32,249 nucleotides of DNA, taken from a virus (lineage: Duplodnaviria; Caudoviricetes). The notes under the pieces were generated by a model, which ran no database searches, was not told where the DNA came from, and saw only the letters and a program-made list of their open reading frames with translations. The position numbers and the translations under genes are program-made. The DNA is taken from IMG/VR virus record IMGVR_UViG_3300049441_000045, positions 1 to 32,249 of that record; one strand, written 5' to 3'. This document shows positions 1 through 32,249 of the stretch, piece after piece (the stretch's first letter is position 1; every line of letters begins with the position of its first letter).

Positions 1-134
1 CGTCGGGCAGCAGTTCGGTGAGGTGGACGGTGTCGTCGGTCCCTGAACCGGCGTCGGGGGAGGCTCTCATCGGTCGCTTCTCTCGGGGATTGTCTGCATC
101 GGCCACGGCTGGGTCGGTGTCGAGCTGAGGAGGC

Positions 135-320
135 TCACGCGCACCGCTGGCTGCACGTCGAGCAGACCACGCGGATGTCGCTGATGTCGTGAATGAGCAG
201 CGCCAGCAGCGTCACGACCCAGCGCGGCCCATCCGGGGTGTGCACCTGGGTCGCCGTCGTGCAGTGGCCGTGCCGAGACATGGTGGCCGCTATCGTGATG
301 GCTTCCCGGCGACTCATCAT
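135..320 (-). CDS. small hypothetical protein (C-terminal CxxC motif)
   Basis: ORF MMSRREAIT...VVCSTCSQRCA, with GGAG upstream of the ATG and an AT-rich promoter-like region at 340-440; start uncertain. Confidence 0.4.
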   Translation of the reverse strand: MMSRREAITIAATMSRHGHCTTATQVHTPDGPRWVVTLLALLIHDISDIRVVCSTCSQRCA

Positions 321-485
321 CGTGACGCGCTCCGATTCTTTGACTACATTCACTGAATAAATCTTTGCCTTACAATTAGTATATCGTTCTTAAACACTAT
401 TTCGTTCCCATTGTGGACGCTATTACAGCCATTGTTTTCGTGGGGGAAATCACACGTTTATGGGCGGGGGTAATATCATGGCGCT

Positions 486-683
486 ATGACAGTGCAGCCT
501 GATCAGCCCCCGTCGTTAGAGCAGCGGCTCCGCGCGGCGGTAGCGGGGCTGTGCGCCGAGATCGGCATCAGCGTGGACGACCTGCCCGAGGGGCCATCAC
601 CGCGAGAGCTGGGCCACGCGCAGGGCTGGCTCCCGGCTGAGCTGGCCGTCGACTGGGTGTGTGACCGTCCGGGCGAGATTTGA
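486..683 (+). CDS. small hypothetical protein, possibly leaderless
   Basis: 65-aa ORF; TATCAT (-10-like) at 474-479 lies 6 nt before the ATG; 3' end overlaps the antisense tRNA-like RNA. Confidence 0.4.
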   Translation: MTVQPDQPPSLEQRLRAAVAGLCAEIGISVDDLPEGPSPRELGHAQGWLPAELAVDWVCDRPGEI

Positions 684-816
684 ACCCGCGAGACATGCCC
701 TTCGGCATGTGTAGGCGTGGATGCCTACCGCCACCGCGAGGGGTGCGCGCGGTCCAGCCGCCTAGAGGCGCTCTAGTCGGGCTGAATCGCCGCTTCGGCC
801 GCTTGCATACCGGACA
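665..816 (-). ncRNA. expanded tRNA-like RNA (~152 nt) with canonical acceptor, D and T arms and four central hairpins
   Basis: Minus strand: acceptor TGTCCGG(816-810)/CCGGACG(672-666); U8-A9; D arm TGC-AAGCGGCCGAA-GCG; T arm GCGGG-TTCAAAT-CTCGC (689-673); hairpins at 754-785, 733-753, 711-728 and 693-710. Confidence 0.7.
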
Positions 817-864
817 GCCCCGAGCACTGTACTGCCCGCCGTGCTCACCGGGGGCGCAGTTTCC

Positions 865-1449
865 TCACGCCGAGTCGGCGGCGGTGAAGTGGAACTCGCG
901 GGTCTCCCGTGACGAGCCATCACCGAACTCGATCTGGCGGGACCCGATCTCCGACGCCCAGCCTGTTGCCACGGTGATGCGGCCCGCGCCGGAGGGCCAC
1001 CGCAGCTCGGCTTCGGTGCGCGCGGCCCACGGTGCGTTCGACGGCTCCGCCTCGGTGGTGAGGACCCAGTAGCCGGGCGCAGTGATCACCGTCGTGGTGC
1101 CGGTGGTGAACCCGGGCACCACCTCCGTTCCGCACGCGATGCAGTGCCACACCGGCTGGTCGTAGCCGCCGCAGTCGGCGTAACCGCAGGTCGCGTCGCA
1201 GTCGACGTGCCGAAGGGAGCTGACCAGCGTCGGTGTCGCCGCCTCCCGGTCGGCGTCCTGAGTCGAGTGGTCCGCGCGGATCCACCACCGGTGCTGGTGG
1301 CCGTGGCTGTCGGTGTGCCGCCACTTCGGGTCGGGGACCTGGCCGGTCAGGTGCGCCACCTCGGGGGCCACCGGCAGCAGGTCAGTCACCCGCATGGTGG
1401 GACCGTCCGCGACACGCAGCGTCCCACCCGTGATCACAGTGCTGGCCAT
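865..1449 (-). CDS. hypothetical protein with Cys-rich putative zinc-binding motif
   Basis: 194-aa ORF with GAGGAG RBS; motif CDATCGYADC...WHCIACG. Confidence 0.65.
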   Translation of the reverse strand: MASTVITGGTLRVADGPTMRVTDLLPVAPEVAHLTGQVPDPKWRHTDSHGHQHRWWIRADHSTQDADREAATPTLVSSLRHVDCDATCGYADCGGYDQPVWHCIACGTEVVPGFTTGTTTVITAPGYWVLTTEAEPSNAPWAARTEAELRWPSGAGRITVATGWASEIGSRQIEFGDGSSRETREFHFTAADSA

Positions 1450-1571
1450 GGCCGACTCCTCGGTAGCGCGATGGCTCGCTGGGGTGACGCTAGTTCTGCT
1501 CGTTCCAGGATTACCACACCGTCGCAGGGGGGATGGTCCGCCATGGCGCCACCGTAATCCTCAGCCCGGTC

Positions 1572-1638
1572 GGGTGATTAATCGGCTTCGGCGATTAATC
1601 CCGCCGCCGGATTAATCGCGAATCGCGATTAATCACCC
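1572..1638. repeat. array of four GATTAATC palindromes at 17-bp period in nested inverted symmetry; candidate recombination site
   Basis: GATTAATC at 1576, 1593, 1610 and 1627; outer IR GGGTGATTAATCG/CGATTAATCACCC; inner IR GCGATTAATCC/GGATTAATCGC; abuts the recombinase stop codon. Confidence 0.8.
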
Positions 1639-3093
1639 CGCGTCGTGGCCGCGGCGCCGTTCCTCGCGCCGCTCGACCGCGTCGGGGTACCGGGCGGCTT
1701 CGGCGAGGCCGCCGCGGGCCTGGGTGAGCAGGTCCCCGGCCGGGTCTTCCAGCACCCTCCCGACCCGGAACGGCCCGGGGTACGCCATACGGCACCGCCG
1801 GCAGTACGGCACCAGGCGGTACGCGCCGGGCTCGGGCTCCTCGGTGATCACACACACCGCGGTCTGGTCGACCCCGACCGGGGACAGGTCGACGTGCAAC
1901 TCGGGCCAGGTGGGGGTGCAGTCACACACCGCGGCCACCGGCGGCGCCATCCGCCGCTCGGCCCGCAGCGGCCCGAGCCGGTTCTCCGCCGGGTAGTCCT
2001 CGAACGCCGTCGACACCCGGATGGCCGGGTCGTGCTCGCGGGCCCATTCGGTCCGGTCGTAGCGTTGGGTGGTGACGGCACTGGAGTGACCGAGCCCGAC
2101 CTGCCGTTCCTCCAGGCTGGCGCCGAGGTTGCGGGCCAGGGTGTTGAAAAACGGCCGCATGTCCCGGCTGCACACACAGGTCGCGAACGGCAACCGCGCC
2201 GCGGTCGCCGACCGGCGCAGCAGCCGCAGCAGGTCATCCGGGTTGAGCCTGGTCCGGCGGCGGGGGTGCACGAACAACGGGTCCGCGCCGTACGGGTCGG
2301 GCACCTCGCCCGGTTCGGGTTCCACCCGCAACGTCAGGTAGGTCGCGAAGTCGCTGGCCATGTCCGGCGGCAGCCACCGGGGCAGCGTCGCCCCACCCTT
2401 GACCGGCACCGCGAGCTCGTAACCACCGGCGTGGTCGTCGGCGGCGCCGGACAGGTTCAGCCGGCACGCGTCACCGGGCCGCAACCCCATCCTGGCCATC
2501 ACCGCGACCAGCAACTTGCCCAGCACCCCGCCCAGGAGGTGATCCGCCCGGGCCGCGAGGACGAGCTGGTTGATGTGCGACACCGTCAGCCGGGTGCCGG
2601 TGCGGGGGTGTTTGTCCACCGCCGGGCGTTTGAGGCTGGCGAACGGGTTACGGGTCCACTCCGGCCGGGCGTCGGACAGCGTCGCGTAGCCGATCAGCGA
2701 CGAGCAGGCCGACAGGATCTGGTTACGCCGGCTCGGTCCGCGCACCCGCAGGGTGTCGGCTGAGGGGGTGTCGGCCAGCCACGACGCGAACCGGCTGGCC
2801 TGCGGCCGGGTGATCAGCAGCGGGTCCACCTGCTCGGCTGAGCACCACGCCACATACACCGACAGGCTCGACGCGTAGGTGTCCCCGGTCGCGGAGCTGG
2901 TGGCGTAGTGCTCCAGCAAAAAACCCTCCAGGATCTCGGCGAGCAGCCCGCTGGAGGTGGCCGTGGGCGCGACGAGGACCCGTTCGGGGGGTTCCAGGAA
3001 ATCGGTGGTGGTCGGCAGGCAGGCCGTGGCGGCGGCCCGGGTCAGGGTGGCCAGGCGACCCCGGGCGGGGCGGGCGGGCTGATTCACCGACAT
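1633..3093 (-). CDS. tyrosine recombinase (XerC/D / integrase family) with C-terminal Cys-rich extension
   Basis: SAM-like core-binding region (TGDTYASSLSVYVAWC); catalytic motifs GLRPGD (R), VKGG (K), SRDMR (HxxR variant), LGHSSAVTTQRY (H/Y); GGAGG RBS. Confidence 0.9.
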   Translation of the reverse strand: MSVNQPARPARGRLATLTRAAATACLPTTTDFLEPPERVLVAPTATSSGLLAEILEGFLLEHYATSSATGDTYASSLSVYVAWCSAEQVDPLLITRPQASRFASWLADTPSADTLRVRGPSRRNQILSACSSLIGYATLSDARPEWTRNPFASLKRPAVDKHPRTGTRLTVSHINQLVLAARADHLLGGVLGKLLVAVMARMGLRPGDACRLNLSGAADDHAGGYELAVPVKGGATLPRWLPPDMASDFATYLTLRVEPEPGEVPDPYGADPLFVHPRRRTRLNPDDLLRLLRRSATAARLPFATCVCSRDMRPFFNTLARNLGASLEERQVGLGHSSAVTTQRYDRTEWAREHDPAIRVSTAFEDYPAENRLGPLRAERRMAPPVAAVCDCTPTWPELHVDLSPVGVDQTAVCVITEEPEPGAYRLVPYCRRCRMAYPGPFRVGRVLEDPAGDLLTQARGGLAEAARYPDAVERREERRRGHDAG

Positions 3094-3152
3094 CCTCCGG
3101 GTTATTAGACCTTCACCGAGGCCGTGAACCTTTTTTCTCGGCCTCCGGCAGC

Positions 3153-3212
3153 ACCGGCCCGGCCCGACCCGACCCGGTTCGGGTCGGAGCGGAGCGGGCG
3201 GGTCAGGTCAGG
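3153..3212. repeat. degenerate pentamer run with central hairpin, between portal stop and recombinase start (possible terminator)
   Basis: ccggc-ccggc-ccgac-ccgac-ccggt-tcggg-tcgga-gcgga...caggt-caggt; CCGACCCG/CGGGTCGG stem. Confidence 0.4.
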
Positions 3213-5966
3213 TCAAACGGGCACAAGGTCACGGCGGCGCTGCGCCGGTGGCGGTTCCGGCTCGGGCTGCCCACCCGGGGACGCCGGGGGCGCCGGGGTC
3301 TGCCCGGGCTCGGGCTGGCCACCTTCCTCTTCCGGGACCCCACCTTCCGGGGTCTCACCCTCGTCGGCGGTAGTGCCTTCGTCGTCGGGGGCGTCGGCTT
3401 CGTCGAACGCGAGTTCCCGGCGGGCGGCGCGCGGGCTGATGATCGGCGGGGTGGACGTCGCGGCGGCGATGACCACGTTCGACCGGTCGGGGCGCTGGGT
3501 GATAGCCGACGCGTCCCACCACACGCACATCGTCTCCGGGTCCGGCACCTTCGCCGCCCGTAACGCCGGCCACAGGATCTTCAACGTGATCGCCACACAA
3601 ATCTGGCTGATCAGCGGACCGATGTGGGCGCGGACCGCGTCGTCTTGTACCGCCCACGCTGAGTTGCCGGTGTAGAAGACGGTGCCCTCGTGCCGCGCCA
3701 GCCAGGTCCCGTTAGCGGTGGTCGGACACCAGATCGTCCCGCTGTGAGTCCGTTCGTCGAGGTTACGGCCCCGGGGGGCGAACGTGGTCCGCCGGCTCAT
3801 CGCGAGCACATGCTGGGTCTTGGGTCGCGGACCGGTGGCGGTGGCCCCGTCGCTGGTGTGGTCGTAGCGGTAGGTCGAGCGCCCGGAGAGGATCGCGGCC
3901 AGTTCCAGCGCGTCGAGCATCGCCGGGTTCTTCTGGCTGATGATCGGGGTCCGGGCGGTTCCCAGGTAGTGGCCGTCGCCGCGGATGGCCGTGTCGATGA
4001 ACAGCTCCAGCTGCGCCGCGGTGAGCTCGCGCACGAAGCTCGGTGGAACCACCCGCGCCGGGGCGTGCGCCAGGATCTGCTCGGCGGCGGCGGCGTTGAG
4101 GACGAACCGGGTCATGCCGTTGGGGAGCTGCAGGGTCCGCCAGCGCGGCATCTCGTCACGGACCCGGGCGTCGCGCCGCAGGTACTGGTAGATCATTGTC
4201 TCGCTCACCCGCAGCCGCGCGGCGATGGCAGCCACCTTCACGCCCTGGTGGCGCAGCTGCCGCGCTCGGGCCCGCCGCGCGACCGACTCGCCGGTGGCGT
4301 AGCGACCGCCCTTGTCGAGGGTGGTGGACTCGGGTCCGTAGAGAGTGCTCAGCGCCCGCCGGATCCGCGCGACGTTGTCCGGGTTGATCCGGTGCGACTG
4401 GTAGAGGGTCACCTGCGGGACGCGGCGGCCTGCGCGCGGGTCGGCCCGGCCCTCGGTGAAGAACCAGGCCAGCAGCTCCACGAACGCGTCGTCGTACTTC
4501 GCGGTGGTCGGCAGGTCCGCGTGCGGCGCCGAGAGCGTGAGGTAGTCGTAGCGTTGCTGGTCGGGATCCGGGGAGCCCTGGGCGAGCAGGTCACCGCTGG
4601 TGGTCCAGCGTCGGTGCTGATGGTCGCGCCCGTGCAGAATCGGCCAGCGATGGGCGCGGGTGGTCACCGACGAGTGACGGCGTCCGGTGATCGCGACCAT
4701 GGGCTCGTCGGTGACGTGCCAGGTGTTCACCGCGAGCAGCGGCTGCCACTCGGACAGCCCGGTGTCGTGGTTGAGGGTCAGCACCAGCTCGCCGACCGAA
4801 AGCTGGTCGTGAGTCTTCCAGCCTCCAGCCGTCATGATTTCTACATCAGGCAGCGTGCACCAGTGGTTGAGGTCGTCGACACCGAGGACGACGGAGGCGG
4901 GGATGTCGAGGTCGGCGGCCAGGGTCCGGCGGGCGGCTTCGCGGAGCACGGGTAGCTGCGCGTCGAACGGGGTGGAGAACGTGAGGTGTTTGAGGTTCGC
5001 GATGGTCTCGTCCGCGACCCGGAACATGATCGGCAGGCAGGCGGACGGGTCGTCGGGGTTGGCGATGGCCCGTTTGGCGGCCTCGAAGAACGCCTGCACG
5101 AAGGGGTCGACCTGGAGGTTGGCGCCTTCACTGCCGGCGGCCTGCATCAGGGTCGCGGACTCCGGGATCGGGAACACCCCAGCCCCGACGAGCCGGCTCT
5201 GGATGTCGGCCCCGACCCGGCGGGACAAACCTTTGAGCTCGTCGAGGGTTTCCAGGGCGGCCTCGAACGCGGAGGTCGCGTAGGTGGCGTCTTCGGGGTC
5301 GGGGCTGTAGATGGGGACGAACGCGACCTTGTCGGCGGGCAGCTGCACCCACCCGTCAGCGGCCATCGCCGGGTGGTCGGGCAGTTTGAGCCGCACCGTT
5401 TTCTCGGTGGCCTGCTGCCATTCCTTGCGGGACACCACCGACCAGCGGGTCTTCTCCGGTTCCCCGGCGGGGACGGTGGGGTCGGGGTAGCCCACCAGCC
5501 ACGTCGCGCCGGGGACCAGCAGGTGGATGGCGAGGCGTTTGAGCATCGCGGCCTGCCCGATCGGGCCGTCGTGCAGCTCGGCGAGGACGTCCCCGGCGAT
5601 GCCGGGTTCGAGGACCGGGTCGGGGTCGGTGTTCGCGGCGCGGGGGACCTCACCGATGTAGAGGTGGCAGCGGGACACCGCCGACGCGAGCCACCCCACC
5701 GCCTGGCGGGCCTCGCCGCAGTGCCGGTAGTAGCCCCACGCCTGCGCCTCCCACTCGGCGGGGAACGGGGGCCGCTGGTTCAGCGGTGGGCCGGTGTCGG
5801 CGATGCTGGGGACCTGCCCGGCGGCGGTCAGCGCGACCCGGGGAGCCGACGCCGCCACCGACAGCGCCGGGGGCGCCCACAGCGGCTGCGTCAGCGTCGG
5901 CGGCAGAGGTGGGGTGGGGACGAAGTAGCGGGTGAGCCGGTCCAGGACGGAGCCCATCAGGCTCAC
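3213..5966 (-). CDS. phage portal protein (actinophage type) containing an intein
   Basis: Motifs EWEAQAWGYY, SRLVGAGV, LDIPASVVLG..NHW|SAW and WWDASAITQRPDRS recall actinophage portals; downstream of terminase genes; GTG at 5966 overlaps the upstream stop (alternative ATG 5957). Confidence 0.8.
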   Translation of the reverse strand: MSLMGSVLDRLTRYFVPTPPLPPTLTQPLWAPPALSVAASAPRVALTAAGQVPSIADTGPPLNQRPPFPAEWEAQAWGYYRHCGEARQAVGWLASAVSRCHLYIGEVPRAANTDPDPVLEPGIAGDVLAELHDGPIGQAAMLKRLAIHLLVPGATWLVGYPDPTVPAGEPEKTRWSVVSRKEWQQATEKTVRLKLPDHPAMAADGWVQLPADKVAFVPIYSPDPEDATYATSAFEAALETLDELKGLSRRVGADIQSRLVGAGVFPIPESATLMQAAGSEGANLQVDPFVQAFFEAAKRAIANPDDPSACLPIMFRVADETIANLKHLTFSTPFDAQLPVLREAARRTLAADLDIPASVVLGVDDLNHWCTLPDVEIMTAGGWKTHDQLSVGELVLTLNHDTGLSEWQPLLAVNTWHVTDEPMVAITGRRHSSVTTRAHRWPILHGRDHQHRRWTTSGDLLAQGSPDPDQQRYDYLTLSAPHADLPTTAKYDDAFVELLAWFFTEGRADPRAGRRVPQVTLYQSHRINPDNVARIRRALSTLYGPESTTLDKGGRYATGESVARRARARQLRHQGVKVAAIAARLRVSETMIYQYLRRDARVRDEMPRWRTLQLPNGMTRFVLNAAAAEQILAHAPARVVPPSFVRELTAAQLELFIDTAIRGDGHYLGTARTPIISQKNPAMLDALELAAILSGRSTYRYDHTSDGATATGPRPKTQHVLAMSRRTTFAPRGRNLDERTHSGTIWCPTTANGTWLARHEGTVFYTGNSAWAVQDDAVRAHIGPLISQICVAITLKILWPALRAAKVPDPETMCVWWDASAITQRPDRSNVVIAAATSTPPIISPRAARRELAFDEADAPDDEGTTADEGETPEGGVPEEEGGQPEPGQTPAPPASPGGQPEPEPPPAQRRRDLVPV
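3663..4859 (-). mobile_element. intein (399 aa) with LAGLIDADG-like homing endonuclease region
   Basis: N-terminal CTLPDVEIMTAGGWK (block A); TRAH (block B TxxH); LLAWFFTEG and FIDTAIRGDG helices; C-terminal IWCPTTANGTWLARHEGTVFYTGN followed by Ser+1; excision restores NHW-SAW. Confidence 0.9.
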
Positions 5967-6811
5967 CTGCCTCTCGTCGACAGCGGGCCGGGGATCGGCC
6001 GGGCGCCGGGCCCGGGGCGGGGCAGCACAGCGGGCTGGGCTGTGCCCTGAGCGCGGGGGTGACCGAGGCGCTGCGCCCGGTCCAGGGCTTGGGCCGGGTC
6101 CAGGCCGAGTTCGATCTGCCAGGCCCGGGCGGCTCGTTCGACCGCGCGGGCGCGGGCGGCGGCGGTCGGCGCCGCCGGTGGCAGCAACACCGCGGCGCCC
6201 AGGCAGGACAACGCCACCGGCAGCGCGAGGGCGTCGGTGTCGTCGGTGCGCCATTCGTCGTCGGCGTCCCGGCCGGGTTTGACCCGCCGGCCGGTGTACT
6301 GGGCCACCGCGTCGTACTGGGTGGCGGTCAGGGTGATGGTGTGCTCACCGAGGCGGGCGGCCAGCAGGTCCCGCAGCTTCTTTCGGCTGACCAGGCCCCG
6401 TCCGGCGCCGGTCTGCTCCCCGGCGTAGTCCCCGATCTGCACGAGGCGCCGCCGCCACGGCGGGTTGTACCAGCGGTCCAGGTGGGTCCGCACCTCCCGG
6501 CGGCCCACCGGGGACAGCACCGTCACCCCGATGACCACCACCGGGCTGATCCGCCAGTACTCCGGATACGCCTCGGCGAGGGCCTCCAGGTAGTCGAGCT
6601 GATCGCCCAGGGTGGCCTCGTCGGGCAGGAGTGTCGCGGTGTGCGCGTGCAGCACCCCACCGTCGTGGTACCAGAACATCGAGCTGGTGGCGCCCCGGTG
6701 CCCGTAGAGGCCGATGTCCAGGGCCAGGACCCGCGCGTCGGGGGCGTCGGGGGCGTCGGTGATCGCGTCCGTCACCGAAATCGGGGCCGGGGCCGGGCCG
6801 GGGGCGGTCAC
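5963..6811 (-). CDS. degenerate RNase H-like terminase nuclease-domain protein
   Basis: VLALDIG first strand and a C-terminal DDTDALALPVAL; middle acidic residue apparently lost (VIGVT); GTGA-coupled to the terminase ATPase gene. Confidence 0.55.
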   Translation of the reverse strand: MTAPGPAPAPISVTDAITDAPDAPDARVLALDIGLYGHRGATSSMFWYHDGGVLHAHTATLLPDEATLGDQLDYLEALAEAYPEYWRISPVVVIGVTVLSPVGRREVRTHLDRWYNPPWRRRLVQIGDYAGEQTGAGRGLVSRKKLRDLLAARLGEHTITLTATQYDAVAQYTGRRVKPGRDADDEWRTDDTDALALPVALSCLGAAVLLPPAAPTAAARARAVERAARAWQIELGLDPAQALDRAQRLGHPRAQGTAQPAVLPRPGPGARPIPGPLSTRGR

Positions 6812-7620
6812 GACGCCGCCGCCGTCTGGTACCGCTCCCGGTTGCGGCGCATGATCTCCAGCGGGTCGGGCAGGGCGCCGGGGGTGGGGGCGGGGCGCAA
6901 CGCGGCGGCCAGGTCGGAGGCGTTGAACAGCCCGTAGGTCGCGGACTGGAACGCGCACTCGTACTCGGTGGCGAACCGTTCCCGCGACATCGACGCCCGC
7001 TGCCCGACGATGAACTCCGCGCTGATCCGGCTGACGTCGGTGTAGGGGACCTCCATCCGCAGCCACCCGTCGGCGCCCTTCCCGGACCACTCGGCCCAGT
7101 ACCAGCCCTGTTGCCCGTTCGGGGTGCTGATCGCGATCAGGTCACCGCCGGTCGCGGCCAGCATCGGCAGGCACGCCGTGTACAGGGACTCGGTGGTGTA
7201 CGCCGCCTCGTCGATGATCAGCAGGTGGGGGCTGTACCCGCGGACGGTGTCGGCGTGGCCGGGCAGGGCGTAGAGCACCGACCCGTTGCCCAGTTCCAGG
7301 CTCAGCGTGTTGTCCCGGACCAGGTCGATGCCCATCGCCTGGGCGAAGCGGCGGACCTTGCGGATCAGCAACGCGGACTGCCGCTGGGTGGGGGACACCG
7401 CGACGACTTCGGAGCGGGGCACGGTGTTCGCCCGGTGCAGGCCCATCGCGGCGCCGGTGCTGGACTTGCCGGCCTGCCGGGAGGTGGTGACCAGCGCGCG
7501 GTGGGGTTGGCGGCGCAGCAGCCGGGCCTGCCACCGGTCCGGGACCATCCCCGCTTTGCGCATCACCCGGGTCGCGTCGCGGCGGGCGACGAACTCGGAG
7601 AGCTGCGTGACGGTCGCCAC
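6808..7620 (-). CDS. terminase large subunit, stand-alone ATPase domain
   Basis: PDRWQ adenine-binding motif, Walker A SRQAGKS, Walker B LLIIDEAA, coupling motif ISTP; ends shortly after the EYECAF linker. Confidence 0.9.
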   Translation of the reverse strand: MATVTQLSEFVARRDATRVMRKAGMVPDRWQARLLRRQPHRALVTTSRQAGKSSTGAAMGLHRANTVPRSEVVAVSPTQRQSALLIRKVRRFAQAMGIDLVRDNTLSLELGNGSVLYALPGHADTVRGYSPHLLIIDEAAYTTESLYTACLPMLAATGGDLIAISTPNGQQGWYWAEWSGKGADGWLRMEVPYTDVSRISAEFIVGQRASMSRERFATEYECAFQSATYGLFNASDLAAALRPAPTPGALPDPLEIMRRNRERYQTAAAS

Positions 7621-7623
7621 GGG

Positions 7624-8226
7624 CTAGGACCCCGGCCCCGGCGGCGGGTCGCCCTCGCTGCCGCCGCTGGTGTCGTCGGGTTCCTGGTCGGGGTCGGTGG
7701 CGGCGCCCAACGCGTCCAGGACGGCGTCGTGGGCGTCGGGGAACTCCACCGCCAACCGGTCCAGGACCAGGCCCAACGCGTCGACTTCCCGGGACCCGGC
7801 GGCGGCCGCCGAAATCTTGATGAGGTCCGCCACGCCCGGTTCTTTGATCACCCGGAGGGCGGCGGTCGCGGCGGCCAGCGCCCGGTCGGCGGGGATCTTG
7901 GAAAGGTCGGCGGTGACCGCGTGCGCGGACAGCAACGCGAACGCCTGAGCGAAGGGCACCAGCCCGGTCTCGACGACTTCGGCGAAGCGGGCGGCGAGCT
8001 GGCGGGAGTTCTCCGCCTGGTACTCGGCGAGACGTTCGGTCCACTTGTTGCGCCGCGCCGCGCGGGTCACCACCGCCGCGGAGACCTCGAACACCTCGGC
8101 GACGCGGGAATAGGAGCGGCGGTGCCCTTCGTTGCGCCAGTGCAGGAACCAGTCGTGCTGTTCGCCGCTCTCCCCGATCTGCCGGTCCCACGAGTCCCGG
8201 TCGGTGGCGTACCGGAAGCTCGACAC
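7624..8226 (-). CDS. putative terminase small subunit (HTH)
   Basis: WDRQIGES...F..WR..G..RSYSRVA...KWTER pattern; first gene of the packaging operon; GGAGG RBS. Confidence 0.65.
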   Translation of the reverse strand: MSSFRYATDRDSWDRQIGESGEQHDWFLHWRNEGHRRSYSRVAEVFEVSAAVVTRAARRNKWTERLAEYQAENSRQLAARFAEVVETGLVPFAQAFALLSAHAVTADLSKIPADRALAAATAALRVIKEPGVADLIKISAAAAGSREVDALGLVLDRLAVEFPDAHDAVLDALGAATDPDQEPDDTSGGSEGDPPPGPGS

Positions 8227-8325
8227 GTCGGCCCTCCGGTGACGTCGCGGCGGCTGCCGGCGGCCACTGCGTTAACGCCAGACCCGGTGGTGATCACCGT
8301 GAGTGTAGGCTGCGGGTCGCCCCCT

Positions 8326-8397
8326 GCGTCGGTGGTGTAGTGGTAACACGGTCACTGTCCAGGTGGCTGCCGTTAGGTTCGATTCCTGCCCGACGCT
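8326..8397 (+). tRNA. non-canonical tRNA-Gly (anticodon TCC), no encoded CCA
   Basis: Acceptor GCGTCGG/CCGACGC; D stem GTGT/ACAC with AGTGGTA loop; anticodon stem GTCAC/GTGGC with loop TG-TCC-AG (8358-8360); T arm TTAGG-TTCGATT-CCTGC; U73. Confidence 0.85.
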
Positions 8398-8430
8398 CGC
8401 GCCCCGCCCGGAAGGGGGGGTCAGTCCCCG

Positions 8431-9798
8431 ATGTACGAGGGCACCGTCCCGGCCGCGTTGCGGTCCATCGTCGCTGAGCACGCCCGGCTGTGGCCGGAGG
8501 GCAGCGACGTGTACGTGGGGTCCTCGGGCACCCTGCTGGTGGAACGCACCCTGGCCGGGTCGGTCGGGGCGCGGGGGCTGCGGCTGCACTCCAACGACGT
8601 CACCGCGGCCGGGTGCGCCGTCGGCTGGTACTTCGCCGGCCAACCCGTGCCGTTCACGCTGCGTGAGGACGCCGAGGAGGAGTTGGGGTGGCTCCGGGAG
8701 TACCTCGACGGGCCGACCGCGACCCTCGCCACGCTGATGCTGGGCGCCAAGTGGCTGCCCTGGCTGACCAAACCCGGCGCGTATCACCAGCGGATGGTCG
8801 CCGGGTACCGGGCGCAGTGGCCCAGGCTGCACGCCGCGACGGTCCGCAAACTCCAGGCCGCGACGCTGCGGCTGGAGTCGTTCACCGCCGGCGACGTGCG
8901 GCAGTTCCTGGCCGACGCCCCACCCGGCTGCCCGGTCGCGTCGTTCCCGCCGTTCTGGGGCGGCGGCGGGGACACCCAGTCCGCCGGCTTGGAGGACTAC
9001 TTCACCTGGCCCGCCCCAACCCAAGAACCCCTCGACGAGGACGGCGGAGCCGAGCTCATCGACCTGATCTGCGACCGGCCGTACTGGATCCTGGGGTTGA
9101 ACGAGGAGCTCCCGGCGCTGGAGCCCTACCGGGTCGGGTACGTGCGCTCCACCCCCCGGGCGCAGCCGTGGTTCGTGTTCGCGCACCCGGGGGTGGCCCG
9201 CTACGTCGGGCCGGACCAGAAGACGGCGCCGGTGCTGATGCCCCGCCTCGGGGAACACGACCAGCTCGGGCCGGACCTGCGGTTGCATCCGCTGACGAGC
9301 CCGCAGTTCAACTCGCTGCGCTCGGCGTACCTGGGTAAGGGCATCGCGCCCGGGGAGCCGCTGTTCGGGTGCGGGGTGTCCTCCGGCGGCCGGATCATCG
9401 GGGCGTTCGGGTACCTGTGGACCCCCCGCTACGGCCTCGACGCCTACCTCATGTCCGATTTCGCGGTCGCCCCGACCCGGTACCGGCGGCTGAGCAAGCT
9501 GATCGTGATGGCCGCGATCAGCCAGGAGGCGCAGCTACTCATGCAGCGGGCCGTGTCCCGGCGAGTCACGGGCTGGGTGACGACCGCGTTCAGCCACAAC
9601 CCCAGCGCCCCGAAATACGCGCGGGGGGTGCCCGGGGTGGTGCTGTTCGCCCGCAAACCCTGCGAGGACGGGGTGCACCCCTGGCAGTTGCAGTACGGCG
9701 GGCCGCTGGGGCAGTGGACGCTGCCCGAGGCCCTGGCCCGGTGGTCAGCACGGCACGGGCAGTTGGTGACCGGCGACACCCGCGAGCACGCCGAATGA
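8431..9798 (+). CDS. putative antirestriction DNA adenine-modification protein (Dam-like N-terminal fold plus GNAT/Mom-like C-terminal region)
   Basis: Motif I-like VYVGSSG, LHSNDV, motif IV variant SFPPF; C-terminal IIGAFGY...YLMSDFAV..RYRRLSKLIV...TTAFSHNP..KY resembles a GNAT beta4/motif A/beta5 arrangement. Confidence 0.7.
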   Translation: MYEGTVPAALRSIVAEHARLWPEGSDVYVGSSGTLLVERTLAGSVGARGLRLHSNDVTAAGCAVGWYFAGQPVPFTLREDAEEELGWLREYLDGPTATLATLMLGAKWLPWLTKPGAYHQRMVAGYRAQWPRLHAATVRKLQAATLRLESFTAGDVRQFLADAPPGCPVASFPPFWGGGGDTQSAGLEDYFTWPAPTQEPLDEDGGAELIDLICDRPYWILGLNEELPALEPYRVGYVRSTPRAQPWFVFAHPGVARYVGPDQKTAPVLMPRLGEHDQLGPDLRLHPLTSPQFNSLRSAYLGKGIAPGEPLFGCGVSSGGRIIGAFGYLWTPRYGLDAYLMSDFAVAPTRYRRLSKLIVMAAISQEAQLLMQRAVSRRVTGWVTTAFSHNPSAPKYARGVPGVVLFARKPCEDGVHPWQLQYGGPLGQWTLPEALARWSARHGQLVTGDTREHAE

Positions 9799-10388
9799 TG
9801 ATCAGCGTCGGGCTCGACGTCGGGAAGAAAAACGACCCCGCCGCGCTCGCGGTGCTGCACACCACCGGCACCCGCCCCGACAGCCACCGGCCGGCGTGGA
9901 CCTGCCTGGAGGTGGGGAACCTGCCGCTGGGCACCCCCTACGAGCAGATCGCGATCCGGGCGGTGGACCTGGGCCGGGACTTCGCCGCCGCGGGCTACCC
10001 GGTGGTGCTGACGATCGACACCACCGGCATCGGCGACGCGGTCGTCGAGCTGGCCCGGGCGAAAGACACGGAGCTGCACATCGTCGCGGTCACCATCGGC
10101 GCCGGCCGGGTCCTGACCCACACCGCCCCCGACGACTACACCGTCGGCAAGCACCGGCTGACCGACGTGCTGGCGGTCGCGTTGCAGCAGGGCGGCCTGG
10201 TGCTGCCCGACACCGCCGGGGGGCGGCTGGCGGGGCAGCAGATGGCCCGGTTCGTCGCGGTCCCCACCGCCACCGGCTACCACCGGCATGAGGCGTCGGC
10301 CGGGCACGACGACCTGGTGCTGGCCCTGGAGCTCGGGGTCTGGACCGGGGACTCCCTCTACGATCAGGTCGCCGGGGTCGGCCCCTGA
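9795..10388 (+). CDS. stand-alone terminase-type RNase H-like nuclease domain
   Basis: VGLDVGKKNDPAAL, TIDTTGIGDAV and GHDDLVLAL give the full acidic triad of terminase C-terminal nucleases; ATGA overlap with the upstream gene. Confidence 0.8.
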   Translation: MMISVGLDVGKKNDPAALAVLHTTGTRPDSHRPAWTCLEVGNLPLGTPYEQIAIRAVDLGRDFAAAGYPVVLTIDTTGIGDAVVELARAKDTELHIVAVTIGAGRVLTHTAPDDYTVGKHRLTDVLAVALQQGGLVLPDTAGGRLAGQQMARFVAVPTATGYHRHEASAGHDDLVLALELGVWTGDSLYDQVAGVGP

Positions 10389-10428
10389 CCCCGGCCCTCC
10401 GGCACCCCAGGGCAGGGAAGGCAGCGAC

Positions 10429-10632
10429 ATGCGGTACCCGTACAACCCGGCCACCGGTCAGGTGATCACTCTCGACGACCTGGCGGCGTTCGTCGCCGAG
10501 ATGGTGGGCTACCGGCAGCTGCCGGGCAGCACCCCGGTCCGGGCGCACGGCCTGATCGAGTTCGACATGCAGTCCGGTCCCCGGCTGCGGCAGGTCACCG
10601 CCGACGCCGACCAGCTGGCACCGGGGGGCTGA
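10429..10632 (+). CDS. small hypothetical protein
   Basis: 67-aa ORF MRYPYNPATG..., GGAAGG RBS, GC3-biased codons, fills the operon gap. Confidence 0.65.
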   Translation: MRYPYNPATGQVITLDDLAAFVAEMVGYRQLPGSTPVRAHGLIEFDMQSGPRLRQVTADADQLAPGG

Positions 10633-10635
10633 GCG

Positions 10636-11616
10636 GTGACCCTCCGGGAGCCCCGCCCGGTCCGGCGCCGGCTGGCGGATCTGACGCTGCTGGGGGTCAA
10701 CGCCCGCTACATGACCCAGGCGACCTACCAGCGGCTGGTCGCGAACCTCCGCAAGGACGGGTACCTCACCTCCACTCCGCTGATCTACGGCGGGGAGGGT
10801 GAGTACCCGGAGGGCCGGGAGCTGGTGCTCTCCGGTAACCACCGGGTCAAAGGCGGTCTCGACGCGGGGATCGAGGAGGCGTGGTTCCTGCTCATCGACC
10901 AACCGCTGCCGAACGCCCGCCAGATCGGGTTGCAGCTCACCCACAACGCCGTTCAGGGGCAGGACGACCTGGCGATCCTCAAACAGCTCTACGACAGCAT
11001 CGGCGACGTCGACACCCGCGCCTACGCCGGGCTGGACGACCGGACCCTGGAACTCCTCGACAAGATCGACGCCCAGTCCATCACCGAAGCCGCCCTCGAC
11101 TTTTACACCGTCAGCCTGGTGTTCCTGCCCCCCGAGGCCGACCACGCCCGGGCGGTGCTGGACCGCCTCGGGAAACTCGCCGACGGAACCTGGCTGGCCC
11201 GCTACGCCGACGCCACCGCCACCCTCGACGCGCTTGCGTCAGCCCACAGCGCCCACAACGTCGGCAACGTCGCCACCGCGATGGGGCTGCTCATCGCGAT
11301 CGTCGAGGAGCACCTCACCGACCTGCAGGTGGGCTACCTGGACCCGGCGTCGGACAAGGCCCGCCACCAGGGGCACGTCGGGCTCGAAGTGGTCCTCGGG
11401 TCCCGGACGGTGCCGGCCGCGCTCGCGGCGACCCTGACCCGGGAGCTGCACCACGCCATCGAAACCAGCCGGGTGCAGCGGGACAAGCCGTGGCAGCTGA
11501 TCGAGCTGATGCTCGCCGCGTACCTGGGGGCGCAGGCAGCGCGCAGCGGCACCCGCCCCAACCTGGACGGGCTGCCGCTGCTTGACCACCGCCCCTCGGA
11601 CCACGGCGGCCGGTGA
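10636..11616 (+). CDS. ParB/Srx N-terminal domain protein
   Basis: NARYM...LVANLRKDG...PLI...VLSGNHRV...LTHNAVQGQDD pattern typical of ParB-like domains linked to phage DNA modification genes. Confidence 0.8.
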   Translation: MTLREPRPVRRRLADLTLLGVNARYMTQATYQRLVANLRKDGYLTSTPLIYGGEGEYPEGRELVLSGNHRVKGGLDAGIEEAWFLLIDQPLPNARQIGLQLTHNAVQGQDDLAILKQLYDSIGDVDTRAYAGLDDRTLELLDKIDAQSITEAALDFYTVSLVFLPPEADHARAVLDRLGKLADGTWLARYADATATLDALASAHSAHNVGNVATAMGLLIAIVEEHLTDLQVGYLDPASDKARHQGHVGLEVVLGSRTVPAALAATLTRELHHAIETSRVQRDKPWQLIELMLAAYLGAQAARSGTRPNLDGLPLLDHRPSDHGGR

Positions 11617-11623
11617 CCGCCGG

Positions 11624-12124
11624 TCAACAGCCGGCGGTGGCGAGCTCCTCGACGACCCGGATCTCTTCCACCGTGGCCTCGGTGCGGGCCAACTCAGCGG
11701 CGGCCACGTAAGCGGCGTCGACGTCGCCCATCTGGTGCGGGATCGGGAACCAGCAGGCGCCGACCCGCTGGACCTCGACCCGGAACCGGGTCGCGGCGAA
11801 CAGCAGCCGCAGGTACTCCTGGGGGACGGGGAGGTCGTCACCGTACTCGTCGACCGGGCCGACGAGCAGCACGTCCCCGACGATCAGGTCCCGGCCCCGC
11901 AGGGCACTGTTGTGGACCCAGGTCATCGCGGTGGCCCGAGGGTTGAGCGGCAACCCGTTGAGCTTGCCCTCCTCGTTCAGGTACAAGCTGGCGGCGGGCC
12001 GCGCGAACCCGACGACCTCCAGGTCCCCGCCGACGATCCGGTTGTAGTCCCCGTCGACGGGGTCGAGCTGCTCGACCCGCACGGGCACGGTGTGGTCGGC
12101 GGGGATAACAATCCCGGTGATCAT
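11624..12124 (-). CDS. DUF3846-like protein
   Basis: IVGGDLEVV...LYLNEEGKLNGLPLNPRAT...IVGDVLLVG signature. Confidence 0.75.
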   Translation of the reverse strand: MITGIVIPADHTVPVRVEQLDPVDGDYNRIVGGDLEVVGFARPAASLYLNEEGKLNGLPLNPRATAMTWVHNSALRGRDLIVGDVLLVGPVDEYGDDLPVPQEYLRLLFAATRFRVEVQRVGACWFPIPHQMGDVDAAYVAAAELARTEATVEEIRVVEELATAGC

Positions 12125-12159
12125 GGGGTGGTCTTCTCTCTGGTGGGTGGCGCAGGGGT

Positions 12160-12780
12160 TCAGATCAGGGCGTCGCGGTCGACGTCGGTCAGGACCCACG
12201 GGTCGGCGAAGCTGTCGACCTGGTGGGTGAAATGCGCCAGGCTCACGGCGCACTCAGTGGCGGAGGGCAGGTCGGCGAGCACCCGCAGCCCGGTGTAGCG
12301 GTGGTGCGCCAACGCCCGCCAGTGCCGCCCGGGGCGGGTGTGCTCCCGCCACACCTCACCGAGGTCGACCCCGGCGGCGGTGACCACCGCGTAGGTGCGG
12401 ACCCGGTCGGGGTGGGGGCGCCCGGCGGTGACGTCGACCAGGGACACGTCCCGGAAGGTGAACGGCACCGGCCAGACGCCCAGCTCCCGGCGGCTGAACA
12501 GCCGGCCGCGTCCGATCGCGGCCCGGCCCGCCGGGGTGATCGCCGGGGCGAGGCCGGGGCCGGTGAAGTCGGCGAGGCCATGGCGCACGAGGGCGCCGAG
12601 ACCGGCGTCGTCGAGCCCGTGCAGCAGGCCGTGCTCGCGACGTGTCGCGTCGTCCAGGGCCACCCGGTGGGTGGTGATGACGACGGCGTCGCGGCGAGCG
12701 GCCTCCGCGGCCCGACGGGCACGTCGGACGCACACCGGGTCGAGGCCCGGGGCGGCGGTGCTCCAGTCGGTGGCGGTCAT
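12160..12780 (-). CDS. hypothetical protein
   Basis: ORF from MTATDWST with GAGG RBS and GC3-biased codons. Confidence 0.6.
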   Translation of the reverse strand: MTATDWSTAAPGLDPVCVRRARRAAEAARRDAVVITTHRVALDDATRREHGLLHGLDDAGLGALVRHGLADFTGPGLAPAITPAGRAAIGRGRLFSRRELGVWPVPFTFRDVSLVDVTAGRPHPDRVRTYAVVTAAGVDLGEVWREHTRPGRHWRALAHHRYTGLRVLADLPSATECAVSLAHFTHQVDSFADPWVLTDVDRDALI

Positions 12781-12920
12781 GGCTGCCTCGCTTTCAGGAG
12801 GGGTTACGGCTGCGGGGTGCGGGTAACGACGAGCTGAACAATCAGCGCACCGATCATTAGCACTACGGCGGTCATCAGGCCGTGTTCCCACACGGACCGC
12901 CTCTCTATTCGTAAGTGGTC

Positions 12921-12976
12921 TATACTATGTATATCGCTCAATGGGTCCGGTTTGTTACCATTCCGGCGCATTGTTA
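12921..12976 (-). promoter_or_regulatory. AT-rich promoter/operator, copy A of a repeated module
   Basis: TATATCG(12930)...TCCGGTTTGTTACCATTCCGGCGCATTGTT, similar to 14559-14615. Confidence 0.55.
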
Positions 12977-12989
12977 TCGGGGGTGGGGG

Positions 12990-13033
12990 GGCGCGCGAGT
13001 CCCCGGAAACCATTCCCGGGGGACTCGCGCGCC
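12990..13033 (-). terminator. strong hairpin / probable terminator
   Basis: 15-bp perfect stem GGCGCGCGAGTCCCC/GGGGACTCGCGCGCC, about 40 nt after the stop at 13075. Confidence 0.65.
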
Positions 13034-13074
13034 AGAGCACACACACAAGCAGAGGGGGGAGGCGGGACGCTCGC

Positions 13075-13260
13075 TTAACCCGGACCGAGTTGCTCGGCGG
13101 CAACGACAGTGAGGGCGGCCAGGAGATCCACGGTGTCGCCGAGCTCGCCGGTGGTGTTGCCCCACTGGCACGCGCTGAGCTCACCGTGGCCGCCGAGGGC
13201 GACCAGGAACCGGCGGGTCTGACCGTCGGCGGTGGTGATGATGCCCTCGATGCTGGCCAT
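13075..13260 (-). CDS. small hypothetical protein
   Basis: 61-aa ORF MASIEGIITT..., start overlaps the upstream stop. Confidence 0.55.
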   Translation of the reverse strand: MASIEGIITTADGQTRRFLVALGGHGELSACQWGNTTGELGDTVDLLAALTVVAAEQLGPG

Positions 13261-13556
13261 CACGAGCCGCTGGCGGGGGCCGCTTGGGGCGGCTCGGAGT
13301 ACGGGTACAGCGCGTCGACGAAGTGCTGGCAGGTGCAAACCCGGACCTCCCGAACACCGTTGATCACGTGGCCGACGATCTGGTGGGAGCAGCGGCCGGT
13401 CGTGCGGTCGTGGAAGGCCCACGCCCCACCGCACTGGCACACCAGGGGATTGGTGTTGAGCTTGCGTACCGCGCGTCGGTAACCGCGCCAACTGCCCCAC
13501 CAGAAGGTGAGCAGCGGCAACCCGACCACCAGAAGCCCGCCGAAAAGTGCGTCCAT
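13260..13556 (-). CDS. small membrane-anchored protein with Cys/His metal-binding motifs
   Basis: N-terminal hydrophobic helix LFGGLLVVGLPLLTFWW; CQCGGAWAFH...CSH...CTCQHF; GAGAGG RBS. Confidence 0.65.
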   Translation of the reverse strand: MDALFGGLLVVGLPLLTFWWGSWRGYRRAVRKLNTNPLVCQCGGAWAFHDRTTGRCSHQIVGHVINGVREVRVCTCQHFVDALYPYSEPPQAAPASGS

Positions 13557-13586
13557 CCTCTCAGCTCCTGTCAGTCATGGTGGGTG

Positions 13587-13712
13587 TCAACATAGGAAAT
13601 AAGGCCGGTCTGGATCCCCAGCTACAGCACCCGGAACAGGGTCGATGCTGATCTGATCCAGGAACCGATCGAGGGAGGCCTCGATGCTCGGGCTGCGCAG
13701 CAGTTCGGTCAC
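13587..13712 (-). CDS. possible 41-aa peptide not in the ORF track
   Basis: GTG-start MTELLRSPSIEASLDRFLDQ...PYFLC*, with GGGGAG upstream. Confidence 0.3.
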   Translation of the reverse strand: MTELLRSPSIEASLDRFLDQISIDPVPGAVAGDPDRPYFLC

Positions 13713-13784
13713 GGTGCAGTGGCTCCCCACGTTCAAGGCGCGGGTCCTCGGGCGGGCCGGTTAGCTCGACGGCCAGCGGCGCGA

Positions 13785-14132
13785 TCACGTGGTCACCCGG
13801 CTGCCTTCCCAGACGGGCGTGGCCCCGCTGGGTTCGATCACGCACCAGGCCGGCACTCCGGAGCGAAGACCCAAATGTGTACAGGCCGCCGCCTCAGCGT
13901 GATCACGAGACTGGCGGTAAACATCCGGGTCGCGGTCGGTTACCAGCCAGTAACCGTTGGGGTGCTCCACGGGCTGGCCCACGGTCCAGATGCCGCCCAC
14001 CTTGCCGGGGCAGGCGATGGGCACGATCACGCACCAGGCATTCGAGTTGGCGGCGAGCATGGCGCGGGCCGTGCGCACCTGCTCCTGGCTGGGCTGGTAC
14101 CAGGCGACCCGGTCAGCGTCAGGGGTGATCAT
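13785..14132 (-). CDS. hypothetical protein
   Basis: 115-aa ORF, GAAGGA RBS. Confidence 0.6.
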   Translation of the reverse strand: MITPDADRVAWYQPSQEQVRTARAMLAANSNAWCVIVPIACPGKVGGIWTVGQPVEHPNGYWLVTDRDPDVYRQSRDHAEAAACTHLGLRSGVPAWCVIEPSGATPVWEGSRVTT

Positions 14133-14168
14133 CGGTTTCCTTCCGAAAGCAGGCGGTGATGGTGGCCA

Positions 14169-14519
14169 TCAGACGCCGGCCCGGGCGGTGTACAGGCGAC
14201 CCAGGGCTGCCAGGGCGGTGCGCTGGGCGTCCAGGGTGGCGCAGAGGGTGTCGAAATGAGCGGCGCTGCCCTGCAGCTCTCCGAGGCTGTTGACGATGCG
14301 CAGGCAGGTGGCGGTCGGGTCGAGTGGGCCGGTGACCCGATCGACGATCGAGGCGATCGCCTTGCCCTGAGCCGTGAGCAGCCGCTCGGTGGAGACCACG
14401 TTCTGCACCGCGACGAGCAGGGCGAGGGCCAGGTCGTCGTCCTGGTCACCGGTCAACAGTTGCCGCATGCTGACGGTCACGTCCACGCTCCGCAGATTCA
14501 GTTCCTCACGCTCGAACAT
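14169..14519 (-). CDS. hypothetical helical protein
   Basis: 116-aa ORF, GGGAG RBS, first gene after the promoter at 14550-14615. Confidence 0.65.
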   Translation of the reverse strand: MFEREELNLRSVDVTVSMRQLLTGDQDDDLALALLVAVQNVVSTERLLTAQGKAIASIVDRVTGPLDPTATCLRIVNSLGELQGSAAHFDTLCATLDAQRTALAALGRLYTARAGV

Positions 14520-14544
14520 CGCTCACTCTCCCGTTTTCTGTTTT

Positions 14545-14615
14545 GTCTGTATATGATATATATCGCCGTAGCCCTTCCGGTGTTAACATTTACGGCGCAC
14601 CGGCGGCATTGTTTT
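14545..14615 (-). promoter_or_regulatory. AT-rich promoter/operator, copy B of the repeated module
   Basis: TATATCG(14559)...TCCGGTGTTAACATTTACGGCGCA...CATTGTTTT. Confidence 0.55.
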
Positions 14616-14656
14616 ATGTGGTGCGCGTCATGTTGTTTTCGCCGTTTCCCGGCCGG

Positions 14657-15115
14657 TCAGAACAGGGGTTCGTTGACGATGGGTGGCGGCGCGTCCTGCT
14701 CAGAGCGCAGCTCCGGGATGCGCCGGCCTCCGAGCTCGGGCACCTCCTCCCCCGTGGCAGCCGCCCACCACAGCCCGAACATGGTCCGGTGGCACCACTT
14801 CCCGGGTTTCGTGAGGTTCTCGAAACACAACACCACCACCGGTACGCCCAGCTCAGCGCCCACCAGGTGGCGGATCGCGTGGGCGGCGCTGCGGATCGCG
14901 GTCACACCGCAGCGGTCCAGGCTCGCCCGGTAGGCGGCGGCGAACGCCTGCTGGTCGGGCTCGGTCATGAGGCTCCGGGCGGGATAGACCAGGGGCAGGC
15001 GGTGCACCAGCGGGTAGGGCAGCTTGAACCGGGGCCGCCCATTCGACCCCTGAACCGGCACACCGACCATTGTCTGGGGGTTGTACTCGGCGTAGGAACA
15101 GGTGCAGAACAGCAC
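14657..15115 (-). CDS. DUF488-family-like protein
   Basis: P..L...F...Y...L...VVLCFE...WCHR signature; start chosen at GTG 15115, uncertain. Confidence 0.65.
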   Translation of the reverse strand: MLFCTCSYAEYNPQTMVGVPVQGSNGRPRFKLPYPLVHRLPLVYPARSLMTEPDQQAFAAAYRASLDRCGVTAIRSAAHAIRHLVGAELGVPVVVLCFENLTKPGKWCHRTMFGLWWAAATGEEVPELGGRRIPELRSEQDAPPPIVNEPLF

Positions 15116-15148
15116 GTCACTAATCCTCTCGCAGTGGTGTCGACAGTG

Positions 15149-15208
15149 AATAGGACACCTATTGATCATAGTCCACAATGGTCCCGCGCGCCATTGTGGG
15201 AATAGGTG
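15149..15208. promoter_or_regulatory. nested inverted repeats upstream of the DUF488-like gene
   Basis: AATAGG-ACA-CCTATT (15149-15163); CCACAATGG-N9-CCATTGTGG (15173-15199); CACCTATT/AATAGGTG flanks. Confidence 0.5.
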
Positions 15209-15239
15209 CCCCATCCGATTCCGGTCTGCGTGGGGCCGC

Positions 15240-16277
15240 TCAGCTGGCGGCGGTCGAGGGCTGGCCGACCTCGCCGGCGGCGTCGTCGGCGAGGTCGGCT
15301 GTGAGCTCCCGAAGCGTGTCGGGGCTCATCCCGTGGGTCAGCGCCACGTCGAGTAGCTCGGCCAGGGTGTAGCCGGGGTGGGCCACCAGCGCGTTGCCCA
15401 ACGCCGCCCGGGCCAGCGCCCCGTCGCCCCGGTACCAGGCGGCGACGGCGAGCAGCGTCGCCGGCGCCGCCCGGTGCGGTGCGGGCACCCCGCGGACCAA
15501 CTCCAGCCACAGTGCCTCGGTGGCCTGGGCGTACTCCCCGTCGCTCTCGGCGAGCACGGAGTCGCGGACCGGGAGGTGGTCCAGAGCGAGGGCCAGCTCG
15601 ACGTACTCGGCGTCGGTGGTGGGCCGCCGCCCGCTGTGCGCGGCGAGGATGGCGGCGACGACCCGGGTGCGCAGCGCGTCCAGGTCCACCGGCCCGGTGG
15701 GTGGGTCGGCCAGCAGCCGGGTCCGGCGGAGCAGGGCCGCCGGGTCCGGCGGATCCAGCTGGGCCGCCAGCTCGTCACGGTTGGCGTAGGTGACCAGCCC
15801 GGCGGCGGCCGCCATCGCCGCCAGCGGCGAGGTCCGCGGGTCGGGTACCAGACCGTGACAGCTGGGGTGGGTGTAGCACAGCCAGGGCTCGTCGACGGTG
15901 ATCGAGGCGACCCACAGGGCGTGGGTCAGGACGATCCGGGCGTCGGCGCACACCCGATCCAGGGCGGTGATGAGGTCGGGGCGGGGCGGGGTGCCACCCT
16001 CGGGGGCTCCGGCGCCGATGATTACGACGTGGGCGGCGTCGGCGCCGGACTCGGCGAGGTTGCCGACCAGGGTGGCGGCGGCGAGCTCGGTCTCCGGCCC
16101 GGCGGCGGGCAGCGCGCAGCGCTGCACCAGGCCCAGCGACGCGACGTTCGGGGATCGGGCGCCCAGTGCGATCACGACGAGCGCGTCGCCGGGGTCGAAG
16201 CCGAGCAGGTACGGGACGGCGGCGATGAGCTCACCGCCGTTGCGTAACCGGACGACCGGTTTGGCGGGGTGGGTCAT
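15240..16277 (-). CDS. DUF4192-family protein
   Basis: VRLRNGGELIAAVPYLLGFDP..LVVI, ..VRD.., LWLELVR, A.AWYRGDGALA..AL..AL...PGYTLAELL actinobacterial signature; GAGAGG RBS. Confidence 0.85.
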   Translation of the reverse strand: MTHPAKPVVRLRNGGELIAAVPYLLGFDPGDALVVIALGARSPNVASLGLVQRCALPAAGPETELAAATLVGNLAESGADAAHVVIIGAGAPEGGTPPRPDLITALDRVCADARIVLTHALWVASITVDEPWLCYTHPSCHGLVPDPRTSPLAAMAAAAGLVTYANRDELAAQLDPPDPAALLRRTRLLADPPTGPVDLDALRTRVVAAILAAHSGRRPTTDAEYVELALALDHLPVRDSVLAESDGEYAQATEALWLELVRGVPAPHRAAPATLLAVAAWYRGDGALARAALGNALVAHPGYTLAELLDVALTHGMSPDTLRELTADLADDAAGEVGQPSTAAS

Positions 16278-16303
16278 GGCGGGTGGTGTCCTCTCGGGAT
16301 TAG

Positions 16304-16615
16304 TCATGCGGTGAGGCGGGCGAGCTGATCGAGCCACCCGAAGTCCGGGCGGACCTCGGGTCGCTGGAGGCGTGCCGAGGTCGCGATCTCGAGCCCGGCG
16401 ACGAACCACCGGTCCACGGTCCGCTCGACGACGCTGATCCACTGCGACCGGCAGGCGACGTCGGTGCCGTCCGGGCAGGTGTGCTCGTGGGTGATCAGCG
16501 CCACCGGCGGCAGCGGCGGGTACCGGGGCTCACGCACCCCGTCGTAGCCCAACGGGTCCGGGGTGGGCAGCTCGCTGGGGTGCGGTGGCCCACCGCCGGC
16601 GCCGGAGGTGGTCAC
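16304..16615 (-). CDS. hypothetical protein
   Basis: GTG start at 16615, apparently coupled to a 27-codon mini-ORF (16612-16695) that follows the ATPase gene. Confidence 0.4.
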   Translation of the reverse strand: MTTSGAGGGPPHPSELPTPDPLGYDGVREPRYPPLPPVALITHEHTCPDGTDVACRSQWISVVERTVDRWFVAGLEIATSARLQRPEVRPDFGWLDQLARLTA

Positions 16616-16691
16616 TCGCGTGGTTTCTCGGTGCGGTCGTGGACCCGGATCCCGGCGTAGCCGCCGGTCAGGGCGGTGAACCGGCCGTCGC

Positions 16692-18104
16692 TCATTCGGG
16701 CTCACCGTCGGTTCGGGTGGTGCCGGGTGCGTCGGCGTTCGGCGCAGGGTCGGCCGGTGCGCCCTCACCGGGGGTGGTGTCGGCGACGGCCGGGGTGGTG
16801 GTGTCGGTGGCGGGCTCGGCGGACGCGGCCGCCACGGCGTCTTTCGCTTCGTCACCGGCCCGGGTGATGGCGTCGATGAGGGCGGGGGCGAGCTGGGCGA
16901 ACATCGCCGCGTGCCAGAGCTGTTGCAGGCTCCGCAGCCGGACGGCCGGGTCGGGCAGGCCGATGGCCTCGCGGAGCAGCGCCGACCAGTCGACGGTGGT
17001 GGCCAGCAGCTGAACCACCGGGGCGGCGGCACCGACGAACCGGGCCGCCGTGGTGAGGTTTTTCAGCGCCTCGAACCTCGCGAGCGGGTCCGGGTGGGCG
17101 AGGGCCTCACCGAGCACGGTGCGCCAGTCCATCGTCTGCCCGACGGGCTGGGACGGGGGGGCCTGGCGGGCGGTGCGGTCCCGGTGTCCGCGGCCGATGG
17201 GTTCGGCGTCGTCCGGGTCGGTGTCGTCGGTGAGCGGGGCGGTGGGCAGGGCGAGGGGTTCGGGCTCGTCGCGGATGTCGATCAGGCCGGTGCGGGGGTC
17301 GCAGCGCATGACGTCGAACACCAGCCAGGAGAAGCTGAAACCGCGTTCGAGCACCCGGGGTTCCATGCTGGTGTCGATCCCGGCGTGCACCGAGCTGACC
17401 TTCCACGCCTTGGGTGGCGCCCCGATGGTCATGGTGATGCACACGTCCGCGTCCGATGCCAGCGATTCGTGGCAGTCCAGTTTGTAGACTTTTTCCTTGG
17501 TCGGCTGGCCGTTGTCGTCGGTGCCTGAGACGTAGTCGGCGCGCACGATGAACACCACGAGGCCGGGGAAGGTGATCAACTTGGTCATCAGCGCCCGGTA
17601 GCGGTCCCGGCCGTCGTTCCACAGGTTGCGTCCGGCGATGAGGGAGGCGTGCGGGTCGCGGGCCAGCCTGCGTTGGTTGTCGTCGCTGGCGGCGGCCCGC
17701 CGGTACACCCAGGTCTTGATCTCGTTCCACGCCGAGGTGCCGCTGTCGATGATCAGCATCACGGGGGGCTCGCCCGCGTCGTAGGCGCGGTGGGCCTCGG
17801 CCTTCACCGCGAGGACCTGCTCGAAGACGGACCAGAAGTGCCCGTCGTGGCCGACGATGAGGTAGTCGGCGCCGGGCACGTCGCGGTAGGCGTGGACGGT
17901 CTTCCAGTCCCCGGCGCCCCAGGGCAGCCAGTACGCCTGCCCGAACCGGGTGTCCCCGGTGGCGGCAGCGGCCATCCAGGACCGACCGGAGGACGGCAGG
18001 CCGTCGATCACGATCAGCGGGAACGCGACCCGCCCGTTGGGGACGATGGTGCGCAGCTTCCCCGGCCTGTCGGGGACCAGCAGTGCTGGCGCGTAGGTTG
18101 ACAC
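16692..18104 (-). CDS. AAA_24/Sak4-like P-loop ATPase with low-complexity C-terminal extension
   Basis: Walker A variant GLPSSGRS, Walker B LIIDS; GAGGAG RBS. Confidence 0.7.
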   Translation of the reverse strand: MSTYAPALLVPDRPGKLRTIVPNGRVAFPLIVIDGLPSSGRSWMAAAATGDTRFGQAYWLPWGAGDWKTVHAYRDVPGADYLIVGHDGHFWSVFEQVLAVKAEAHRAYDAGEPPVMLIIDSGTSAWNEIKTWVYRRAAASDDNQRRLARDPHASLIAGRNLWNDGRDRYRALMTKLITFPGLVVFIVRADYVSGTDDNGQPTKEKVYKLDCHESLASDADVCITMTIGAPPKAWKVSSVHAGIDTSMEPRVLERGFSFSWLVFDVMRCDPRTGLIDIRDEPEPLALPTAPLTDDTDPDDAEPIGRGHRDRTARQAPPSQPVGQTMDWRTVLGEALAHPDPLARFEALKNLTTAARFVGAAAPVVQLLATTVDWSALLREAIGLPDPAVRLRSLQQLWHAAMFAQLAPALIDAITRAGDEAKDAVAAASAEPATDTTTPAVADTTPGEGAPADPAPNADAPGTTRTDGEPE

Positions 18105-18197
18105 GCGAACTCCTCTCGGGGTTCAACAAGTCGTCCCGGGACTCTCCGTGACCTTGCAGGGTGTGCAGGGGAGCCCGGGACGTACTAAGCGGTGCGC

Positions 18198-18926
18198 TTA
18201 GTTCATACCATGATTATAACATGCTAACGTCGCGCCCGGTGGGGGGTGTGGAGTGAGGTTTGCCCTGGTCAGACGCCCCGCGCGGCACCGGGACGGCGAC
18301 GGGGACCGCACCCCGAGGAGCCCAGCGACCTCAGCGCTGCCGGGCGGCGGTGTCCCGCCGTCCAGGGCCAGCGGTCCCACCGGGTCGGGACACATGTCCC
18401 GCAAGGCGACCGCGTCCGGGCCGCTGACCGGCAGCGCCCGCACCCGGCTCACGTCCCGGTAGACCACCGCGTAGCGGCAGGCCCCGGCCAGGCCCGGCGG
18501 GCGCCACCGGGCCGGCCCGAGCGACCCCTTCGCCCGGTTGATCGACAACGCGGTCACGGCGAGGTTGCGGCGGTCGTTGGCGAACGCGACCCGTCGGGGC
18601 CGGTCCCAGCCCGCCGCCGCGGCCCGCCACGCCGCTTCCAGGGCCACCACATGGTCGACGTCGGCGAGGTGGGGGTCCAGGGTCAGGCCGGTGTAGAAGT
18701 CGACGACCGGGCCGTCGTCGCGGCACCCGTCGCCGTCGAGGTCGACGGCCCCGAGAAGGGCCGCGTCCGCCAGCACCCGCTCCCGGGTGTCACAGCCCGC
18801 CACGCTGGTCCACCCACCGAACTCGGCCCTGCTGTACCCGCCGGGCAGCAGCACGGGCGCCGCGACGGCCAGCACCGCCACCGCGGCCACCGCCGCCCGC
18901 CGGGCACCCCCGGTGGCCGGGCTCAT
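18198..18926 (-). CDS. DUF1524-type HNH endonuclease with signal-peptide-like N-terminus
   Basis: YSRAEFG.W, GCDTRERVL, DVDHVVAL..AW, FAND..NL, S.NRAKG..P..W.P..C; ATGA-coupled to the upstream gene; C-terminal tail may be read-through. Confidence 0.75.
   Translation of the reverse strand: MSPATGGARRAAVAAVAVLAVAAPVLLPGGYSRAEFGGWTSVAGCDTRERVLADAALLGAVDLDGDGCRDDGPVVDFYTGLTLDPHLADVDHVVALEAAWRAAAAGWDRPRRVAFANDRRNLAVTALSINRAKGSLGPARWRPPGLAGACRYAVVYRDVSRVRALPVSGPDAVALRDMCPDPVGPLALDGGTPPPGSAEVAGLLGVRSPSPSRCRAGRLTRANLTPHPPPGATLACYNHGMN
18210..18224 (-). promoter_or_regulatory. extended -10 promoter (TGnTATAAT) for the ATPase operon
   Basis: Minus strand TG-T-TATAAT (ATTATA at 18213-18218), highly unusual in this GC background; leader contains the IR GTCCCGGG/CCCGGGAC (18133-18181). 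Confidence 0.6.
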
Positions 18927-19534
18927 CCGACCGGCTCGCCCGGCTCGCCGGGGTCCGGCTCGCCCGGGTCGAGGAGGTCGACCACGCGGGTCAGGGTGAT
19001 GCCCGACTCGTCGACCCGGGCGGTCGGGTAGTTCTCGGGCAGCGGCGTCAGCGTCGCCCCGGACTCGGCGGACACCCCACTGACCCGCAGCCCGGCGGTC
19101 GGCCCGGAGCCCAGCGTGACCTGCTCGGACCGCCCGACCCACAACGCGGCCAGGTAGGCGTAGTCCAGGTCGACGGGGGCGCCACCGTGCGGCGCCCACA
19201 CCCCGACCACGACCGTCCACACGCCGGGTGTGGTGTCGTACACGTCGGGGGAGCCCCGGCGGACCACCGCGGCACCCAACCAGACCGGGGTGCGCGCAGG
19301 TCCCCGGACCCGGCCGGTGTCCTCGGTCTCGGTGACCTCGATCCGGGCCGCGCCCGGCGCGGTGCTGTAGACCTCGGCCAGCGCGGTGGTGATCTCCGAG
19401 ATCGGCGCCAGCGGGCCACCACCGGGGCGGGGCACCCGCACCTCGACGTAGTCGGGTGGGGTGGTGACGGTGACCGCGACCAGGTACGGGCCGTGGCAGT
19501 GCGCCTCGTCGCCGGGCGGGCAGGGGTCGGGCAT
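18923..19534 (-). CDS. hypothetical (possibly virion-associated beta-rich) protein
   Basis: 203-aa ORF in the tail operon, GAGGAG RBS. Confidence 0.6.
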   Translation of the reverse strand: MPDPCPPGDEAHCHGPYLVAVTVTTPPDYVEVRVPRPGGGPLAPISEITTALAEVYSTAPGAARIEVTETEDTGRVRGPARTPVWLGAAVVRRGSPDVYDTTPGVWTVVVGVWAPHGGAPVDLDYAYLAALWVGRSEQVTLGSGPTAGLRVSGVSAESGATLTPLPENYPTARVDESGITLTRVVDLLDPGEPDPGEPGEPVG

Positions 19535-19556
19535 AGCGGATCAGCTCCTCACGGGA

Positions 19557-21533
19557 TCAGGGGGGGCCGTCGGCGGCGCCGCCGCCGGGGAACAGGGTGA
19601 ACGCGTCGAACCAGCCAACCCACGGTGACACCGCCGCCGCCCGCCCGAGGTGCATGTACCGGCCCCGGTGGGCTTTGGCGTCGGCGGTCGTGACCGACCA
19701 CAGCTCCTTGGTGGTGGCGCCGGTGCTGACGTTGAGCGACCGGGCCCGCAGCCCGTTGGCGTTCACCCCAATCCGGAGCCGCTGCCCGACGCCGAGAGCG
19801 ATCGCGGTGGGCACCGTGTTGATCGCCATCTGGACGACGGCCCCACCGAGGTAGCCGAACAGGGTCACCGACCCCATCTGGTTGACGGCGATCAGGTACC
19901 CGGACTGCTCCGGGATGTCGGTGGGCGCGGGGACCGGCAGCCAGATGGAGTACGGACTGTCGGGCACCCGGCAGATCGTGAACATCAGATACGAGTAGGT
20001 CCGGTCCGAGTCGAACGCGTCGAACCCGTAGGTGATGTCGACCGACCAGCTGGTCGGGTCGGCCAGGTAGGGCCACCCCGCCAGCAGGCTGTAGGAGTAG
20101 TCGCCCACCACGGTCGACACCATGCTCGGCCCGAGGAACAGCTTCGTGCTGGCGGACTTGTGGTACCCGCGCAGCATCGCGTGCACCTTGTTCGGGGTGT
20201 CGAGGTAGCCCAGCTGGCCGTGGGACACCGTCGCGGTGTCCCACAGGCTCGTCTCCCGGCGGTAGCGGTGCCCACCCACCGGGTGCCCGGCCGGCACCGA
20301 CGCGGCGGCCGCGTAGAGCGGGTCCCCGCTGATCGCGCCGAGCAGCCCGGGGGTGGTCACCCGCTGCGCCCACGCGGTTTGCCGGTTGACGTAGAACAGC
20401 ACCGTCTTCACGTGGCTGGCGCCGACGACCTTGTCCCGGTAGCTGGCGACGGCGACGTCGGTGAGCGCGGTGCCGCAGAACGCCCACGTCCAACTCGCCG
20501 GCCAGGTCCCGTCAGCCGGGTATCGGGCGGCGGCGGCGGCGTTCTCGATCCAGGGCCCGACCCGGATGCCGGCGGCGGAGAAGTAGTCGAGCACGTTCAC
20601 GGTCGTGCCCGGGGCCTGCCCGGGGATGGTGGACTCGCTGGTGGTCACCACCACCGAGTTGGTGAGCCGGAACTGGCGGATCAGGGCCAGCACACTGGCC
20701 AGGTAGATGTCGGTGCGCCAGGCCGGGGTCGGCCGGATCCAGGCCAGTGTCGTCGCGTCGCGGGCCGGGAACTGGAGGTGCAGGATCAGCGGGGTGCCCC
20801 ACCCGACGGTGCGCAGCACGTCGGCCAGCGACGTCAACCCGAACTGGTTGGGCTCCACGTACCCGAACCACCCGAACTGCGGCGCGCTGGGGTGGTAGGC
20901 CGACGCGTTCCAGTTCGTCGCGACCAGCGGGTCGACGGTCGCGGGGGGCTGCTGTGCCTCCCGGGGGTTCCAGAACCCGGGCTCGTCGGGGATGACGTTC
21001 CAGAAGTGGCCGGCCTGCTCCTGGACGTACTGGGTGGCCCAGAACGACGCGGCGCCGTAGGCCGCGCCGACGGTGCGGGCCATGGTCTCGTCGGCGAACA
21101 CCACCGGCTGCCCGGAGGCCACGAACCGGATCGGGACGTGCATGGCGTCGAGGTTGAGGCGCTGCCCGTAGGCGAAGCTGGAGAGCAGGCACTCCGGTTT
21201 ACACAGGTACCCGGCGCCCATCGCGCCGATGACGATGTGCGAACCGCGGGTTTCGAGGTCCACGACGCTGGGCCCGGCGGCGCCGGTCGAGGTCCCGGGG
21301 GCGCCGGTGACGAGCAGCCCGCCGGCCCCGTCGAACCCGAGGCCACCACCGGCGGACAGCCGGGTGGAGAGCAGCTCCGGGGAGCCGCTCCAGGCGATCC
21401 CGGGCCCGGCGACCTCCCCACCGTCGAAGGTGATCTCGTAGCCGTTGTTCTCGTTCCCGGTGCCGGAGATGTCGAGACCGAGCCCGACCTCGATGAGGCA
21501 GTTGCACCGGTCACCGCAGCCGCATCTAGGCAT
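19557..21533 (-). CDS. tail receptor-binding-like protein with degenerate glycerophosphodiester phosphodiesterase (GDPD) domain
   Basis: Cys-rich N-terminus CGCGDRCNC and Gly-rich linker; IVIGAMGAG..PECLLSSF...LDAMHVPIRFVASGQPVVFADETMART aligns to the GDPD N-terminal motif; GAISGDP near the barrel end. Confidence 0.65.
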   Translation of the reverse strand: MPRCGCGDRCNCLIEVGLGLDISGTGNENNGYEITFDGGEVAGPGIAWSGSPELLSTRLSAGGGLGFDGAGGLLVTGAPGTSTGAAGPSVVDLETRGSHIVIGAMGAGYLCKPECLLSSFAYGQRLNLDAMHVPIRFVASGQPVVFADETMARTVGAAYGAASFWATQYVQEQAGHFWNVIPDEPGFWNPREAQQPPATVDPLVATNWNASAYHPSAPQFGWFGYVEPNQFGLTSLADVLRTVGWGTPLILHLQFPARDATTLAWIRPTPAWRTDIYLASVLALIRQFRLTNSVVVTTSESTIPGQAPGTTVNVLDYFSAAGIRVGPWIENAAAAARYPADGTWPASWTWAFCGTALTDVAVASYRDKVVGASHVKTVLFYVNRQTAWAQRVTTPGLLGAISGDPLYAAAASVPAGHPVGGHRYRRETSLWDTATVSHGQLGYLDTPNKVHAMLRGYHKSASTKLFLGPSMVSTVVGDYSYSLLAGWPYLADPTSWSVDITYGFDAFDSDRTYSYLMFTICRVPDSPYSIWLPVPAPTDIPEQSGYLIAVNQMGSVTLFGYLGGAVVQMAINTVPTAIALGVGQRLRIGVNANGLRARSLNVSTGATTKELWSVTTADAKAHRGRYMHLGRAAAVSPWVGWFDAFTLFPGGGAADGPP

Positions 21534-21765
21534 GGGGGTCCCTTTCCTGGGTGGGGGCGATCGCGAGCACATGCTGGTCGCCGGTGGGGCCGTACACCGC
21601 CATCAGCGACCCGTCCTGGTCGACACCGAGGGTCCAGTCCCCGACGGTGACCGGCCCGGCGCCGGGGGTGACCAGCGGGGTGACCCGGCCGGTGACGGCC
21701 CGGGCGGCGATCCGGGCGGCGGCCACGGCGGGCTGGCGGGAGGCGCCGGGTCCCCGGTGCTTCAC
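21526..21765 (-). CDS. small tail-module protein
   Basis: 79-aa ORF, GTGA-coupled upstream and overlapping the downstream start; VTVGDWTLGVDQDGSLMA. Confidence 0.55.
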   Translation of the reverse strand: MKHRGPGASRQPAVAAARIAARAVTGRVTPLVTPGAGPVTVGDWTLGVDQDGSLMAVYGPTGDQHVLAIAPTQERDPHA

Positions 21766-22901
21766 GGGGTCACCGGTTCCCGCGCCGGCCCGCCCGAGGC
21801 CAGCGACACCGCGACCCGTTCGGTGTCCTCGGTGTCGGTGCCGGGGCGCCAGGTCACGTCGAGCTCGGTGAGCCGGAAGTCCTGGGCGATCGGGGTGCAG
21901 TACCCGACCAGGTGCACCGAGATCACCACCCCGGGCAGCAGCTGCTCGATGGTCACCGGCGCGTGCGGCGACAACCGGGCCCCGTCGGGCACGATCAGGT
22001 CCACCGGCGGGGGGTAGCCGTAGGACCGCATCGCGGCCGCGATCCCGTTGGCCACCGCCACGCTGGTGGTGTTCGGACTGGTGCTGATCTTGTCGATCTG
22101 GCCGTAGAACGCCACCGGGCCACCGGAGCGCCCGACGATGGGCGACACGTTGGGGATCGGGGCGCCGGCCCCGTCGAGGGGTTGGCCCCCGACGAGCAGG
22201 CCCCGGGTCGCGGCGTCCAACCCGTTCTCCACCACTTTCAGTTCCGCCATGAAGTGCTCGTCGGTGAGGCGCAGCGGGTGGCGGGCCAACTGCTCCCGGT
22301 CGGAGGTGAGCACGATCCGCCGGCCCACGGTGTAGAAGTCGACCCCGGCGGCGACCAGCTCCCGGACCAGCTCCCCGACGAAGACGGTGTCTTTCCAGTT
22401 GTGGTCCAGCGTCGAGGTCTGGCCCGGGGTGTCGCGGACGTCGAGGTACTGGGTCAGCCCGGGGTTGCGGGTCGGGTCCGCGACGGGGAACCCGTCGAGG
22501 ATCATGCCGCGGATCATGGCGCCGGTGTTCAGCGGAGTCGGCGCCCAGTGCTCCAGCCCGACGGGGTTGATCGCCCGGCGGTCCAGCCAGGCGATCATGT
22601 CGCGGGCGTCGAGGACGAACTCGGTGCGGGTCTCGGTCTTCTTCACGATCGGGCCCTGCCACACCAGCCCACCGTTGCGGTAGATCGTCAGCTCGTGACC
22701 CCAGGAGCTGGTCTGCCCGAGCCGGCCGCAGCAGTCGGCTCCGGCGGTGGTCTTGGCGACGGTGACCTGCGCGGTGGAGAAGTCGTCGCGGACCCGGCCC
22801 CAGTCCAGGGCGGTGATCCCGTCCAGGCGGGTCCACAGTTTCGCGCCGCCCTGGGCGTGCACCGCCGCGGCGTAGGTGGTCGCGCAGCCCAGGGTGCCCA
22901 T
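21762..22901 (-). CDS. minor tail protein (baseplate hub/Tal-like)
   Basis: LDWGRVRDDFSTAQV, ELTIYRNGGLVWQGPI, LDARDMIAWL motifs; second gene after tape measure. Confidence 0.75.
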   Translation of the reverse strand: MGTLGCATTYAAAVHAQGGAKLWTRLDGITALDWGRVRDDFSTAQVTVAKTTAGADCCGRLGQTSSWGHELTIYRNGGLVWQGPIVKKTETRTEFVLDARDMIAWLDRRAINPVGLEHWAPTPLNTGAMIRGMILDGFPVADPTRNPGLTQYLDVRDTPGQTSTLDHNWKDTVFVGELVRELVAAGVDFYTVGRRIVLTSDREQLARHPLRLTDEHFMAELKVVENGLDAATRGLLVGGQPLDGAGAPIPNVSPIVGRSGGPVAFYGQIDKISTSPNTTSVAVANGIAAAMRSYGYPPPVDLIVPDGARLSPHAPVTIEQLLPGVVISVHLVGYCTPIAQDFRLTELDVTWRPGTDTEDTERVAVSLASGGPAREPVTP

Positions 22902-24244
22902 CAGATCAGGTCCGACCGGGTCGCCATGTGGATCTCGATCCAGCTGTCGGTGGCCCACCCGGACAAATCGCCGATGACCTCGCAGCACAACGTCGCGGAG
23001 CACTCGAACACCGGCCAGGTGAACGTGCCGCCGGTGGGGCCGTAGAGGCGGGGCGCGGTCAGCGCCGGCCCGGGGCCGGGGCAGTCGAGGGAGGCGCGGG
23101 CGATGCGCCCGTCGAGGGTGAGCAGCGACCCGGCCGGGATCCAGGGGACCTGGATCTCCGCGCACGCCACGCAGGGGTCCAGGTCACCGCCGCACGGGGC
23201 GCCGGTGGGGTTGTCGTACCAGCGCAGGATCAGCCGCTTAAACGCCCGCCCGCCGGTGAACACCTGCACGACGGGGACCTTCTCGAGCCAGTCCGCGCCG
23301 GTGCCTCTCGGGATCGAGAACACGCTGCGCCCGGCGGTGAACGTGGTCCTGGGGAAACACGGGTCCTGGGGTGCGGGGGCCAGCGGCGGTGGGGCGGCGG
23401 TGGTCACGCAGAACGGGTCACCGGACAGGCAGTCGGTGACCGTCGGGCAGGTCGCCTGCCACCCCCACGGGTCGTACCCGATGATCGTGTCGTGGTAGAC
23501 GTCGGGCCGGGCCGGGGCGGTGGGGCCCTCACCGCGGATCACGAAGACGGGTTCGCCGTACCAGCTCGGGGTGCCGGCCCGGACGGTGAACCGGACCTGC
23601 GCGGCGACCCCACCAGCGATCGGCGCCAGCCGGGTCAGGGCGGGCCCGTCGATCAGCGCGGTCCCGAACAGCCGCCGCAGCAACCCGTCCCCGCCGGGGG
23701 CGGTGTCACCGCCGGTCACCGGGTGCCAGGTGGGGTCGGGCACCGGCGGCAGGCACGGGTCCAGGGACACCCCCGGGCGGGTGGGGCAGGCGGCGTAGAC
23801 GCACAACTCGTCCCCGGAGCAGCTGGTGCCGCACACCGACCCGCGCAGCGCTGAACCCAGCCAGGACAGCCCGTAGGACATCGACGCCCGGTCGGTGGCG
23901 AACGCGATCGCCCGCACGTCCAGTTCCCGGGAGGCGCGCCGCGCGCCGCCGGGGACCCCACCGTCGGCGATCAGCTCGGTCCAGGCCCGGGTGTGGGTTC
24001 CGGCGCTGGCGCCCACCAGTTCCAGCCCGAGCAGGCCGTGGAACCCGGCGGACTCGACCCGGCTGGGGTCGTACCAGGGCGCGGCGTCGGTGACCGGGTC
24101 GGTGTAGGGGGCGTCGCCGAGGCTGGCGGGCAGCTCGGGCCAGGACCCGAGGACCGCGATCCCGGCGCCGTGCGCGTACGCCTGCACCCGCGAGTTGTTG
24201 ATCAGTTCGACGCCGCCGAACTGGAGCCATCCCTCATACGCCAC
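22901..24244 (-). CDS. minor tail protein (distal tail/Dit-like), Cys-rich
   Basis: YEGWLQFGGVELINNSR, APWYDP, F.VRAGTPSWY; positioned after tape measure. Confidence 0.7.
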   Translation of the reverse strand: MAYEGWLQFGGVELINNSRVQAYAHGAGIAVLGSWPELPASLGDAPYTDPVTDAAPWYDPSRVESAGFHGLLGLELVGASAGTHTRAWTELIADGGVPGGARRASRELDVRAIAFATDRASMSYGLSWLGSALRGSVCGTSCSGDELCVYAACPTRPGVSLDPCLPPVPDPTWHPVTGGDTAPGGDGLLRRLFGTALIDGPALTRLAPIAGGVAAQVRFTVRAGTPSWYGEPVFVIRGEGPTAPARPDVYHDTIIGYDPWGWQATCPTVTDCLSGDPFCVTTAAPPPLAPAPQDPCFPRTTFTAGRSVFSIPRGTGADWLEKVPVVQVFTGGRAFKRLILRWYDNPTGAPCGGDLDPCVACAEIQVPWIPAGSLLTLDGRIARASLDCPGPGPALTAPRLYGPTGGTFTWPVFECSATLCCEVIGDLSGWATDSWIEIHMATRSDLI

Positions 24245-24259
24245 GGCGGCCCCCTGGGG

Positions 24260-24481
24260 TCAGGTCACGCGGGTCCCGTCGGGGTCCAGCAGGGCCAGCA
24301 GTTCGTCCTGGCGGGCCAGCAGCGCGCGCTGCTCGGTGGTGAGCTCGTCGAGACGGTGGCCGAGCATGTGCAGGGCATTGATCGTGTTCAGGTTGGCGTC
24401 CAGGATCTGGGTCATGACCTGGAGCAGTTGGCCCAGCGCCGGGACCAACCCGGGGGGCACGTCGGGGCTCACGTCGATCAT
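24260..24481 (-). CDS. small coiled-coil hypothetical protein
   Basis: 73-aa amphipathic ORF between tape measure and Dit-like genes. Confidence 0.5.
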   Translation of the reverse strand: MIDVSPDVPPGLVPALGQLLQVMTQILDANLNTINALHMLGHRLDELTTEQRALLARQDELLALLDPDGTRVT

Positions 24482-24517
24482 CCTGGCACCGGGGCACGGG
24501 CCGGCCCGCCGCGGCGG

Positions 24518-27500
24518 TCATGCCTGCGCCAGCAGGGCGATGTGATCCGCCGCCCACCGGGCGACGATCAGCGGGTTGGTCGCGGCGGCGTGCACGGTGA
24601 TCGGCGCGTTGATGTGCACCTCCCGGCCCGGGGCGCGGGCCGGAGTGGTGCCACCGCGGCCGGCCAGGACCTGCTGGTCGGCGAGGATGCGCAGCAGCCC
24701 GGACTCCTGCGCGAGCTGAGCGGCCCGCCGCGGCCGGGTCAGGGGGATGACCACCTCGGGGCCCGCCTCGCCGATCTCCGCGACGATCCGGTGGGTGATG
24801 ATCCCGCCGTGGGCCAGGCGGGGGATCTGCGGGGGTGACCCGGCGAAGTCGGGCCAGACCGACGCGATCCCGGAGTTCAGCCGGTCGATGATGTAGTTCA
24901 CCCCACTCTTGATCCCGGACACGATCGCCGACGCCACATCCCCGGCGAACCCCCCGACCTGGGACAACCCGTCGAACAGGCTGGCGATCAGGCGCCGGCC
25001 CGCGTCGAGCATCTGCCCGGCGAACGCGGCGATCCGGCCCGGGGCCGACGCGATCGCCCCGACCACTTTGTTGATCCCGTCGAGGACGAAACGTTGCGCG
25101 GCGGCCCACGCGTCGCGGAAAAACCCGCCGATGATGCCGGGCAGGGCGGCCAGGAACCCGGCGATCTGGCCGGGCAGCGCGGACAGGAACCCCAGGATGG
25201 CCCGCCCGGCGCCGAGGGTGGCGTTCACCGCCCCGGTCCAGGCGGAGGTGAACAGCCCGATCAGCAGCCCACCGAGCGCGGCGAGCGCGGCCAGCACCCG
25301 GCCGGGCAGCTCGAACACCACGAACATGATCAGGTCGACGTAGAAGTGGAACACCGCGACGGCCAGGTTCCAGGCGGCGGTGAACAGCCCGACGAGCATC
25401 TCCCCGAGCGCGGCGAGCCCCGACAAGATCAAACCGGGCAGCTCGAAGATCACGAACAGGATCGCGTCGATGTAGAACCGGACCACCGCGACGGCCAGGT
25501 TCCAGGCGGCGGTGAACAGCGCGCCCAGCATGTCGCCGAGCACCATCAGCCCGTCGATGATCAGCCCGGGCAGGACGAGGATCGCGACGAGGATGAGCCC
25601 GATCCCGACACCGATGGCGGTCAACACCGCGTCGATCGCGCCGAGGAACACGTCCAGCAGCAGCCCGGGCAGCGCGGTCAGGACGTCGAGGATCTGGCCC
25701 GGCAGGGCGGCGAAGAAGTTGCCGACGGCGGACAGCGCGGAGCCGAGGAAGTTCAGCACGGCGCTCACCGCGGACATGAACAGGTCGAGCAGCAGCGATC
25801 CGAGGGAACCCAGCGCGGACCCGATCTGGCCGGGCAGGTCGGCGAAGAACCCGCCGATCGCCGACAGCGCCCCCCCGAGCCAGCCGAGGACCGCCCCGAC
25901 CACGTTCTTGATCATTTCCCAGGCGCCGATAAAGAACGCCCGGAAGCCTTCGCTGGTGTTCCAGAGGTAGATGAACGCCGCCACCAGGCCGACGACCAGG
26001 ATGATGATCAGCCCGATGGGGGAGATCGCGAACGCGATGTTGAGCAGCAGCCACGCGATCTTCACGACGGCGATGACCTTCGCCAGGGCCCCCCAGATCG
26101 CGATCCACGCGAGCAGCGGCCCGACGACCACCGACAGGGCCACCGCCATCGCCGCCAGGGCCACCAGGATCGGTTCCAGCACCGGCCACAGCGCGGTGAA
26201 CACGGCGACGAGCAGCGTCACCAGGGGGGTGGCCAGCTGCAACGCGATGACCAGCCCGCCGGCGATGAACGCGACGACCTGCCCGAGGACGGGCAGGATC
26301 GGGGCCAGGGCGCTGAGCAGGTTCCCGATCGCGGTGGCCAGCTCCCCCAACCGGGACCGCAGGGTCTCGTTCGCGAACGTCTCACTCAGCGCGGCCCCGA
26401 TCGCGACGAGGGCGGGCCCGAGACCGTTGACGACGTCGTAGAGCACCGCGATCGCGGCGACCAGCCCCGGCCCCAGCGCCACCGCGATCTGGGCGACGAT
26501 CGGGGCGATCTCCCCGAGCAGCCCGATCAGTCCCTGCAGGACCGGGCGCAGCGTCTCCGCGACCAGCCCCAGCGCCTGGAACACGGAGATCAGCGCGGCC
26601 TGGCCCTCCCCCGACGCCAGGAACTCGTTGACCAGGTGCACGACCTGCCCGAGCGCGCCGAGGACGTCACCGCCCCCGGTCGCGGCGGCCCGGAACACCG
26701 ACGCGACGATCCCGCCGACGTCGACGAGCAGCACCCCGAAGGCGTGCAGCACGACCAGGGCCTGCTCGATCCAGGCGGTGGCCTGCCCGGACTCGGAGAT
26801 CCGGGTGAGCCAGGCCCCGAACCGCTCCAGCAGCACCCCGGCGGCGTCGGAGAGCCGGCCCAGGATCGGCAGCGCCACCAGCCCCAGGTCCCGGAACCCC
26901 CCGACGACGGCGAGCAGCCCGGGTTTCACCGTTTCCACCGCGTGCGCGGTGGTCGCGAACGCGCCCCGCACCAGGTCCACCGACTTGGCCTCGCGGGCCA
27001 CCCCGGCCAGCCCGGCGCCGACCTCCCCGGCCTCGGTGGCGACCAGCACCATCCCGTCCCGGACCGGCCCGGCCAGGGTGTCGGCCAGGGAGGTCAGCTG
27101 CCCCTGCAACGGCCCGAACAGGGCGCCCTGCACCGCGTTGCGGATGTCCAGCAGCCGCGGTTTGAGGACGAACAGCTCCCGGGCCACCGACTGGGCGGCG
27201 GGCGCGAGGTGCTCGATGCTCTTGGCGAACTTGTCCGCGTCACCGGACAACGCGGCGGAGAACGCGGCACCGACCCCGGACACGGCCACGGCGAAGGTCC
27301 CGAAGAACGCCGCCCCCACCGCCAACGCCGCCGGCAACGCCAGCACGATGCCCCCGGCGGCGGACAGCGCACTGGCGAACTGGAGCAGCGGCACGATCGC
27401 CGACGCGGCCCCGGCGGCGATCGTGGAGAACAGCAGCGTCTTCCCGATCGCGGCCAGCGGCGCGAACGCCACCGACAGCGCCTTGTGGGTGAGCATGAAC

Positions 27501-27751
27501 GCGATCGCGTTCCGGAACGACTGGCCCCACGCGGTACCCGCCGCGGTGCCGCCCTTGCCGGCGTCGCGCCCGACCCGTTCCCCGACCTGTTTGCCGGTGT
27601 CGCGGGTACGGTCACGCAGCGTCCGGTCGAAGTCCTTCCCGGCCGCCGACGCGGCGGCGGTGACCTTGACCCGGACGTCGTCGTCGAACCGGGACACATC
27701 GGCGACGAGCTCGACCGCGGCCTGCGCGATCGGCCCGCCCTCGACGGCCAC
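24518..27751 (-). CDS. tail tape measure protein
   Basis: 1077-aa Ala/Gly/Leu-rich helical protein with Trp/Phe-spaced repeats; N-terminal IAQAAVELVAD; C-terminal IPRLAHGGII...GEAGPEVVIPL. Confidence 0.92.
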   Translation of the reverse strand: MAVEGGPIAQAAVELVADVSRFDDDVRVKVTAAASAAGKDFDRTLRDRTRDTGKQVGERVGRDAGKGGTAAGTAWGQSFRNAIAFMLTHKALSVAFAPLAAIGKTLLFSTIAAGAASAIVPLLQFASALSAAGGIVLALPAALAVGAAFFGTFAVAVSGVGAAFSAALSGDADKFAKSIEHLAPAAQSVARELFVLKPRLLDIRNAVQGALFGPLQGQLTSLADTLAGPVRDGMVLVATEAGEVGAGLAGVAREAKSVDLVRGAFATTAHAVETVKPGLLAVVGGFRDLGLVALPILGRLSDAAGVLLERFGAWLTRISESGQATAWIEQALVVLHAFGVLLVDVGGIVASVFRAAATGGGDVLGALGQVVHLVNEFLASGEGQAALISVFQALGLVAETLRPVLQGLIGLLGEIAPIVAQIAVALGPGLVAAIAVLYDVVNGLGPALVAIGAALSETFANETLRSRLGELATAIGNLLSALAPILPVLGQVVAFIAGGLVIALQLATPLVTLLVAVFTALWPVLEPILVALAAMAVALSVVVGPLLAWIAIWGALAKVIAVVKIAWLLLNIAFAISPIGLIIILVVGLVAAFIYLWNTSEGFRAFFIGAWEMIKNVVGAVLGWLGGALSAIGGFFADLPGQIGSALGSLGSLLLDLFMSAVSAVLNFLGSALSAVGNFFAALPGQILDVLTALPGLLLDVFLGAIDAVLTAIGVGIGLILVAILVLPGLIIDGLMVLGDMLGALFTAAWNLAVAVVRFYIDAILFVIFELPGLILSGLAALGEMLVGLFTAAWNLAVAVFHFYVDLIMFVVFELPGRVLAALAALGGLLIGLFTSAWTGAVNATLGAGRAILGFLSALPGQIAGFLAALPGIIGGFFRDAWAAAQRFVLDGINKVVGAIASAPGRIAAFAGQMLDAGRRLIASLFDGLSQVGGFAGDVASAIVSGIKSGVNYIIDRLNSGIASVWPDFAGSPPQIPRLAHGGIITHRIVAEIGEAGPEVVIPLTRPRRAAQLAQESGLLRILADQQVLAGRGGTTPARAPGREVHINAPITVHAAATNPLIVARWAADHIALLAQA

Positions 27752-27812
27752 GGCTGTTCACACCCTCTGCTGGGGTGTGCCCGGCCACGGGGGCGCCAGT
27801 CGGCACGGCGGA

Positions 27813-28463
27813 TCAGGCTCTGGTCGGGGCTGAGCCTAACGCCGCAGCCGGGCCGGAGCGCCGTCCCCGCGCGCCGCGCCCCAGCGTGCCCATCGCGGTC
27901 AGGAACGACGCCGCTTCCCGCTCGTCGTCCCAGGAAGCCGGGACCGGGTCCCGGTCGGCGCCGCTGACGGTGCGCGGCGGGGGCGGCGCCCACACCTCGG
28001 CGTCGAGGCGGGTGAGGTCGGCCTGCTCGGCGCACAACGACCGCCGCCACGCGTACACCGCGGCCACGCACCGCCCGATCGGCTGGGCCAGCGGGTCCAG
28101 CGAGGCACCCGATGCCCACCCGTCGAACAGCACCCAGTTGCCCCACGCCGCGGCCGCGAGCCGGCACGCGGCGTGGAACTCCATCCCGCACACGGCGCTG
28201 AGCACCGACTCCGCGACCCGTTCCAGGTCGTCCAGGTCGAACGGGTCGTCCTCGTCGACCAGCCGCCGGGACAACCGCCGGGCACCGTCACCAGCCAGCG
28301 CGCCGGGCACCAGCAGCAGCCAGCACCCGGGCGGTTCGTGGACCATGGCGTGCAACCAGTCCCGGGTGTCCCCCGGGGGCAGGGTGTAACTGTCGCCGTC
28401 GACGTCGAACGTGAGCGGCATCCTCGCCGGGGGTCCCAGATGGCGGTGCGCCGGGTTAGTCAC
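27813..28463 (-). CDS. tail assembly chaperone-like protein (gpT-like)
   Basis: Immediately upstream of tape measure; start overlaps the previous stop. Confidence 0.55.
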   Translation of the reverse strand: MTNPAHRHLGPPARMPLTFDVDGDSYTLPPGDTRDWLHAMVHEPPGCWLLLVPGALAGDGARRLSRRLVDEDDPFDLDDLERVAESVLSAVCGMEFHAACRLAAAAWGNWVLFDGWASGASLDPLAQPIGRCVAAVYAWRRSLCAEQADLTRLDAEVWAPPPPRTVSGADRDPVPASWDDEREAASFLTAMGTLGRGARGRRSGPAAALGSAPTRA

Positions 28464-29157
28464 GGCGCCGCGCGGCGGCCCGGCGTGCGGCCCGGTTGGT
28501 CAGCAGACCCTGCCCCCACCGTTCCATCAGTTTCATCACGATCTCGGCGATGTCCCCGAGGTCCAGGTCGTCGCGGGTGTCTTTCAGCCGGGTGGCGACC
28601 ATCAGGGCGTCCTCCCCGCTCAGCGACGCGTCGAGGAACAGCGCAATCGCCCACGCCTGCTGGCCGGGGGCGGCGCCGGTGGCCAGCGACGCGGCGGTGA
28701 ACAGCAGGATCACGTCTTTCGGGGGGTGGCACACGAACTCGAGGTCGAGCTCCTCGTGCACGATCTCCACCGGCTGCCCCGTCGACGGGGTGGGGCTGGG
28801 CTCGATCACCACCGGCGCCACGTCACCGTCGGCGGGCCAGTCACCCCAGCGGCGGGCGAGCTCGGCGACGAGCTCGATCGTCGCCGAGAGGTTCACCGGG
28901 TCGGCCCGGTCGATGACCCGCGCGAAGTACCGGTACCGGTCCTGGGCCTCCAGGGTGGAGTTCAGGAACTGGAGGATCGCCGCCGCCCGGTCGGGGCCGA
29001 CGACGTCACCGGCGGCGACCACCTGCGCGGCGAACAGCACACTGTCCTTGGGGCGCTGGACGGTGAACTCCTCACCGCAGAACGTCACCGACACGGGCTG
29101 GGCGAGGCGCTCCTTCCGGGGGGTGGTGAACGTCAGTCTGTCCGGCGGCGGCGCCAT
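28456..29157 (-). CDS. tail assembly chaperone-like protein (gpG-like) with internal domain duplication
   Basis: Two copies of EF....PKD..L....FL...L.......R..D..D...L.......L..RWG; AGGAG RBS. Confidence 0.65.
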   Translation of the reverse strand: MAPPPDRLTFTTPRKERLAQPVSVTFCGEEFTVQRPKDSVLFAAQVVAAGDVVGPDRAAAILQFLNSTLEAQDRYRYFARVIDRADPVNLSATIELVAELARRWGDWPADGDVAPVVIEPSPTPSTGQPVEIVHEELDLEFVCHPPKDVILLFTAASLATGAAPGQQAWAIALFLDASLSGEDALMVATRLKDTRDDLDLGDIAEIVMKLMERWGQGLLTNRAARRAAARRRD

Positions 29158-29305
29158 GAGGGCTCTCCTGGTGGGCAGGGTGGGGCGGCACCAGCGGCCA
29201 CCTCCCGCCAGACCTGGAGATCACCGGCATGGTAACCAGCCCAGCGCCGGCCGGACGCGACGCGAGGACCCCGGGGCTGCGCGCGACCGGCCGTAAGGTA
29301 CGGCC

Positions 29306-29764
29306 ATGACCACGGCGGACATCCTGGCGGGACTCCGAGTCGACGACCCTCGGTGCGCGCGGCTGCTGGCCCATATCGCGGAGAACTGGAGGTGGCGGGA
29401 AGCCGTCTACGTCCAGCACCACACCTCGGCGGCACTCTTCGCCGGCGCCGACACCAGGTTCATCGACCACCTGGAAGGGGAGGCGCAGCGGACGTTGAAC
29501 GCGGGCGTCACCGACCTGCTGGTTCTGAGCCGTGCCCTCACCTGGTGGGAGGTCCCGCCCTGGTCCGCGTCGCGGACCGAGCCCGGTGGGCCCGACCAGC
29601 AGGACTGGCGCCTGCTGGAACGTGGCCAGCTCCCGACCCGAGCCCAGGAGCTGGTCGCCGCCGGCACTGAGGTGGGGTCATTCATGGTCCGGGCGGAGGC
29701 GCTGACGCTGCCCCCGTTCGTGTCCGACGTGGGGCTGATGGCGGCCGGGGCCGCCGGGTCGTGA
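29306..29764 (+). CDS. hypothetical protein
   Basis: 152-aa ORF; palindrome GGCCGTA-AGG-TACGGCC directly before the ATG. Confidence 0.6.
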   Translation: MTTADILAGLRVDDPRCARLLAHIAENWRWREAVYVQHHTSAALFAGADTRFIDHLEGEAQRTLNAGVTDLLVLSRALTWWEVPPWSASRTEPGGPDQQDWRLLERGQLPTRAQELVAAGTEVGSFMVRAEALTLPPFVSDVGLMAAGAAGS

Positions 29765-30104
29765 GGTGCCAGGCGCCCAGCGCGCCGACCAGCACCCGCA
29801 CCAGCAGCCCCGACAGCACCCGGCCCACGGTGGGCGGCGGCAGCGGCGGGCACCGCCCGGGATGCAGAACCACGGCCACCGCCCGCTCGGCGACGTCGAC
29901 GGCGCAGGGCAGCCGGGTCACGCAGCCGGGGCAGGTCCCGCACGGCCCCGGGCCGGCCACCAGGACCAGCGGGGCGGGCAGCGGCAGCACCCACCGGGGC
30001 ATGGCCCGGCCCGGCCCGGCGCGGGCCGCGTGCGCGGCGCTCACGGCACCGGACGCGGCGAGCAGCGACGCGGTGAGCCGCTCACGCCGGTCGACCACGG
30101 TCAC
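29682..30104 (-). CDS. hypothetical protein with CxxCxxC...C motif
   Basis: GTGA-coupled to the upstream ORF; CGTCPGCVTRLPC; 3' end overlaps the convergent gene. Confidence 0.4.
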   Translation of the reverse strand: MTVVDRRERLTASLLAASGAVSAAHAARAGPGRAMPRWVLPLPAPLVLVAGPGPCGTCPGCVTRLPCAVDVAERAVAVVLHPGRCPPLPPPTVGRVLSGLLVRVLVGALGAWHLTTRRPRPPSAPRRTRTGAASAPPPGP

Positions 30105-30436
30105 GGCGACATCTGCGCGACGGTGATCGCGCCGTTCGCCCACCCGCGCAGACGGTCCACCCGGCCCCAGATCCAGGCCATGTAGCCACCGACGTCGGCG
30201 GTGAATCCGACCGCGATGATCTCGGCCTGGGCAGAGACGTGCAGGGAGGTCACGTCGAGGGACCGGGCCCAGGCAAGCAGCCCGGCGGCCGCGTCCTCAG
30301 TCCCGGGTTCGACCTCCACATGGTGCAGGGTTCGCCCGATCTGGCATGACACCTGCGCCAGGTCGGGGTGGGCTCGCCGGTGCTCGGCCACCGCCGAGAC
30401 GAACCCGTCCGGGCTGGTCTCGGCGGGCTCAGGCAT
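30101..30436 (-). CDS. hypothetical protein in the par operon
   Basis: 111-aa ORF overlapping the stop of the RHH gene. Confidence 0.6.
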   Translation of the reverse strand: MPEPAETSPDGFVSAVAEHRRAHPDLAQVSCQIGRTLHHVEVEPGTEDAAAGLLAWARSLDVTSLHVSAQAEIIAVGFTADVGGYMAWIWGRVDRLRGWANGAITVAQMSP

Positions 30437-30815
30437 CGTCCCCGCCGTCCTGCAGGGGCCTGCGGTCCACGTCGACCTGATGCTTGTTCCGAAGGTAGTC
30501 GACCAGGGCGGTTTCCACGATGTCCTGGATGTCGACGTCGAGCTGGGCGGCCAGTTGCCGGATCGCGCGGCGCAGCTTCACCGTCATGTTGCAGTTGAAC
30601 GACACCATTTCATCGGGACCCAGCGCCAAGCGACGACGGCGCCGGGACCGGGTCTGCACCACCGGGGACGCGTCAGCTCCCAGCCGCGGTGCGGGCGCAG
30701 GCTGGCGGGGGATCCCACCGGTCAGTTCCGGCGCCGGTTCGGTATCGCTCCGCCAGGCGGGGTGGGTGGACGCCGCGGCCAGGGGGCTCGGTTTGCGGTC
30801 GCCGGTGGCGGTCAT
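30429..30815 (-). CDS. ribbon-helix-helix centromere-binding protein (type Ib ParG-like partner)
   Basis: Disordered N-terminus then VSFNCNMTVKLRRAIRQLAAQLDVDIQDIVETALVDYL (strand-helix-helix); ATGA-coupled to parA. Confidence 0.75.
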   Translation of the reverse strand: MTATGDRKPSPLAAASTHPAWRSDTEPAPELTGGIPRQPAPAPRLGADASPVVQTRSRRRRRLALGPDEMVSFNCNMTVKLRRAIRQLAAQLDVDIQDIVETALVDYLRNKHQVDVDRRPLQDGGDDA

Positions 30816-31606
30816 GCCGCCGCCGGCTCACGGCTCAGCAGGCGGGTCACGACCCGGCCGTAGGTCTCCCCCAGCACCCGCAGCCGCGGCTCCGTCGACT
30901 GGTCGAGGCGGACGCCACGGTTGATCGTGGTCTTCACGCTGGCCCACAGCGGGATGGTGTCCTCCAGCAGCGGGGCCTCGGGGAAGTACTCCGCGATCTC
31001 GGCGAGCTTCGCGTTCTCGTCTTTCGTACCGCGCCACTTGGAGATCAGGATTCCGGCGTAGCCCAGCCCTGAGTTGTCGTACTGGCGCACCCCGTCGATG
31101 GTGGTGCGCAGCTCCACCAACCCGGTCTCCGACCAGCGGTCGGCCTCCATCACCACCAGCACCAGGTGTGCGGCGGTCAACGCGTTGAGCAGCAACGTCC
31201 CCAATGCCGGGGCGTTGTCGATCAACACCAAATCGTAGTCGTCGGCGACGGGGCGCAGGGCCTCGACGAGCCGGTGGCAGCGTCCCCGCTGGGACACGCT
31301 GATCAGGTCCGAGGCGGTGGTCAGCGCCTCGGTGCTGGTCACCGGGGCGAGCCAGACACCCTCCCAGATCCCGGGCACGATCACCTCGCGGATCGGAACC
31401 GGGTTGCTCGGCTTGATCGCGTCGGCGATCGACCACGTGCGACCCAGGGTGTCCGCCAGGGAGTCGGTGGTGTTGCCCTGCGGGTCCAGGTCGACCACCA
31501 GCACCCGGCGGCCCTGCGCGGAGGCGGCGCCGGCGAGGTTGATCGTCGTGGTGGTCTTCCCGACGCCCCCCTTTTGCATCGCTGTGGCGACCACTGTCGC
31601 GGTCAT
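30812..31606 (-). CDS. parA: ParA-family partition ATPase
   Basis: Deviant Walker A KGGVGKTT, VLVVDLDPQGN, YDLVLIDNAP; no N-terminal HTH (type Ib). Confidence 0.93.
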   Translation of the reverse strand: MTATVVATAMQKGGVGKTTTTINLAGAASAQGRRVLVVDLDPQGNTTDSLADTLGRTWSIADAIKPSNPVPIREVIVPGIWEGVWLAPVTSTEALTTASDLISVSQRGRCHRLVEALRPVADDYDLVLIDNAPALGTLLLNALTAAHLVLVVMEADRWSETGLVELRTTIDGVRQYDNSGLGYAGILISKWRGTKDENAKLAEIAEYFPEAPLLEDTIPLWASVKTTINRGVRLDQSTEPRLRVLGETYGRVVTRLLSREPAAA

Positions 31607-31619
31607 GGAGAAACCCCTC

Positions 31620-31790
31620 TCAGCGTGTGTGCCCTGACACGTCAACATCAGATTACCACTGTGGATGTGTCAGTGCTGTGACGTGTCGGTGCTGTCGCGC
31701 GCTCACGCTGACCGGCTGACCAAGTGTCGGTGTCTCTCCCCTATCACGGATCAGCTCTGACGCACTGTGACGTTTACGTGCGTACACGGT
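31620..31790. repeat. degenerate short repeats upstream of parA (candidate parS/operator)
   Basis: Recurrent TGAC / GTGTC(A/G)GTG units, e.g. gtgtcagtgctgtg-acgtgtcggtgctgtc and gtgtcggtgtc. Confidence 0.5.
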
Positions 31791-31859
31791 TCAGCGTTGT
31801 GGAGCTAACAGCCAACAACGCCGAGACGCCGACACGCATACCTACTGACACGCTTGATC

Positions 31860-32132
31860 TGGTGAAGCGTTGAGGCGCTGATCTGGCTGTGCCTGCTCAG
31901 AGCGTCATTTTGGCACTCACCTGCCATTTGCTCATCGGCGCTGATCCGCTTCTACGTCTCAAGGTGTCCACAGTCTAGCGTAGTGACGCTGTAGCGCTGA
32001 GCAGTTGATCCGCTAATCGGTGACAACGCATACACGTCGATCCGCGTACCTCCTGAACTGGTGTCCGTGCTGACAGGCTCACACGCCCATGTGGTGAAGC
32101 GCTGAGGCGCTGATCTGGCTATGCCTGGTCAG
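31860..32132. repeat. 41-bp direct repeat, two copies 232 bp apart
   Basis: tggtgaagcg(t/c)tgaggcgctgatctggct(g/a)tgcctg(c/g)tcag at 31860-31900 and 32092-32132, 38/41 identical. Confidence 0.85.
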
Positions 32133-32169
32133 GGGATTGTTTGGACCGGGGGCTGCCACCTCAACGGGG

Positions 32170-32197
32170 GCCGGGCCCCCCCTGGATGGGGCCCGGC
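32170..32197. other. GC-rich hairpin
   Basis: GCCGGGCCCC-N8-GGGGCCCGGC, 10-bp perfect stem. Confidence 0.55.
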
Positions 32198-32249
32198 GAA
32201 CCCCAATGGGTGGGAGCACGTAGACGAGAGCGCCACCAGCTCCGCGTGG

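What the first reader, a model, noticed from the sequence alone, without database searches (positions are those of the whole stretch)
665..816. Double-length tRNA-like RNA: intact elbow with four central hairpins
Seen (minus strand): a 7-bp acceptor stem, a class II-style D arm and a T arm with TTCAAAT loop. The elbow tertiary partners are all in place (U8:A14, G15:C48, G18/G19 with T-loop U55/C56, U54:A58). About 100 nt of four consecutive hairpins lie between the D and T arms. The last (ACATGCC-GAAG-GGCATGT) sits like a long variable arm. The third (GTAGGC-ATCCAC-GCCTAC) sits like an anticodon arm with a 6-nt loop containing TCC. The first two form a ~60-nt insertion. The 3' end reads G-TCA rather than N-CCA. 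Preserved pairing throughout argues against random decay. Inference: an undescribed tRNA-mimic ncRNA, such as a decoy for anticodon nucleases, an RNase P-processed scaffold, or an amino-acid carrier (G73 plus a long variable arm are SerRS-type determinants). It lies just downstream of a co-oriented Cys-rich protein gene (865-1449) that could be its partner.
Basis: partly seen in the sequence, partly recalled or inferred. Interest (0 to 1): 0.85.

Follow-up and report, generated by a model that had tools for sequence, protein, structure and literature searches.

The report
Four-armed tyrosine-tRNA mimic in soil phage
A soil phage, likely of actinobacteria, carries a 152-base stretch with the outer frame of a tyrosine tRNA but no codon-reading loop and four predicted inner hairpins; it is likely a non-translating tRNA look-alike of the kind annotated in phage T5, possibly a bait for host proteins that attack tRNA, but no relative and no transcript were found.

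Summary
The tRNA frame at 816-665 (minus strand) is real. A frame descriptor finds it once in the window and in 0 of 1000 shuffles; Rfam and ARAGORN do not call it. It comes from a phage tRNA-Tyr chassis: 45 of 58 viral loci with its D-arm motif are tRNA-Tyr(GTA). Tyrosine identity is lost (no anticodon; G73, against A73 in 18 of 18 relatives). No homolog of the inner arms was found, so covariation is untested for this RNA, and no RNA run was listed. The kind is not new: T5 RNA1/RNA2 are annotated tRNA-like stable RNAs of unknown function, other phages carry oversized frames on the same chassis (one family covaries), and this scan noted similar mimics on other DNA. New here are three hairpins in the variable region and a solitary position in a variable slot of a likely temperate actinophage. 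Best reading: a non-decoding tRNA mimic (about 0.65 functional), most plausibly a bait for tRNA-targeting host proteins (0.35). Partnership with ORF 865-1449 is unsupported.

The parts
665..816 (-). tRNA-shaped RNA gene, 152 nt through the discriminator G73
810..816 (-). acceptor stem 5' strand (U1.G72, G2-C71, U3-A70, C4-G69, C5-G68, G6-C67, G7-C66)
791..807 (-). D arm of phage tRNA-Tyr type: 3-bp stem, 11-nt loop with A14, G15, G18, G19
749..790 (-). arm 1: long interrupted arm (3+7+6 bp, 3-nt tip) in the anticodon-arm slot; no anticodon loop
   Evidence: 7- and 6-bp helices: pair probability 0.90 and 0.99
730..748 (-). arm 2: weak hairpin, forms when the D arm is enforced or the centre is folded alone
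   Evidence: (0.14 in the free ensemble)
711..728 (-). arm 3: 6-bp hairpin with a 6-nt loop containing TCC; not a canonical anticodon arm
693..710 (-). arm 4: 7-bp hairpin in the class II variable-arm position, followed by two unpaired bases and C48 (692-690)
673..689 (-). T arm, 5 bp (one G.U), loop TTCAAAT
662..672 (-). acceptor 3' strand, G73 (665) and TCA in place of an encoded CCA
817..819 (-). putative 3-nt leader that can pair with 665-663 and extend the terminal stem to 10 bp
826..831 (-). TANNNT hexamer, a putative -10 element that would start transcription near 819; only 23 such hexamers on the 32-kb minus strand; no -35 seen; function inferred, consensus recalled
   Evidence: not reported by the sigma-70 scan
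865..1449 (-). 194-aa His/Cys-rich ORF of an unnamed family (158 relatives at E<=0.001); upstream neighbour, no evidence of partnership
1633..3093 (-). tyrosine recombinase; relatives named in Kutzneria and Saccharothrix; marks the edge of the block shared with two related proviruses

Best explanation
The sequence keeps the acceptor, D and T arms of a phage tRNA-Tyr but lacks the anticodon and A73, so it is likely a non-decoding tRNA mimic that would fold a normal elbow and likely serve as a bait for host proteins that recognise tRNA shape, most plausibly tRNA-attacking defence nucleases or toxins. Steps. (1) Shown: tRNA frame, tRNA-Tyr-type D arm and T-arm junction, no anticodon loop, G73. 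(2) Inferred: transcription from the TANNNT hexamer at 831-826, or read-through from ORF 865-1449. (3) Inferred: trimming by RNase P and 3' nucleases with CCA added after G73, giving a stable RNA. (4) Follows from known identity rules: TyrRS and LeuRS should reject it and it cannot read codons. (5) Least supported: it competes with host tRNA for a tRNA-targeting protein during infection. My odds: about 0.65 that it is a functional non-decoding RNA of some kind, about 0.35 for the bait role.
For: Frame beyond chance. Chassis: 45 of 58 loci (21 of 32 distinct sequences) with the D-arm motif are tRNA-Tyr(GTA). Of 18 distinct such tRNA-Tyr, 18 have A73, 17 G1-C72, and 15 TTC before the T stem, against CTC here. 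G73 is an antideterminant for TyrRS and LeuRS, and tyrosylation needs A73 and U35 (PMC9976931, passages). Precedent of kind: T5 RNA1 (144 nt) and RNA2 (125 nt) are annotated 'tRNA-like stable RNA with unknown functions' and fold with a long arm in the anticodon slot. Other oversized frames on the same D arm: L003, L114, L118, L136, L145, L115, L117, L367. A separate 13-sequence family on this chassis keeps its pairs: 94% of cells paired, 11 of 39 pairs changed on both sides, 0 of 500 shuffles reach its covariation score. tRNA-Tyr is a defence target: Septu cleaves its variable loop, and the authors suggest that phage tRNA-Tyr may act as decoy or supplement (PMC13096335, passages). The RNA sits in a variable slot: two syntenic proviruses share the block from the GNAT gene to the recombinase and differ downstream.
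Against: No homolog of the inner arms in any search, so selection on this RNA is not shown. The covarying family is a different family; its structure was drawn by hand from those same related sequences, and its 'further pair types' measure (21) fell below the shuffles (25.4). Changing the anticodon of phage tRNA-Tyr abolished rescue from retron-Eco7 (PMC11555353, passages), which argues against a non-decoding bait for that system. U1.G72, the missing CCA and the 10-bp terminal stem could hinder processing. The inner fold is matched by 3 of 98 background windows. No terminator-like site was found. No host defence system is known for this phage.
Confidence: 0.35

Rival explanations
1. A decaying tRNA-Tyr gene or one-off: a phage tRNA-Tyr that lost its anticodon and gained G+C-rich hairpin DNA, with no present function.
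For: Singleton: no homolog. Not found in the two closest related proviruses, 75% and 27% complete. U1.G72, G73 and TCA depart from the chassis. Hairpins this stable occur in 3 of 98 background windows.
Against: All 7+3+5 frame pairs and all elbow bases are intact although the centre is wholly rebuilt. Arms 1, 3 and 4 pair almost perfectly. A rare TANNNT hexamer lies at a fitting distance. The same kind of rebuilding is conserved with covariation in another family.
Confidence: 0.27
2. A tRNA used as a stable chassis: the frame gives processing and nuclease resistance, and the working parts are the inner arms, which bind a phage or host protein or RNA unrelated to tRNA metabolism.
For: About 98 of 152 nt are non-tRNA arms. 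Frames on this chassis carry very different inserts. In the 13-sequence family an inner loop is nearly invariant.
Against: No ligand or partner identified. The upstream ORF's one relative with context has no such RNA next to it. No conserved inner motif can be named for this RNA.
Confidence: 0.2
3. A non-ribosomal amino-acid carrier: serylated by SerRS (G73, G2-C71, long arm, no anticodon needed), or glycine-related through the TCC loop, feeding a phage aminoacyl transferase such as the GNAT protein at 8431-9798.
For: [quoted passage not shown] The window has a DAM-like/GNAT gene with an adjacent tRNA-Gly. A phage GNAT enzyme uses charged tRNA to modify DNA (PMC13219725, abstract start and passages). 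The tRNA-Gly counterpart in L309 also has a 6-nt loop with TCC (read by eye).
Against: G1-C72, described as conserved in most bacterial tRNA-Ser, is absent. The junction before the T arm is Tyr-like. The GNAT gene already has its own tRNA and is conserved in relatives where this RNA was not found. TCC in a short loop is a likely chance event.
Confidence: 0.1
4. An intron-containing tRNA that is spliced to a decoding tRNA.
For: Lak phages have predicted tRNA introns (PMC6784885, passages). 113 of 3021 in-silico excisions get an ARAGORN call.
Against: Those calls scatter over 17 anticodon labels, none dominant and the commonest undetermined. Only one excision gives a 5-bp stem with a Y32-U33-R37 loop, and it leaves no room for a variable region and T arm. 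No strand near arm 4 pairs with positions 27-31. No bulge-helix-bulge is seen in arm 1 (by eye).
Confidence: 0.05
5. An attachment-site remnant: a copy of a host tRNA 3' end used by the nearby recombinase.
For: Tyrosine recombinase 0.8 kb upstream; relatives are proviruses.
Against: The 23-nt T-arm/acceptor stretch matched 0 of 301 genomes of an actinobacterial order at up to 2 mismatches (a sample, host not known to be in it). Both halves of the frame are present and complementary. The D arm is of a phage type.
Confidence: 0.03

Closest known systems
Phage T5 RNA1 (rna1, T5s03) and RNA2 (rna2, T5s06), NC_005859
   Same: Annotated tRNA-like stable RNAs of unknown function, 144 and 125 nt; acceptor, D and T arms kept, long arm in the anticodon slot, one variable hairpin.
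   Different: No sequence match (model R1 gives no hit in the T5 region at E<=1). They lie in a tRNA cluster. This RNA is solitary, has a Tyr-type D arm and has three hairpins, not one, between the long arm and the T arm.
Phage T4 species 1 RNA (rnaC), NC_000866
   Same: 139-nt stable phage RNA with a perfect T arm and large inner arms; function unknown, expressed late (PMC9697503, passages).
   Different: Mismatched acceptor and no recognisable D loop in rnaC; no sequence match.
Phage class II tRNA-Tyr(GUA) with the TATGCAAGYGG D arm (RF00005)
   Same: D arm, two unpaired bases before C48, 7/5 acceptor-T branch.
   Different: No anticodon arm or GUA; G73 for A73; U1.G72 for G1-C72; about 70 nt longer.
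YrlA Y RNAs (RF02553; PMC4201824)
   Same: Non-decoding tRNA mimic keeping D-loop and T-loop contacts; known from actinobacteria and mycobacteriophages.
   Different: In YrlA the acceptor-like stem-loop lies between T and D and the gene is adjacent to Ro60. Here the order is D then T with an open acceptor end, there is no Rfam match and no Ro60 hit among 44 ORFs.
Allo-tRNAs (PMC5389517)
   Same: Long variable arm and G73.
   Different: Allo-tRNAs have 8/4 or 9/3 branches, a long D stem with tetraloop and working anticodons; this has 7/5, a 3-bp D stem and no anticodon.

Membership tests
Canonical tRNA (RF00005) | 7-bp acceptor, D arm, 5-bp T arm with conserved elbow bases | tested here: met
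Canonical tRNA (RF00005) | 5-bp anticodon stem with 7-nt loop (Y32, U33, R37) after position 26 | tested here: not met
   arm 1 has a 3-nt tip; no Rfam tRNA or ARAGORN call
tRNA-Tyr identity | A73 and anticodon U35 | tested here: not met
   G73, no anticodon; rule from PMC9976931
tRNA-Ser identity | long variable arm, G73, G2-C71 | tested here: met
tRNA-Ser identity | G1-C72 | tested here: not met
   U1.G72
tRNA-Ser identity | actual serylation and variable-arm orientation in 3D | not testable with these tools
   needs an aminoacylation assay
T5 RNA1/RNA2-type tRNA-like RNAs | tRNA frame with a long non-decoding arm in the anticodon slot | tested here: met
T5 RNA1/RNA2-type tRNA-like RNAs | sequence homology to RNA1 or RNA2 | tested here: not met
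   no hit in L308 with model R1; blastn of the phage collection covers at most 16% of the query
T5 RNA1/RNA2-type tRNA-like RNAs | accumulates as a stable RNA | not testable with these tools
   needs RNA data from infected or induced cells
Intron-containing tRNA | removal of one segment restores a canonical anticodon arm and a normal body | tested here: not met
tmRNA | G3.U70 alanine pair (use in tmRNA recalled) and a tag reading frame | tested here: not met
   U3-A70; no ARAGORN tmRNA at default threshold; no Rfam match
YrlA Y RNA (RF02553) | closed acceptor-like stem-loop between T and D | tested here: not met
YrlA Y RNA (RF02553) | adjacent Ro60/Rsr gene | tested here: inconclusive
   none among 44 ORFs scanned; the record is 26% complete and the RNA lies 0.66 kb from its end
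Allo-tRNA | 8/4 or 9/3 branch, long D stem with tetraloop | tested here: not met

The most novel reading that the evidence does not exclude
Phages repeatedly turn the tRNA-Tyr chassis into non-decoding anti-defence RNAs, and this four-armed form is one: it presents an intact elbow and several variable-arm-like hairpins that soak up tRNA-cleaving or tRNA-modifying defence proteins. That would give a function to a class open since T5 RNA1/RNA2 were annotated.
Probability: 0.2. Interest if true: 0.8.

Novelty: new variant of a known kind. Interest (0 to 1): 0.42.

Why it matters
Phage tRNA-like RNAs without anticodons are annotated in T5 and T4 with no known function, and standard tRNA finders miss them. 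A shape-only decoy would be a counter-defence route distinct from tRNA replacement. As a single unvalidated member without homologs or expression data, this locus is a modest addition. The 13-sequence family found on the way is the better test object.

Tried and rejected
Known-family scans: Rfam on 1-3000 gave only tRNA-Sec at 18.1 bits, E 3.8. ARAGORN found only tRNA-Gly at 8326-8398. Relaxed ARAGORN gave 12 tRNA, 3 tmRNA and 8 mitochondrial-type calls in 3 kb, treated as noise. All pattern scans needed exact D-arm or T-loop words, so a diverged homolog could be missed. No RNA holder listed among public runs; this says nothing about expression. ORF 865-1449: nothing in Pfam or PHROGs, viral loci, word search, phages or plasmids; Atlas hits under 0.9; profile in 1 of 401 and 0 of 401 genomes. 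Portal-based locus search found nothing; the recombinase profile found 0 of 301 genomes. Rejected: hairpin 3 as anticodon arm, serine origin, intron, tmRNA, YrlA, allo-tRNA, attP. Literature searches listed no paper on this RNA or on T5 RNA1/RNA2; the library lacks most subscription and old papers. Supplements were not read; those of PMC5389517 (irregular tRNA polycistrons) and PMC6784885 (intron table) may hold related sequences.

Full report
Setting. The window is a whole 32,249-base virus record, 26% complete. It encodes tail, tape-measure, ParA, terminase, portal and tyrosine-recombinase proteins. The portal's matches are mostly actinobacterial phages, and the recombinase has relatives named in Kutzneria and Saccharothrix, so an actinobacterial host is likely. 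The four runs that hold the DNA are soil or rhizosphere metagenomes; one may be its source. On the minus strand the order is terminase, portal, recombinase (3093-1633), a 194-aa ORF (1449-865), the RNA (816-665), then an A+T-rich tract.

Observation. A strict frame descriptor hits the window once, here, and 0 of 1000 whole-window shuffles. The region folds at z -3.72. Arms 1, 3 and 4 are firmly predicted. Arm 2 (0.14) and the D stem appear only when the D arm is enforced, at 4.1 kcal/mol above the minimum; 0 of 21 true tRNA-Tyr with this D arm show the D stem in their minimum fold either. The centre alone scores z -3.25, reached by 3 of 98 background windows. The terminal stem can extend to 10 bp. 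Rfam and ARAGORN do not call the RNA.

What the frame came from. An 18-base D-arm pattern matched 58 viral loci. ARAGORN called 45 of them tRNA-Tyr(GTA), 6 other anticodons and 7 nothing. Many rows are near-duplicates; by distinct sequence it is 21 of 32. Among 18 distinct tRNA-Tyr, 18 have A73, 17 G1-C72 and 15 TTC before the T stem. The window RNA keeps the D arm and the junction type (CTC) but has G73, U1.G72 and no anticodon. By the identity review (PMC9976931, passages), tyrosylation needs A73 and U35, G73 is an antideterminant for TyrRS and LeuRS, and serine identity rests on the variable arm, independent of the anticodon, with G1-C72 and G2-C71 conserved in most bacterial tRNA-Ser. So tyrosine identity is lost and serine identity is partial.

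Which arm is which. Arm 1 starts at position 26/27, directly after the D stem, so it fills the anticodon slot; arms 2-4 fill the variable region. A model built from this one sequence aligns the base of arm 1 to the anticodon stem and arm 4 to the variable arm of ordinary tRNAs. Of 3021 excisions, 113 drew an ARAGORN call, spread over 17 labels. One excision gave a canonical loop, and it left no room for a variable region and T arm. An intron reading is therefore unlikely; predicted phage tRNA introns do exist in Lak phages (PMC6784885, passages).

Relatives. No sequence homolog of the inner arms was found. Two proviruses share the block from the GNAT gene to the recombinase at about 65-75% DNA identity and diverge right after it. 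Neither RNA nor ORF was found in them (records 75% and 27% complete). The ORF belongs to an unnamed His/Cys family (158 relatives). Its one relative with readable context is followed by two other ORFs and then, about 710 bases on, by a different, class I tRNA-like gene with a 5-nt loop, not by this RNA. One case cannot separate partnership from shared genome geography; I count it as no support.

The kind. Pattern scans returned other single closed frames on the same D arm with unrelated inserts: L003, L114 and L118 in tRNA clusters of 250-280-kb phage contigs; L115, L117, L136, L145 and L367; L113, which keeps a GTA anticodon beside a long variable region; and a family with a bulged acceptor (L038, L098, L124 and others). 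A strict survey of 317 loci (1.29 Mb, enriched for T loops by design) gave 21 distinct frames of 100 nt or more. These include this RNA, L113 and at least one likely two-tRNA artefact, L150. For the bulged family, 13 distinct sequences gave 94% paired cells, 11 of 39 pairs changed on both sides and 0 of 500 shuffles at its covariation score. The structure was drawn by hand from these related sequences, and one of five measures fell below the shuffles. This supports selection on the kind, not on this copy. T5 RNA1 and RNA2 are annotated as tRNA-like stable RNAs of unknown function and fold with a long arm in the anticodon slot. T4 rnaC is a looser case (PMC9697503, passages). Earlier notes of this scan describe similar mimics on other DNA, one on a tyrosine body; they are unchecked, and I used them only as leads. 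None matched this sequence.

Mechanism. Shown: frame, chassis, loss of decoding parts. Inferred: a TANNNT hexamer at 831-826, one of 23 on the minus strand, would start a transcript near 819 (consensus recalled; the sigma-70 scan did not report it and found no terminator). Processing and CCA addition would follow, as shown for M. smegmatis YrlA (PMC4201824, passages). I commit to a bait for tRNA-recognising host proteins at 0.35. For: tRNA-Tyr is cleaved in its variable loop by Septu and retron-Eco7, and a decoy role has been suggested (PMC13096335, passages); the RNA multiplies variable-region hairpins and sits in a variable slot. Against: changing the anticodon of phage tRNA-Tyr abolished rescue from retron-Eco7 (PMC11555353, passages). 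Rivals: decay 0.27, stable chassis for cargo arms 0.2, amino-acid carrier 0.1, intron 0.05, attachment site 0.03 (0 of 301 genomes carry the 3' stretch).

Membership and novelty. It fails defining tests for canonical tRNA, tRNA-Tyr, tmRNA, YrlA, allo-tRNA (PMC5389517, part 2 of 5 of the text) and intron-containing tRNA. It is built like T5 RNA1/RNA2 but is not of their sequence family. A review of non-canonical tRNAs (PMC7609411, passages) does not contain the word 'phage'. Six literature searches listed no paper on this RNA; the library is incomplete and supplements were not read. Verdict: a new variant of a known but unexplained kind, distinguished by three variable-region hairpins and a solitary location. 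Real as a sequence feature, unproven as a functional RNA. Interest 0.42.

Noticed in passing
window 8326-8398 (+) and 8431-9798 (+); L309 5678-5750 (-): A tRNA-Gly(TCC) with G in place of U33 and a mismatched T stem lies directly upstream of a DAM-like/GNAT gene. A related provirus keeps an odd tRNA at the same place, with a 6-nt loop containing TCC. Possibly a dedicated glycine donor for DNA adenine modification, as for Mom-type enzymes (PMC13219725).
   Followed up: partly
window about 3663-4859 (-), inside the portal ORF 3213-6254: An insertion of about 400 residues with intein-like ends (motif recalled) and a weak HTH hit; absent in L309 and L310, where the flanks join directly.
   Followed up: partly
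window 1572-1641: Four GATTAAT-type palindromic units in two 32-nt repeats between the recombinase and ORF 865-1449; operator-like or a hairpin pair.
   Followed up: no
window 6808-7620 (-), about 5963-6730 (-), about 9800-10388 (+): The terminase ATPase is only 270 aa. Two separate ORFs look like nuclease domains (motif recalled, no family hit for the first, second not scanned); all three regions are conserved in L309 and L310.
   Followed up: no
window about 330-500: A+T-rich tract downstream of the RNA, holding the region's only sigma-70-like site (+ strand, 349-376); possible promoter region or origin.
   Followed up: no
L124, L126, L129, L133, L138, L140, L143, L149, L154, L163, L165, L171, L179 (also L038, L098): An uncatalogued family of 135-150-nt tRNA-like RNAs on the same D arm, with a bulged acceptor stem, a long arm with a near-invariant loop, and covariation. 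No Rfam match for L038 and L098.
   Followed up: partly
L113 2490-2596 (-); L159 16-153 (-): L113 is a tRNA-Tyr(GTA) with intact anticodon and CCA but a ~40-nt variable region, a possible intermediate. In L159 an anticodon-like stem appears to close around a long insert (by eye), an intron candidate.
   Followed up: no
L376 1175-1256 (+): Class I tRNA-like gene with an extended anticodon stem and 5-nt loop, behind a small hairpin (about 1141-1162) and about 710 bases downstream of a relative of ORF 865-1449; ARAGORN calls it Ser(GGA).
   Followed up: partly
L363, L365, L323, L350, L362, L330: The tRNA-Tyr-type chassis carries other anticodons (Leu CAA, Met CAT, Lys TTT, Glu TTC, His GTG) in 6 of 58 loci; identity and anticodon may disagree.
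   Followed up: no
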